Positions 1-64,000 of a DNA stretch of 64,000 nt are shown one piece after another. The notes beneath the pieces are model-generated. The model saw only the letters and a program-made list of their open reading frames with translations, did no database searches and was not told where the DNA came from. Each line of letters begins with the position of its first letter. Positions within the stretch are counted from its first letter, which is position 1. Source of the stretch: Escherichia phage vB-Eco-KMB37. The position numbers and the translations under genes are program-made. The stretch lies in sequence record OR525700. One strand, given 5' to 3'.

Positions 1-116
1 TGTCTTTTTGGGGATAATCTTTTAGATGTATCAAGGATAACTGTTACATTGCAACCTAATGTTTCATCAAAATAGACTTCAATTTCACAGCCTTCATATT
101 TATTACTTTCTGTCAT
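1..116 (-). CDS. Hypothetical protein, partial (N-terminal part only; continues past window start)
   Basis: Minus-strand ATG at 116 preceded by GAGAGG RBS; open frame runs off the window edge. Confidence 0.3.
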   Translation of the reverse strand, partial: MTESNKYEGCEIEVYFDETLGCNVTVILDTSKRLSPKR

Positions 117-128
117 TTGGCCTCTCAA

Positions 129-539
129 TTAGAATTCAGAATCATCATCTCGTGATGGATCATGTTCATTTCCGAAGTCTTCCATTTTGATATGAGAGCT
201 ACCCCAACCTGTAAAATCTTCTTCTCCAAAGTGCAAAATATCTACACCTTGATAGATTCGCTTATATTTATAGTCTTGTCGAACTGGGAAAGTATACAAT
301 GTAGTATTTGCAAACACCACACGTCGATTGTTGTTACTACGAATATTAACACCACGTTCTACTGTATAATGTCCATCGGTAGACATACCAAGCATTACTA
401 ATGCTGCTCGCAATGTAGTGTTATGATATTCGTGAGGAATTTTTCCTCCGTGCTTTTTAGCCATTTCTTTCCAGATCGGTGTAGCCTTAATGGTAGACAT
501 ACTTACGGTCGCCCAAATGGTTGTATTAATTAGTGACAT
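129..539 (-). CDS. Hypothetical protein
   Basis: 136-aa ORF with AAGGAG RBS upstream of the ATG; no recognisable motif. Confidence 0.45.
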   Translation of the reverse strand: MSLINTTIWATVSMSTIKATPIWKEMAKKHGGKIPHEYHNTTLRAALVMLGMSTDGHYTVERGVNIRSNNNRRVVFANTTLYTFPVRQDYKYKRIYQGVDILHFGEEDFTGWGSSHIKMEDFGNEHDPSRDDDSEF

Positions 540-636
540 AAATTCTCCTTCTCTCTTTTAAGGAGAGCATAGCTCTCCTAACGTTAGCCTATACTACACG
601 AATCTCAATTAAAAGTCAACTATAATTTTAAGTTGA

Positions 637-1608
637 TCACCATTTTGTATGGTTCGTCAAAAGTTGACGATGTTGAATCCAACCACAGAAGTTTCCACTC
701 CACAAACGATGTTTACGATCCATATGTGTAATACCTTCTTCCCAAGAGGAAGGGAACGGAGGAATATTAATACCACCTTTCTGTTGTTTTAATCCTGACA
801 AATCCATTTCTTTCATTGGCGTTGCCTGGTGTTCAAACGGAGATGCATGTACCTTTTGTCCAGACAGCAAACGAGAATAGATATCCAATGCTTTATCTTT
901 AGTATCATTCAACTTACGATAACTTACCTGAGCGCAACAAGAAGCTGAAATAGCTTTTGCTTCATCTTCTGTCAACATTTTCTCGTTGGAGAAGGTTTCA
1001 CCCAAGAAATAACGGATCATACCAGTTTCTGGATCTCGATCACGATTAACGTAAGGTGTATGCCATTCCCCTGGGAAAAGAAGATATGGTTCAGAAGATT
1101 CATACAGTTTTTTAATTTCTTTAGCAAGAGCCTCAATAGTAGGATCTGCATCAGCATCTACGCGCAACCACAAGAAGTTTTCTAGCTCTGTAGTGGTTAC
1201 TACAGTCTTCATACGCTGAAATGGTTCTAGTAGTCGGTTTGCAACCTGTTTATGATAACCAGCAAGGGCAAACTCTTCTGCAAAACGTGCAGCACTTAGC
1301 GCAGCCAAGTCCCACCATTCTTTTGCAGTGTAACCTGCATCAATCAGGGCATCGTGATCTGTGCCTTTATCTTGCATACCTGGTTGGTTAGCACCAAAAC
1401 GATAAGGACGTGCTGGAGATTGCCGTACCATTTCAATTAGAGTTTTAACAGGGATAGCTCGACTTGATGCAGCATTACGAGAAAACAAACGATGCGTCAT
1501 CAATTCAGAGTGAATAATTCGAGGATATTCAAGTTCAAAGGTAACAATATCCTTACCTTCGGATGTTTGAGAGTGTGCAATAATTTTTGCTGAAATAGAA
1601 TTTGTCAT
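637..1608 (-). CDS. ThyX-like (flavin-dependent thymidylate synthase family) protein with non-canonical motif
   Basis: Motif ELMTHRLFSRNAASSRAIP resembles the ThyX RHR-x7-S signature but has THR in place of RHR; 323 aa is longer than typical ThyX. Confidence 0.5.
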   Translation of the reverse strand: MTNSISAKIIAHSQTSEGKDIVTFELEYPRIIHSELMTHRLFSRNAASSRAIPVKTLIEMVRQSPARPYRFGANQPGMQDKGTDHDALIDAGYTAKEWWDLAALSAARFAEEFALAGYHKQVANRLLEPFQRMKTVVTTTELENFLWLRVDADADPTIEALAKEIKKLYESSEPYLLFPGEWHTPYVNRDRDPETGMIRYFLGETFSNEKMLTEDEAKAISASCCAQVSYRKLNDTKDKALDIYSRLLSGQKVHASPFEHQATPMKEMDLSGLKQQKGGINIPPFPSSWEEGITHMDRKHRLWSGNFCGWIQHRQLLTNHTKW

Positions 1609-1617
1609 TATTTCTCC

Positions 1618-2322
1618 TTAAGGTAGTAAAATACTTTCAATTTCTTCCCACTGATTATCTAAACCAGTGATAATTACATTAGGAAGTTTCTTTAACTCTT
1701 CCAAGTATGGATCTTCGTAAATAGTGTTGAAATATATTTTCAACGTTTCATCTGGAAATAGGACAAGATTTTCAGCCCTATCGTCAATAGTTACGTCGCA
1801 AGGTAATAAGTATTTTTCTTTTGTTGCGAAAAAGCCATTACCAGATGTTCTACTAAAGTCCACTTTATCTAAAGATCGTGTTACGTGTCTATATTTAGAA
1901 CTAAGGTGTCCACCCTTAGTGTGGCTTGCTATAGATATATTAGCTCCATTTGCAATTATACGATGAACAACATCTGTACTATTAGGTACTACTCCCATAG
2001 TATCATATAGATGTTGGTTATCCCAAAAAGAGTAAGGATCTACACCAAATTGCTTTTTAAAATCAGGAAAATATTTCGTAATATCATAATGCACAGTCTT
2101 ATGTGCCTTATCAAATTTGATATTAGATCTACTTACCGCATTTAACCAACTCAACCATTCTATATCGGCAGGAGCTATTACTAAATCCCAATCACATACT
2201 AGACGCATTATTTCTCCTGTTATAACATTTTCTACACATTGTTTCGTAAATGTCTTCTCCTCCAATAACAATCTGTTCTTTAGAGTCGATAAGTCTAGCA
2301 TTGAAAATAGCTTTTCTTCCAC
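1618..2322 (-). CDS. Hypothetical protein (nucleotide metabolism neighbourhood); true start probably an internal Met near 2208
   Basis: 234-aa ORF; longest form overlaps the tdk 3' end by 130 nt, so a downstream start is more likely. Confidence 0.4.
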   Translation of the reverse strand: MEEKLFSMLDLSTLKNRLLLEEKTFTKQCVENVITGEIMRLVCDWDLVIAPADIEWLSWLNAVSRSNIKFDKAHKTVHYDITKYFPDFKKQFGVDPYSFWDNQHLYDTMGVVPNSTDVVHRIIANGANISIASHTKGGHLSSKYRHVTRSLDKVDFSRTSGNGFFATKEKYLLPCDVTIDDRAENLVLFPDETLKIYFNTIYEDPYLEELKKLPNVIITGLDNQWEEIESILLP

Positions 2323-2755
2323 ATTTACAAATGCTTTTCAATTCTGTAATTGAATCTGCTATGGCTAATAACCGTTCAGAACCTTCAAACAATTCTGTAG
2401 CAAAATCTGTTTTAAGCCCATAACAGAATACAGGAATATCGTAATTATCTACCACATCTCCAAGAATGTCAACCATATCTTTAGTTAGGAATTGTGATTC
2501 GTCCACAAATACTGCATCTACTGGATTTTCTTTAAGTTGTGTATAAATTTCCAGCATATCTTCTTTTGTTTTAACTGGTTTTGCTTCCTCTTTAATACCT
2601 ATCCTAGAAGCAATAGCACAACCAGATCTGGTATCTAAAGCTGAAGTTAAAAGAAGAACTTTCATATTTCTTTCTTTATAGTTCCAAGCTGTTTGTAGCA
2701 GATGTGTGCTTTTACCACTGTTCATCGGACTATATCGGAAATAAAGTTTAGCCAT
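2192..2755 (-). CDS. tdk: Thymidine kinase
   Basis: P-loop SPMNSGKST near N-terminus, VFVDESQF, C-terminal Cys cluster CKCG...CRKC; 187 aa is typical TK size. Confidence 0.85.
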   Translation of the reverse strand: MAKLYFRYSPMNSGKSTHLLQTAWNYKERNMKVLLLTSALDTRSGCAIASRIGIKEEAKPVKTKEDMLEIYTQLKENPVDAVFVDESQFLTKDMVDILGDVVDNYDIPVFCYGLKTDFATELFEGSERLLAIADSITELKSICKCGRKAIFNARLIDSKEQIVIGGEDIYETMCRKCYNRRNNASSM

Positions 2756-2800
2756 ATTTTCTCCTCTAACGCTCCCATTTGTGGGAGCGATAATACTTTA

Positions 2801-3376
2801 TTATTTCTCTTCGTCAAGAAGAATTTTTACTATTTGTTTTCTTCGCTTACTTACTGTACTTTCTGGTGAAATTCCGCGCTTCGTTAGCCAATTTTTATCC
2901 TTTTTAGACTGGCATAAAGCTATCGCTTCCTTCTCCGCTTTTGCTTCCCTGAATGTCATATCGTGCTTGTCAGCATAAGCCAGGATAGCGTTACACTGCT
3001 TACAAACTACACGCAGGTCGTCTTCTGTTACGTACAATAGGCGTAAAACAAAACTTGGGATATCTTCATAACAGGTTAATGTACCTGCTGCATTAATGTG
3101 GTCTACTTGAAAGTCTTTCATACCTCCTGTATGTCCACACAATTCACATTTACAATTCCAAACCTGTTTCGGTTTGCCTGTTTTCTTATCTAAAACTACA
3201 TTGCCATCTTTATCCAACCTATCGGCTTTAAATCGTACAGATTGGATCTTTTTTATCTTATTCGGGTGTCTCACCCATGCTTTCCTTAAGCAACCCCTTA
3301 AATATGTATAAAAGGCTGCTTGAGTTTTCCAAGGTGTTCCATCTCCCCAAATAACTTTAGGTTCTTTATTTTCCAA
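2801..3376 (-). CDS. HNH homing endonuclease
   Basis: CKCELCGH...DHINAAG...CKQCN His-Asn-His/zinc motif; free-standing between metabolic genes. Confidence 0.7.
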   Translation of the reverse strand: MENKEPKVIWGDGTPWKTQAAFYTYLRGCLRKAWVRHPNKIKKIQSVRFKADRLDKDGNVVLDKKTGKPKQVWNCKCELCGHTGGMKDFQVDHINAAGTLTCYEDIPSFVLRLLYVTEDDLRVVCKQCNAILAYADKHDMTFREAKAEKEAIALCQSKKDKNWLTKRGISPESTVSKRRKQIVKILLDEEK

Positions 3377-3560
3377 TAGTGCTCACCTTTTTAGCTACAT
3401 AATCTCCAGGTGGAATGTTATATTTAAAGAAAAGCATACGGTCTAAACCAGCCTTACACATATTTTCTGGGATTGTGATTGTATATAGGAGTTTATCTCC
3501 GCGTTTATTGTATATTTTATATACTTCACCCTCTCCGTATTGTTTACCGTGAGAAGCCAT
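3366..3560 (-). CDS. Hypothetical small protein
   Basis: 64-aa ORF in the co-directional gene string. Confidence 0.3.
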   Translation of the reverse strand: MASHGKQYGEGEVYKIYNKRGDKLLYTITIPENMCKAGLDRMLFFKYNIPPGDYVAKKVSTIGK

Positions 3561-3945
3561 CTACACTCTCCTTCAATTGTTCAATAGCATCTGCTGCTTC
3601 AATATACTTACCTTTATACATTGCTTTTAAAGCCTTACGAACAAGATCATCGTCTGTATATAAATCAATTAGTTGATTAGCTAACTCAATTTTTACAGGA
3701 TTTTTTAAGTTAGGGTAGGCTTCATACAACATATTGTAATACTTATCACTTAATTCTTTTTCAATATGAATAACGTGAATCGCTTTGTTTAGGTTGATCA
3801 CACGATCACCTTTGTTTCGACAAGCATACTTAGCTAACTTAGTGAAACAAGGAGTTGCACCAATTAGATATGCAAGTTCCAAAGGTTGCATACGCATACG
3901 TTTGTAGTGATCACCATCAATTTGAATATCCAGTGCTGTAGTCAT
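3544..3945 (-). CDS. Hypothetical protein (DUF3310-like GDHY motif)
   Basis: N-terminal IDGDHYKRMRMQP...KY.CR pattern recalled from phage DUF3310 proteins. Confidence 0.4.
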   Translation of the reverse strand: MTTALDIQIDGDHYKRMRMQPLELAYLIGATPCFTKLAKYACRNKGDRVINLNKAIHVIHIEKELSDKYYNMLYEAYPNLKNPVKIELANQLIDLYTDDDLVRKALKAMYKGKYIEAADAIEQLKESVDGFSR

Positions 3946-3959
3946 AAATCCTCCAAAAA

Positions 3960-3985
3960 TAAAGGGGCTTTCGCCCCTTTTTATT
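3960..3985. terminator. Bidirectional-looking intrinsic terminator hairpin
   Basis: AAAGGGGC-TTTC-GCCCCTTT hairpin flanked by an A-run and a T-run. Confidence 0.5.
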
Positions 3986-4946
3986 AAATTCCAATAACAG
4001 TGTTTACACGCTTCTCTTTGCTACGTAAATTAACACGTCCACGAGACAGGCTATTACATGATGTGCATCTTAGCACTTGGAATGTACTAACCGCTGTTGT
4101 GTAAACCTTACCAGGAACAACTTCAAGGTGCTCTTTACCGCAACGAGGACAACGAAGTTTTTCATCGTCATAGAATGCAGATACGTTAGGATGTTGTGGA
4201 ATCCATGCACGAAGTTTGATGTAAAGATCTCTAAGAGAAACAACATCACCATCGTTGTATGTTTGCATACGGAAGAAGGCATGTCTATCTCCTTCACAAC
4301 ATGCTTTCCACAAAGGAAAACCTTCATTATCAAGTTTAAAGTTTTCTGTATCAAAATACAGACACATTTCTTTAAGCGCATTAGAAGGTAGTGCAAACTG
4401 CTTCTTAGCTGCCTTGAGTGTATCAATTACAACATAATGTGATGGTGGCTCCATACCGTGAAAAGCAAAACGTTGGTTAATATAAGCCTTATCAAACTTA
4501 ATTCCGTTGTGCGCGATCACAATATCTGCATCGTCAAGCAAGTGCCAGAGATCTTGACATAATTCCCAATCATCTGTATGATCTATGTCAAACAAAGGGT
4601 AATTGCTAAGGTTCTTACCTTCTACTTCCCCTGTTTCTAAATCAGCAGATGAATAGGAAAGCAAGTAACCTCGACGAATAACTTGTTCAGGTGCAATAAA
4701 GGCTTTGAAACGTGAGAAGCTATACACAATCTCCGGTGCTGTCTCTACGTCAATAATTTTAATTACTGGCCCACCTTTATCTTGCGGAGCACCGCGATGT
4801 GGTGAATTTACACGAGCTAAGTAATCATTTACTGTGCTCTTCTTAGTAGAACTTCCCAACACCTCTTGTGCAATCTTACGCGAAGAATAACCTTGTGCTT
4901 TCATAGATACAATCAAGGCTTTCTGTTCGTCTGTTAATTTACTCAA
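3984..4946 (-). CDS. DEDD-family 3'-5' exonuclease with N-terminal HTH and C-terminal zinc ribbon
   Basis: IIDVETAPE (Exo I) and IAHNGIKFDKAYI (Exo II/III-like) motifs; N-terminal sigma-region-4-like HTH; CPRCG...CTSCN at C-terminus. Confidence 0.6.
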   Translation of the reverse strand: MSKLTDEQKALIVSMKAQGYSSRKIAQEVLGSSTKKSTVNDYLARVNSPHRGAPQDKGGPVIKIIDVETAPEIVYSFSRFKAFIAPEQVIRRGYLLSYSSADLETGEVEGKNLSNYPLFDIDHTDDWELCQDLWHLLDDADIVIAHNGIKFDKAYINQRFAFHGMEPPSHYVVIDTLKAAKKQFALPSNALKEMCLYFDTENFKLDNEGFPLWKACCEGDRHAFFRMQTYNDGDVVSLRDLYIKLRAWIPQHPNVSAFYDDEKLRCPRCGKEHLEVVPGKVYTTAVSTFQVLRCTSCNSLSRGRVNLRSKEKRVNTVIGI

Positions 4947-5977
4947 TGTTCCTCCTGCTCTGAAATATATGCTTGTAGCATACTTTCAAAAGTTGTTTCA
5001 TCATTCGCCCAACGTTTCATATATACCAACTGAAAAATTGTCTCTATCCATTCATCAGTTGTCATTTCTACTTCTTCACCATCCCAAGAAGTAAATTTAA
5101 CGCCGTCTGGGAACCATTCATAATACTGATCTTTAACTGTCTGAAAAAGTTCAGCCTGTGTTTTACATTTGGAAATAAGATTAAAGCAAGTAATATCTCC
5201 AAACTTAACATCGAAATCTTGGTAAGGTCGAATACTATCTGTCTTATCGCCCATTAGCATTTGATAAGCTAACCAGTAACTACCCCAACCCTTAACTTCT
5301 TTTTTCTTACCTTTTTCTACGATCCAGATATCACCGATAGATTCATCAATCAGAATAACACAAGGATTTTTATAAACACCATCCTCTTTATAAAAGTTAA
5401 AGAGTAAACTCGGTGTGTGTAAGCTATCTTTGTCGATAGATGCTACAATATGAGAAAACTTACCAGTTTCCTTGTAGGCTTTATACCCTGCATATCCATA
5501 GATTTCTAAAGCATCATCTGCCTCAATACCAGTAACAACGTCACCGTTATGTTTTTCAACTAGATAATCTTTAGTATCTGATAATTGGATTGGTCTTAAA
5601 TCTGATCGCTCTGATTTATATTCTTTTGGCATTTTGAAAGAATGCCGGAAGGTTTTTCCTACCCCGATGACACCGCAATACTTTTGAAGTTTTAGGTGAT
5701 CCACCATCTGGGTTATTTTTGTCTTTGCAGCTTGAAACGTAAAAGAAATATTCTCTGGGACTATTTGAACATCTTTTATTTCAAAATCTTCTTTGGAGAA
5801 CAACTTCTTACCAGCAGCTTCGCGTTGCGCGTTAAGTGCTCCTAACCATCCTCCAATATTTTTTGAAGATTTACCCCAAAAATCTGTTCTTGTTTCAAAC
5901 TCTTTTACATTACCGGAAGCCTTGTGTACAGCGTGGATTTTTCTTTGTTCTAAAGCTGAAGACGCTTGGAACGCCAC
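4943..5977 (-). CDS. Putative FEN-like 5'-3' exonuclease
   Basis: GIEADDALEIYGY and VASIDKDSL motifs resemble the Pol I 5'-nuclease GYEADD / SGDKD signatures. Confidence 0.45.
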   Translation of the reverse strand: MAFQASSALEQRKIHAVHKASGNVKEFETRTDFWGKSSKNIGGWLGALNAQREAAGKKLFSKEDFEIKDVQIVPENISFTFQAAKTKITQMVDHLKLQKYCGVIGVGKTFRHSFKMPKEYKSERSDLRPIQLSDTKDYLVEKHNGDVVTGIEADDALEIYGYAGYKAYKETGKFSHIVASIDKDSLHTPSLLFNFYKEDGVYKNPCVILIDESIGDIWIVEKGKKKEVKGWGSYWLAYQMLMGDKTDSIRPYQDFDVKFGDITCFNLISKCKTQAELFQTVKDQYYEWFPDGVKFTSWDGEEVEMTTDEWIETIFQLVYMKRWANDETTFESMLQAYISEQEEH

Positions 5978-6069
5978 TTGATCGTAGTCTATTGCAAGAA
6001 TTGTGTTCTCGTCAACATATTTGTGCAGGTCTTCCGGTTGGATTAAAATGTAACCGCTAATATTACCTC

Positions 6070-6282
6070 CTATTCATCATCTGAACTCTCTGTTGAGAAT
6101 GTTCGTGTGTAGGGACACTGACGACTTGCAGAAACCTCTATAACCTTGTCGTACATACCGTTAGAGTAAAAACAGTATTTTGTACTTCCAGAAACTTGTT
6201 CTCCAGAATTAATTAAAGTTATTTGACCAGCATAAGAATAAGAACTGATTACTAAAAGTAAACCGACAAGAAGTTTTTTCAT
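6070..6282 (-). CDS. Small secreted protein (signal peptide)
   Basis: MKKLLVGLLLVISSYSYA signal-peptide-like N-terminus; 70 aa with two Cys. Confidence 0.4.
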   Translation of the reverse strand: MKKLLVGLLLVISSYSYAGQITLINSGEQVSGSTKYCFYSNGMYDKVIEVSASRQCPYTRTFSTESSDDE

Positions 6283-6357
6283 TGGTGTGTCTCCTTAAAA
6301 GCCCACCTAACTAAGTAGGTAGGCATATTAACACATATTAAATTAGTAAGTCAAGTA

Positions 6358-7263
6358 TTATTTTTGAATAGTTGACTTGATAAGGTCTTGCATAATACCA
6401 CGGATTTCATTAAAGCACAGAAGGACAGATGCTTCAAAAGATCCTTCTTCGTCGTTAAAGTATTTAGGGAATTTAATACCACTCAACTTAAATTCTTTAT
6501 CAACAATAAAGTTAACGAAACCGTCATATTCCAGGCCAATGGCAACAACGTGCTTACCATCTTCCATAAGTTCTACTGCACGAGATTCGTAAAGGGATTC
6601 TTTACTCCATACAACCACACCTTCAGAATCTTCAAGTTTAATATAATTACCAAGAGTCAGTCGTTCAGCCTCATGTTCTTCTAAGATGGTATCGAAACCT
6701 TTAATAATGGCTTCTTCGTGTACACTAAACGGCAGAACTGGGAAAGTACCCAACACCTCACGAAGAAACACAGCAATATCTTCACTAATTTTCTTAGTAC
6801 CATTAAGAACGTAGGTAATACTGTTTTCAGTGTCTACAACAACATAGTTATAGAAATCATCTGCCTCTGTTTCTGGGAGCAGAGAAAACACGATATCAGC
6901 CTCAATTGCTTTTTTGCTTTCTTTGTCCAAGAAGAACTCTTTAGTAGGATTTGCAGCAATAAACTCTTGTTCCATCTCCTGGAGTTTTTCATTAAGAATG
7001 CGTTTAACTTTCTTCTTGTTAACTTTCTTAACAGACTGCCCTACTTTAATAACCTCTAAACCAGAGAACACTTTTACATAGGAACCATCATCTTCAAAAC
7101 GAACAAGACCAATGGTATGTGCTTGTTGCCCCTGTGCCACAACAAAATCCAGCGGTTTGTCTGTTACTGTGTTCAGTGCTGAAATAGACAGACCATCACC
7201 AGAAATCAGGGTTACGCAAGATTTGAAATTTTTAGCAAACATAGTTTTCTCCTCAAATAACAA
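6358..7263 (-). CDS. RdgC-like recombination-associated protein
   Basis: Central segment ADIVFSLLPETEA...VVVDTENS...DIAVFLREVLGTFPVLPFS aligns by eye with E. coli RdgC; ~300 aa size matches. Confidence 0.5.
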   Translation of the reverse strand: MLFEEKTMFAKNFKSCVTLISGDGLSISALNTVTDKPLDFVVAQGQQAHTIGLVRFEDDGSYVKVFSGLEVIKVGQSVKKVNKKKVKRILNEKLQEMEQEFIAANPTKEFFLDKESKKAIEADIVFSLLPETEADDFYNYVVVDTENSITYVLNGTKKISEDIAVFLREVLGTFPVLPFSVHEEAIIKGFDTILEEHEAERLTLGNYIKLEDSEGVVVWSKESLYESRAVELMEDGKHVVAIGLEYDGFVNFIVDKEFKLSGIKFPKYFNDEEGSFEASVLLCFNEIRGIMQDLIKSTIQK

Positions 7264-7531
7264 CTACAAAATATTTTACACCATCATATTCGACAATATG
7301 ATCAGGATATTTAAATCCTTTATAAGATTTACCAAACAGACTAACAGCTTCATTAGCTTTGTTTTGCGGATTACTCAACCACTGTTCTTCTGTGTAAAAC
7401 TTAAATTCTGTTCTCTTACCTTCTTTTTCTAAACCAACAATTTCCTGTGTGATATCTTCAATACCTGCATTCTTCAAGGATTTGATTACCTGACGCAAAC
7501 CGTGTTTAAAGATATCTTCTGCTGTTAACAT
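7253..7531 (-). CDS. Hypothetical protein
   Basis: 92-aa ORF, co-directional and tightly packed. Confidence 0.35.
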   Translation of the reverse strand: MLTAEDIFKHGLRQVIKSLKNAGIEDITQEIVGLEKEGKRTEFKFYTEEQWLSNPQNKANEAVSLFGKSYKGFKYPDHIVEYDGVKYFVVVI

Positions 7532-7543
7532 AATACCTCCAAT

Positions 7544-7569
7544 AAGCCCCCGAAGGGGCTTTATTTCTT
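7544..7569 (-). terminator. Intrinsic terminator-like hairpin
   Basis: AAGCCCC-CGAA-GGGGCTT hairpin immediately 3' of the 7568..8290 gene. Confidence 0.4.
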
Positions 7570-8290
7570 AAGCAATGATTGCTGCGATATTAGGTTTAAC
7601 AAAGGTAGATGGCTTCATAATTTTACCTTTGTCATCAAAGAATACGTATACCTTTTGAACTTCGTTATATACAGCATGTACTCCAGTATAAGAACCTTCT
7701 GCACGATCTTTGCTTCGCATCTCGATAGCATCACACTCTTTTTCAAGAGCTTCAACAATATCCTTAGTTTCCCAAATAGCCAGGAGTTGCTTCTTGGTAG
7801 GATACTTGGACTCATTGCTATTCAACACTTCACGCATAACCTTCTTCTCGTTATAAACAGAACGTACCAAAGTATCTCGTGCCATACGTGTAAGTGTAAG
7901 AGACATTAGGGCAAATTGCAAGTCATTTTCTACCATTTTATCAAATTCAATGATAACATCGTAAATGTTCTCTGCCAGAACATCTCCTGTCGGCATTTCC
8001 AGAGCTTTATCAACACCTTCTTTACCAAAGAACATAAATGCCAGGTAGGATGCTACCACAAAAATATCTGCTGCTGCATCAAGTAATTCAACGTGATCAT
8101 TTTCCTGTGCTGCTGCTTGAAACTCTTTAAGTTCTTCTCGTACAAAAGAAAGTTGAGCTTCAAACATCTCTTGAGTAAATTCTGGGGTTACTCCACCACG
8201 TGCCTTAGCATTCCAAGCAACAATTTGATCGGCAGCTTTGATAAAGAAGCTATTGTCCACTTTTACTTGTTTGAAAAAATTCTCGATCAT
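7568..8290 (-). CDS. MazG-like nucleotide pyrophosphohydrolase domain protein
   Basis: REELKEF...ELLDAAADIFVVASY resembles the all-alpha MazG/dUTPase-like motif. Confidence 0.4.
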   Translation of the reverse strand: MIENFFKQVKVDNSFFIKAADQIVAWNAKARGGVTPEFTQEMFEAQLSFVREELKEFQAAAQENDHVELLDAAADIFVVASYLAFMFFGKEGVDKALEMPTGDVLAENIYDVIIEFDKMVENDLQFALMSLTLTRMARDTLVRSVYNEKKVMREVLNSNESKYPTKKQLLAIWETKDIVEALEKECDAIEMRSKDRAEGSYTGVHAVYNEVQKVYVFFDDKGKIMKPSTFVKPNIAAIIA

Positions 8291-8299
8291 TGTTTCTCC

Positions 8300-8479
8300 T
8301 TATTTAAAATATTGTTCTAACAAAACACTAATGCGAACTACTGATTCGCCCATATACGCCCCAGCACAGAGGAAAACAACAAATCTACAAAAATTGCAGT
8401 ACCATTTATCCACTGGAAACGAGGCTAACATTATAATTGCAATAGCAATTAACATCATAAGAACTGTTACTAATACCAT
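8300..8479 (-). CDS. Small membrane protein
   Basis: Hydrophobic stretch VLVTVLMMLIAIAIIMLASF; start taken at the internal Met to avoid overlap with the ligase gene. Confidence 0.3.
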   Translation of the reverse strand: MVLVTVLMMLIAIAIIMLASFPVDKWYCNFCRFVVFLCAGAYMGESVVRISVLLEQYFK

Positions 8480-8487
8480 ATTACCTC

Positions 8488-9651
8488 TTACTCTGCTGGT
8501 TCCCAAGTACCTGGAATCATCTTACGTACACGTACCCCAACAGGCTTAGTAGGAATACCTTCGTCTGAAAATTCTTCGTACTCTATTTCAACAAATTGAC
8601 CAATAAGTGTCAAAGCATTTTCTTCTTTACGATAGTTAATGGTTTCATCTGAATCCTTACGCATCAGGAATTCGACTACTTTACCATTTTCCATCTCTCC
8701 TGTCAATACCCCGTCACCATTTTTATCACGCTTTGCACTTACCACTTTAACTTCAAGCGTCTGACGTGGTTTACGTTTAATAACATCATAAGAACGTTTA
8801 TCGAATTCGTAAACACCTTTTGCGTTACGATACACCACACCTTCCGCTTTCTCACGTAGGGCTTTTGCATAGAAAGCATCAAACTGTTCTTGGTTTTCAA
8901 TGTACTCTGTATGTACTACACAAATAAGTTCATCTAAACCCTTATCTTCAACAACTTCTTTTAGAGCAGCCAAAACTTGAACCCTCTTCTCAAATGGTAC
9001 AGATGGCACGGGAACATCATATACATAGTATTTAAGAAGCGGAGTGTTAGCATTATGCTTTTTCCACGCACTATTAATTTGTTGAAGGCTAAGGATACCC
9101 AAACCAGCAAAAACTTCACCGTCAAGAGGATGACCAACTACTTCTTTAATGAAGGTTGGGATTTCTTCCCAGTGAGGTGGAAGTTTATATACCTCCCCAG
9201 CTTTAGATAAACATTCACCTTGCATGTTAATCATTGAACGTAGACCATTCAATTTATATTGTGCATAACCAGGGAACAAAACACGATCAGCATAATCTTT
9301 ATAATCCTGACATTTCATGGGTGTGGAAGGAACATGGTTTTCAGCTTCCTCTTTTGTTTTATAGTACCCATTCTTAATTTGCTTTGTCCATTTGGCAAGA
9401 GCTTCTATTTCAGCTTGTTCTTCTGCTGTTGTTTCATTTGAGCGACCAATATTTTTAGGTTCTGCCGTATAAGATTTGCTAGTGATCTTTCCACCTAATT
9501 GACCATGAGCAACAGTTACAACACTACCTTCGGTATAGACTGACCACTGTCTAATTTTACCTGTAGAAGTTTTACCATATAATGTAGGATTAGTTTGTTT
9601 CATCTTTAACCTCCAGTTGCGAAAGAACCCATTTAGCCATTTCAATTTCAC
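8488..9651 (-). CDS. ATP-dependent DNA ligase
   Basis: Motif I QYKLNGLR (KxNG), plus EG-VV-type and K-x-K-type downstream motifs; 387 aa. Confidence 0.8.
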   Translation of the reverse strand: MKLKWLNGFFRNWRLKMKQTNPTLYGKTSTGKIRQWSVYTEGSVVTVAHGQLGGKITSKSYTAEPKNIGRSNETTAEEQAEIEALAKWTKQIKNGYYKTKEEAENHVPSTPMKCQDYKDYADRVLFPGYAQYKLNGLRSMINMQGECLSKAGEVYKLPPHWEEIPTFIKEVVGHPLDGEVFAGLGILSLQQINSAWKKHNANTPLLKYYVYDVPVPSVPFEKRVQVLAALKEVVEDKGLDELICVVHTEYIENQEQFDAFYAKALREKAEGVVYRNAKGVYEFDKRSYDVIKRKPRQTLEVKVVSAKRDKNGDGVLTGEMENGKVVEFLMRKDSDETINYRKEENALTLIGQFVEIEYEEFSDEGIPTKPVGVRVRKMIPGTWEPAE

Positions 9652-9793
9652 CGTGTAGTCTGCCTAGTTCATAGGCATCATCAATATTACCACCAGTGTA
9701 ATCATCCACCATAAAGTAAGGATCTTCACTACTGTTAGGCGCGTTTGCAATTCTCGTTAGTTCTTCAATAAATGTCATAGTTAACCTTACCAA
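9590..9793 (-). CDS. Hypothetical small acidic protein
   Basis: 67 aa, rich in D/E. Confidence 0.35.
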   Translation of the reverse strand: MVRLTMTFIEELTRIANAPNSSEDPYFMVDDYTGGNIDDAYELGRLHGEIEMAKWVLSQLEVKDETN

Positions 9794-10011
9794 TTATACA
9801 CAAGAGTTTGAATTTCTTCCATCAAATCTTCAAGATCTGTATCAACATATTCAGAAGATGTTGCCATAAAGTATGTAATCATTGTGAACCCTTCCGAAGA
9901 AAGGGCATCAAGGATATCATTAAACATATCTTCCATTTCAGTATTCTCACCAAATGAAAATAACATTTGTTGATCTTCGCTTACACCTTTAACATAGATA
10001 GCTGTGCTCAT
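9787..10011 (-). CDS. Hypothetical small acidic protein
   Basis: 74 aa, rich in D/E. Confidence 0.35.
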   Translation of the reverse strand: MSTAIYVKGVSEDQQMLFSFGENTEMEDMFNDILDALSSEGFTMITYFMATSSEYVDTDLEDLMEEIQTLVYNW

Positions 10012-10014
10012 ATA

Positions 10015-10335
10015 TTAATCCTTAAGACGTTCATTTAAATCTGTAATAACATCATTTAAATCTTCACATTCCAGTGTTAACTCTGAAACTTGTTCATTCA
10101 AACAAGAAACTTCTTCGTTTAGATCTGAAATAATGTTTTCTAATGAATCTACTTGGTCATCATATGCACGTTTTGTTTCTTCAAGTTCTTCCGTAAGATC
10201 ATTAATCAAACGGAGCAAAGATAAGATATAGCCGTCTCCTGTCTCGTTCCTCCACTCACTTCCGTAGCGATAAATAATAATTTCACCATCATCGACTACT
10301 GTAAAATACTTACCTTCACCAGAATAAATTTCCAT
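10015..10335 (-). CDS. Highly acidic coiled-coil protein (candidate DNA mimic / anti-defence)
   Basis: 106 aa, roughly 30 percent D+E, heptad-like LxxL/E-rich C-terminal half. Confidence 0.4.
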   Translation of the reverse strand: MEIYSGEGKYFTVVDDGEIIIYRYGSEWRNETGDGYILSLLRLINDLTEELEETKRAYDDQVDSLENIISDLNEEVSCLNEQVSELTLECEDLNDVITDLNERLKD

Positions 10336-10343
10336 ACACTCTC

Positions 10344-10748
10344 CTATTGTAGCTTAAGTGAACTGCGAAGACGTTTCTCTTGCTGATCACGAATATGTTG
10401 TGGAACCTCATGAATTGAGTCGTTACCGTGCCTATTTTCAACAACTAAAGAGATAACTTGATAACCAAACTCTTCAGCAAGAGTTAAATAAGGTTTAAGT
10501 TCTTTCTCTGTGGTTGAAGTGTTAGAGACAATAATCTTTTTAATATTAGATGCCATAGCATCACGAACAATACTCTGACACCATGCGTGGGCTTTACCTA
10601 CATTTTCTGGCTTCCAATCGTAAACACCACTTTCTGTGTAATGGTATTGATCTGCCTCACAGATAGGCCAATAACCTTCAGAAATAATTTCTGCTACTGT
10701 AGATTTACCTGCACCTGAAACACCACGTAAAATGATAAGTTGTTTCAT
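10344..10748 (-). CDS. P-loop polynucleotide kinase-like protein
   Basis: ILRGVSGAGKSTVA Walker A in a 134-aa protein, resembling the T4 Pnk kinase domain. Confidence 0.55.
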   Translation of the reverse strand: MKQLIILRGVSGAGKSTVAEIISEGYWPICEADQYHYTESGVYDWKPENVGKAHAWCQSIVRDAMASNIKKIIVSNTSTTEKELKPYLTLAEEFGYQVISLVVENRHGNDSIHEVPQHIRDQQEKRLRSSLKLQ

Positions 10749-11681
10749 TTAGCCTCCAAAGAAGTTTTCTATTTCTTTACGTCGCTCTTGTGGATCTAGA
10801 GCAGCCCATTGAACCTTCGTAAAGTTATTTCTAAGCCATTCTAGCAAAGTATAATATTCTTCGTCAACAATTTGTTTAGCATTATTTGGGTTGTCCCAAA
10901 TCATATCCCACTTCTTATTGCCACCACGCATAAGGAACTTCTTAGCAAGATAGTATGGTGACTTAATCTTTAAGAGTAAGTTAAACGGGTAGTTTGTTTC
11001 ACGAACAACAAAGCCTTCGTGTCTACAATGTTTAGACATTTCAACAACATCTGAAAATTTAATCATCGGATAAACTTCAGGACGTTTAAATTTTGTAATA
11101 GATGCAATCCCATCAAGAACACCTTCAGGTAACATGAAACTTGTCCCATCAAGATTTTGAATTCTTGCTCCAATTAAGTATGCGCCTGGTTCTTCTTCGA
11201 CAATATGTGGATCAGAAGGATCACAGATTTCAAAAAGGAAAGTTGCTTTTGCACTTTCTGTCCACTTAATGAAATACTCTATGTCATCACATTCGGAAAC
11301 AATACGGTTCTTGGCAATAGTTGCAAAGTCTGACTCTAGGCTCCCTGTTGTTGATACAACAAGTTGCCCTTTGTACACACCTACAGATGCCATAAAACCG
11401 TTTACTTTACGGACAGCATCTACAATTTCGTCTGCTGGAAGATCTGTACCATTTTCAAAACGATTAAAAATTTTAGTAAAAGGCCAAATAACAACATTGT
11501 CTTCTGAGTCAACAACCAACCCACGACAATCTAAAAGTCGTTTGTCAACGTTCCACAAGTTATCCCAGAATACATTGTTTTTGTATTTAAGTACAGCAAG
11601 ACCAGCATACTCTCCAGATTTAACTTCTTTTTTATGCACTAAACCTTTTGCAATCAGGTCATCACAATTGAACTTAGCCAC
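10749..11681 (-). CDS. Putative RNA ligase (covalent nucleotidyltransferase)
   Basis: Motif I RKVNGFMA (KxNG), motif IV-like EGFVVRE, motif V-like LLLKIKSPYY; distinct from the DNA ligase at 8488..9651. Confidence 0.5.
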   Translation of the reverse strand: MAKFNCDDLIAKGLVHKKEVKSGEYAGLAVLKYKNNVFWDNLWNVDKRLLDCRGLVVDSEDNVVIWPFTKIFNRFENGTDLPADEIVDAVRKVNGFMASVGVYKGQLVVSTTGSLESDFATIAKNRIVSECDDIEYFIKWTESAKATFLFEICDPSDPHIVEEEPGAYLIGARIQNLDGTSFMLPEGVLDGIASITKFKRPEVYPMIKFSDVVEMSKHCRHEGFVVRETNYPFNLLLKIKSPYYLAKKFLMRGGNKKWDMIWDNPNNAKQIVDEEYYTLLEWLRNNFTKVQWAALDPQERRKEIENFFGG

Positions 11682-11682
11682 C

Positions 11683-12234
11683 TTAATCTCCTTTGATTAT
11701 CTTATGATGATCTACAACAACAATATCACGCTTATCCATAATAGAGATGATTTCGTCAAAATGCAAGATTTTCCCGTGTGCATCCCAACCAACATCCAAC
11801 ATTTTCCCATACAAATGATCAGGGAATGATCCGTGAGAGTGTCCGTGTAGCATGATTGATCCATGCCCTTGTTTATTCCAGGCAGCCATAGGGTAATGAC
11901 TTAAGACGAAGAACAGCTTCTGATATTTCACTTCGTCATAATACACAACTTCTCCATACTCTGCAAGCACTTTTCTGTGTTTGCTGTAATCATGGTTCCC
12001 AACACAGTAAGTAATATCCCCTTGGAGACGGGAAGCAATCTTACGGGTATCTTCTTCAGTCCCGAAACAGAAGTCCCCAAGATGGTACATCTTTACTCCT
12101 GGTGTTGTGGCACATTTATTCCATGCTTCGATCAGTGCTTCTGTCATATGCTCCATATCTTCCCACGGACGATATTCAGGAGCAAACTCTCGGATACGTT
12201 TGTGCATAAAATGCAAATCACTTGTAATAAACAT
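11683..12234 (-). CDS. Calcineurin-like metallophosphoesterase
   Basis: DLHFMH, GDFCFG, GNHD, and HGHSHG motifs (DxH...GDxxD...GNH[DE]...GH.H). Confidence 0.7.
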   Translation of the reverse strand: MFITSDLHFMHKRIREFAPEYRPWEDMEHMTEALIEAWNKCATTPGVKMYHLGDFCFGTEEDTRKIASRLQGDITYCVGNHDYSKHRKVLAEYGEVVYYDEVKYQKLFFVLSHYPMAAWNKQGHGSIMLHGHSHGSFPDHLYGKMLDVGWDAHGKILHFDEIISIMDKRDIVVVDHHKIIKGD

Positions 12235-12596
12235 TAGTATAATCCCTCGCTGAATAGTTCACTGTTGTGACCATTTCTTTCGTAGTTAATTTGTTTGGCG
12301 TTATCTGCAATGATATAAGCATCTTTGCGACTCCACCAGTTATAATACTGATCAATAAACCCTTGATTATCAGGTAAGCAAAACAGTTTATCGATCAATC
12401 CTGCATCTTTTAAAACATTAAGTTGTGCAGATAGTACAGGATTTGCATGCCTAACACAAGGAATAATTAACTCTTCGCCATTGTTAAGAATATACTTGTT
12501 CGCAGCGCAGACTATAACACGTTGAGCATAGTGATCCTCACCAATCCAAGTGAGAGGTTGGTAACAAATATCATGTTGATTAGTAGCGCACATCAA
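12234..12596 (-). CDS. Hypothetical protein
   Basis: 120-aa ORF. Confidence 0.4.
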   Translation of the reverse strand: MMCATNQHDICYQPLTWIGEDHYAQRVIVCAANKYILNNGEELIIPCVRHANPVLSAQLNVLKDAGLIDKLFCLPDNQGFIDQYYNWWSRKDAYIIADNAKQINYERNGHNSELFSEGLY

Positions 12597-12751
12597 TTTT
12601 CTCCATACTCTTTTAATTTATCAGCGAAAAAACTGTAATCAGGAAGTAAAAGATCATTACTCGTATCGCTCCAGTTCTCTTCCTCTCTATAGATAAAATG
12701 CCCTTCATCCTCTTCTTGCTCTGACCAAACTGAATAATGCATAATACCTAC

Positions 12752-13126
12752 TTAATAGTTAACACGTTTAATTTCAACACCATAGGATGAAATAAAATTT
12801 TCCTTAGCTAACATATATTTACCAGCAGCAGAAGGATTTGATGTATGAACATAGATAGTTTTAAGAGCATCCCATTCACCCGCGTACAACATACATTCTA
12901 CATCCAAGAACGCATGATATCCTTCTTGATCTTCTCCAAGATCATTATCGAAGTGTATCTCTGAGATAGTATTGAAATTATCTTCATCTGAAACAAAAGA
13001 TGACCAATCCTCAAAAGATTTTAACCAAATGGCATCCTCATAACCATAATCTTTAGGATTTCTTAAATCGTCTAACCAAAGAATTTTAGCCACTATCAAC
13101 CTCCTTCCTGTTTCTCTTCTTTCCAA
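12752..13126 (-). CDS. Hypothetical protein
   Basis: 124-aa ORF, acidic. Confidence 0.4.
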   Translation of the reverse strand: MERRETGRRLIVAKILWLDDLRNPKDYGYEDAIWLKSFEDWSSFVSDEDNFNTISEIHFDNDLGEDQEGYHAFLDVECMLYAGEWDALKTIYVHTSNPSAAGKYMLAKENFISSYGVEIKRVNY

Positions 13127-13287
13127 GTTTTACCTTTATCTACCAATTTCTTAGAAACAGCAAATCTTTCCCCATTGATATAAAACAAATAAAGAATAAA
13201 GGATTTTCCTATAGTTACAGTATCTACTACTTCTACACGCTTCACACCTTGCATGTATTTGGCTTTACCTGAATAAATAAGAAACAT
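13096..13287 (-). CDS. Hypothetical small protein
   Basis: 63-aa ORF. Confidence 0.3.
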   Translation of the reverse strand: MFLIYSGKAKYMQGVKRVEVVDTVTIGKSFILYLFYINGERFAVSKKLVDKGKTWKEEKQEGG

Positions 13288-13565
13288 TACTTATTCCTTT
13301 TGTTGTTGATCACATCTAAAGCTGTGTAAGGCTTGTTTGTACCGCTGTATTCAAGAATAATTGGTACATATTCATAGACCAACTCAAAAGTGCCATACAC
13401 AGAATCTGCAACTGAAATAAGCATTTCAGTGCCTTCGTCGTTCTTAATTAATGAAAATCTTGCCCCTGGTTTATTGAGCACTTCATATTTCTTACCTGCT
13501 GTCAGCAAACCTGAATACCATTCATTTTGCACAACAGACAAACACTTCAGATATGTTTTTCTCAT
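13287..13565 (-). CDS. Hypothetical protein
   Basis: 92-aa ORF. Confidence 0.4.
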   Translation of the reverse strand: MRKTYLKCLSVVQNEWYSGLLTAGKKYEVLNKPGARFSLIKNDEGTEMLISVADSVYGTFELVYEYVPIILEYSGTNKPYTALDVINNKRNK

Positions 13566-13903
13566 TTCTTTTTGCTCCTTCTTTTAGGCTTCTCGTACAA
13601 ACCTAACACAGCCGATTCTTTTGCACAAATAGGAACTGACTTCATTCCTCGTTTTTTAGCTTCTGGTAGATTCAAAACCCACCAGCCAAACCAGTACAAT
13701 TCATCCTCTGTAAAAGGATCTGCCATAGGATCTGCATCACGTTCTTCAAATTTAGCAAGAGCTTCTTCTATCTTTTCTATTGGAGTATCAAAGACAAAAG
13801 CCTCTGTGTCAAATTTTTGTTTCTTAGGAGCGGCTTTTGCCGCCCCATCTTTAGATGCGTGCTTTGTTACGGATCGCTTCTTCGGTGTTTTCGCCATCAA
13901 CAA
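13562..13903 (-). CDS. Hypothetical protein with basic, Lys-rich termini
   Basis: N-terminal AKTPKKRSVTKHASK and C-terminal KPKRRSKKK around an acidic core. Confidence 0.4.
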   Translation of the reverse strand: MLMAKTPKKRSVTKHASKDGAAKAAPKKQKFDTEAFVFDTPIEKIEEALAKFEERDADPMADPFTEDELYWFGWWVLNLPEAKKRGMKSVPICAKESAVLGLYEKPKRRSKKK

Positions 13904-14090
13904 CCTCCATGCGGTGTAAGAAATCTTGCTGGAATCGCCAATACTGTTGACCAGTCCTTACATCTTCGTAGATCACAACAGGATCAAATACTTTAGATAC
14001 ACCTGCTGGTTTAGGGAAGCCAACTACACGATATAAACCACCTTTACTAATACAAGAATATGTTACATCAGTTAAAATTTCTTTTTTCAT
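13851..14090 (-). CDS. Hypothetical protein
   Basis: 79-aa ORF. Confidence 0.35.
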   Translation of the reverse strand: MKKEILTDVTYSCISKGGLYRVVGFPKPAGVSKVFDPVVIYEDVRTGQQYWRFQQDFLHRMEVVDGENTEEAIRNKARI

Positions 14091-14284
14091 TTCTTAATAA
14101 ACTCCAATACAGGTACGTGATCAGCAGTTAAAGTTACACAATTGTAACTCACCTTTTCAACTTCAGAGAATGCTTCAACCCATAGCAAGAAATTCTCTTT
14201 AGCTTCTTCATAATTCAATGTTGACTTAACAACATGGAACTCACCAAGGATTACTCTATAGATTGTTTGCATAGTTTGATTCAT
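14087..14284 (-). CDS. Hypothetical protein
   Basis: 65-aa ORF. Confidence 0.35.
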   Translation of the reverse strand: MNQTMQTIYRVILGEFHVVKSTLNYEEAKENFLLWVEAFSEVEKVSYNCVTLTADHVPVLEFIKK

Positions 14285-14350
14285 TTATTTTTCCTTTGTT
14301 TAAAATGTGTTAAACAATCGCAAATGCTTGTGACGCACTTTGTGATTCCA

Positions 14351-14719
14351 CTAATTAATGTCAGCACTATGATTGTTGAGAGTATAGGATACTCCATCGC
14401 CCAAGTCAACATGAATCTCAACTCCTAACTGTCTTTCTAATGGTAAACGTTTTGAGAATTGATAATTACAAAGTTTACAGTCTAAGTCAAGCAACTCATG
14501 TTTGCTTAAACCTGCAACGATAACTTTGCTCCCCACTGTCCACTCAATACCTTCAAAGTTATCTCTTCTTTTCAAAATGTCAAGTAAGAAGATGATTTGT
14601 TGCCATTCCGTAGACAAGTCTTCTTCATAGAATGCAGAACAAAAAGTTTTATCATCGTAGAAAGCATACATTATGCCTCCATCTATTGTTTCACTTCTAA
14701 CGTAACGTGTGACCCTCAT
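14351..14719 (-). CDS. Hypothetical protein (first gene of the leftward block)
   Basis: 122-aa ORF with GGAGG RBS; sits next to the divergent promoter region. Confidence 0.4.
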   Translation of the reverse strand: MRVTRYVRSETIDGGIMYAFYDDKTFCSAFYEEDLSTEWQQIIFLLDILKRRDNFEGIEWTVGSKVIVAGLSKHELLDLDCKLCNYQFSKRLPLERQLGVEIHVDLGDGVSYTLNNHSADIN

Positions 14720-14739
14720 TATTTCCTCCTGTATGGCTC

Positions 14740-14803
14740 TGTAACGAGCTAATCGCCTTTAAGATATGCAATCACCTTACCTCACAGTAAAACTCGTTAC
14801 AAT
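14740..14803 (-). promoter_or_regulatory. Candidate leftward promoter with flanking 9-bp inverted repeat (possible operator)
   Basis: Minus-strand TTGTAA-N17-TAAGGT; TGTAACGAG (14740-14748) and CTCGTTACA (14784-14792) form an inverted repeat. Confidence 0.3.
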
Positions 14804-15074
14804 CGTTTTTAGGAGGTTCAGGTTGTACTTAAAAATAATCCAAAAAGGTGTTGACAAACGCAAAAAAGTATGCTACCCTAACCCCCGAAAAACGCCGAGC
14901 GCAGCGAGGGGGGTGTTATCTAATCTTGTGATACATGATCTAACAGACAACTGAGTAGTCTACATATAGCACTATGTTATGTCTATAATACTAACATACA
15001 TACTCTATACTAACAATAGATTCTTTATTAATTTTATTATTAATTAAATAATAAATTAAATAATAAATATCTAT

Positions 15075-15103
15075 TGACTTTAGATCTATCTGTATGTAGA
15101 GTA
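15075..15103 (+). promoter_or_regulatory. Sigma70-like promoter upstream of the prs-like gene
   Basis: TTGACT -35 followed by TAGAGT-like -10; AAGGAG RBS then ATG at 15142. Confidence 0.45.
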
Positions 15104-15141
15104 GAGAACATAAAGTCCTAACTCAACTAAGGAGATAAACA

Positions 15142-16035
15142 ATGAAAGTTAGTATTCTACATGGTGTTGACTGTTATGTTACTGATGTAGACGTTAAAGT
15201 CTTTACATTCTCTGGTGGAGAACAACATGTTCAACTAGACACGAATCTATCAGGTTTCAATCATGCTACAGACAGAATCTTACTCTCTTTAGAAGTAAGA
15301 TCTGCTAAAGACTTGATGACTTTGGTTATGACTAAGAATGCATTGGACAATATGCTATATCATAAACCATATTGTGTTGATTTACTCATGTTGTATGTGC
15401 CGTATGCACGACAAGACAGAGTGTGTGAGCCTGGGGAAGCATTCGGAGTTAAAGCCTTTGCTTCTATAATTAATTCATTAAATTTCTCACGTGTTATCGT
15501 TGCTGATCCACATAGTGATGTTACTCCGGCAGTGTTTGACAGACTCTGTGTAATACCTCAAGAAGAGATTGCTTACGAAACTTTAAAGTGGAAGTTACGT
15601 ATGGAGAATTTTGCTCTTGTTAGTCCTGATGGTGGTGCTCTTAAGAAAATATTTAAATTATCTAAGAAAATGTCTTTAGATGTGTTCTGTGCAGAGAAGG
15701 TTAGAGATACTGCAACAGGTGCTATTGTTCGTACAGACATTTCTGTACAGGATTTCAATAAGCGTAACCTGATGATCGTAGATGATATCTGTGACGGCGG
15801 TAGAACTTTTATTGAATTGGCTAAAGTGCTACGTGCTCGTAACGCAGGTAAGATTGAGTTATATGTTACACACGGTATCTTTTCTAAAGGTCTTAAAGAG
15901 TTAAGTGAGCACTTTGACTGCATTCATTCTCTTAATGTGTGGGAAGATAACATCCAAGAAGATTCCGGTGTTCTTGTTAAGAATCAGTCAGATTTGCAAC
16001 AACAAATTGTATCTCCATACGTGTGGAATTTTTAA
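15142..16035 (+). CDS. Ribose-phosphate pyrophosphokinase homolog (Prs-like; possibly an ADP-ribose pyrophosphate synthetase of a NAD+ reconstitution pathway)
   Basis: YARQDR and PRPP-binding MIVDDICDGGRT motifs align with E. coli Prs (YARQDRR, VLVDDMIDTGGT). Confidence 0.8.
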   Translation: MKVSILHGVDCYVTDVDVKVFTFSGGEQHVQLDTNLSGFNHATDRILLSLEVRSAKDLMTLVMTKNALDNMLYHKPYCVDLLMLYVPYARQDRVCEPGEAFGVKAFASIINSLNFSRVIVADPHSDVTPAVFDRLCVIPQEEIAYETLKWKLRMENFALVSPDGGALKKIFKLSKKMSLDVFCAEKVRDTATGAIVRTDISVQDFNKRNLMIVDDICDGGRTFIELAKVLRARNAGKIELYVTHGIFSKGLKELSEHFDCIHSLNVWEDNIQEDSGVLVKNQSDLQQQIVSPYVWNF

Positions 16036-16045
16036 ATAATAAGTG

Positions 16046-16074
16046 TTGACAATAGGGAGTATGCTTAGTAAGAT
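16046..16074 (+). promoter_or_regulatory. Sigma70-like promoter
   Basis: TTGACA-N17-TAAGAT upstream of the NAMPT-like gene. Confidence 0.5.
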
Positions 16075-16106
16075 ACTCCCACACTAACAAACAAGGAGAC
16101 ATAACT

Positions 16107-17840
16107 ATGAATATTTTTGCACCTTTTGCTACTGATTGGTATAAACCTGGTCACAAGCAGATGTACAACCAAAATACAAAACTCATTTTCTCTAATTTAA
16201 CTCCTCGTAATGATAAAAACTTTGCACACTATGCAGATCGTGAAGCACGTGGTGTAATTGTTTTAGGTATTCGTCGAGCAGTTACTGATGCTCTTGTAAC
16301 TATGTGGGATAGCTTCTTTAAAATGTCTCGTAGTGCAGCAGTAAATAAATTTTATCGTATGTCTAAAAATGCATTAGGTGCTTCTGCTCCTTCTGCTGAA
16401 TGTTGGGGAGAATTGCACGATTTAGGTTATCTTCCGCTGGAAGTTCGATCTCTGCCAGAAGGTGTTTTGTGTCCTATTGGTGTTCCTGTGTTTACTGTGC
16501 ATAATACTTTAGAAAAATTCTTTTGGTTAACTAACTATGTGGAAACACTATTGTCAGATGAAACTTGGAAGACAATGACTAATGCTACAGCAGCTTTTCA
16601 GTATAAGCGTATTGCTATGGCATATGCGATGGCAACGTGTGATAATATTGATCATGTTAACTTCCAGTGTCATGATTTTAGCCTACGTGGTTTAAGTAAT
16701 ATCGAAGATGGTTATAAGAGTGGTATCGCTCATTTGGCATCTTTCACAGGAACAGATAACATTCTGGCTATTGAGACTGTGCATGATTATTATGGTATTG
16801 ATTATGATCAGTTTGTTGCAGGTTCTATTCCGGCAACAGAACATTCAGTAGCAACGACTAACATTGGAGCTATTGTTGAAGATCTGAAGAAACATTTCCC
16901 ACATCTTAAAGATGATGTTGATGGGCTTCGTTATGTAGCAGAGAAAGAGTTTCTTCGCCGCTATATTGAAGAAATTGTTCCAGAAGGTTTTTGTTCATAT
17001 GTAGCAGATTCTTATGACTACTGGGCTGTCTTGACTCGCATTCTGGTCGAGTTGAAAGATTCCATTATGTCACGAAATGGTCGTCTTGTTATTCGTCCAG
17101 ATTCAGGAGATCCGGTTAAAGTTGTTGCAGGATACAATGTTGAATCTTTTGATAACTATGAAGACCTTTTAAATAATGGTATTGCTACAGCCACTGAAGT
17201 AGTTCATTTGGCTGATGTTAATAAGTATTACAATGTTCTTCAGGATTGCAGTGTTGCTGATTGTATTGATGAAACTTATGAGATTCCTTATTGTGAAGCA
17301 GTAGGTTCTATTCAAATCCTTTGGGAAGTGTTTGGTGGTACTATCAACCGAAAAGGCTACAAGGTTCTTGATCAGCACATCGGTATGATTTATGGTGATT
17401 CTATTACTGTTGAACGAGAACACGAAATCTTACGCCGACTGAAGAAGAAAGGTTTTGCAGCTTCCAATATTGTATTTGGTGTTGGTAGTTATACTTATCA
17501 GTTCAATACACGAGATACTTTTGGTTTTGCTGTTAAAGCAACAGGTAGTATCATCGGTGAACACGAAATTTTGGTAAGTAAGGAGCCTAAAACTGATCCT
17601 GGTAAACGTTCTGCAAAAGGTTTTATTAAGGTTGTTAAGGATACAAACGGTAAAATTTCTCTCGTGGATAATCTTTCTTTTAAAGATATTCAAGATGAAG
17701 ACAATGAGTTAAAAGTTATCTTCAGGGATGGTACGGTTATTACACCACAAGTAGAAGGACGTGATGAAACATTTACGGATATCCGCAATCGTGTTGATGT
17801 AGAGGTTCTTCGTACTATGGGAACCATCCAGGTTGACTAA
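16107..17840 (+). CDS. Nicotinamide phosphoribosyltransferase family protein (NadV/NAMPT-like; possibly Namat)
   Basis: 577 aa; N-terminal DWYKPGHKQMY and overall NAMPT-like architecture; adjacent to the Prs-like gene. Confidence 0.8.
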   Translation: MNIFAPFATDWYKPGHKQMYNQNTKLIFSNLTPRNDKNFAHYADREARGVIVLGIRRAVTDALVTMWDSFFKMSRSAAVNKFYRMSKNALGASAPSAECWGELHDLGYLPLEVRSLPEGVLCPIGVPVFTVHNTLEKFFWLTNYVETLLSDETWKTMTNATAAFQYKRIAMAYAMATCDNIDHVNFQCHDFSLRGLSNIEDGYKSGIAHLASFTGTDNILAIETVHDYYGIDYDQFVAGSIPATEHSVATTNIGAIVEDLKKHFPHLKDDVDGLRYVAEKEFLRRYIEEIVPEGFCSYVADSYDYWAVLTRILVELKDSIMSRNGRLVIRPDSGDPVKVVAGYNVESFDNYEDLLNNGIATATEVVHLADVNKYYNVLQDCSVADCIDETYEIPYCEAVGSIQILWEVFGGTINRKGYKVLDQHIGMIYGDSITVEREHEILRRLKKKGFAASNIVFGVGSYTYQFNTRDTFGFAVKATGSIIGEHEILVSKEPKTDPGKRSAKGFIKVVKDTNGKISLVDNLSFKDIQDEDNELKVIFRDGTVITPQVEGRDETFTDIRNRVDVEVLRTMGTIQVD

Positions 17841-17911
17841 ATAAAAACTTCGTGATAAGATTAAGGTAAGGAGAGCCTGCAACTGCCCTGGATGGGCTTC
17901 ACGAAGGATTT

Positions 17912-18133
17912 ATGAAACAACATAATTTTTATTTTCGTTGCCGAGCCTGTAACAGACACTTGACTAATCATTCCCGTAGAGACAGGAATGGTAATATTCA
18001 AGAGTCGGATCTATGCTCGATTTGTACAAGTTTGGCATTCGACGACAGTCCCGAAAGGGTTTATCAACATCAAAGTGTAACTGATCTTCTTCTAAATTAC
18101 ACAGCACCAGAGGAGGAATTAGATTTCACATAA
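17912..18133 (+). CDS. Small zinc-ribbon protein
   Basis: CRACNRH...CSIC pair of CxxC motifs in 73 aa. Confidence 0.4.
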   Translation: MKQHNFYFRCRACNRHLTNHSRRDRNGNIQESDLCSICTSLAFDDSPERVYQHQSVTDLLLNYTAPEEELDFT

Positions 18134-18146
18134 TTAAGGAAACAGT

Positions 18147-18257
18147 ATGTCTACAGAAATTATTTTTGGCTTATCTGTTTTTATTGCTATTGTATCTTTT
18201 GTATGCGGTTATACACTAGGTTACAGATCAAGAAAAAATATTGTAAAAACTAGTTGA
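18147..18257 (+). CDS. Small hydrophobic peptide (36 aa)
   Basis: AAGGAAACA RBS then ATG; single TM-like segment GLSVFIAIVSFVCGY; below the ORF-track length cutoff. Confidence 0.3.
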   Translation: MSTEIIFGLSVFIAIVSFVCGYTLGYRSRKNIVKTS

Positions 18258-18283
18258 CAACATAGCTAGTTATTTGCTAAGAT
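18254..18283 (+). promoter_or_regulatory. Sigma70-like promoter
   Basis: TTGACA-N18-TAAGAT. Confidence 0.5.
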
Positions 18284-18313
18284 AAGCACAAGTTAAACAA
18301 AAAGGAGAAAACT

Positions 18314-18580
18314 ATGACAGAAAAGACTTATGGTAAAGAATTGATTGAGAAGCACGTATTGATTGATAATAAAGGTGGAGCAATCTTTATTTTTGAACCT
18401 GAATCAGTTCTTACTGAAAACGAAAATGGTAGCGTTAGCCTTAAAACAGAAAGTTTGGTAATTGACTTCCTTGCTCTTCTGGATGAAATGGGGCTTCCTC
18501 ACGAAGAAGAAGCAGCTATTGCTTTGATTGCAGTTCTTCTGGAGAAACGCGAAGCTGGTGAAATGACCCAGTATGCTTAA
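18314..18580 (+). CDS. Hypothetical protein
   Basis: 88-aa ORF with AAGGAG RBS. Confidence 0.45.
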   Translation: MTEKTYGKELIEKHVLIDNKGGAIFIFEPESVLTENENGSVSLKTESLVIDFLALLDEMGLPHEEEAAIALIAVLLEKREAGEMTQYA

Positions 18581-18587
18581 TATTCAA

Positions 18588-18663
18588 GGTTCCATAGCTC
18601 ACTGACGAAAGCGCACACCTCATAAGTGTCGAGGGCAGGGATTGTAACCCTGGGGAACCACCA
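18588..18663 (+). tRNA. tRNA-Met (anticodon CAT)
   Basis: 76 nt incl. CCA; acceptor GGTTCCA/GGGAACC, anticodon loop CTCATAA; T-loop atypical (ATTGTAA). Confidence 0.6.
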
Positions 18664-18694
18664 TTTAAAAGGAGGTGCTATGCATCTCCTATAT

Positions 18695-18780
18695 GCAAGT
18701 GTGGTGGAATTGGTGATACACATTGTGCTTAAAACGCAACGCTTAAATGATTGAGGGTTCGAATCCCTCCACTTGCACCA
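18695..18780 (+). tRNA. tRNA-Leu (anticodon TAA), type II
   Basis: Acceptor GCAAGTG/CACTTGC, loop CTTAAAA, long variable arm, T-arm GAGGG-TTCGAAT-CCCTC, CCA encoded. Confidence 0.7.
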
Positions 18781-18782
18781 AC

Positions 18783-18890
18783 GCCTAGTAGGGTATTTGG
18801 TAATTCCGAGGCCATCAAAGCCTGAAAAATATGTTAGACCGTTTTGTCTAACTAAATACGAAATATGGTTCGATTCCATAACTAGGCTCC
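18783..18890 (+). tRNA. Atypical tRNA-like element (about 107 nt)
   Basis: Perfect 7-bp acceptor pairing GCCTAGT/ACTAGGC and T-arm TATGG-TTCGATT-CCATA, but about 32 nt too long, with an extra 7-bp hairpin GTTAGAC/GTCTAAC; anticodon not resolved. Confidence 0.3.
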
Positions 18891-18923
18891 CGATTTAAAT
18901 AGTAATTTTTTAATAAAAATATC

Positions 18924-18952
18924 TTGACATTTACTTAGTTTTTTGTTATAGT
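18924..18952 (+). promoter_or_regulatory. Sigma70-like promoter
   Basis: TTGACA-N17-TATAGT. Confidence 0.55.
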
Positions 18953-18963
18953 CATTATGAAAA

Positions 18964-19045
18964 CGGGGTGTATCTCACCTGACTTCTAATCAGGCGTTAA
19001 CCGAGTAATTGGAGTATGCAGGTTCGAATCCTGTCACCCCGGCCA
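18964..19045 (+). tRNA. Atypical tRNA-like element (anticodon-like loop TCT, Arg-like)
   Basis: Perfect acceptor CGGGGTG/CACCCCG, stem-loop CCTGA-CTTCTAA-TCAGG, T-arm GCAGG-TTCGAAT-CCTGT, CCA; no canonical D-arm and a 24-nt insert before the T-arm. Confidence 0.35.
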
Positions 19046-19063
19046 AAAAGTTTTAAAAACTAC

Positions 19064-19092
19064 TTGACAAGCAAGATAGTTTTATGTTAGAT
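19064..19092 (+). promoter_or_regulatory. Sigma70-like promoter
   Basis: TTGACA-N17-TTAGAT. Confidence 0.5.
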
Positions 19093-19108
19093 TTAAAGTA
19101 TGGTAACA

Positions 19109-19198
19109 GGAAGGTAGGGCGCAGCGGTGCGCAACCAGGTTTGAACCCTGGCCCATTGTAGCGATACGGTGATGGTTCGACTCCATTATCTTCCTCCA
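19109..19198 (+). tRNA. tRNA-Ser (anticodon TGA), type II
   Basis: Acceptor GGAAGGT/ATCTTCC, anticodon arm CCAGG-TTTGAAC-CCTGG, long variable arm, CCA. Confidence 0.65.
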
Positions 19199-19216
19199 AA
19201 TTCGCTTAGGAGCTTT

Positions 19217-19369
19217 ATGAATTATAAAACTATTGGACAGGTTGTTACCGGAGTTAAGATTGTAGATAATAAAGTTGTTTATGAGTATTCTAATCTTCAA
19301 CAATCTGAAGATGGTAAAAATATTCGTATGGTAAAAGCAGAACAAAAAGATTCCGGTTGTTTTGAATAA
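19217..19369 (+). CDS. Hypothetical small protein (50 aa)
   Basis: AGGAG RBS then ATG at 19217; the longer track ORF would start inside the preceding tRNA. Confidence 0.35.
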   Translation: MNYKTIGQVVTGVKIVDNKVVYEYSNLQQSEDGKNIRMVKAEQKDSGCFE

Positions 19370-19377
19370 TTAATAAC

Positions 19378-19463
19378 GGTAGATTGGTGAAATGGTAGCC
19401 ACAACAGTTTGCTAAACTGTAGTCGGAAACGGCGTGTAGGTTCAAGTCCTACATCTACCGCCA
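19378..19463 (+). tRNA. tRNA-Ser (anticodon GCT), type II
   Basis: Acceptor GGTAGAT/ATCTACC, anticodon arm ACAGT-TTGCTAA-ACTGT, long variable arm, discriminator G, CCA. Confidence 0.7.
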
Positions 19464-19597
19464 AGTTATCTTTAATGTAGCTTGTAATCTTACTTTAATA
19501 GAGTAAATCTTCGGCAAGTGGCGGTAACCACTTTACCGATACCCTAATACTTCATAGTCAAGTGCCGCAAACACTGGCTATTTTAAAGATAATTTAT

Positions 19598-19673
19598 ACA
19601 TCGTTAGCTTAGTTGGTAGAGCAAGGGGCTTTTAACTCCAAGGTCGAAGGTTCGAATCCTTCACGATGTACCA
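19598..19673 (+). tRNA. tRNA-Lys (anticodon TTT)
   Basis: Acceptor ACATCGT/ACGATGT, loop CTTTTAA, T-arm GAAGG-TTCGAAT-CCTTC, CCA. Confidence 0.7.
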
Positions 19674-19678
19674 AACAC

Positions 19679-19765
19679 GTAGGTATCGCATAGCGGCAAT
19701 TGCTGGAGACTGTAAATCTCCTGCCCTTCGGGGCTTCGTTGGTTCGAGTCCAACTACCTGCACCA
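19679..19765 (+). tRNA. tRNA-Tyr (anticodon GTA), type II
   Basis: Anticodon arm GGAGA-CTGTAAA-TCTCC, long variable arm, T-arm GTTGG-TTCGAGT-CCAAC, CCA. Confidence 0.7.
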
Positions 19766-19772
19766 AATTAAA

Positions 19773-19857
19773 GATGGATTGGCCTAGTGGTTGGGCGACG
19801 GACTGTTAATCCGTGAACGAAAGTTCTAGCAAGGTTCAAATCCTTGATCCATCGCCA
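19773..19857 (+). tRNA. Type II (long-variable-arm) tRNA with Asn anticodon GTT
   Basis: Perfect acceptor GATGGAT/ATCCATC, 3-bp D-stem, anticodon arm ACGGA-CTGTTAA-TCCGT, 15-nt variable arm with GAAC-GAAA-GTTC hairpin, discriminator G, CCA. Confidence 0.6.
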
Positions 19858-19864
19858 GAATCAT

Positions 19865-19941
19865 GGACTTGTAGAGTTAAGGTAAACCCTCAGTCGCCAA
19901 GAGGCTTCTGGAATTGCAGGTATCGAATCCTGCCGAGTCCA
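19865..19941 (+). tRNA. Atypical tRNA-like element (anticodon unresolved)
   Basis: Acceptor GGACTTG/CGAGTCC pairs well; T-loop has 8 nt (TATCGAAT); no clean 5-bp/7-nt anticodon arm; no encoded CCA. Confidence 0.3.
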
Positions 19942-19947
19942 ATTATT

Positions 19948-20022
19948 GCTCCTATCGTATAACGGCTATTACGGTTGCCTTGTAAGCAACTTATCAGGGT
20001 TCGAGTCCTTGTGGGAGCACCA
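19948..20022 (+). tRNA. tRNA-Thr (anticodon TGT)
   Basis: Acceptor GCTCCTA/TGGGAGC, anticodon arm GTTGC-CTTGTAA-GCAAC, CCA. Confidence 0.7.
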
Positions 20023-20045
20023 ATTTTAACTCTAAAGGAGTGTAT

Positions 20046-20369
20046 GTGACAGAAAAAGAGTTAGAGAAATATTTTAATATCAATGTTTTCGATGGTTTTG
20101 ATGATATTGAAGATGTTGAAAGATATTATGAAGTAGAGTTAGATAAGGATAACATTGTAATTCTTTCTGCCACTTATGATTGTGCATATTATGAAGGTGA
20201 ATCTCACGTTTATTTTTATGATATGAAAACATCTTTGTTTTATGAAGTACACGCATATCATTGTTCTTGTTATGGTTTAGAAGGTCAGTGGGAACCTGAA
20301 GAAATAGGTGATTTGGACTTTACTATTGCATATCTAAACAGACGTGGTGCATCTACTATTTTAAAATAA
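20046..20369 (+). CDS. Hypothetical protein
   Basis: AAGGAG RBS; likely GTG start at 20046 (track start 20040 lies inside the RBS). Confidence 0.45.
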   Translation: MTEKELEKYFNINVFDGFDDIEDVERYYEVELDKDNIVILSATYDCAYYEGESHVYFYDMKTSLFYEVHAYHCSCYGLEGQWEPEEIGDLDFTIAYLNRRGASTILK

Positions 20370-20383
20370 ATATCAAAAGCCTC

Positions 20384-20413
20384 TTGACAAAGGGGCTAAT
20401 AATATGTTAGAGT
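20384..20413 (+). promoter_or_regulatory. Sigma70-like promoter
   Basis: TTGACA-N17-TAGAGT-like. Confidence 0.5.
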
Positions 20414-20424
20414 AATATTGTTAA

Positions 20425-20499
20425 GCGGGTATAGTGTTAATGGTAGCATATGAGGTTTCCACCCTCCAGGTGCAGGTTCAAGTCCTGTTACTCGCTCCA
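20425..20499 (+). tRNA. tRNA-Gly (anticodon TCC)
   Basis: Acceptor GCGGGTA/TACTCGC, loop TTTCCAC, T-arm GCAGG-TTCAAGT-CCTGT, CCA. Confidence 0.7.
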
Positions 20500-20517
20500 A
20501 GATTATTTAAATGGAAT

Positions 20518-20570
20518 CGCTAGAGAAAATTTCTCTTTTCGCTCATGGTTTTCTCCTTCAAACTCTAGCG
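20518..20570 (+). other. Structured spacer between tRNA-Gly and tRNA-Gln (nested inverted repeats)
   Basis: Outer 8-bp inverted repeat CGCTAGAG...CTCTAGCG enclosing hairpin GAGAAA/TTTCTC. Confidence 0.3.
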
Positions 20571-20598
20571 GTTCTTTTTAAGTGATTTTTAGTTTTAT

Positions 20599-20673
20599 TG
20601 GAGATTAGCCTAGTGGGAAGGCAACGGCCTTTGAAGTCGTGATGACTAGGTTCGATTCCTAGATCTCCAGCCA
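20599..20673 (+). tRNA. tRNA-Gln (anticodon TTG)
   Basis: Acceptor TGGAGAT/ATCTCCA, anticodon arm ACGGC-CTTTGAA-GTCGT, T-arm CTAGG-TTCGATT-CCTAG, CCA. Confidence 0.75.
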
Positions 20674-20680
20674 ATATTTA

Positions 20681-20756
20681 CAGTGCGTAGCGCAGTTGGT
20701 AGCGTGGGAGCTTTGGATGCTTCGGGTCGCAGGTTCGAGTCCTGCCGCACTGACCA
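20681..20756 (+). tRNA. tRNA-Pro (anticodon TGG)
   Basis: Acceptor CAGTGCG/CGCACTG, anticodon arm GGAGC-TTTGGAT-GCTTC, T-arm GCAGG-TTCGAGT-CCTGC, CCA. Confidence 0.75.
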
Positions 20757-20761
20757 AATTT

Positions 20762-20836
20762 GCAGAGATAGCTGAGACGGATTAGTGCTACCCTGAAAAG
20801 GTAGAAAGGATGGATCGTTACCATCTCTCTGCACCA
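20762..20836 (+). tRNA. tRNA-Phe (anticodon GAA)
   Basis: Acceptor GCAGAGA/TCTCTGC, anticodon arm CTACC-CTGAAAA-GGTAG, CCA. Confidence 0.7.
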
Positions 20837-20913
20837 AATAACACCATCCAAGGAGTAGACTTGGTTAACTGTCAATAGCACATTGAGGCTTCTTACAGTG
20901 GTGTACTTATTAT

Positions 20914-20998
20914 GGCTAAGTGGTGGAATGGTATACACGATACGCTTAGAACGTATTGCCCCAGTGGATTGTGAGTTCGAGTCTCACCTTAGCTACCA
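20914..20998 (+). tRNA. tRNA-Leu (anticodon TAG), type II
   Basis: Anticodon arm ATACG-CTTAGAA-CGTAT, long variable arm, T-arm GTGAG-TTCGAGT-CTCAC, CCA. Confidence 0.7.
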
Positions 20999-21085
20999 TA
21001 TCTAAGAGATATCATAGGGTTTGCAACGGATATCTACCGTCCTATTAAGGATACCACGCCAAGACGGGTTATAAAGGGTTAGCCA

Positions 21086-21161
21086 TTGATAGTGTGAAGC
21101 TGGCGTTTCGAGTGCTTTCATAAGGCATTGCGAGAAGAGTTCGATTCTCTTACTATCAACC
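21086..21161 (+). tRNA. tRNA with CAT anticodon (Met or Ile2)
   Basis: Acceptor TGATAGT/ACTATCA, loop TTCATAA with wobble-containing stem, T-arm AAGAG-TTCGATT-CTCTT, CCA. Confidence 0.55.
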
Positions 21162-21177
21162 AAATTACTACAGATTG

Positions 21178-21256
21178 CGCGGGATAGAGGAGTCTGGTCG
21201 TCCTCGCCAGTTTCATATGCTGGAGATCATCGGTTCGAATCCGATTTCCGCCTCCA
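21178..21256 (+). tRNA. tRNA with CAT anticodon (Met or Ile2), boundaries approximate
   Basis: D-stem AGGA/TCCT, loop TTCATAT, T-arm ATCGG-TTCGAAT-CCGAT; acceptor pairing imperfect. Confidence 0.5.
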
Positions 21257-21332
21257 ATAAATACCTCCCTTCTGGTGTAATGATTAAATTACATTGACAC
21301 TTCAAGGAACTCATAGCCGGGTAGATTTAAAA

Positions 21333-21397
21333 GAGTATGGTACTCAATATGGCTCCAAACCATAGATCAAGGGGTTCGATTCCTCACCTTGCTGCCA
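21333..21397 (+). tRNA. Possible tRNA-Trp (anticodon CCA), 5' boundary uncertain
   Basis: Anticodon arm TATGG-CTCCAAA-CCATA and T-loop TTCGATT plus CCA are clear; no acceptable 5' acceptor strand found with a normal D-arm. Confidence 0.3.
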
Positions 21398-21401
21398 ATA
21401 T

Positions 21402-21477
21402 TGTGGTATCGTACAGATGGTTAGTACACTCGACCGATAATCGAGAAACAACGGTTCGACTCCGTTTACCACGACCA
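21402..21477 (+). tRNA. tRNA-Ile (anticodon GAT)
   Basis: Acceptor TGTGGTA/TACCACG, D-stem GTAC/GTAC, anticodon arm CTCGA-CCGATAA-TCGAG, CCA. Confidence 0.7.
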
Positions 21478-21588
21478 AACTCCGTGCCAGCGGTGTCTTC
21501 GAAGAACAAGCCTAGTTCCTTCTGAGATGGAGGGGTGCGACTCCTTAACGCACATACCACTACTACTAAATACTTATCAGGAGATATT

Positions 21589-21858
21589 ATGTATACTTTA
21601 AAAGTAATTCGCAAGTTTCCTCAAGAAGAGGAAGTAAGAATTTATAACACTGTACCATTCGTAGTAAATGAAGAAGAATTCTTTTATTGCTTAGAAGATG
21701 AAGTAATTATTCAATATCATTGGGAAGGTTATGACAGACAAGATGGTGTTGTAGCTTCTGTGCTTGCTGGTGATAGAGTGTTATTCATTCACAAAACTGA
21801 ATCAGCATATTTAATGAATGATAAAGGACAAACTGTTAAAGTAATTAACAGACCATAA
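21589..21858 (+). CDS. Hypothetical protein
   Basis: CAGGAG RBS then ATG at 21589 (track ORF extended upstream into the tRNA region); followed by a terminator. Confidence 0.45.
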   Translation: MYTLKVIRKFPQEEEVRIYNTVPFVVNEEEFFYCLEDEVIIQYHWEGYDRQDGVVASVLAGDRVLFIHKTESAYLMNDKGQTVKVINRP

Positions 21859-21870
21859 AGAATTTTATAA

Positions 21871-21897
21871 AAGCCTCCTTTTTGGAGGTTTTTTATT
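21871..21897 (+). terminator. Rho-independent terminator
   Basis: CCTCC-TTTTT-GGAGG hairpin followed by TTTTTTATT. Confidence 0.6.
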
Positions 21898-21964
21898 ATC
21901 TATAAAATAAAGATCTTTACAAAACGTATAAAATATGTTATCCTTAAGTAAGGAGGTGCATATT

Positions 21965-22255
21965 ATGCCTAAATTGAAAAGAGGTCGAGGTAGACCTACA
22001 GCCGAAATGCAACAGATTTATGCTATGGATGCTGCACAGGCGCAAGTAAAAGAAATTTTTGCTGGTCGTTATTTAGATGCTATGCGTTACATTGCAGATC
22101 TTGTTGTAGATGAAAAGGCTTCTGCTAATATTAAGTTGACTGCTTCTAAGATCATCAAAGAACAAGTAGAAGAATGGCTGGAAGAACATTATGAATCTAT
22201 GGAAGAAGAAGATATTCTTCCAGAAAATTCTCCCCCTCAAAAAATCGTTATCTAA
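21965..22255 (+). CDS. Small basic DNA-binding-like protein (possible small terminase or regulator)
   Basis: AAGGAGG RBS; N-terminal PKLKRGRGRPTAE AT-hook-like motif, acidic C-terminus. Confidence 0.35.
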   Translation: MPKLKRGRGRPTAEMQQIYAMDAAQAQVKEIFAGRYLDAMRYIADLVVDEKASANIKLTASKIIKEQVEEWLEEHYESMEEEDILPENSPPQKIVI

Positions 22256-22301
22256 TTCTCCTCTCTTGGGAACTTTGTTCCCCCTCTCCTTGTTAATTAA
22301 C

Positions 22302-22337
22302 ACCCCTTTCCGAAAGGTTAGGGGGTTTTTTATTTTA
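22302..22337 (+). terminator. Rho-independent terminator (tandem hairpins)
   Basis: CCCCT...AGGGGG stem enclosing CCGAAAGG, then TTTTTTATTTT. Confidence 0.5.
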
Positions 22338-22393
22338 TACCTATTGCTTTTATATATGTTTTTATGATATGATTAATACAGGAGGACTATAAA

Positions 22394-22567
22394 ATGAGAA
22401 ACTATGTAGCTAAACACGATTTTAATAGGGCTTCTTATCACAGAGATAAGAAGAACAGTTATTCGCGTAAATGGGATCTGGAGGAAGAGTTAGATTATGA
22501 TTACAGAAGAACAATGGAAGGAGATTTTGGAGAATGCACAACCGATGGTAGTGAAGAAGATAGTTAA
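22394..22567 (+). CDS. Hypothetical small protein (57 aa)
   Basis: GGAGGA RBS then ATG; below track cutoff; charged, no TM segment. Confidence 0.25.
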   Translation: MRNYVAKHDFNRASYHRDKKNSYSRKWDLEEELDYDYRRTMEGDFGECTTDGSEEDS

Positions 22568-22602
22568 TAATTCACCAAATCTGCCTAAAGTAAAATTTAA
22601 AG

Positions 22603-41644: not shown

Positions 41645-44520
41645 TGTCAAGAATTAAGCACAGAATTGACAATGTTTTTCAACTGATCGATGGACATATT
41701 CAGTTCTTAGATCGTAATACAGGTTTAACTGTAGATCCTACAGTGCAACACTATGTATTAAACCCACAAAACGTTCTAGCTAATAACAGACACTTTATAA
41801 ACTGGACTGCTCAAGAAGGGCAACCAAACGGGGATGCTACAACAGAAGGTCAATCCGTGCTTATTCTTGGTTGCGCTTATGCATACCTAGCTTCCGGCGA
41901 TACAAAGTATTTAGACTCTGCTAAAAAATATTGGCAAGCCTATATAGATTACTTCTTTGGTGGTCAACCGATCCCCGATCCGCCAGCAAAATATCGCCCT
42001 AACTGGATTATTAACGGTAAAGAACCACGTCTTGCGCACTATCCTCTTACAGATGATGGCTACCCTACACACGGAGGTTTTAAGGGTAGCTTAATGACGT
42101 GGACTAACGGTAGAACAGTTATTCCTCATGGTGCTCCACATTGGGGAGAATACCTTGACAAAGCATGGTTTGCTTTTAATGGTAATCTAGGATGGAACTC
42201 TGTAAACGCTACAGTATATGCTGTTAATGCAGATGGTACAACAGATTGGTCTAAGAAGGGAGATCAATGGGATGTTGATTGGATCATTGATCGTCTAGGA
42301 CGTAAAGTTGATTGGGATGGAAATATCTTAGAAGAAGGTTTTCCAACATCTCAATACGGAACAGTTCAACTAAAAAATACTTCTGTAAACGGTACATATA
42401 AATTTAACTACGCGACTTGTAATCCTGTTGAACACGGTGGTTATTTAATGGAGCGTAACACTATGTGGCATAACAGACCAGTTAACGTTCCGGTAGAAAT
42501 GGGCTTTCAGGATAATGCGTCAGATGCTGAAACTTGGTGGTGTGATGCTAATTACCTGATGTACCAAATTACAGGGGAAAGAAAATATTGGCTATGCTGG
42601 CAGTCTTCACTGTTAGTGTGTCAAGATTATTCAAACATTGATATGTTTGATAAATTCTTCCGTAAGTCTACATATGCAACTATTCCGTTTACAGATGGCA
42701 TCTCTTACGATTATTCGTATCCGTCTACAGCAATACCTAAATATTCAAGAGATACTTTAGGTTATATTGTTATTAGACAAGATGTTGCTGCTCAAACAAC
42801 ATTAGAACAGCAAGCCATTTGGTTTAAAGTTGATCAGAACTCTAAGTTACGAGTTCAGTTCCAAGGTGTAGATGACGTAGGACATGGTATCCTTTTCCGT
42901 CCAGAATTGGAGCTAAGTAAGACCAAAGATGAAAATAACACAGTAACTTACCGTTGTGGTTTACCACTAGGTACAGCTAATATGACAAGCATGGATATTC
43001 CACTATCCAGCTTTATGAGAAGTACCCCTCCTAGTGGTGGAACATATATTATCGCAGATCCGCGAATTATTGTTGACTGGGGTGACAATACTGTGATACA
43101 ATATAAGTATGTAACAGGTATTGCTGGAACTAATAATGACCAGATTGTTACTGCATCAATGGATACGGATGGTGGTGTTACTGTTGGTTTTTGGTTAACT
43201 CCTACATCAAAAGCTAATGTTAAGTCTATTACATATAGAACATATGAAGATGACTTTAACATGACTATCACGGATGCTCAAGGTTGGAGATGGTGGGCTA
43301 TGCTGCCTAAAACGCAAGGGGCATGGAGTACGAAGACTTTATCAGCCTCTGCTTTTAAGTTAAGTGCTTACCAGCCTAATCATCCAGAAACAGATCCTAA
43401 ACCTTCAGCAATAAATCTTACTGCTGTAGATCAGGTAAATTTAGTTCTTGATACGGCTCCTGTCAATGGTTTAACAGGAACAATAGATTTCTATTGTATT
43501 AACGATGTACCTGAAAGATATTCGTCATCTTCTGGTGATGATTATACCATGTACTTCCGTATTACTGTACAGGCTTCAAGTCCTCATACTGCTAAGTTAG
43601 GTGATTGTACTATTATTGACTATAAGTTAAATAGTCTTAATTACACACCAGGAATAATTCCATTCTCTAATATCAGTGACCCAAACACTGCATTATACGA
43701 TGGATGGCGTGGTATTCCATACCCAGGATACCAGTATCCTTCCTTATACTGTTTCGCAGGTAGGGATATTGATTGGACACGTTTAAACAACAGTATTGAT
43801 TTCTTGTATGATGCTCAAATGTGGTTTTATAACACGTTTGATCCTGTGATGCCTGGGCCTATGGCACAAGCATATGTGTGGGATCGTTGGGATGCAAGAA
43901 AATACGGTGAACCTAATACGTTTACAATGAAACACTGGAATGAAAAAGCGTGGGATGGTTATGAAGCTCGTGCATTCTACTGTGCTTGTCATGCTGTATA
44001 CGAACTTGTACAAAGAGGAGAAACACCTCCTGAAAAACTAGTAACTGTTTGTAAAAATTGGATCAACTACCTTAAATGGTTCCAAGACAATAATGATGGA
44101 AGAACACCAACTATCTTTAACCCAGATGGTACAGTTCTTGCACCTATTGATGACTTTACTAGTCATATGTCTGCACTGTTTATGGCTGGTTGTTCAATCA
44201 TGGGCTTGGCAGGTTATGATTCACAAATTCCAAACATTGGTATTGTAGCAGACAGATGTTTTGATCTGATTCAGCAAAACTATATTGTGCTTTCCCCTAA
44301 CCATCCGATGAATGGTTCCTGGAGTGTTGCACCACGCCCAGATTCAGATAACGGAATGTTCTTTGGTTTCCATGCTGGAGAACTATTACGTGGTTTTGGT
44401 TTATATGCCTTGTATCGTAAACTAAACCCTCAAAACGCTTTACCAATTTTGGATAATAGTAACATACCAACACTAACTGTTCTAACTATGAATGATATTA
44501 GTGTTGATGTAACCAAATAA
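41644..44520 (+). CDS. Large baseplate or fibre-associated structural protein (958 aa)
   Basis: Size and position; Trp/Tyr-rich; no domain assigned. Confidence 0.4.
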   Translation: MSRIKHRIDNVFQLIDGHIQFLDRNTGLTVDPTVQHYVLNPQNVLANNRHFINWTAQEGQPNGDATTEGQSVLILGCAYAYLASGDTKYLDSAKKYWQAYIDYFFGGQPIPDPPAKYRPNWIINGKEPRLAHYPLTDDGYPTHGGFKGSLMTWTNGRTVIPHGAPHWGEYLDKAWFAFNGNLGWNSVNATVYAVNADGTTDWSKKGDQWDVDWIIDRLGRKVDWDGNILEEGFPTSQYGTVQLKNTSVNGTYKFNYATCNPVEHGGYLMERNTMWHNRPVNVPVEMGFQDNASDAETWWCDANYLMYQITGERKYWLCWQSSLLVCQDYSNIDMFDKFFRKSTYATIPFTDGISYDYSYPSTAIPKYSRDTLGYIVIRQDVAAQTTLEQQAIWFKVDQNSKLRVQFQGVDDVGHGILFRPELELSKTKDENNTVTYRCGLPLGTANMTSMDIPLSSFMRSTPPSGGTYIIADPRIIVDWGDNTVIQYKYVTGIAGTNNDQIVTASMDTDGGVTVGFWLTPTSKANVKSITYRTYEDDFNMTITDAQGWRWWAMLPKTQGAWSTKTLSASAFKLSAYQPNHPETDPKPSAINLTAVDQVNLVLDTAPVNGLTGTIDFYCINDVPERYSSSSGDDYTMYFRITVQASSPHTAKLGDCTIIDYKLNSLNYTPGIIPFSNISDPNTALYDGWRGIPYPGYQYPSLYCFAGRDIDWTRLNNSIDFLYDAQMWFYNTFDPVMPGPMAQAYVWDRWDARKYGEPNTFTMKHWNEKAWDGYEARAFYCACHAVYELVQRGETPPEKLVTVCKNWINYLKWFQDNNDGRTPTIFNPDGTVLAPIDDFTSHMSALFMAGCSIMGLAGYDSQIPNIGIVADRCFDLIQQNYIVLSPNHPMNGSWSVAPRPDSDNGMFFGFHAGELLRGFGLYALYRKLNPQNALPILDNSNIPTLTVLTMNDISVDVTK

Positions 44521-44528
44521 GGAAAATA

Positions 44529-46688
44529 ATGAAACAGGCTATTTTTACTGTAACTCGAAATACGAGAGTAAATGCCAGTTCATTCAGCTATAAGACCGTC
44601 GATGGAACGGCGGTCGCTGGTAGAGATTATGTAGCTAAACAGGGAACAGTAACGTTCCCTTCTGATGCAGATTCTGCTACTGTAGTGGTTGATGTATATG
44701 AACGTCCGGCAAACTCTTTAGATCTTTATTTTACTCTTGAGATTACTAGCATAAGTCAAAATAACATGATGATCAATGAAGAAATTCGTTGTGTTATTAC
44801 GACTAATCAATCGAATACGACCCCGCTAACTTGGCCTGTTGTGAAGTCTAGAATGTTTGATCCTAAGTTTTGGACAATAGATTCTCAAGCAACAGAAAGT
44901 TGTTCTATTATCTCTAATGGTGATTCTTTCACAGCAAGAATGGTTAATAGGACAGTGGCTGGTCTTGCTGGGATTATTTGGTCAACTTACGATAAATATG
45001 ATCACAAAGGATTAGGCTACCAAGAACATTCTGACTTAAGTAAAGAGAAACTTTGGTTTAAAATGGAACTTAGTCAAGGTGTTCCTGGATTAAAAGAAGA
45101 AAAATTAATACCATCCTTAACAGTGACACTGAAGGATGAAACAGTTCATTATGTATCTCTAAACTTTTATGCAGAAGAAGTTTCAGAGGATGGTAAAACA
45201 GCAACAATCAAACTAGATTTCTCAAATTTAAAATCTGGGCCAGAAAATGATATTGTTGTTGACACTACACAGATAGATAATATGTTCTTCTCCTTGATCT
45301 CAACGAGGTATCAAGAAATTGAAGATATTATTCCTGTAGACAATGAGGATCTTTCCTTTAAGTTTACCATACTGGAGCCTGATACTGGTTACAGTATGAT
45401 GAATATGGGTAATTTAAATGTTCCAGCACACACCATAAGAATGTGTACATCTTATGATGATATGTATAACCTGACCCCAGAGCGAGTTATTTCTAACACC
45501 TACAGATTAGGTTATAGGGATATGATTAACCACTATAATGGTATGTCACACTATTATCAGTTTAGTTGGGATGCTGGTTCTAATAAATGGGCTTTGAATA
45601 GAACAGAATATTTAAACCCAGCAACAGAAGCATGGTTTGATAATTTCCACGCTAATGCAAAAGCTATGGGCTACACAGTAATGAATTCCTTAAGTTTTGA
45701 ACTTATGAGTACAGTGTGTCCTGTAGAATGGGTACAACATACTTGGAATGATAATCTTGCTGCTACAGGTTATGAGCCACCAAGTTATGTTTTATCTCCT
45801 TCAATTGATGAAGGGATGGATTATTTACAAGGTGTAATAAATAAGATAGCTTCTATATCCGCTGCTAATGATCTTCCGGTTATTATTCAGGTTGGTGAAC
45901 CGTGGTGGTGGTATAACACAGCTACCAATCTACCGTGTATTTATGATTATACAACCAAAGTTGCATTTAATAATGAAACTGGATTGTATGCACAAGATGT
46001 TGGTACAGTTAAAAATTATAAAACTGGTACACCATATGATGAATATTATGCATTCCTATCTAAAACATTAGGACTGCGTGTTGCTAAATTTGCAACAGAT
46101 ACCAGATTAGCATATCCTGGAGCTAAAGTTACATTGTTACCATTTGTGCCATCCATTTTGGGTAATGGTATGATGGAGTTTGTTAACTTCCCTAAAGATT
46201 ATTATATCCCAGAAAACTTTGACTTTTATTGTTCAGAATGTTATGACTGGTTGTTGGAAGGTAAGATGGAAAGATCTTTCGACGCTATCACAATACCCAA
46301 TGAGCAACTAGGTTTTAGTTATGATAAGATACATTATCTTGCAGGGTTTGTTCCAGATGCAACTCTAGCACCATTATATGGCTTTGATCCTGAATCAGAC
46401 TACAGAACATACTTGTGGAAAATGATTATAGGTAATATTGTATTGAATGATCAGAAGTTTGTTGGTTTATATCAATACATATGGGCTTACCCACAAATAA
46501 TGCATGATTCAATAACTGTTCTTAATTCAAAATCCCAAGTGTTTTATATGGGTAATGTGCCTTTGAATTGCTACTTGCAAGATATCACTCTTAAACAGGT
46601 AAATGTTGAGATTGCCACTATAAGTGGAATTACATTAGCCACCAAATCTGGAGAAGATTTAGTAACAACACAAAAATTTTATATATAG
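44529..46688 (+). CDS. Large structural protein (719 aa)
   Basis: Size and position. Confidence 0.4.
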   Translation: MKQAIFTVTRNTRVNASSFSYKTVDGTAVAGRDYVAKQGTVTFPSDADSATVVVDVYERPANSLDLYFTLEITSISQNNMMINEEIRCVITTNQSNTTPLTWPVVKSRMFDPKFWTIDSQATESCSIISNGDSFTARMVNRTVAGLAGIIWSTYDKYDHKGLGYQEHSDLSKEKLWFKMELSQGVPGLKEEKLIPSLTVTLKDETVHYVSLNFYAEEVSEDGKTATIKLDFSNLKSGPENDIVVDTTQIDNMFFSLISTRYQEIEDIIPVDNEDLSFKFTILEPDTGYSMMNMGNLNVPAHTIRMCTSYDDMYNLTPERVISNTYRLGYRDMINHYNGMSHYYQFSWDAGSNKWALNRTEYLNPATEAWFDNFHANAKAMGYTVMNSLSFELMSTVCPVEWVQHTWNDNLAATGYEPPSYVLSPSIDEGMDYLQGVINKIASISAANDLPVIIQVGEPWWWYNTATNLPCIYDYTTKVAFNNETGLYAQDVGTVKNYKTGTPYDEYYAFLSKTLGLRVAKFATDTRLAYPGAKVTLLPFVPSILGNGMMEFVNFPKDYYIPENFDFYCSECYDWLLEGKMERSFDAITIPNEQLGFSYDKIHYLAGFVPDATLAPLYGFDPESDYRTYLWKMIIGNIVLNDQKFVGLYQYIWAYPQIMHDSITVLNSKSQVFYMGNVPLNCYLQDITLKQVNVEIATISGITLATKSGEDLVTTQKFYI

Positions 46689-46696
46689 GAGTAAAA

Positions 46697-47548
46697 ATGT
46701 CAACTACAATTACTAATTTACCCGAAACATCAAAAGTTAATGGTTCTGATTACCTGGTTTTAGACCAATCTGATAAGACTGTTAAAAGCACAGTTTCCAA
46801 CTTTCTTACTGACACTGGGGTGGTTTTAGCCACCCAGTTGAAAGATACAGATGGGGCATCTTTCATCAATACTTCTGACGGTGACTCTGTGCAGGTACAC
46901 CTAGATGCTATTGAGTCTGCTGCCCAAGTAACCACAAATTTGATTAAAGAAACCAATTCTGTAATTCCACCAGACTATAGTCGCCAACTTATTATTGGTG
47001 TTACTGATCGTGCGGGTGAAGCCAGTGCACAAATTCGTGCCGATGCTGGTAAAGGCGAAACTAATCCTATCCCCCAATGTATAGCAACTGACCCGGTAAC
47101 AGGAGAATTCTTTATTACTCGTGGATGGGATGCAATATCTCCTGTGTACGTTCATATTTATGACCGTAATTTTAACTTCCTTAAGGTTGTACGAGCTGGA
47201 GGTGGTTGGGGTGAGGGTATAGTTATCGGCTATGTTAATGGTGAACGTCGTATTGCAGTTAGTCGTGCATCTGCTGGGTATGCTGTTTATTCTTTACCGG
47301 CTACTGAAGACATTACTGGTTTAAATAGTGCAACTCTATTGTTTGAGCAGACTAGTGCTAACCAAGAGGCACAGCTTTCCAGTTATGGTAACTATGTAAC
47401 AATTCGCTGTTCTCATCTTGGTGATGACCGGTATATACGCCGCAGTCTGTATAGTGTGTATGACTTACAAGAATTTCTTACTACACCAGACCCAGTAAGA
47501 AAGAGTTTTATTCATTTCCCGTCTGACCAGATGAGTGGGGGGTATTGA
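46697..47548 (+). CDS. Tail fibre-associated protein (putative)
   Basis: Position; overlaps next gene by 14 nt in another frame. Confidence 0.35.
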   Translation: MSTTITNLPETSKVNGSDYLVLDQSDKTVKSTVSNFLTDTGVVLATQLKDTDGASFINTSDGDSVQVHLDAIESAAQVTTNLIKETNSVIPPDYSRQLIIGVTDRAGEASAQIRADAGKGETNPIPQCIATDPVTGEFFITRGWDAISPVYVHIYDRNFNFLKVVRAGGGWGEGIVIGYVNGERRIAVSRASAGYAVYSLPATEDITGLNSATLLFEQTSANQEAQLSSYGNYVTIRCSHLGDDRYIRRSLYSVYDLQEFLTTPDPVRKSFIHFPSDQMSGGY

Positions 47549-48761
47549 TACTAACTTCTTGGTTACTAAGTGTCAGGCAACTTGCCTTAGCCCTCGTGGG
47601 ATGGCTGGTCACAACGGTCAGACTTGGCACACTGTCAATGCTAACAGAGAGCTTCCGGGTTATCGCTTGCGATTCATTGAGGTATCTCATGGTGGTGATG
47701 TAATCACTAACCAAGTGCTGCATCCTAAATATGTGCTCGCTGAATATGCAAACAAAGGTTGGACACGTCCACTTGGTCAACCTTTAGATAATACGGAACC
47801 AGAAGGTATCTGCTACTCAAATGAGTATGGGTATGTCTGGCTTACAGTAATTTCTGAGCGAGTGTTTATTACCGCTCAGTATAATCCTGTACTGGCTGCC
47901 GAGTTGGATACTAATCGTGATTTAGACTTACGTGTGGCAGCTTTGCCACAGAGTAACAACCCAGGTAGTGCAAGATCTGTGTCAGCTAATGCCCCGATAG
48001 ATGATACTTCTGGTACTGCGTTGACTACCCCAGATGAAATTGTGGATATGATGCGTGCACGCCACTTACGTTACTACTCATGCTCACTCCGTAATGGATT
48101 AACTTTTGGTGATGTTTCTTTTACTGGAGACTACAATATGGCTGAGTTTGTATTGGTGGATGGAAACCAGTGTGCTGTCACTATCACCATTGAACGTAGT
48201 AATGTTCACCAGTTCTTCGCCTCTGGTGATACCCCAAGAAGATGGATGTATAGTGCAGTGCAGTATGGAGGTACTACATCTGATCAGGTAACAGGGGGTA
48301 GGACTTCTATGATCCAAATCGCACCAAATAACTTTGGGCAGATCAGGGTAGTTACCGCTGGCACTGGCAATCATACCCCGATGCAGTTTATAAGTAACCA
48401 GACAGCAGCAGTGGGGTCAATCACTATGACCAGCACTGCTACTGCATTCAACACTACATCGGATGAACGTCTTAAAGTGCTGCATGGCAATGTTCCAGAT
48501 GCTTTATCTATTATTGAATCTATGATTAATGACGGTGCAGTCCAGATGGCGGCATTTAAAGCTGATCCAGATAAAATATACCCTATGCTGATTGCCCAAC
48601 GCGTAGCTAAGTCTTGTGACTTTGCTGTAACTAAAGGTGATGGTGAGTATGGTGAAGAAGGATTCATCCCTGATATGGTAGATTACAGTAAACTTGTTCC
48701 ACTTTTGTTTGCTGCCATTATGCAGTTAAAAGCAAAGTTAGATGAGTGTGAAAGTAAGTAA
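47535..48761 (+). CDS. Tail fibre/spike protein with C-terminal intramolecular chaperone (S74-like) domain
   Basis: C-terminal about 100 aa (TSDERLKVLHGNV...LVPLLFAAIMQLKAKL) resemble the auto-cleaving chaperone domain of endosialidase-type fibres. Confidence 0.5.
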   Translation: MGGIDTNFLVTKCQATCLSPRGMAGHNGQTWHTVNANRELPGYRLRFIEVSHGGDVITNQVLHPKYVLAEYANKGWTRPLGQPLDNTEPEGICYSNEYGYVWLTVISERVFITAQYNPVLAAELDTNRDLDLRVAALPQSNNPGSARSVSANAPIDDTSGTALTTPDEIVDMMRARHLRYYSCSLRNGLTFGDVSFTGDYNMAEFVLVDGNQCAVTITIERSNVHQFFASGDTPRRWMYSAVQYGGTTSDQVTGGRTSMIQIAPNNFGQIRVVTAGTGNHTPMQFISNQTAAVGSITMTSTATAFNTTSDERLKVLHGNVPDALSIIESMINDGAVQMAAFKADPDKIYPMLIAQRVAKSCDFAVTKGDGEYGEEGFIPDMVDYSKLVPLLFAAIMQLKAKLDECESK

Positions 48762-48766
48762 TAGTA

Positions 48767-48790
48767 ATCCCCTCTTCGGAGGGGTTCTTA
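48767..48790 (+). terminator. Rho-independent terminator
   Basis: CCCCTC-TTCG-GAGGGG hairpin then TTCTT. Confidence 0.5.
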
Positions 48791-48809
48791 GAAAAACAAA
48801 GAGGTACTT

Positions 48810-48959
48810 ATGAACGAGATGTTCTCACAAGGCGGTATTGCCCCAGGTACTACTGCCATTAGTCTTAGTGCTGCTGTACTTGTGCATTCAGCGGGTTCTG
48901 TAGACCTTGGGGAATTAGCTGTATCTTGTGATTTAAAAAGTAATGAGAACGCACCATGA
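48810..48959 (+). CDS. Hypothetical small protein (49 aa)
   Basis: AGAGG RBS; stop overlaps the next ATG (ATGA coupling). Confidence 0.25.
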   Translation: MNEMFSQGGIAPGTTAISLSAAVLVHSAGSVDLGELAVSCDLKSNENAP

Positions 48960-49201
48960 GAAAATTTTTAATAGGTATGTTTTGTACATATCCTGATAAT
49001 AAAGTCAGTTCTACTAAAGTTTGGAATGCTATTGGTATGATTGTTATGTCCAGTATGTTTATTTATTTGGGAATTGATAAAGAAATTCCTGAATGGATGG
49101 GCTGGGCTTTTGTTTTTATGATCACACCATCCAGACTAATGAAGAATTTAATAGATTTACGTTGGGGCAGATCACCTGCCCCTGATAAGGAGGATAACTA
49201 A
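48956..49201 (+). CDS. Small two-TM membrane protein (holin-like or exclusion-like)
   Basis: Two hydrophobic segments (VWNAIGMIVMSSMFIYLGI; WMGWAFVFMITP) and charged C-terminus in 81 aa. Confidence 0.4.
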   Translation: MRKFLIGMFCTYPDNKVSSTKVWNAIGMIVMSSMFIYLGIDKEIPEWMGWAFVFMITPSRLMKNLIDLRWGRSPAPDKEDN

Positions 49202-50688
49202 TGGCAGATTATGGTTTAACAGATGCTGGTTTTGTAATTCCAACGTTTGATGATATTTTAAATAATTATATGACAGCATTGAAAAACACTTTCGGTGCAG
49301 ATACAGCTACATCTGAAGATACTGTCTTTGGTCAACTGTTTCGTATTATTGCATATACAGATTACACCCTTTGGGAAGGTATGCAAGGTGTTTACAATAC
49401 CCAAACCTTAGATGGTGCAGAAGGTATTTACCTTGATGAAATCTTCTCTAAAAGAGGTTTTTATCGTAAAGCTGCTTCTGCTGGTAGTGGTTATGCTTAT
49501 GTTAAATCTAACAATAAGGCAGCTTGGACTTATGAACTAAGCACAGATGTTTATTTTAATGCCGATAACGATTTGACATATTATGTCAGTGCACCAACAA
49601 TGTTGAATGCTAAGATTGGAGCATATACCATTTCTAAAGCAAACGCAACAGCTTCTGGTGAAACTTCTATTACTTTCTACATTCAAAGTGCTATTGATGG
49701 TGGTCTTAACAGTAAAACACTAAGTCCTAGCAATACAAACTTTATTTTAGATCTCACGAATTTCATTAAAGCTAACGTATCAACAACAGATCGTGCTTTA
49801 GTATGGAATGATGCTAGTAATGTTTATATGGGTTATAATCCAGAAGATAATGTTAACCCAATAGGTCTAGTAACACCAGTGAAATTTTACGCATCTATTG
49901 CAATTGGTACAAAATGGAGTGAAATTCCAGTTACGTGTTCAGACGTTGGTTATAATCCAGTAGGTACAGAAAGTATTACAGGTATTTCTTCAACGTTTAC
50001 AGGTTTTTTAGATACAGGTAACTTCTATCCATTCTCTCCAGGTACGGATGTTGAAACAGATGCAGAATTCCGCTCTCGTTTCAATGATAATATGGATGAA
50101 GCTAATGCTGCTACTCGTGCTGCTATTGTTAAAGCCCTGCTACTGACAGATGGTGTGACAAAGGTTAAGATTTATGATAACCCTACATTACATGATCAGG
50201 AACATGCTCCAGCTATGACATTCCAGACTATTGTGTATGGTGGTACAGCAGAAGAAGTTGCACAGGTTATTTATAATACTAAGCCTATTAACACCCTAAC
50301 CTATGGTACAACAGCAATTACTATCGTAACAGAAGATGGTGGTCAAGAAGTAATTCGTTTTTCTCCTGGTGACAATGCTGAATATTCACTTAAACTAGTA
50401 TATCAAACTGGCAATGGTAGTGTGTTAAGTACAACAGAAAGAGAAAATATTGTTTCTGCTCTTTCAAATCTACAGGCTTATTTTGAGTTAGGGTCAACAG
50501 TAACTAACGATCAGATAAAAGGTGTAATTTATTCTGCACTTGCGTTCGGACGCTTGACTTCTCTCCGTGTTTATGTTAAACTTAATACTGAGGATGACAG
50601 TAAATATAATGAGGGAGATATCACTCCAGCGTACAATGTTGTACCATCCTTTGACCTTGATAATATTTCCTACGAGTACGGAGTCTAA
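49201..50688 (+). CDS. Baseplate J-like protein (putative)
   Basis: 495 aa; position two genes upstream of the fibre and Tfa genes (J-I-H-Tfa-like order). Confidence 0.4.
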   Translation: MADYGLTDAGFVIPTFDDILNNYMTALKNTFGADTATSEDTVFGQLFRIIAYTDYTLWEGMQGVYNTQTLDGAEGIYLDEIFSKRGFYRKAASAGSGYAYVKSNNKAAWTYELSTDVYFNADNDLTYYVSAPTMLNAKIGAYTISKANATASGETSITFYIQSAIDGGLNSKTLSPSNTNFILDLTNFIKANVSTTDRALVWNDASNVYMGYNPEDNVNPIGLVTPVKFYASIAIGTKWSEIPVTCSDVGYNPVGTESITGISSTFTGFLDTGNFYPFSPGTDVETDAEFRSRFNDNMDEANAATRAAIVKALLLTDGVTKVKIYDNPTLHDQEHAPAMTFQTIVYGGTAEEVAQVIYNTKPINTLTYGTTAITIVTEDGGQEVIRFSPGDNAEYSLKLVYQTGNGSVLSTTERENIVSALSNLQAYFELGSTVTNDQIKGVIYSALAFGRLTSLRVYVKLNTEDDSKYNEGDITPAYNVVPSFDLDNISYEYGV

Positions 50689-50690
50689 AA

Positions 50691-51320
50691 ATGGCAGTGA
50701 GTGTTGACCATGTGACAACGTGGGATAGTATCAATGAAGATGTTAAAGACCTACTGATTGAAGATTTTAAATCTTCTCCGAACATTGTCAAACTACTCTA
50801 CATCATTTCTAGCGAAAAACAAAAGATAGATCAGGCAATGATCTATCTTGCCAAACACCGCTTAATCTCTACTGCAACTGGTAAGTATTTAGATCTTATT
50901 GGTGAAGAGATGGGAATGGAAAGAAATGGTGCTACAGATGAAGAGTATCGTACAATATTAAAAATCAGGGCTTATCGTGTTGCGTCTTCTGGTACGCGAG
51001 ATGATATCATTGATATGTTCGCTCGTTTTACAGGAACAGAAAAAGAAACGATCAATACATACGTTGGATTAAATAAAACATTCGACGTATTCTTTTATAA
51101 TTTGTGTCTACAATCCGATCAGGCAGTAGCACAGTTACTTAACGTTTTCCCGATCCTAAGTAGTTATCGCTTAGGTGCGAAAGCGGGTGCAGCCTTTGGT
51201 TTCACTTCCTATTATGCCACAACTCCACCTCATGGTATAGGTGGTTTAGGTTCTCTTTACACAGAGGCTGAAGGAGATGATACAGGGCGAATGACTATGC
51301 TGATAGCTCAAATAGAATAA
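50691..51320 (+). CDS. Baseplate/tail protein (gpI-like position)
   Basis: Position only. Confidence 0.35.
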   Translation: MAVSVDHVTTWDSINEDVKDLLIEDFKSSPNIVKLLYIISSEKQKIDQAMIYLAKHRLISTATGKYLDLIGEEMGMERNGATDEEYRTILKIRAYRVASSGTRDDIIDMFARFTGTEKETINTYVGLNKTFDVFFYNLCLQSDQAVAQLLNVFPILSSYRLGAKAGAAFGFTSYYATTPPHGIGGLGSLYTEAEGDDTGRMTMLIAQIE

Positions 51321-51333
51321 GGAGTTACTCTTA

Positions 51334-52314
51334 ATGGCAAAGCCACAATACTACCCTGACTGGGCGACACAAACAGTAACCCTCCCAGGAACGGGAAACA
51401 CAAACAAGATTAGACCAAAAGAAACCATCCGTAATGTTGGTATGGATTTTGGTCAGATTATGACTTGTGAAGAAATGAACTGGATCTTAAACAATATTGG
51501 GTCTTGGATTCGCTATATGCAAGATGAATTCTTCCCAACATTGCCTACCACATATCTTCCTATAGTCGGTACTAAAATTACAATGGCAGGTGATGCTACA
51601 GGTGAAGTTACATGGAATGGTAATGCTGCTGTAACACTATCTATTCAAGTAGTAGATAACAGCCATAATCACTTATCAGCTAACATTACAGACGCAACAT
51701 CGAACCAAGTTGTAGGAAATGTCCTTGTTAAGCGTGATAATGGTGGTGCTATCTATGCAGGTGATATTTACACTTGTGGTACAGGTGCTACAGATCCTGC
51801 AACATTATTTTTTAGAAACTATAATGGACAAACAGTAGGCAATATGTCTTCTGAACCAGGTGCAGGTGGTCAACTCTATATTTATAGAATAAATCCATCT
51901 ACTGGAGGAACATCTTGTGGAGTCCGTTTGTATGATGCAGGTTATGTTTTAATAGACAATCCTCGTTCTAATTCTGGTCAAGATACTGGCAATGGTAATG
52001 CTCTTGTAAGATTAGATTATCTTAACTCAAGACTAAACTCATTGCAAAGTACACTGCAAAATAATATTAACAACGTTAATAGCAACTTGCAAGGCCAAAT
52101 TAATAACATTAACAATAGAGTTTCTTCTGTTGTGTCTTCTATCCGTCTAGGTACACGTATTAAAGCTGGTGTATCTGAATCTCCTTTCTATGCTGGTCAC
52201 GTGATCACAGGTTGGGGTTTTGGTGATAAGAAAGAACTTCGTGGTGCTTGGTATTGGTCTGCTCCGCTACAATATTACATTAATGGTAGGTGGATAACAG
52301 TAACCAACGTTTAG
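51334..52314 (+). CDS. Tail fibre protein
   Basis: Asn/Ser/Gln-rich coiled-coil segment; immediately upstream of a Tfa gene. Confidence 0.55.
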   Translation: MAKPQYYPDWATQTVTLPGTGNTNKIRPKETIRNVGMDFGQIMTCEEMNWILNNIGSWIRYMQDEFFPTLPTTYLPIVGTKITMAGDATGEVTWNGNAAVTLSIQVVDNSHNHLSANITDATSNQVVGNVLVKRDNGGAIYAGDIYTCGTGATDPATLFFRNYNGQTVGNMSSEPGAGGQLYIYRINPSTGGTSCGVRLYDAGYVLIDNPRSNSGQDTGNGNALVRLDYLNSRLNSLQSTLQNNINNVNSNLQGQINNINNRVSSVVSSIRLGTRIKAGVSESPFYAGHVITGWGFGDKKELRGAWYWSAPLQYYINGRWITVTNV

Positions 52315-52326
52315 TAAGGAGAACAC

Positions 52327-52878
52327 ATGAAAAAAGATGTTATTTACACTGGCTTTGAACTATATCAACCAGAATTGACAGAAGAAAATGTCATCTATCT
52401 TTCAATAGGTGCTGGTTTTCTTAAAGATAAAGATGGTAATGATTGGTACGAAATTCAGAAATATTTATCCAAAAATTACCCTGATGCCTATTTCTTAACT
52501 CTAGATCACAACAATGTAGTTGTTGCAGCTACGAAAGATGTTTCTACATATTTTCCCGCTGGTCTTACTGTTCTTGTAACATACAATGTTCCAGATAAAA
52601 TAGAAGAAGAAAGCAACCTAGGGTCGTGGAGATATGACAATGGTAAGTTTATTTCTCATAATGGGTTTGCAATAGAAGATGCCAACCTTAAAATGGAAAA
52701 AGAATTAACTTGGGCCACAAATCAAATATCTGCAATTCAAGATTTAGAGGAATTACAAGGTTTATCTGAAGAACAAAAAGATTGGTTAGGAAAAGTTAAA
52801 CTCTATCGTGCAACATTAATTCAAATTAACGTTGAAGATGCACCTAATATAACTTGGCCTACAAGACCTAAGAAATAG
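52327..52878 (+). CDS. Tail fibre assembly protein (Tfa-like)
   Basis: 183 aa; C-terminal region ...DWLGKVKLYRATLIQINVEDAPNITWPTRP typical of Tfa chaperones. Confidence 0.65.
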   Translation: MKKDVIYTGFELYQPELTEENVIYLSIGAGFLKDKDGNDWYEIQKYLSKNYPDAYFLTLDHNNVVVAATKDVSTYFPAGLTVLVTYNVPDKIEEESNLGSWRYDNGKFISHNGFAIEDANLKMEKELTWATNQISAIQDLEELQGLSEEQKDWLGKVKLYRATLIQINVEDAPNITWPTRPKK

Positions 52879-52887
52879 GGGCAATGT

Positions 52888-53229
52888 ATGGAGCTAACAG
52901 AAGTATGGGATATCGCTAAAGAGGCGATTATCCCTCTTATTGGCGTAATCTGGGTGGTCTTCAAACAGAAGATAGATGATATGGCAAGTGATTTGGATAA
53001 AATGGAAGACAAATACCGCGAACTAGAAAAGAAGTTGGTGTTTGTTGAATCCACTTATGCTACCAAAGCAGAACTTGCTCAAATGCTTAACCAGATCAAC
53101 TCTACATTAATGGCAAATAATACTGCCTTAGAACAGAAGATTGAAAAAATAATGGATTTAAAAAATGCTCCTGTTCAATTAATGTTAGAGGAGATTACAA
53201 AGCGCACACAAAGTAAGGACAAAAATTAA
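52888..53229 (+). CDS. Hypothetical protein with N-terminal TM-like helix and coiled coil
   Basis: EAIIPLIGVIWVVF hydrophobic segment then Lys/Glu-rich coiled coil. Confidence 0.35.
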   Translation: MELTEVWDIAKEAIIPLIGVIWVVFKQKIDDMASDLDKMEDKYRELEKKLVFVESTYATKAELAQMLNQINSTLMANNTALEQKIEKIMDLKNAPVQLMLEEITKRTQSKDKN

Positions 53230-55643
53230 TGGCGAATTTTCCAACATATCCTGCTACGACACTAGAACAAGGTGTTGATCTGGTTATATTCTCGTCTAAC
53301 CAGATGCATGATGTTATTAATGGGGATGCTACAGCAACTGTAGAAACCGAAACAGGTTTAATACCTACACTGCGTAAAGCACTTGTTGATAACTTCTTCT
53401 TTAAGAGTCCTGTTGCTTGGTCAGCAGGATCAACTGAAACTGTATTTAACCAGTTACGTTATTTTGAAAACGGTATCTTGAGTGGGTACTATTATGCCCC
53501 ATCTGCCACTACTGCTAACCCTGTACCTATGCAGGGTACACCTGTAGGAGACAGTAACTGGACTCTGTACGCTCTTAAAACTGAACAGTTAGCTTCAGAT
53601 GTGTATCCTTGGTATTTTAAAGGTGCTACAGGATATGAAACAGAAATCAGTCCTCCTTATATCTTTGATAATGCTATTGTCACCATTAACGGTGTAATTC
53701 AGATTCAAGGTGAAGCATTTACTATCAAAGATAGTAAAATTATTCTGGCAGAACCATTAGGTTTAGATCCGTCTACTGGTCTACCTAACAAATTGTTTGC
53801 TTTTATTGGTAAAACAACAGCCTCTACTTCTTACGTAGAGAAAAACCTTTTGTCATCTACCACTGGTGCAGCAATGGTTGGTCTTCCATCTGGAGGCAAC
53901 CTGTTACAAGCTCAATACTTTGTAACGCCTGAGCAGTTTGGTGCAATTGGTGATGGAGTTACCGATGATACTCAAGCAATTTTAAAAACCATTACTTTCG
54001 CTAACACGAATAACATTCAAGTACGTGCAGATAAGAATTATAGATTCACAAGCTCAATTGCTATGTCTGGTATTCGTTGGTATGGAGGTACATTCACTGG
54101 TAACGGTGGAACAATGATTTCTACTGTATCCTGTTGGATGGAAAACGTTCGCTTTGAAAAATGTTATGTTAAGATGTTAGGTGGCGATTGCCGATTCTAT
54201 CGTAATATCTTCTCCAATGCAACATCTACAGCAGCATTCTTAATGCAAGCAATGACAAGTGAAGGTACGTTGGACTTCAGTTACAACGAAATGTATGGTT
54301 GTAAATATGCGATCCTGCAACAAGGTACTGGAGAAGTAATGACCTACGGGCGTTACTCTAACAACTATATTCACGATATCAAAGGTGATGCTATTGAACT
54401 TAACGTAGTTCAAAAACACTACACTGAAGGTTTGATTATCGAGAATAACCACATTGCTAACGTAGATGCTTCTGGACAAGGGGCAAACTGGGGTATTGGT
54501 ATTGGTGTAGCAGGTAGTGGCCCATATGGTGTTGATGTTCCTGATTCACAATATGTACGTAACTTCAGTATCGTTGGGAATAGGGTTTACAATTGCCGTC
54601 AATGTTTACACGTTGAAATGGGTAAAAACTTCACGATACGTGATAATGAAGTTTATCCTAACACAGCAGTTTCAACAGGTACAGGTTTAACTACTTGTGG
54701 TGTTGCATTATACGGATGCCAAGATTTTGAAGTTGATGGTTTAACTGGTTATCTGCTTAATGATCCGTCTGTTTCAACACGCATGGTCTTTATTGATTGG
54801 GGTGTTAACAGTGGAAGATATGCGGGGCCACCAATTAACTTTACAATTAAGAATTTGGATATTCCAGAATCTTCAATTGAGATTGCAACATCTGGATCAG
54901 ATGCTTGGGAAAACTCTACAATTGTTAGTAACATCAATTGTAATGTTTTTAAATGGCGTGGGCTACCATCTAGCTCTACTTTTAATAATATTCGTTGCCG
55001 TAGTATTGACTTTATTGGTCAACACGGAAGCGGAGAAGGAAGTGGTGGCGGTTTCTATACTCGCAGCCAATTCACGTATATGAAGTGGGTAGGATGTACA
55101 GCACTTAGCGGAGATGAAACAACAGTTTCTTTTGCTAAAATCTACACTGATCGTTGCGATCAGGTTGGAAATAACTTTGGTGTTCCAACTGCTGTTGATG
55201 GTACAGGTCATCGTGGGCCAGTTTTAACTACTATTTCTGAACAATATTTTACAGCTTATGATGAATTCCCAGGTGGGCGTGAATTCCCTACTGGAACAGT
55301 TATTCATTGTGCAAGCGGTAAAAAACATGTTGTTACAGTAGGTGGTGCTTTCTTTAGTGCCAACGAGAAAATAAAAGCAACTGTTACAGGTCAAACCTAT
55401 CTACAGTCTAATGCTTTAAACTGGGCTAGTAATGGCTACGCTAAAGCAGCAGGTACTAAGATTGTTATTCCAGGTGCAGGTGCAAATGGCGGCGATCTTG
55501 TGACAACTATAGCACGTGCTACATATGTGACAAATAGTTTGTACACAATAGATATTGCAGATCCAATTGTAACACCTACAGCAGAGAATACACAAATCAA
55601 AGCTCTGAACCCTGTTACTTTTGTTACTGTCAATAATGCTTAA
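53229..55643 (+). CDS. Tail spike with parallel beta-helix (pectate-lyase-like) domain, putative depolymerase
   Basis: Repetitive N/G/V-rich beta-helix-like segments (NNHIANVDASGQGANWGIGIGVAG...VGNRVYNCRQCLHVE...RDNEVY); 804 aa. Confidence 0.55.
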   Translation: MANFPTYPATTLEQGVDLVIFSSNQMHDVINGDATATVETETGLIPTLRKALVDNFFFKSPVAWSAGSTETVFNQLRYFENGILSGYYYAPSATTANPVPMQGTPVGDSNWTLYALKTEQLASDVYPWYFKGATGYETEISPPYIFDNAIVTINGVIQIQGEAFTIKDSKIILAEPLGLDPSTGLPNKLFAFIGKTTASTSYVEKNLLSSTTGAAMVGLPSGGNLLQAQYFVTPEQFGAIGDGVTDDTQAILKTITFANTNNIQVRADKNYRFTSSIAMSGIRWYGGTFTGNGGTMISTVSCWMENVRFEKCYVKMLGGDCRFYRNIFSNATSTAAFLMQAMTSEGTLDFSYNEMYGCKYAILQQGTGEVMTYGRYSNNYIHDIKGDAIELNVVQKHYTEGLIIENNHIANVDASGQGANWGIGIGVAGSGPYGVDVPDSQYVRNFSIVGNRVYNCRQCLHVEMGKNFTIRDNEVYPNTAVSTGTGLTTCGVALYGCQDFEVDGLTGYLLNDPSVSTRMVFIDWGVNSGRYAGPPINFTIKNLDIPESSIEIATSGSDAWENSTIVSNINCNVFKWRGLPSSSTFNNIRCRSIDFIGQHGSGEGSGGGFYTRSQFTYMKWVGCTALSGDETTVSFAKIYTDRCDQVGNNFGVPTAVDGTGHRGPVLTTISEQYFTAYDEFPGGREFPTGTVIHCASGKKHVVTVGGAFFSANEKIKATVTGQTYLQSNALNWASNGYAKAAGTKIVIPGAGANGGDLVTTIARATYVTNSLYTIDIADPIVTPTAENTQIKALNPVTFVTVNNA

Positions 55644-55650
55644 TTAAAAA

Positions 55651-55674
55651 AGGGGCGAAAGCCCCTTTATAAAA
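55651..55674 (+). terminator. Rho-independent terminator
   Basis: AGGGGC-GAAA-GCCCCT hairpin then TTTAT. Confidence 0.5.
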
Positions 55675-55685
55675 GGAGTAGTAAA

Positions 55686-57647
55686 GTGATTTTAACACGT
55701 CCAAATAGTGCCATTGCAGACATGGTAGAGTCTCGCTATAGAAAGCGTAGAAGTTTTGCAAGTGGTTTTACCTTAAGAGATGCTCGTGAAGCATTGCTCT
55801 TTGAAACTGACGGTAACTACTATCAGTGGAAAGGTTCTCTACCTAAAGTTGTACCTGCTAACTCTACTCCTACATCTACTGGAGGGATTTCAGATACAGC
55901 TTGGAAAAATGTGGGTAATGCAGATGACATTGCTCAAATAGAATCAGAATTAGATGCTATTGAAGCTGAAATTGAAGATCTTAGAGAATCCATTCCAGAA
56001 GCTGGTAAATCAGCTTACCAGATTGCCGTAGACAATGGTTTCCAAGGTACTGAGACAGACTGGTTGGCTTCTTTAAAAGGTGATCCAGGTGCTCCATTAA
56101 AGCTGCTAGGGACGCTATCTAATACCAACCAATTACCTACAACTGGAAACAATGCAGGAGATGCATGGATTGTAGGCGAGAATATGTATGCTTGGGATGG
56201 TACTGCTTGGAGAAAAGTAAACTCACAGGGGCCAGAAGGTAAATCAGCTTATCAAGTTTGGCTTGCAGCAGGAAACCAAGGTACAGAACTAGATTATCTT
56301 GCTTCAATTAAAGGTGATAAAGGGGAGCCTGGCCCAGAGGGGCCACAAGGTGTGCCAGGTAACAATGCTAATGGTTTTGATTACCAAGGTGCAGCTAATT
56401 CCGTTTCAGATCTTCCTTCTGCATCTCCTGGAAACACATCTCAAGCATGGAGTATTGGTACATATCTATACGTGTCAAACGGTGTAGAATGGATCAATAT
56501 GGGCGCTATAGTGGGGCCAAAAGGAGATAAAGGCGACAAAGGAGATAAGGGTAACACTGGTGATTCTGCTTATCAAGTCTGGTTAAATGCTGGTAACGTT
56601 GGTACTATTGACGAATATATTGCCTCTCTGAAAGGAGAAAAAGGTGATAAGGGAGACAAGGGTGATCAAGGTGAGCAGGGTATACAAGGCTTGACGGGGC
56701 CAACTGGTGCAGGGTTGACCATTATTGATATTCTGACTGACACTTCTGAACTACCACAAACTGGAGAAGATGGTGATGGTTATCTGATCAATAATGAACT
56801 TTGGGTTTGGTTGCAAGGAGCCACACAGTGGACAAATGTTGGTCGTTTAGCTGGTACTCCAATCACTGCAAAAGGACACGTTGCGTCTGCAAGTGCACTT
56901 CCTCCTACATCCAATTACGGTGATGCTTATCTGACGGAAGATACAGGTCATCTTTACATTTACACCTATGATGAACAAACTCAAACTGCTGAATATGTAG
57001 ATATGGGTAGTTTGAAAGGTGATAAGGGTGAGAAAGGTGACGCTGGTACTAATGGTACGGATGGTGCAACTTGGATTGTTAAAACAACAGATCCAATCTC
57101 TAGTGATGGTAAACAAGGGGATTATGCCTTTAATATCTCCACTGGCGAGGTGTTCTTAAAAACATCTGCAACTGCCTGGACTTCTCAAGGTACACTGCCT
57201 AGCATCACAGATGCACCTAGTGACGGTAAGATCTATGCTCGTAAAGATGGAACATGGGAAGAACTCACTAGTTCTGTAGATGGTCAAGATATAGTTCCAA
57301 CAAAAGTAACAACTAATTTTATAGAGGTTACAGCATACACCAACAACTCTGTTACAGGGGACTGGACACCTCCAGGAACACATAACATGAATGTGTTGAA
57401 TCTTACTGGTAACTCTACTATAAAAGCATGGCCTGGTGTCGAAGATAGCACAAAACCTAAACCATTCTCTGCAATAGTTTATCTTATCCAAGATGCCACT
57501 GGGGGTCATACTGTTACTTTAGATCCATCTTACAAAGTAATTGGTTCTAGTGATATTAATACAGATCCTAACGGAGTAACAATACTACAACTAACATATT
57601 GTGGTGTTGGTGATTACGTGGATGCTATTGTTGCTAAACGCACATAA
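55686..57647 (+). CDS. Tail fibre with collagen-like Gly-X-Y repeats
   Basis: GDKGEPGPEGPQGVPG, GPKGDKGDKGDKGNTGD, KGEKGDKGDKGDQGEQGIQGLTGPTG; a roughly 30-aa SAYQ...LASLKG motif repeated three times; GTG start. Confidence 0.6.
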   Translation: MILTRPNSAIADMVESRYRKRRSFASGFTLRDAREALLFETDGNYYQWKGSLPKVVPANSTPTSTGGISDTAWKNVGNADDIAQIESELDAIEAEIEDLRESIPEAGKSAYQIAVDNGFQGTETDWLASLKGDPGAPLKLLGTLSNTNQLPTTGNNAGDAWIVGENMYAWDGTAWRKVNSQGPEGKSAYQVWLAAGNQGTELDYLASIKGDKGEPGPEGPQGVPGNNANGFDYQGAANSVSDLPSASPGNTSQAWSIGTYLYVSNGVEWINMGAIVGPKGDKGDKGDKGNTGDSAYQVWLNAGNVGTIDEYIASLKGEKGDKGDKGDQGEQGIQGLTGPTGAGLTIIDILTDTSELPQTGEDGDGYLINNELWVWLQGATQWTNVGRLAGTPITAKGHVASASALPPTSNYGDAYLTEDTGHLYIYTYDEQTQTAEYVDMGSLKGDKGEKGDAGTNGTDGATWIVKTTDPISSDGKQGDYAFNISTGEVFLKTSATAWTSQGTLPSITDAPSDGKIYARKDGTWEELTSSVDGQDIVPTKVTTNFIEVTAYTNNSVTGDWTPPGTHNMNVLNLTGNSTIKAWPGVEDSTKPKPFSAIVYLIQDATGGHTVTLDPSYKVIGSSDINTDPNGVTILQLTYCGVGDYVDAIVAKRT

Positions 57648-57649
57648 TC

Positions 57650-57676
57650 AAAGCCCCTTCGGGGGCTTATTGTTTA
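57650..57676 (+). terminator. Rho-independent terminator
   Basis: AAGCCCC-TTCG-GGGGCTT hairpin then ATTGTTT. Confidence 0.5.
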
Positions 57677-57686
57677 AGGAGATTAA

Positions 57687-60506
57687 ATGTATCCTATTCC
57701 TTTATTTATGTCAACAACATCAGCTTCAGTAGTAACAGCTACATCTATAACTACTTCCTCTATTGGTATTGCAATAGTTGGTGGTAAAAAACAACTGACA
57801 TACACAGTTACACCCGAAGATGGTGCGTTATTTGATATAGCTTTTTCATCTTCAGATGATACCAAAATGGTTATAGATAATAGTGGTATGATGGAGTTTG
57901 TTGCCGAAGGTGGTTTTGATGCAATAATGACAGCTAAAAATAATTTAGGTGCTGTCTTAACTGATCAATCTGGTGGTTATGCTTCAGAATTAAGTGTGTA
58001 CACTGAAAGTCTATCGGCTATGGATGTAGGCACTACTCAACAGTTGGTTGCTACAATCAGTCCAGAAGGTGCTAAAGACCTTCCAGATATGGTAATTACA
58101 TACACCACAACAGATCCAGAAGTAGCTACTGTAAGCCCTACAGGGTTAATAACTGCTCTTAAAGATGGCGGTTGCCGTATAGGTTGTACTGCAACGTATC
58201 AAGGAACAGTTGTGGCCTCTGATAGTTCTTATTTAGGTGTTAATGCTATTCCTGTTATTTCTAATGTAACAGCCGTGGCAAACAGCTATGGAGACGTTCG
58301 TGTTGCTTGGGATGTAGCTGATCCGCTAGACGGTGATACTTATACTGTAGAAGTATTAGATTTAAGTAATAATAGTGTTCAGTGGACTACAACAACCACG
58401 AATACTTACGCCTACTTTGATATCTCTGACTCTATTCCTCTTTATGGGTTTGCTCCAACATACCTTAAAATTAGCGTTAAGAGCACCAAAGCAGCAGCCG
58501 TTATCTTTAATAACTCAATAGCTACAGATGATTCGTTCATTAAAGAAGTTATTGTCTTTGCTGGACAAGATAACGTAAATGCACACTTTACAGAACTATC
58601 TGGTGCAAATAAAGCAGCAATGGGTAGCACAACAGCCCGTAATGCATATGCTACGCAACGTGGTTTAGCAAATGCTGAAGTTCTTCCGTTAAATACAGCT
58701 TCTGGATCATCAGCAGCAGATAAATATGCTGACGATAAAGCTGGAACAGGTACACCAGATAACTACTGGTATGATCTGGATAACACAGCAGATGGGCCAT
58801 GCTTAACTAACTTTATCACTAAAGTCACACCTTATGCAAGTAAGGTTAAAGCAATTATTTGGGGACAAGGTGAAAATGATGCTGTATCAGCATCTTCGAC
58901 TGTTGCAGGTAGGTACAGTAACACTACACGTTACCATGATGCTACGATAGCTATCTTTGATAAGATGCGTACAATAGTTCCTGCTTCTCAAGCAAAAATT
59001 GTTTGGCAGATCCTAGGACGTTCTTATTTATATGGTGTAGAAGTTAATGGTGTGGATTGGCAGAAGTACAGAAATGTACAAAGAACCATCTCTACAGCAC
59101 GTGATGATGTTATCATTGGTTCTTGGGTAGATGGTGCTGAACGTTACAGTGGTTATGTTTATGAAGAAGGTATTGATGGTCGTATCCATTATATTTCTTC
59201 TGTATACCAAACAGCAGCTACAAAACTTGCTAAATCAGCAGCAGACGGTACAGACTTAACATCAACGTCACCTGTTTGGGTTGATATGGCTGTTCCAACT
59301 GGAGCAACAGCTACTTCCCAACCTAATCAAGATACAATTTTAGCATGGGATGCTCAAGGCTATAGTAAACACTACTTCCGTAATATTAACGTCTTAACAG
59401 CATCTGTAGTAGCTGAACAAACGCTTAATACGAACAGTTATACGTTTACCTATGCAGATCAAGTAGAACAATATGGTTTTGCGGCAGGAACTACTATATT
59501 TGATGTTGCATATTATGACGAAGCAAATGATGTGTTATCTCCTTTAGTACGTTTTAATGTTAACGTTACAGCAGGAACAGTGGAAGACAAACCTGTCGTG
59601 ATGGATTATGACTTGACGCAAGAAACTCTTCCATCAGGTGTTCAGGCTAATGGCGGGAACTCTTTTGCTCGTGCTTCTGGAGATATACTTGTAGCCACTA
59701 ACACCTTGGTTGCTCCGTTGGAGTATGTTGGTACTACCCCTGTAGGTAGACGTGTAACAGCTAACACAGCCTCACAAATTTTTGTCAACAACGCCTTAAC
59801 AAGTGCAAGCCCGTGGGTAAAGACCAACTTAACTGTTGCAGCTTCGTCTGATAACTCTCCGGCTGGAACTACTGCCAATGTATTCAAATTAACTCCGACT
59901 ACAACCTCTGGTAGTCATATCTTAACTGCAACATATACTAACGCGTACAACATATACGCCGGACGTAACTGGTCTGCCTCTGTTTTCTTGAAAGCGAACG
60001 GGATTACTAAGGCCAAACTAAGATTACAAGCAGGGACTGAAGTTAATGAGGGTACTTTTGATTTAGCAGCAGGCACATTCACAGGAAGTGAAGCTAATAT
60101 TATATCTATGGGCAACGGTTGGTATCGTGCTATTCTGCATAAAACAGGGATAGCCAAACAGTCCTCCATAAGTTTTGAAATAATTGCCTTGGATGCAACT
60201 GGTGCGGAGATTTTCGCTGGAGATGGTACTAGTAACCTTGCAGTTTGGTTGCCACAGCTTGAAGGTGCTCCTACAGGACAAACATCAAAAGCTGGATCGC
60301 CTTTTGTCTGCACATATCCTGGAAATTTAGGAGGAGTATCCTTCACTATACCAAGGAACGGACATACTGGCGTGGATGTTTACTATTCCAACGGAGACGT
60401 TGTTCGTGACGTATTCTCTGGTACGGCATCTACTTGGACAATAAACTACTCCAGCTTGTACGATTGGGGATCAGTCTTTATTACAGGTTTGAAATATTAC
60501 GACTAA
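57687..60506 (+). CDS. Large tail fibre with Ig-like (Big_2-type) repeats and an SGNH/SASA-like esterase domain
   Basis: Two Big_2-like N-terminal segments; esterase-like motifs VIVFAGQDNVNAHF and AIIWGQGENDAV (GQSN / WxQGExD pattern); 939 aa. Confidence 0.5.
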   Translation: MYPIPLFMSTTSASVVTATSITTSSIGIAIVGGKKQLTYTVTPEDGALFDIAFSSSDDTKMVIDNSGMMEFVAEGGFDAIMTAKNNLGAVLTDQSGGYASELSVYTESLSAMDVGTTQQLVATISPEGAKDLPDMVITYTTTDPEVATVSPTGLITALKDGGCRIGCTATYQGTVVASDSSYLGVNAIPVISNVTAVANSYGDVRVAWDVADPLDGDTYTVEVLDLSNNSVQWTTTTTNTYAYFDISDSIPLYGFAPTYLKISVKSTKAAAVIFNNSIATDDSFIKEVIVFAGQDNVNAHFTELSGANKAAMGSTTARNAYATQRGLANAEVLPLNTASGSSAADKYADDKAGTGTPDNYWYDLDNTADGPCLTNFITKVTPYASKVKAIIWGQGENDAVSASSTVAGRYSNTTRYHDATIAIFDKMRTIVPASQAKIVWQILGRSYLYGVEVNGVDWQKYRNVQRTISTARDDVIIGSWVDGAERYSGYVYEEGIDGRIHYISSVYQTAATKLAKSAADGTDLTSTSPVWVDMAVPTGATATSQPNQDTILAWDAQGYSKHYFRNINVLTASVVAEQTLNTNSYTFTYADQVEQYGFAAGTTIFDVAYYDEANDVLSPLVRFNVNVTAGTVEDKPVVMDYDLTQETLPSGVQANGGNSFARASGDILVATNTLVAPLEYVGTTPVGRRVTANTASQIFVNNALTSASPWVKTNLTVAASSDNSPAGTTANVFKLTPTTTSGSHILTATYTNAYNIYAGRNWSASVFLKANGITKAKLRLQAGTEVNEGTFDLAAGTFTGSEANIISMGNGWYRAILHKTGIAKQSSISFEIIALDATGAEIFAGDGTSNLAVWLPQLEGAPTGQTSKAGSPFVCTYPGNLGGVSFTIPRNGHTGVDVYYSNGDVVRDVFSGTASTWTINYSSLYDWGSVFITGLKYYD

Positions 60507-60508
60507 TA

Positions 60509-60540
60509 AAAAAGGAGCCATTAGGCTCCTTTTCTTTTAT
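60509..60540. terminator. Bidirectional terminator between convergent genes; first copy of a repeated hairpin
   Basis: AGGAGCC-ATTA-GGCTCCT hairpin then TTTCTTTT; near-identical copy at 61678-61700. Confidence 0.55.
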
Positions 60541-60541
60541 C

Positions 60542-60973
60542 TTAATCAGTGAAAATTACGCTTACATCTTCTTTAGAAAAGAGTTTATGATCTTCACCTT
60601 TTGTCTCAAGAGTTTCATACAGGCTAAGAAGTTCTGAAACATCTTTCTCTACCAGTTTCTTCAATGTTGCAATTTTCTGTTTGCGACTCTTAATACGTTC
60701 AGCTACAACCTTACGCTGGTATCCGGCAGTACGATAACCTGAGAAAGTTACACCAGTAAGGCTTGCAGTTACAGGATCGTAATGACGTTCAATCTGAAAC
60801 TTATTAAAAGGTACAGCGTCATCACGAATAATCTTACCGCCATTACTTACTTGACGAAGACCAGTAACTTGTTCCAGTCGTGCCATAGAAATCTTTGGAG
60901 ACAGACCAGAGTCCAGGTTCATACCATTGTTAATCAGTGCTTTCAGGGTGATTTTGCTGTTCAGTGTACTCAT
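60542..60973 (-). CDS. Hypothetical protein (start probably internal Met near 60922)
   Basis: 143-aa ORF whose longest form overlaps the methyltransferase 3' end by 44 nt. Confidence 0.4.
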   Translation of the reverse strand: MSTLNSKITLKALINNGMNLDSGLSPKISMARLEQVTGLRQVSNGGKIIRDDAVPFNKFQIERHYDPVTASLTGVTFSGYRTAGYQRKVVAERIKSRKQKIATLKKLVEKDVSELLSLYETLETKGEDHKLFSKEDVSVIFTD

Positions 60974-61661
60974 TTAGTCGTTCCTCCGCTTGCTTAAAAA
61001 TATTTACATCGGCTTCACAGCCTAAGTATTCTCTACCTGTTAAAAGTGCCGCAACTTGTGTTGTTGCACTTCCAGAGAAGAAGTCTAAGACTACATCTCC
61101 TTCGTTGGTGTGTATATTAATAAGGTCACAAAACAAAGTCAAGTGTTTTTGTGTTGGATGAAAACGATCTGCTCCTTGATAGATAGGATACTCAAACACA
61201 CCCTTATGGTAGGAAGCATTGAAGGTTGGTTTCGAACCTTTAACACAAACAATAGCCATCTCTTTAGCGTTACTAAGGTAGTTAACACCACTGTTGATGG
61301 GTACAGGGTTTGTTTTAATCCATTCGATAGTACGGAACATACGAAAACCAAGCGGTTCAAGGATTTCACGTAGCTCTTGGATCTTCCAGATATCATACCA
61401 AACTATGCAAGTACCACCTTTTCTAAGCACCCTGTAGGCTTCTTTGAATACTTCTTTAAAGTAAGGAATATCTACAACATCCCAGTCACCAAAGTTGTAA
61501 GATACACGGAATCTATCCGTATCTTTTCCAGTAGGCTCTCCAGACTGAAAATTTGTGTCACGAGAAATAGCATATGGTGGGTCAGTAAGAATCAAATCTA
61601 CACTATTGCTTTCGAGGGTTTGCAGGTAGTTTAATGCGGTGTTGTTTACAAATTCGCTCAT
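60930..61661 (-). CDS. DNA methyltransferase, beta class (N6-adenine or N4-cytosine)
   Basis: DPPY (ILTDPPYAI) near the N-terminus and AdoMet motif VLDFFSGSATT near the C-terminus. Confidence 0.8.
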   Translation of the reverse strand: MSEFVNNTALNYLQTLESNSVDLILTDPPYAISRDTNFQSGEPTGKDTDRFRVSYNFGDWDVVDIPYFKEVFKEAYRVLRKGGTCIVWYDIWKIQELREILEPLGFRMFRTIEWIKTNPVPINSGVNYLSNAKEMAIVCVKGSKPTFNASYHKGVFEYPIYQGADRFHPTQKHLTLFCDLINIHTNEGDVVLDFFSGSATTQVAALLTGREYLGCEADVNIFKQAEERLNEYTEQQNHPESTD

Positions 61662-61677
61662 TATATCTCCTTCAAAG

Positions 61678-61700
61678 AAAAGGAGCCGTTAGGCTCCTTA
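61678..61700 (-). terminator. Terminator-like hairpin; second copy of the repeated hairpin
   Basis: AAGGAGCC-GTTA-GGCTCCTT between the SSB-like and methyltransferase genes. Confidence 0.45.
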
Positions 61701-61721
61701 TATTCACACAATATTTAACTA

Positions 61722-62669
61722 TTAGAAACAGTGCAGGAAGTTTCGACCATACTGCAAACCAATAGGAGCAAATGGGATATCATCATCGAAATCTTGAACA
61801 ACAGGTTCTGGTTCTTTCGGTGCTGGCTCTTTCTTCTCTACTTTTTTAGTTTCTTTCTTAACTTCTTGTACTGGGGTAGACATTCCACGGATAGCAGCAG
61901 CTACTTTATCAGACAAAGCAAGAACTTCACGAGCAGCTTCAATAATCTCTTCTGCCGTTACAGTTTTACCTGTATGATCACGACAAGCGTTAAGAATTGC
62001 GTGTCCAACTGAAGCACCAAGATCATAGTCAGTCACATCAACGCCACGATCTTTAGCAATTTCTGCTTTCAGAGTAACAGTTGCAGATTGTACCACACCA
62101 GCCAAGTCGAAAGCATCACCTTTCACACCAGCACGTAGAAGCTCCAGAGCGCCGTTTACAGCGTGTCCTGTTTCAATCCCTACGGTATCACGTTTTTTGT
62201 AGTTAGGCTTACTACCTTCGTTATTAGATGGCTTATTTCCACCTTTTGAAGAAGATTGTGCTTGCTGAACACCTTCTGTTGAAAGAATAGTGATTTTACC
62301 TTTAGAGGAATTGTAGTATGTTTTGCCATTCCATTCAGAAGGTTTAACATCCATAGTTAGTTCTACACCTTTTTCGATAGTAACCCACTTATCACCATCT
62401 TTAACTTGCAGGTTTTCATGTTCTGGATGCAGTTTAACTTCACCTAGGCTAACCCAAACACCTTTATCATCAGCACCAGCACCTTTCTCTTTAATAAGCA
62501 GGGATGCTTTGTGAGTTGATTCAATTTTCTTATCTGGCTGACCTGCAACCTTAATATAAGAGACTTTCATTTCATCAAACTTATCTAGTTTGACATATTC
62601 AACGATACCTTCAGCCCAGAATGCTTCTTTTTTAGTACGACGGTCGATTTCAGAATTAATTACTGGCAT
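61722..62669 (-). CDS. ssDNA-binding-like protein with SSB-type acidic motif
   Basis: Gly/Ser/Gln/Lys-rich linker then DFDDDIPF near the C-terminus, followed unusually by 15 more residues. Confidence 0.45.
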   Translation of the reverse strand: MPVINSEIDRRTKKEAFWAEGIVEYVKLDKFDEMKVSYIKVAGQPDKKIESTHKASLLIKEKGAGADDKGVWVSLGEVKLHPEHENLQVKDGDKWVTIEKGVELTMDVKPSEWNGKTYYNSSKGKITILSTEGVQQAQSSSKGGNKPSNNEGSKPNYKKRDTVGIETGHAVNGALELLRAGVKGDAFDLAGVVQSATVTLKAEIAKDRGVDVTDYDLGASVGHAILNACRDHTGKTVTAEEIIEAAREVLALSDKVAAAIRGMSTPVQEVKKETKKVEKKEPAPKEPEPVVQDFDDDIPFAPIGLQYGRNFLHCF

Positions 62670-62685
62670 AAATTCTCCTCTATAA

Positions 62686-63084
62686 TTACATTACTTTAAC
62701 ACAAAACTCTCGTAAAAGAGTAGCGTCAGTTTCTTCCAACAGGTATTTACCAAGACCAATACCAAATCCTATTTCACCACTTTCAAAATGGAGGATTTGT
62801 ATCTTTTCTCCACCAAGGTTAATTACTTTTGCTTTTCCAGGATTATCCAAAACATCTCGTATTGTATCCTGTAGTAACATAAGTTCACGTTTTGTGATAG
62901 TGGTTTCAGATATCTCTTTGTTTTCTACTCTCACTGTTAAACGGTTGTATCCACCAAAGAGACATAGTATTTGAATAAAAAAGGTATTATCTTGAGGTTC
63001 AACATCTTTTTTAGTTAGCTCAAGACGATTAGTTTCTCTACTGTAGAACGTCTCGACTAAGATTTTAGAACGATTATCTGTCAT
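62686..63084 (-). CDS. Hypothetical protein
   Basis: 132-aa ORF. Confidence 0.4.
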   Translation of the reverse strand: MTDNRSKILVETFYSRETNRLELTKKDVEPQDNTFFIQILCLFGGYNRLTVRVENKEISETTITKRELMLLQDTIRDVLDNPGKAKVINLGGEKIQILHFESGEIGFGIGLGKYLLEETDATLLREFCVKVM

Positions 63085-63127
63085 TCAAGTCCTCATAATA
63101 ACACACAATTATAATGTTTGTCAACAC

Positions 63128-63742
63128 TTAAATTTTAAATTCTTCACTGTTAAATGAATCCAGTGTACGTACTTCTGGTTCTTTGGGAATGAAAACGTCT
63201 TTTACAAAGCGGAACATGGGGAAACGTTCTGCCATTTTACGGACGTGTGCTTCTTTACCTGTGTATCGGTGATTAATAGTACAAATATTAGTTTTCAGTG
63301 CAAATTCAAAATCTGGATGATATACATAATTTTGACCATCCCAGTAACACAAGCAAATAGCTACATCAAAGTTCCATACGATTTCACTGCGTACACCTTC
63401 TTCCATAATCATAAAGTTAAACTTAAGATCTTTATAGTATGCTTCAAATACCCATTTCAAATGTGGTAGTTCGGCATAAGTGTGTTCTGTTTGCTTAGTA
63501 AGTTGTTTAACATTACGTGCACCAACACCCAACATCAAAAATTTCTCTACTAATACGAGTGTATTGTGGTTAGGCATACGCAAGTAAATGTCAATATCTT
63601 GTGCAGGTTTCTCTAATCGCCAATCACGTACAGCGCCGCCAGCGACAATTGCAAACGGATCTACCAGTTGGCACATACGTAATACTTCTAAAGCTCGTAC
63701 TTTTTGATCTTCAATATTCATATTTTCTCCTATCGTTTCCAC
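63128..63742 (-). CDS. Pol-beta superfamily nucleotidyltransferase with CCA-adding-enzyme-like head motif
   Basis: AIVAGGAVRDWRLEKPAQDIDIYL matches the class II tRNA nucleotidyltransferase GGxVRD...DxD signature; only 204 aa. Confidence 0.55.
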   Translation of the reverse strand: METIGENMNIEDQKVRALEVLRMCQLVDPFAIVAGGAVRDWRLEKPAQDIDIYLRMPNHNTLVLVEKFLMLGVGARNVKQLTKQTEHTYAELPHLKWVFEAYYKDLKFNFMIMEEGVRSEIVWNFDVAICLCYWDGQNYVYHPDFEFALKTNICTINHRYTGKEAHVRKMAERFPMFRFVKDVFIPKEPEVRTLDSFNSEEFKI

Positions 63743-63975
63743 TCTTTGTGTTGTTCTACATGCTCAAGCATTTCATTATATAGTGCTTTAAGATGTGGAA
63801 CAACTCTTTCATCTTCAGTTTCAAAGAATTTTGTAAGCTGTTCTGCCTTAGCTTTCAACCAGCAAAGATGCGCTTCAATTTCAGTATTAAAACGTCCCAG
63901 CGTTATAACACGTCCATCACGTTGAATATGGGCTTTATACTTTTTACGATCTTTTTCGTAACTACAGCCTACCAT
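63730..63975 (-). CDS. AP2-like DNA-binding domain protein (possible homing-endonuclease fragment; may extend past window end)
   Basis: YKAHIQRDGRVITLGRFNTEIEAHLCW resembles AP2-type domains attached to HNH endonucleases. Confidence 0.35.
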   Translation of the reverse strand: MVGCSYEKDRKKYKAHIQRDGRVITLGRFNTEIEAHLCWLKAKAEQLTKFFETEDERVVPHLKALYNEMLEHVEQHKEWKR

Positions 63976-64000
63976 AGTTCCATGAGATCTTTTACTTACT

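Follow-up and report, generated by a model that had tools for sequence, protein, structure and literature searches.

Two near-identical hairpins bracket a beta-class DNA methyltransferase gene and an open reading frame (ORF) of 143 amino acids in Escherichia phage vB-Eco-KMB37 (sequence record OR525700), and the question they raise is whether such bracketing marks the genes as an inserted cassette or whether the hairpins belong to the place in which the genes happen to lie. The first-pass annotation of this DNA had leaned to the former position, suggesting a moron-like module delimited by the repeats. Within the window, that is, the whole stretch of 64,000 nucleotides analysed here, we found the two hairpins as that annotation had described them, at 60510-60533 (H1) and 61680-61699 (H2), and no other copies. 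Comparison with the same locus in relatives identifies the hairpins as belonging to the locus and not to the methyltransferase cassette.

The gene pair

The methyltransferase gene (60930..61661, minus strand) encodes a predicted orphan N6/N4 DNA methyltransferase of 243 amino acids. Its assignment to the beta class, already proposed in the first pass, is borne out by a match to PF01555 (N6_N4_Mtase; 106.9 bits, 1.9e-30; gathering cut-off 26.7), which covers profile positions 1-221 of 221, and by the order of its motifs, with DPPY (motif IV) at residue 27 standing N-terminal to FSGSA (motif I) at residue 195. Matches in the PDB included 5hek/5hfj at 1e-28 and also CcrM (6pbd), and the protein is closest to enzymes of the DpnA/M1.HpyAVI type. 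All NCBIfam matches, the CcrM equivalog included, fell far below the curated cut-offs, so that no specificity can be transferred to the enzyme. No gene for a cognate endonuclease adjoins it. Its ribosome-binding site, GAAGGAG (61667..61673, minus strand), is identified from sequence, is annotated in phi92 and overlaps the end of the H2 T-run.

The 143-aa ORF (60542..60973, minus strand; phrog_20244, phi92 gp154) overlaps the 3' end of the methyltransferase gene by 44 nt, and the two are probably translationally coupled. Its product is predicted to comprise a winged-helix-like N-terminal domain and a long helix (pLDDT 94.3). The same two genes form an overlapping two-gene unit in L053, a contig of an unrelated phage. 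Neither matches a transposase, integrase or recombinase family, and no gene of these kinds lies between the hairpins. The GC content of the cassette (39.4%) is close to that of the tail gene on one side (40.6%), the SSB-like gene on the other (40.2%) and the window (38.0%).

The methyltransferase is at least 99% identical across 55 Justusliebigvirus records, all of which carry the cassette, while the next best phage match, in phages of Geobacillus, Streptococcus and Staphylococcus, is below 40%, and no donor was found among cultured phages. The closest methyltransferases outside Justusliebigvirus are metagenomic: L056 (81% identical), L057 (78%) and L053 (63%). L056 and L057 carry the cassette at this locus too, and it is absent from the sister genus Phapecoctavirus. 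These comparisons mark the two genes as an accessory module, one that was probably acquired in the lineage of Justusliebigvirus and of its close uncultivated relatives.

The hairpins and their flanking genes

H1 lies between convergent stop codons, beginning 4 nt after the stop at 60506 of a 939-aa tail protein gene (57687..60506, plus strand) and ending 9 nt from the stop at 60542 of the 143-aa ORF on the opposite strand. The tail protein has a Big_2 domain (Pfam); its annotation in alia, PaulScherrer and others reads tail protein or lateral tail fibre, and its gene is the last of the late tail-fibre operon. The full H1 sequence is AAAAGGAGCCATTAGGCTCCTTTT, with a stem of ten pairs (AAAAGGAGCC/GGCTCCTTTT; five GC) and an ATTA loop. 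T-runs follow the stem on both strands, TTTTCTTTT on the plus and TTTTTTATT on the minus strand, and H1 is predicted to be a bidirectional intrinsic terminator.

H2 (full sequence AAGGAGCCGTTAGGCTCCTT) lies between the methyltransferase start at 61661 and the stop at 61722 of an SSB-like gene of 315 amino acids, both on the minus strand. It is placed 23 nt past that stop, and the next ribosome-binding site follows 6 nt after its stem, which has eight pairs (five GC). The plus strand reads AAGGAGCC-GTTA-GGCTCCTT, and the minus strand AAGGAGCC-TAAC-GGCTCCTT followed by TTCTTTG. On the minus strand there is a T-run, TTTTCTTT, 3' of the stem; the plus strand has only TTATATT, so H2 is predicted to be a unidirectional terminator or attenuator, acting on minus-strand transcripts.

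The SSB-like gene (61722..62669, minus strand), annotated as SSB in BME3, ESCO9 and JLBYU50, ends in an acidic DFDDDIPF motif and a 15-aa C-terminal extension. We considered whether this extension after DDDIPF, together with a short ORF (MVETSCTVSNS*), might be the insertion scar of an HNH homing endonuclease; this origin was rejected because the SSB genes of Mydovirus KB57, Mydo and Vibrio phage 1.038.O have the same extension. Separately, a stretch of about 20 nt following the SSB-like stop bears a weak likeness to the 5' region of the HNH gene in Citrobacter phage Tr1, a possible but unproven remnant.

A strong sigma-70-type promoter is predicted upstream on the minus strand (63095..63124; TTGACA-18-TATTAT with TG, 11/12). 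A sigma-70-type scan found no consensus promoter in the interval that separates the methyltransferase start from the SSB-like stop (61662-61722); a phage-specific methyltransferase promoter, of a kind beyond the reach of such a scan, may nonetheless be present. One candidate overlapping H2, TGTGAATAT, was picked out by eye as a possible extended -10 element and rejected, being below the scan threshold and not conserved in L057 or L056.

Terminator character and conservation

H1 and H2 took the top two ranks in a scan for terminator-like sites from 44 to 64 kb. As RNA they fold with minimum free energies of -14.7 to -20.4 kcal/mol, better than nearly all shuffled sequences (z -2.4 to -5.9), and an Rfam search over 60300-61900 gave only matches that failed the E-value threshold, all of them located at H1, H2 or the sequence beside them. 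They resemble intrinsic terminators in their GC-rich stems, 4-nt loops, immediate T-runs, intergenic positions after stop codons and compensatory stem changes, and nothing essential sets them apart, although after H2 the next ribosome-binding site follows at the unusually short distance of 6 nt. On these features both are ordinary intrinsic (rho-independent) terminators, with termination activity predicted from structure and position.

The 20-nt core AAGGAGCCNTTAGGCTCCTT occurs at two sites in the 64 kb when up to three mismatches are allowed, and matched nothing in 100 shuffles. In the complete genome of phage alia (147,009 bp), 98.6% identical to the window over the 6.5 kb compared, the motif is likewise confined to the two orthologous sites. 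Elsewhere it is anything but rare: the same core with its T-run, AAGGAGCC-N4-GGCTCCTTTTCTTT, turned up in 30 IMG/VR stretches whose contexts are many and unrelated, which makes it a common phage terminator and speaks against the hairpins as markers of the cassette. Other hairpins also recur nearly identically at unrelated sites in alia, for example AAAGGGGCTTTCGCCCCTTT at about five.

Relatives that lack the cassette, namely phAPEC8, Tr1, Mydovirus and the T1-like Tlsvirus, have orthologues of H1 at their tail/SSB junction in which substitutions on the two sides of the stem compensate one another, and a terminator is already annotated at the orthologous site in phAPEC8 and Mydo. When 14 genomes were aligned at this hairpin, 99.3% of alignment cells paired and both sides had changed in three of ten pairs; the covariation score of 0.246 (shuffles, 0.082) was reached by none of 500 shuffles. 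Stem variants at the site include GGAGCC/GGCTCC, GGGAACC/GGTTCCC and GGCTCCC/GGGAGCC, besides intermediates with G-T or A-C. Among homologous tail/SSB sites it is the structure, rather than the sequence, that has been kept. H2 presents a different picture, being identical to its counterpart in L057 over 34 nt, loop included (100%), where the methyltransferase is 78% identical and the adjacent gene DNA only about 70%. This exceeds what a purely structural constraint would demand, and could reflect a sequence-specific role or a recent exchange.

The loop of H1 is TAAT or TATT in close relatives, in place of ATTA, while H2 is unchanged there; to read H1 and H2 as a direct repeat hinges on the loop. 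Loop flips and inversions of whole hairpins are both seen among relatives. In L034 the hairpins are inverted repeats identical at 25 of 26 nt, and in L015 the hairpin orthologous to H2 (hpA) is identical over about 38 nt to the reverse complement of its partner (hpB).

The same locus in relatives

Comparison with relatives that lack the cassette, as the first-pass annotation had advised, gave a divided result: the genes are missing from the expected place in phAPEC8, nieznany, ZCKP1, Tr1, L013, L014 and L016, but one or both hairpins remain there. A single hairpin with no cargo is found in phAPEC8, L014 and L016, and a single hairpin with an HNH gene in nieznany, ZCKP1 and Tr1. In an uncultivated sister clade, whose hpA is orthologous to H2 in L012, L013 and L015, the slot of L013 is empty, its hairpin pair lying 33 nt apart, while in L015 the pair surrounds a promoter and a 139-aa homologue of the 143-aa ORF without a methyltransferase; L012 has the same arrangement with an HNH gene in addition. 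The promoter of L015 and L012, of sigma-70 type (TTGACG-17-TAATAT), stands directly after hpA, and it is exactly this unit of promoter and gene that L013 lacks.

Conversely, the cassette is not tied to this pair of hairpins. In L056 it occupies the same slot, with terminators on either side that do not resemble each other, H2 being replaced by GGGGC-TTCG-GCCCC; L057 keeps H2 and has a different H1; and L053 has both genes and no hairpins at all. That the same genes occur without the repeats, and that the repeats surround an empty slot in L013 and no methyltransferase in L015 and L012, goes against treating the bracketing as a sign of insertion; the first of these findings is one that the first-pass annotation had itself named as refuting its idea. 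A further discontinuity lies at H1 itself, since phi92, muut and VEcB have a different tail gene at this place and their homology to the window begins exactly at H1.

A probable cargo slot between backbone terminators

We consider it likely that H1 and H2 are backbone terminators of a phi92-like coliphage and form the two ends of a small cargo slot lying where convergent operons meet. The operons converging there would be the late tail-fibre operon on the plus strand and an early or middle replication operon on the minus strand, in which the promoter at 63124-63095 would serve a 132-aa gene and the SSB-like gene. Most of these transcripts would end at H2, while a fraction would read through into the methyltransferase and the overlapping 143-aa gene. 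H1 would then end the read-through transcripts and, from the other direction, those of the tail operon. Under this model H1 is the ancient bidirectional terminator of the tail/SSB junction, while H2, either copied from it or come to resemble it by convergence, serves the SSB operon. We infer an origin of H2 by duplication; some historical connection between the two, for instance through duplication or gene conversion, is probable though unproven, since within this genome the GGAGCC hairpin occurs only at these two adjacent sites and chance convergence explains this poorly.

Alternative explanations

The hairpins might instead, as a mechanistic form of the first-pass reading would have it, be recombination linkers of a mobile cassette resembling a moron or a PeSL (promoter-early stem-loop), with homologous recombination between short conserved terminators inserting, deleting or swapping the genes between them and so leaving look-alike hairpins at either side. 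Wherever relatives differ in content at this locus, hairpins form the boundaries of the difference, the tail-gene allele swaps of phi92, muut and VEcB have their breakpoints exactly at H1, and the loop flips and inversions demonstrate that the palindromes rearrange; hpA with its sigma-70 promoter in L015 and L012 is the very composite that defines PeSLs (PMC2839356, PMC4122927), and the unit missing from L013 is precisely that promoter with its gene. We nevertheless regard this account as unlikely. The gene pair exists without hairpins (L053) or with unlike ones (L056, L057), orthologous hairpins stand in genomes that never show the cassette, the genome has two copies and not a dispersed family, and H2 in the window has no accompanying promoter. 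L013 is not a hairpin-by-hairpin recombinant, since it keeps both hairpins around an unrelated 33-nt spacer; moreover, the hairpins of its clade are inverted repeats, between which recombination would invert the intervening DNA and not delete it. No ongoing loss of the cassette is seen, given that all 55 Justusliebigvirus records retain it, and breakpoints at gene ends would also be expected from selection for viable recombinants alone. A broader version of the idea, on which we would place still a little less weight, makes the tail/SSB convergence point of phi92-like and rV5-like phages, and of those T1-like phages that have the same 38-nt terminator, a PeSL-like exchange hotspot; when phages co-infect a cell, portable palindromic hairpins would there act as linkers through which tail-fibre alleles and cargo (HNH endonucleases, the methyltransferase with its winged-helix partner) pass from one phage to another, family boundaries notwithstanding, the hairpins flipping and duplicating meanwhile.

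That H1 and H2 are alike through convergence or coincidence, with no historical link and only because strong terminators draw on a small sequence space, seems improbable to us. The recurrence of the core and T-run in 30 IMG/VR stretches, the several further hairpin families repeated in alia, the differing loops of H1 and H2 and the unlike flanking terminators of some relatives would all suit it; identities of 25 of 26 nt in L034 and about 38 nt in L015 do not, nor does the fact that neighbouring terminators are the sole two copies in 147 kb, nor that pairs of like hairpins are found in two separate lineages. We find it very hard to credit that the 16-bp perfect palindromes, GGAGCC-N4-GGCTCC, are operators for a dimeric 143-aa protein that regulates or insulates its own locus in the manner of the controller proteins of restriction-modification systems. 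The predicted winged-helix-like domain and long helix agree with such a role, as do the GGAGCC palindromes flanking the homologue in L015 and L012, one of them directly upstream of the homologue's promoter, and the invariance of H2 between the window and L057. Yet the pair occurs without palindromes in L053 and with different hairpins on both sides in L056, and, as far as the hairpin sites themselves were examined, many phages have the palindrome where nothing points to this locus.

Relation to known elements

The PeSLs of T4-type phages (Arbiol et al. 2010, PMC2839356; Comeau et al. 2014, PMC4122927) are the nearest parallel to the slot, for they too are short conserved stem-loop terminators that flank non-essential ORFs in variable regions and lie at the boundaries of indels between related phages, and in the sister clade of L015 and L012 a sigma-70 promoter stands immediately behind the stem-loop. 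In contrast to the dozens of PeSLs in a genome, there are two copies here, neither with an attached promoter in the window, the stem is GGAGCC where PeSLs have polyG/polyC, and the phage family is another (Stephanstirmvirinae).

A lambdoid moron is a unit of promoter, gene and terminator inserted between backbone genes. The description of the cassette as moron-like holds in so far as an accessory pair is present or absent (as in Phapecoctavirus and Tr1) between the same backbone genes, with a terminator after it, and the 139-aa homologue in L015 even has a promoter and terminator of its own. It fails in that the cassette in the window has no consensus promoter, stands with H2 6 nt before its ribosome-binding site, does not deviate in GC content from its neighbours (38-40.6%) and shares its terminators with the backbone, the one that follows it being the tail/SSB terminator also found in cassette-less relatives. 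Published work describes phi92-like phages as lytic and isolated them as such (PMC8594841, PMC12210895); expression from a lysogen, as for morons, therefore does not apply.

For biology at large this changes little. What is gained is the labelling of two terminators, a likely account of how an accessory methyltransferase is wired to a replication operon, and a variable slot that can be followed cleanly from relative to relative in a group of phages used in studies of therapy and biocontrol. It also illustrates that where the terminator sequences of a genome recur, a mobile cassette can be argued only weakly from look-alike hairpins on either side of a gene. Since widely differing contents are tolerated between H2 and H1, the slot there is a natural site for payload engineering in phi92-like phages.

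With respect to the enzyme itself, a literature search on phi92 with methyltransferase and terminator returned nothing specific. Its motif order (IV then I), PF01555 score above cut-off and want of an adjoining endonuclease are shared with phage orphan methyltransferases similar to DpnA/M1.HpyAVI and to CcrM, and are typical of anti-restriction or epigenetic enzymes. It differs from these in its conserved, overlapping 143-aa partner and in that its phi92-like carriers stay highly sensitive to the restriction systems tried against them, the BASEL phenotyping having found phi92-like phages to be exceptionally susceptible (PMC8594841). The conserved pairing, set against this reported sensitivity, suggests that the role of the methyltransferase may not be one of generic anti-restriction.

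Results

Between positions 57500 and 64000 the window shares 98.6% identity with Escherichia phage alia and 93-99% with some 50 further phi92-like phages (Justusliebigvirus, Stephanstirmvirinae). Gene order runs from a tail protein gene (57687-60506, + strand) through hairpin H1 (60510-60533), a 143-aa ORF (60542-60973, - strand), a methyltransferase gene (60930-61661, - strand) and hairpin H2 (61680-61699) to an SSB-like 315-aa gene (61722-62669, - strand), a 132-aa gene and a nucleotidyltransferase gene. Four unannotated 146-kb GenBank records, "Campylobacter phage" A150, A145, C3 and A110a (MG065639, MG065645, MG065656, MG065689; host C. jejuni), are ~99% identical to E. coli Justusliebigvirus throughout this region; probably either the stated host is an error or the stocks contained another phage.

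The sequence confirms the two hairpins at the places first given for them, which the first-pass annotation took to mark a moron-like insertion. Their 20-nt core AAGGAGCCNTTAGGCTCCTT, allowing up to 3 mismatches, matches only the H1 and H2 sites in the 64 kb (100 shuffles gave no match), as does the looser pattern GGAGCC-N4-GGCTCC, and the complete alia genome (147,009 bp, assembled from three loci) carries the motif at the two orthologous sites only. The bracketing is therefore real and the motif is no genome-wide repeat. Near-identical terminator hairpins do recur at unrelated alia sites: AAAGGGGCTTTCGCCCCTTT at about five (29709, 41062, 101292, 112577, 125664), AAACCCGCTTCGGCGGGTTT at two or three (100540, 104925, 74760) and AAGGGCGCTTATTGCGCCCTT at two (82753, 88135; loci L007-L009). 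Such terminator 'families' characterise this genome in general, and recurrent terminator-like hairpins occur in the window at 3961-3980 and 55649-55668. The exact core and T-run AAGGAGCC-N4-GGCTCCTTTTCTTT turns up in 30 stretches of IMG/VR and in many different settings, so look-alike terminators are common.

H1 and H2 are the top two terminator-like sites in a scan of 44-64 kb. Two convergent stop codons enclose H1, which has a T-run on each strand; its RNA fold has an energy of -16.4 kcal/mol on the + strand and -20.4 kcal/mol on the - strand (z -4.7 and -5.9). H2 begins 23 nt past the SSB-like stop, has a good T-run on the - strand only (TTTTCTTT), and stops 6 nt short of GAAGGAG, the ribosome-binding site of the methyltransferase gene. 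An Rfam search gave only sub-threshold matches, every one at H1 or H2 and the adjoining sequence. With all sequence-level defining features present, both hairpins are to be regarded as intrinsic terminators by predicted function. No consensus promoter was found from the SSB-like stop codon to the start of the methyltransferase gene, and a strong sigma-70 promoter, close to consensus and with an extended -10 (TTGACA-18-TATTAT, 11/12, TG; 63124-63095, - strand), lies upstream of the 132-aa gene, between it and the nucleotidyltransferase gene; the simplest wiring is thus read-through of H2. Transcription from this promoter would pass through the 132-aa and SSB-like genes, H2 would act as an attenuator with the methyltransferase and 143-aa gene expressed by read-through, and H1 would end both these transcripts and the tail operon.

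Where the tail and SSB genes meet, the hairpin is old and under structural constraint. Its flanks TAATAAAAAAGG ... CCTTTTCTTTTAT are kept between tail and SSB genes in several groups, while the stems differ and are always complementary: GGGAACC/GGTTCCC in phAPEC8 and nieznany, GGAGCC/GGCTCC in ZCKP1 and Tr1, swapped arms (GGCTCCC/GGGAGCC) in Mydovirus KB57 and Mydo, and GGGAGCC/GGCTCCC in IMG/VR relatives, with G-T and A-C intermediates in the uncultivated loci L056 and L057. In a 14-site alignment 99.3% of cells pair, both sides have changed in 3 of 10 pairs, and the covariation score of 0.246 (0.082 in shuffles) was attained by none of 500. The site is annotated as a terminator in phAPEC8 and Mydo. 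The hairpin also occurs in T1-like Tlsvirus and ~60 other Drexlerviridae records: there the 38-nt terminator and its flanks are the same, TAATAAAAAAGGAGCC-N4-GGCTCCTTTTCTTTTAT (L005 2502-2538), and it lies between tail-fibre and ssb genes, the phi92-like gene context, in an unrelated phage family.

Among close relatives, the loops of these hairpins flip. The H1 loop (60520-60523) reads ATTA in the window and in alia and phi92, TAAT in L011/L034, and TATT in genomes of the PD06 type (variants at L011 5642-5657 and L010 5641-5656), whereas H2 is constant in the genus, so the two hairpins form a direct repeat in some isolates and an inverted one in others. A hairpin loop is TTTT in KB57 against AAAA in Mydo (L017, L018 ~2965-2985), and an imperfect hairpin is wholly inverted between L056 (~4400-4430) and L057 (~1870-1900), its flanks unmoved. 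These sequence comparisons show that the palindromes rearrange, and the changes follow the pattern expected of inversion within a palindrome.

Discussion

Both cassette genes are present, at no less than 95% protein identity, in 55 of 55 phage-database records of the Justusliebigvirus-type SSB region; with loss seen in none, the cassette is fixed in that genus. Its GC content equals that of neighbouring genes. Beyond the genus, L056 (a 151.5-kb contig of the same synteny) holds in the same slot a methyltransferase (81% identical) and a 130-aa homologue (65%), flanked upstream by GGGGC-TTCG-GCCCC and downstream by GGGAGCCTC-TTGC-GAGGTTCCC. L057 has SSB, an HNH-like sequence, H2 (identical to that of the window across 34 nt), methyltransferase (78%), a 143-aa homologue (55%) and a different downstream hairpin. 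L053, a 77.7-kb contig with unrelated neighbours, carries a methyltransferase (63%) and an overlapping 136-aa homologue in a co-directional gene array, and no hairpins flank its cassette. The same genes thus occur without the look-alike repeats at all three loci, an outcome that the first-pass annotation had named as refuting its reading, and the hairpins are no signature of the cassette. These loci establish the two genes as a conserved overlapping pair, and across the comparison set the small gene can stand alone. Its start overlaps the methyltransferase 3' end by 23-44 nt in all lineages with both (window 60930-60973; L053 3183-3205; L056 4001-4032; L057 1429-1472), an arrangement that suggests translational coupling.

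The slot itself, between the SSB and tail genes, varies. A single hairpin without cargo is found in phAPEC8, L014 and L016, and a single hairpin with an HNH endonuclease gene in nieznany, ZCKP1 and Citrobacter phage Tr1. An uncultivated clade (L012/L013/L015; SSB 59-63% identical) carries a pair of hairpins, hpA and hpB, ~38-nt inverted repeats with a GGAGCC stem. These are separated by only a 33-nt spacer in L013; in L015 a sigma-70 promoter and a 139-aa ORF homologous to the 143-aa one (39% identity, E 4e-28) lie between them, as in L012, which has in addition a different HNH gene inserted past the SSB gene. No methyltransferase was found at this locus in the three, so two-hairpin bracketing exists without that gene and even without any gene. 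Across these genomes the contents of the slot are variable, and the hairpins remain with it. HNH genes lie directly 3' of the SSB stop at L002 2705-3199, L003 2738-3145, L058 2836-3330, L057 ~270-700 and L012 4406-4912, one type in nieznany, ZCKP1, Tr1 and L057 and an unrelated type in L012, which suggests that the SSB 3' end is a recurrent, perhaps homing, insertion site. The ZCKP1 copy is labelled 'baseplate wedge gp25', which is probably a misannotation.

In evolutionary terms the locus is similar to the cassettes of ORFs that PeSLs (promoter-early stem-loops) flank in T4-type phages (PMC2839356, PMC4122927) and to lambdoid morons, and a PeSL-like exchange mechanism is possible. However, it has no attached promoter, only two hairpin copies and normal composition; the L015 arrangement in the sister clade fits better. 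Since the window lacks these defining features, we class the hairpins as terminators, and the two genes as an accessory module in a terminator-insulated slot. The earlier interpretation is partly supported: the genes form an accessory module in a variable slot, but a moron-type module marked by hairpins is not supported, given the missing promoter, normal GC and unlike flanks in relatives. The hairpin-bracketed feature is ordinary.

Assignment of the methyltransferase to the beta class held (PF01555 at 1.9e-30; DPPY at residue 27 precedes FSGSA at 195). Its closest solved relatives are the DpnA-like M1.HpyAVI and CcrM, and no endonuclease gene adjoins it. By analogy with orphan phage methyltransferases (BME3; PMC12210895), an anti-restriction role is plausible on general grounds, but phi92-like phages are reported to be highly sensitive to restriction systems (PMC8594841), so any protection must be narrow. 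Alia has three further annotated DNA methyltransferases, one of them cytosine (gp002, 1410-1889; gp168, 103463-104452; gp181, 109660-110169), yet that sensitivity is reported.

Bacterial SSBs end at their IPF tip. The SSB-like protein has 15 residues (APIGLQYGRNFLHCF; 61722-61766, - strand) beyond the canonical acidic tip DFDDDIPF. SSB ends at IPF in phAPEC8, L056, L057 and Tlsvirus, and right at the acidic tip, with no extension, in IMG/VR relatives L012-L016. The same extension is present in nieznany, ZCKP1, Tr1, Mydovirus KB57, Mydo and Vibrio phage 1.038.O (L002, L003, L017, L018, L019, L058).

What the first reader, a model, noticed from the sequence alone, without database searches (positions are those of the whole stretch)
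61722..62669. SSB-like protein whose DFDDDIPF motif is not at the C-terminus
Host SSB ends exactly in DDDIPF, the docking peptide for many repair and replication proteins. Here the same motif follows a disordered Gly/Ser/Lys linker but is followed by 15 more residues (APIGLQYGRNFLHCF). It could be a divergent phage SSB or a decoy that sequesters host SSB partners.
Basis: partly seen in the sequence, partly recalled or inferred. Interest (0 to 1): 0.45.

Follow-up and report, generated by a model that had tools for sequence, protein, structure and literature searches.

The report
Phage SSB with mobile capped tail
This phi92-like phage encodes a single-stranded-DNA-binding protein whose host-like docking tip (DFDDDIPF) is followed by a conserved 15-residue cap, found on many phage and plasmid SSBs and often carried alongside a homing endonuclease gene; what the cap does is untested.

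Summary
The ORF at 61722..62669 (-) encodes 315 aa ending DFDDDIPF + APIGLQYGRNFLHCF, and phi92-like genomes share this end, so it is not a sequencing error. The protein belongs to phrog_4477 (phi92 gp156 / rV5 ORF214 / Bas52_0087). The model shows an N-terminal OB fold, a four-helix domain and a disordered tail.

The extension is not unique to this protein. The motif A-P-[IV]-[GT]-L-x-[YF]-x-x-x-x-[IL]-[HY]-x-[ILF] follows DDIPF on at least three other protein families, including canonical lambdoid-phage and IncN/IncT plasmid SSBs, and follows DDDTPF on one primase/helicase. It evolves as coding sequence under purifying selection (pN/pS 0.41 in frame, 1.35 out of frame). Window versus nieznany shows 6 synonymous and 0 non-synonymous differences.

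In virulent phages the extension travels with a zinc-finger HNH homing endonuclease whose start codon lies inside it. Sister phages (ukendt, Bas52) lack both and end exactly at IPF. ECO340P2 keeps the extension beside a gutted endonuclease gene. The window keeps the extension and has no endonuclease.

One added glycine abolishes E. coli SSB binding to chi, so the cap probably blocks canonical docking and changes partner choice. That step is inferred. I rate it a new variant of a known kind, of moderate interest.

The parts
61722..62669 (-). Whole gene: SSB-like protein of 315 aa, orthologue of phi92 gp156, family phrog_4477
   Evidence: ORF. phrog_4477 match at E=2.2e-101 and no Pfam match. 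100% identical to Escherichia phage Antha and 97% to phi92 gp156.
62280..62669 (-). Residues 1-130: predicted OB-fold beta-barrel, the presumed ssDNA-binding domain
62190..62279 (-). Residues 131-160: disordered linker rich in Gly, Ser, Lys, Asn and Gln
   Evidence: pLDDT 44-64 and no secondary structure.
61884..62189 (-). Residues 161-262: four-helix domain, a putative oligomerisation domain
   Evidence: AF2 helices 163-179, 186-208, 215-230 and 239-260 with pLDDT >90. The DRT10-escape substitutions D252V and Y351C of orthologue Bas52_0087 fall in its equivalent region: D252 lies in ...YDPIGVETGH, whose counterpart motif in the window protein is ...RDTVGIETGH (residues 160-169), and Y351 lies in the distal helical region.
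61794..61883 (-). Residues 263-292: disordered tail linker rich in Lys, Glu and Pro
   Evidence: pLDDT 47-63.
61770..61793 (-). Residues 293-300: DFDDDIPF, identical to the E. coli SSB C-terminal tip
   Evidence: P299 and F300 are invariant and D293 and D297 nearly invariant in the alignment of 57 family members.
61725..61769 (-). Residues 301-315: APIGLQYGRNFLHCF, the conserved post-IPF extension ('type A')
   Evidence: Present in 20 of 99 family clusters. Also present on canonical SSBs of HK75, IncN and IncT plasmids and Vibrio phages. pN/pS 0.41 in frame against 1.35 out of frame. 6 synonymous and 0 non-synonymous differences from nieznany.
61715..61750 (-). 12-codon +1-frame ORF (MVETSCTVSNS*). 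Its first 19 nt are identical to the 5' end of the nieznany homing-endonuclease gene. No endonuclease gene follows.
   Evidence: Junction sequences. Beyond the extension's stop codon, similarity to the endonuclease gene is 11 of 20 nt, which is suggestive but not significant (reasoned).
61680..61699 (-). Terminator-like hairpin AAGGAGCC-TAAC-GGCTCCTT plus T-rich tail, directly before the RBS of the DNA methylase gene (60930..61661)
   Evidence: Homologous hairpins follow the gene in ukendt, ECO340P2 and L218. The methylase matches PF01555 at 1.9e-30.
62686..63084 (-). Conserved upstream gene (gp157-like, phrog_16560, function unknown), found immediately upstream in every fetched Stephanstirmvirinae-type locus; rV5 and SSE121 also have a small upstream ORF that was not compared
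   Evidence: A promoter-like site lies at 63124..63095 (11 of 12 matches, TG).

Best explanation
The gene encodes the replication-module single-stranded-DNA-binding protein of a phi92-like (Justusliebigvirus) phage. The predicted parts are an N-terminal OB fold that would bind ssDNA, a four-helix domain that probably mediates oligomerisation, and a long disordered tail carrying an exact copy of the host SSB tip, DFDDDIPF. The 15 residues after the tip are not read-through junk. They are a conserved peptide module kept by purifying selection. The module occurs after acidic ...PF termini on several unrelated phage and plasmid replication proteins of Enterobacterales and Vibrio. In virulent phages it moves together with a free-standing zinc-finger HNH homing endonuclease (phrog_2340 / phrog_1035). 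That endonuclease sits immediately 3' of SSB genes, and its start codon lies inside the extension. The window carries the state 'extension present, endonuclease absent', most simply because the endonuclease was lost, as documented in ECO340P2. Inferred function: canonical SSB-tip pockets need the free alpha-carboxylate of the last Phe, so the extension should block ordinary promiscuous docking to host SSB partners. It would either mask the tip or turn it into a longer two-part ligand with a different, narrower partner. At the DNA level it also removes the Phe-codon/stop-codon junction, where the endonuclease-linked alleles diverge from their sister alleles.
Against: No experiment addresses this protein or the extended tail. 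AF2 gives the extension low confidence (pLDDT ~52-57) and no docking onto the body, so there is no structural hint of how it works. The perfect retention of DFDDDIPF in extended proteins is hard to reconcile with simple masking. DRT10 also restricts Stephanstirmvirinae, so the extension does not obviously change that phenotype. In two genera the extension and the endonuclease are gained or lost together, which also fits a passenger role. The selection test uses non-independent sequence pairs. Beyond the stop codon the window shows no significant endonuclease remnant, so loss in this lineage is not proven.
Confidence: 0.55

Rival explanations
1. Passenger scar. The extension is only the 5' flank of a homing-endonuclease cassette that inserted at the last codon of the SSB gene. 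It is tolerated but has no function as a protein, and the window keeps it as a leftover after the endonuclease was lost.
For: Extension and endonuclease are present or absent together in Phapecoctavirus (nieznany/ukendt) and Vequintavirus (rV5/Bas52), with breakpoints at the Phe codon. ECO340P2 shows endonuclease decay that leaves the extension in place. Other endonuclease-linked SSB genes carry arbitrary-looking additions (IPFN*, IPFS*, other long tails).
Against: 80 of 80 IMG/VR 'DDIPFAP' loci lack the endonuclease. Those carrying the type A extension keep its length (14-15 aa among these loci; 15-17 in the phrog_4477 family) and motif. In-frame pN/pS is 0.41 with saturated synonymous sites, and out-of-frame ratios exceed 1. 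There are 6 synonymous and 0 non-synonymous differences between the window and nieznany. Two of those differences lie in the overlap and are non-synonymous in the endonuclease frame. The endonuclease start codon sits at different positions in different extensions, so it does not explain the conserved GLQY.
Confidence: 0.2
2. Decoy. The protein, or its tail, sequesters host SSB-interacting proteins such as ExoI, RecQ, PriA or chi by presenting DDDIPF.
For: The host tip is copied exactly. The orthologue Bas52_0087 triggers DRT10, a system tuned by host ExoI (SbcB), and the authors suggest competition with SbcB.
Against: Bas52_0087 ends exactly at IPF, so that evidence concerns the non-extended form. 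[quoted passage not shown] The OB fold, the replication-module position and the universal presence of the gene in these phages fit a working SSB.
Confidence: 0.1
3. DNA-level immunity only. The extension is kept because it destroys the recognition or cleavage site (Phe codon plus stop codon) of SSB-tail-specific homing endonucleases from coinfecting phages. The peptide is constrained only to be harmless.
For: About 79 of 80 endonuclease homologues sit at SSB 3' ends, and 55 of 79 adjacent tails are altered precisely after Phe, with a conserved CCTTTTAATTAR junction. The allele breakpoints lie at the Phe codon.
Against: Immunity needs only a few changed bases. It does not explain a conserved 15-residue motif shared by several unrelated protein families, or extension types that follow host taxon. 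Cleavage specificity is untested.
Confidence: 0.1
4. Artefact. A sequencing or assembly error, or read-through into a self-splicing intron, creates an apparent extension, and the real protein ends at IPF.
For: None found. The idea arose only because endonuclease genes often sit in group I introns.
Against: Dozens of independently sequenced genomes have the same end. No Rfam intron family matches in the window or in the endonuclease-carrying loci. The substitution pattern is codon-periodic.
Confidence: 0.02

Closest known systems
Bas52_0087 (QXV84166.1) of Escherichia phage RudolfGeigy / rV5 ORF214: SSB-like trigger of the DRT10 reverse-transcriptase defence (bioRxiv 10.64898/2026.04.29.721553)
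   Same: Same protein family (tblastn hits to rV5-group phages at 35-40% identity). Same OB fold, helical domain, disordered tail and FDDDIPF motif. Same replication-module position.
   Different: The rV5-type proteins are about 100 aa longer, with an extra beta-domain (two OB folds according to the preprint). Bas52_0087 ends exactly at IPF. The window protein carries 15 more residues. rV5 itself has the extension plus the endonuclease.
E. coli SSB (PF00436) and its C-terminal tip, the docking site for chi, ExoI, RecQ, PriA and others
   Same: OB fold followed by a disordered linker and an acidic tip. The last 8 tip residues, DFDDDIPF, are identical.
   Different: No PF00436 match. There is an additional four-helix domain. 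The tip is not C-terminal. In E. coli SSB one extra residue already abolishes chi binding.
Canonical SSBs of lambdoid phages and conjugative plasmids that carry the same extension (HK75 gp31, IncN pYNKP001 Ssb, IncT Rts1 Ssb, Vibrio phage SSBs)
   Same: Same two-part C-terminus: (PPM)DFDDDIPF followed by a 15-residue AP[IV][GT]L.[YF]....I[HY].[ILF] (16 residues in Rts1).
   Different: Unrelated body (phrog_44 / PF00436-type tetrameric SSB against phrog_4477). No endonuclease lies next to them. I found no paper that describes this extension.
Phage T7 gp2.5 and gp4 acidic C-terminal tails ending in Phe (from memory: Marintcheva et al. 2006; Lee et al. 2006, J Biol Chem)
   Same: A phage with a T7-like PolA. 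In the rV5 group, both the SSB-like protein and the primase/helicase end in acidic ...PF tails (Bas52...FDDDIPF* and ...EDDETPF*). This fits shared docking on the polymerase.
Free-standing phage homing endonucleases next to replication genes, for example T4 SegG beside gene 32 (from memory: Liu et al. 2003, J Mol Biol) and T4 MobE (PMC2790892)
   Same: The endonuclease gene lies directly next to the SSB gene. Closely related phages differ in carrying it or not. Flanking sequence is co-converted.
   Different: This family (phrog_2340 / phrog_1035; zinc-finger N-domain CxxCG...EFYKH...DGHxNKCKxC with an HNH or other nuclease domain) overlaps or abuts the last codon of the SSB gene and changes the protein's C-terminus. 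The window itself has no endonuclease.

Membership tests
phrog_4477 (phi92 gp156 / rV5 ORF214 / Bas52_0087 SSB-like proteins) | Significant full-length profile match | tested here: met
   E=2.2e-101, 340.7 bits. 99 homologous clusters found.
phrog_4477 (phi92 gp156 / rV5 ORF214 / Bas52_0087 SSB-like proteins) | Conserved position: after a small gp157-like gene, downstream of the PolA-type DNA polymerase | tested here: met
phrog_4477 (phi92 gp156 / rV5 ORF214 / Bas52_0087 SSB-like proteins) | OB fold, helical domain and disordered acidic tail with DDDIPF | tested here: met
Bacterial-type SSB (Pfam PF00436) | Sequence match to the SSB OB-domain profile | tested here: not met
   No Pfam family at E<=1.
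Bacterial-type SSB (Pfam PF00436) | OB fold resembling SSB or RPA | tested here: met
Bacterial-type SSB (Pfam PF00436) | Acidic tip at the extreme C-terminus with a free Phe carboxylate | tested here: not met
   15 residues follow F300.
Bacterial-type SSB (Pfam PF00436) | Binds ssDNA cooperatively | not testable with these tools
   Needs EMSA or fluorescence titration with purified protein.
'Type A' extended SSB tails (described here; not a curated family) | DDIPF followed by 14-17 residues matching A-P-[IV]-[GT]-L-x-[YF]-x-x-x-x-[IL]-[HY]-x-[ILF], then a stop | tested here: met
   APIGLQYGRNFLHCF fits at every position.
'Type A' extended SSB tails (described here; not a curated family) | Purifying selection in the SSB reading frame | tested here: met
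   pN/pS 0.41 against 1.35 out of frame. 6 synonymous and 0 non-synonymous differences from nieznany. The sequence pairs are not phylogenetically independent.
SSB-3'-end homing endonuclease cassette (phrog_2340 / phrog_1035) | Endonuclease ORF with a CxxCG...EFYKH...CKxC zinc-finger N-domain immediately 3' of the SSB gene | tested here: not met
   Only a 12-codon ORF remains at 61750..61715. The terminator and the methylase gene follow.
SSB-3'-end homing endonuclease cassette (phrog_2340 / phrog_1035) | Site-specific cleavage of alleles that lack the endonuclease, followed by homing | not testable with these tools
   Only the allele pairs and their breakpoints were seen.
T7 gp2.5-type phage SSB | gp2.5-like OB fold with an acidic tail whose last residue is Phe | tested here: inconclusive

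The most novel reading that the evidence does not exclude
The residues after IPF are a distinct short linear motif matched to the host taxon: type A in Enterobacterales and Vibrio, APLHHLAGA in Pseudomonas, APEWR in Rhizobiales. Mobile elements would use it to convert the promiscuous, weak SSB tip into a specific ligand or inhibitor for one host replication or repair factor. A dedicated homing-endonuclease family spreads this module among phages by targeting the universally conserved tip-coding DNA, possibly including the host's own ssb gene.
Probability: 0.2. Interest if true: 0.75.

Novelty: new variant of a known kind. Interest (0 to 1): 0.55.

Why it matters
The SSB C-terminal tip is the central recruitment hub of bacterial genome maintenance, and it is thought to work only as a free C-terminus. 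This work shows that hundreds of phage and plasmid SSBs, and at least one primase/helicase, carry a selected peptide after that tip. It also shows that a whole homing-endonuclease family lives at this exact spot and rewrites the end of the protein. That raises three testable questions. Do mobile-element SSBs really plug into the host partner network, or do they deliberately avoid or redirect it? Does the cap affect the defence systems that sense phage SSBs, such as DRT10, retrons and AbpAB? Do these endonucleases cut tip-coding DNA in rival phages, prophages, plasmids or the host? The practical consequence is that annotation pipelines and recombineering tools relying on 'SSB ends in DDDIPF' would misread these proteins.

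Tried and rejected
(1) Sequencing error or wrong stop codon: rejected, because many independent genomes share the same end.

(2) Group I intron read-through, with the endonuclease inside an intron: rejected. Rfam finds no intron in the window or in the endonuclease-carrying loci. The extension shows codon-periodic substitution. The rV5/Bas52 indel is a simple insertion ending at the next terminator.

(3) Conservation of GLQY caused by the endonuclease start codon (TATGG): rejected. The start codon lies elsewhere in L219-L221, and the endonuclease-free prophage SSBs keep the motif.

(4) Endonuclease remnant downstream of the window's stop codon: only 11 of 20 nt are identical to nieznany, which is not significant.

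(5) Apparent relic of the first extension codons in the ukendt and L218 3' UTRs (13 of 19 and 11 of 19 nt with a 1-nt indel). This is suggestive of loss by frameshift, but I chose the register after the fact, so I have not relied on it.

A phmmer search with the last 31 aa against 1.84 billion representatives gave only 3 significant hits, because the query is so short.

(7) Pfam did not recognise the endonucleases at default sensitivity. PHROGs did.

(8) Literature searches for the literal peptide and for 'SSB C-terminal extension' found no description of it.

(9) Intramolecular docking of the extension: AF2 gives no confident contact.

(10) Clamp-binding (QL[SD]LF), PIP-box, ssrA-like degron and SH3-ligand resemblances were checked by eye and none fits. 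No test was run.

Full report
WHAT IS THERE. The window comes from a phi92-like myovirus (Justusliebigvirus, Stephanstirmvirinae). The protein is 100% identical to a hypothetical protein of Escherichia phage Antha and 97% identical to phi92 gp156. The ORF at 61722..62669 (-) encodes 315 aa and ends ...EPVVQDFDDDIPF-APIGLQYGRNFLHCF*. The tip is therefore residues 293-300, and 15 residues follow it. Fifty phage records carry the protein at >=99% identity, and all listed phi92-like records align through residue 315. The stop position is therefore not an error.

The gene lies in the replication module. It follows a conserved small gene (phrog_16560), a nucleotidyltransferase and a T7-like PolA, and it precedes a DNA methylase. 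A promoter-like site at 63124..63095 and a terminator-like hairpin at 61699..61680 bracket the two-gene unit. Some depositors already call the homologues SSB.

A 2026 preprint identified the rV5-group orthologue Bas52_0087 as an SSB-like protein with an FDDDIPF motif that triggers the DRT10 defence system. Its escape substitutions D252V and Y351C match D252 and Y351 of rV5 ORF214 and fall in the helical region. ssDNA binding itself remains inferred.

THE EXTENSION IS A RECURRENT MODULE. Among 99 homologous clusters, 79 end exactly at [IVL]PF and 20 carry an extension. Examples are APIGLQYGRNFLHCF, APIGLQYGMNLLHAMP, APVGLQYARHAISALYA, SPLGLQYPNHSMYALYA, APIGLPYGRNFIHCI and APVGLQYGRSKIYAL.

tblastn with the tail plus extension hits 236 phage and 141 plasmid records, 95 of the plasmids conjugative. 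These include canonical PF00436-type SSBs:
- lambdoid phage HK75: ...NEPPMDFDDDIPFAPVTLPFPRHAIHAI
- IncN pYNKP001: ...DFEDDIPFAPVTLPFPNHAIHAL
- IncT Rts1: ...DFNDDIPFAGLGASFGKHTIHAIC
- pCVMN1543, Vibrio phages and the T1-like phage ESh4.

The module also ends a phrog_7364 SSB (P0100), a phrog_32668 protein (P0102) and an unclassified 108-aa protein (P0101). More surprisingly, it ends the primase/helicase of a Klebsiella Mydovirus (...DDDTPF-APIGLQYAKHAIYVI*). The Bas52 primase/helicase (same PHROG family, same genomic position) ends ...EDDETPF*.

A degenerate DNA scan for DDIPFAP in IMG/VR and in GTDB genomes shows extension types that follow host taxon. Type A occurs in Enterobacterales and Vibrio, APLHHLAGA-like in Pseudomonas and APEWR(G) in Rhizobiales. 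The leading 'AP' was imposed by the search pattern there, but it is also the rule in the unbiased family set.

THE EXTENSION IS UNDER SELECTION AS PROTEIN. I analysed 25 distinct endonuclease-free type A DNA sequences over codons 3-15. In the SSB frame pS is 0.74 (near saturation) and pN is 0.31, a ratio of 0.41. In the two other frames the ratio is 1.35. Column entropy is 0.89, 0.61 and 1.40 for codon positions 1, 2 and 3. The window and nieznany proteins are about 60% identical in the body. Their extensions are identical in protein yet differ at 6 of 45 nt, all synonymous (P~2e-4). Two of those changes are non-synonymous in the overlapping endonuclease frame. Extension length stays at 14-17 residues. 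The pairs are not phylogenetically independent, so these are indications rather than a formal test.

LINK TO A HOMING ENDONUCLEASE. In nieznany, Mt1B1_P17, rV5, ESh4 and six metagenomic relatives, an endonuclease ORF begins inside the extension and overlaps its end by 8-29 nt. The ORF has the N-domain CxxCG..K.L.EFYKH..M.DGH.NKCKEC. It belongs to phrog_2340 'endonuclease' or phrog_1035 'endonuclease VII'.

Close relatives lack both the endonuclease and the extension. ukendt is 100% identical to nieznany over the last 41 nt up to ...GATATTCC and diverges from there on. KP2025, L218 and Bas52 are the other examples. rV5 differs from Bas52 by an insertion of about 639 bp that starts inside the Phe codon and ends at the shared terminator. 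ECO340P2 keeps the extension but retains only the first 46 nt and the last ~20 nt of the endonuclease gene. This is a caught-in-the-act deletion.

Of 80 IMG/VR homologues of the endonuclease, about 79 lie immediately after an acidic ...PF tail. Twenty-four of those tails are canonical, 43 have one extra residue (mostly IPFN*, with a conserved CCTTTTAATTAR junction) and 12 have longer additions. Conversely, none of 80 'DDIPFAP' loci, mostly prophage SSBs, has the endonuclease.

My reading is as follows. The extension is an older, selected feature of mobile-element SSBs. An endonuclease lineage settled directly behind it. The only sequence shared between different SSB genes is the tip-coding DNA upstream, so the extension is co-transferred whenever the endonuclease moves.

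The window has the extension, then a 12-codon +1-frame ORF whose first 19 nt equal the endonuclease 5' end, and then the terminator. Loss of the endonuclease is the simplest history, but it is unproven.

LIKELY MECHANISM. The architecture, the selection and the mobility are shown. The functional step is inferred. Naue et al. showed that E. coli SSB with one added glycine has no measurable affinity for chi and complements only under slow growth, because K124 and R128 of chi clamp the terminal carboxylate (PMC3045619). A 15-residue cap should therefore prevent canonical docking. Yet DFDDDIPF stays invariant in capped proteins, which argues that tip and cap act together as one longer ligand rather than the tip being simply switched off. 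The occurrence of the cap on both an SSB and a helicase tail, and the taxon-specific cap types, point to a partner-binding role. The partner is unknown. AF2 shows no self-docking. DRT10 restricts Stephanstirmvirinae as well as Vequintavirinae, so the cap does not obviously hide the protein from that system.

COMPARISON AND NOVELTY. The protein is a member of the gp156 / ORF214 / Bas52_0087 family. It works like an SSB but is not a PF00436 member. The capped tail and the SSB-3'-end endonuclease family were not found in the searchable literature. I rate the finding a new variant of a known kind, with interest 0.55. A specialist would be surprised by how common and how conserved capped SSB tips are, and the questions raised are directly testable. 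No new mechanism has been demonstrated.

Noticed in passing
L015-L094 (IMG/VR loci fetched with the endonuclease alignment A4): The phrog_2340-type zinc-finger HNH endonuclease is almost always (about 79 of 80 loci) located directly after an SSB-like acidic ...PF tail. In 43 loci the SSB gains exactly one residue (IPFN*, IPFS*, IPFK*) with a conserved DNA junction CCTTTTAATTAR. A hairpin and a TATAAT-like element often precede the endonuclease start.
   Followed up: partly
L343:1495-1700 (Escherichia phage ECO340P2): An internally deleted endonuclease gene. Its first 46 nt (MVETSCIASKVCFKC) are fused to the last ~20 nt (...GLNAE*), and the ukendt-type terminator follows. The SSB extension is intact.
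   Followed up: yes
L217:1003-3066 (Klebsiella phage vB_Kpn_K54_rec3) versus L216:1613-3691 (Bas52): The primase/helicase of the Mydovirus ends ...DDDTPF+APIGLQYAKHAIYVI*, with a phrog_99 HNH endonuclease 57 nt downstream. The Bas52 primase/helicase (same PHROG family and genomic position) ends ...GFEDDETPF*. The same cap therefore occurs on a second replisome protein with an acidic PF tail.
   Followed up: partly
L095-L174 (IMG/VR) and L222-L301 (GTDB genomes): Other short post-IPF extensions follow host taxon: APLHHLAGA-like in Pseudomonas, APEWR(G) or APETRG in Rhizobiales and Devosia, and APISRLLLNII in some Pseudomonas. Many genome hits to the DNA pattern were chance matches in unrelated ORFs.
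   Followed up: partly
window 18695-21474 (+): A cluster of 14 tRNA genes detected by Rfam at gathering threshold.
   Followed up: no
window 63124..63095 (-) and 61699..61680 (-): A strong sigma-70-like promoter match (TTGACA, 18-nt spacer, TATTAT, extended -10 TG) lies upstream of the gp157-like gene, and a terminator-like hairpin lies after the SSB-like gene. Together they suggest a two-gene transcription unit.
   Followed up: no
L216:3750-6803 (Bas52 DNA polymerase, flag j2) and L217:3123-3632, 5799-6057: The Bas52 DNA polymerase CDS is annotated as joined from two pieces. In the Klebsiella relative, HNH endonuclease genes flank the polymerase gene. The replication module of these phages appears heavily colonised by mobile endonucleases.
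   Followed up: no
L003:3876-3905 (ukendt) and L218:2895-2925: The 3' UTR directly after IPF-stop in relatives without the extension resembles the first ~19 nt of the extension (13 of 19 and 11 of 19 nt with a 1-nt indel). It may be a relic of an extension lost by frameshift. The register was chosen after the fact.
   Followed up: partly
P0101 (108 aa) and P0102 (480 aa): Two further proteins end in the same tail plus cap: ...DDDFPFDEDIPFAPIGLQYGRNFLHCF and ...GGGFDDDLPFAPVGLMYDNNFLHCI. The first has no PHROG match and looks largely low-complexity. The second is very acidic (phrog_32668, function unknown).
   Followed up: partly
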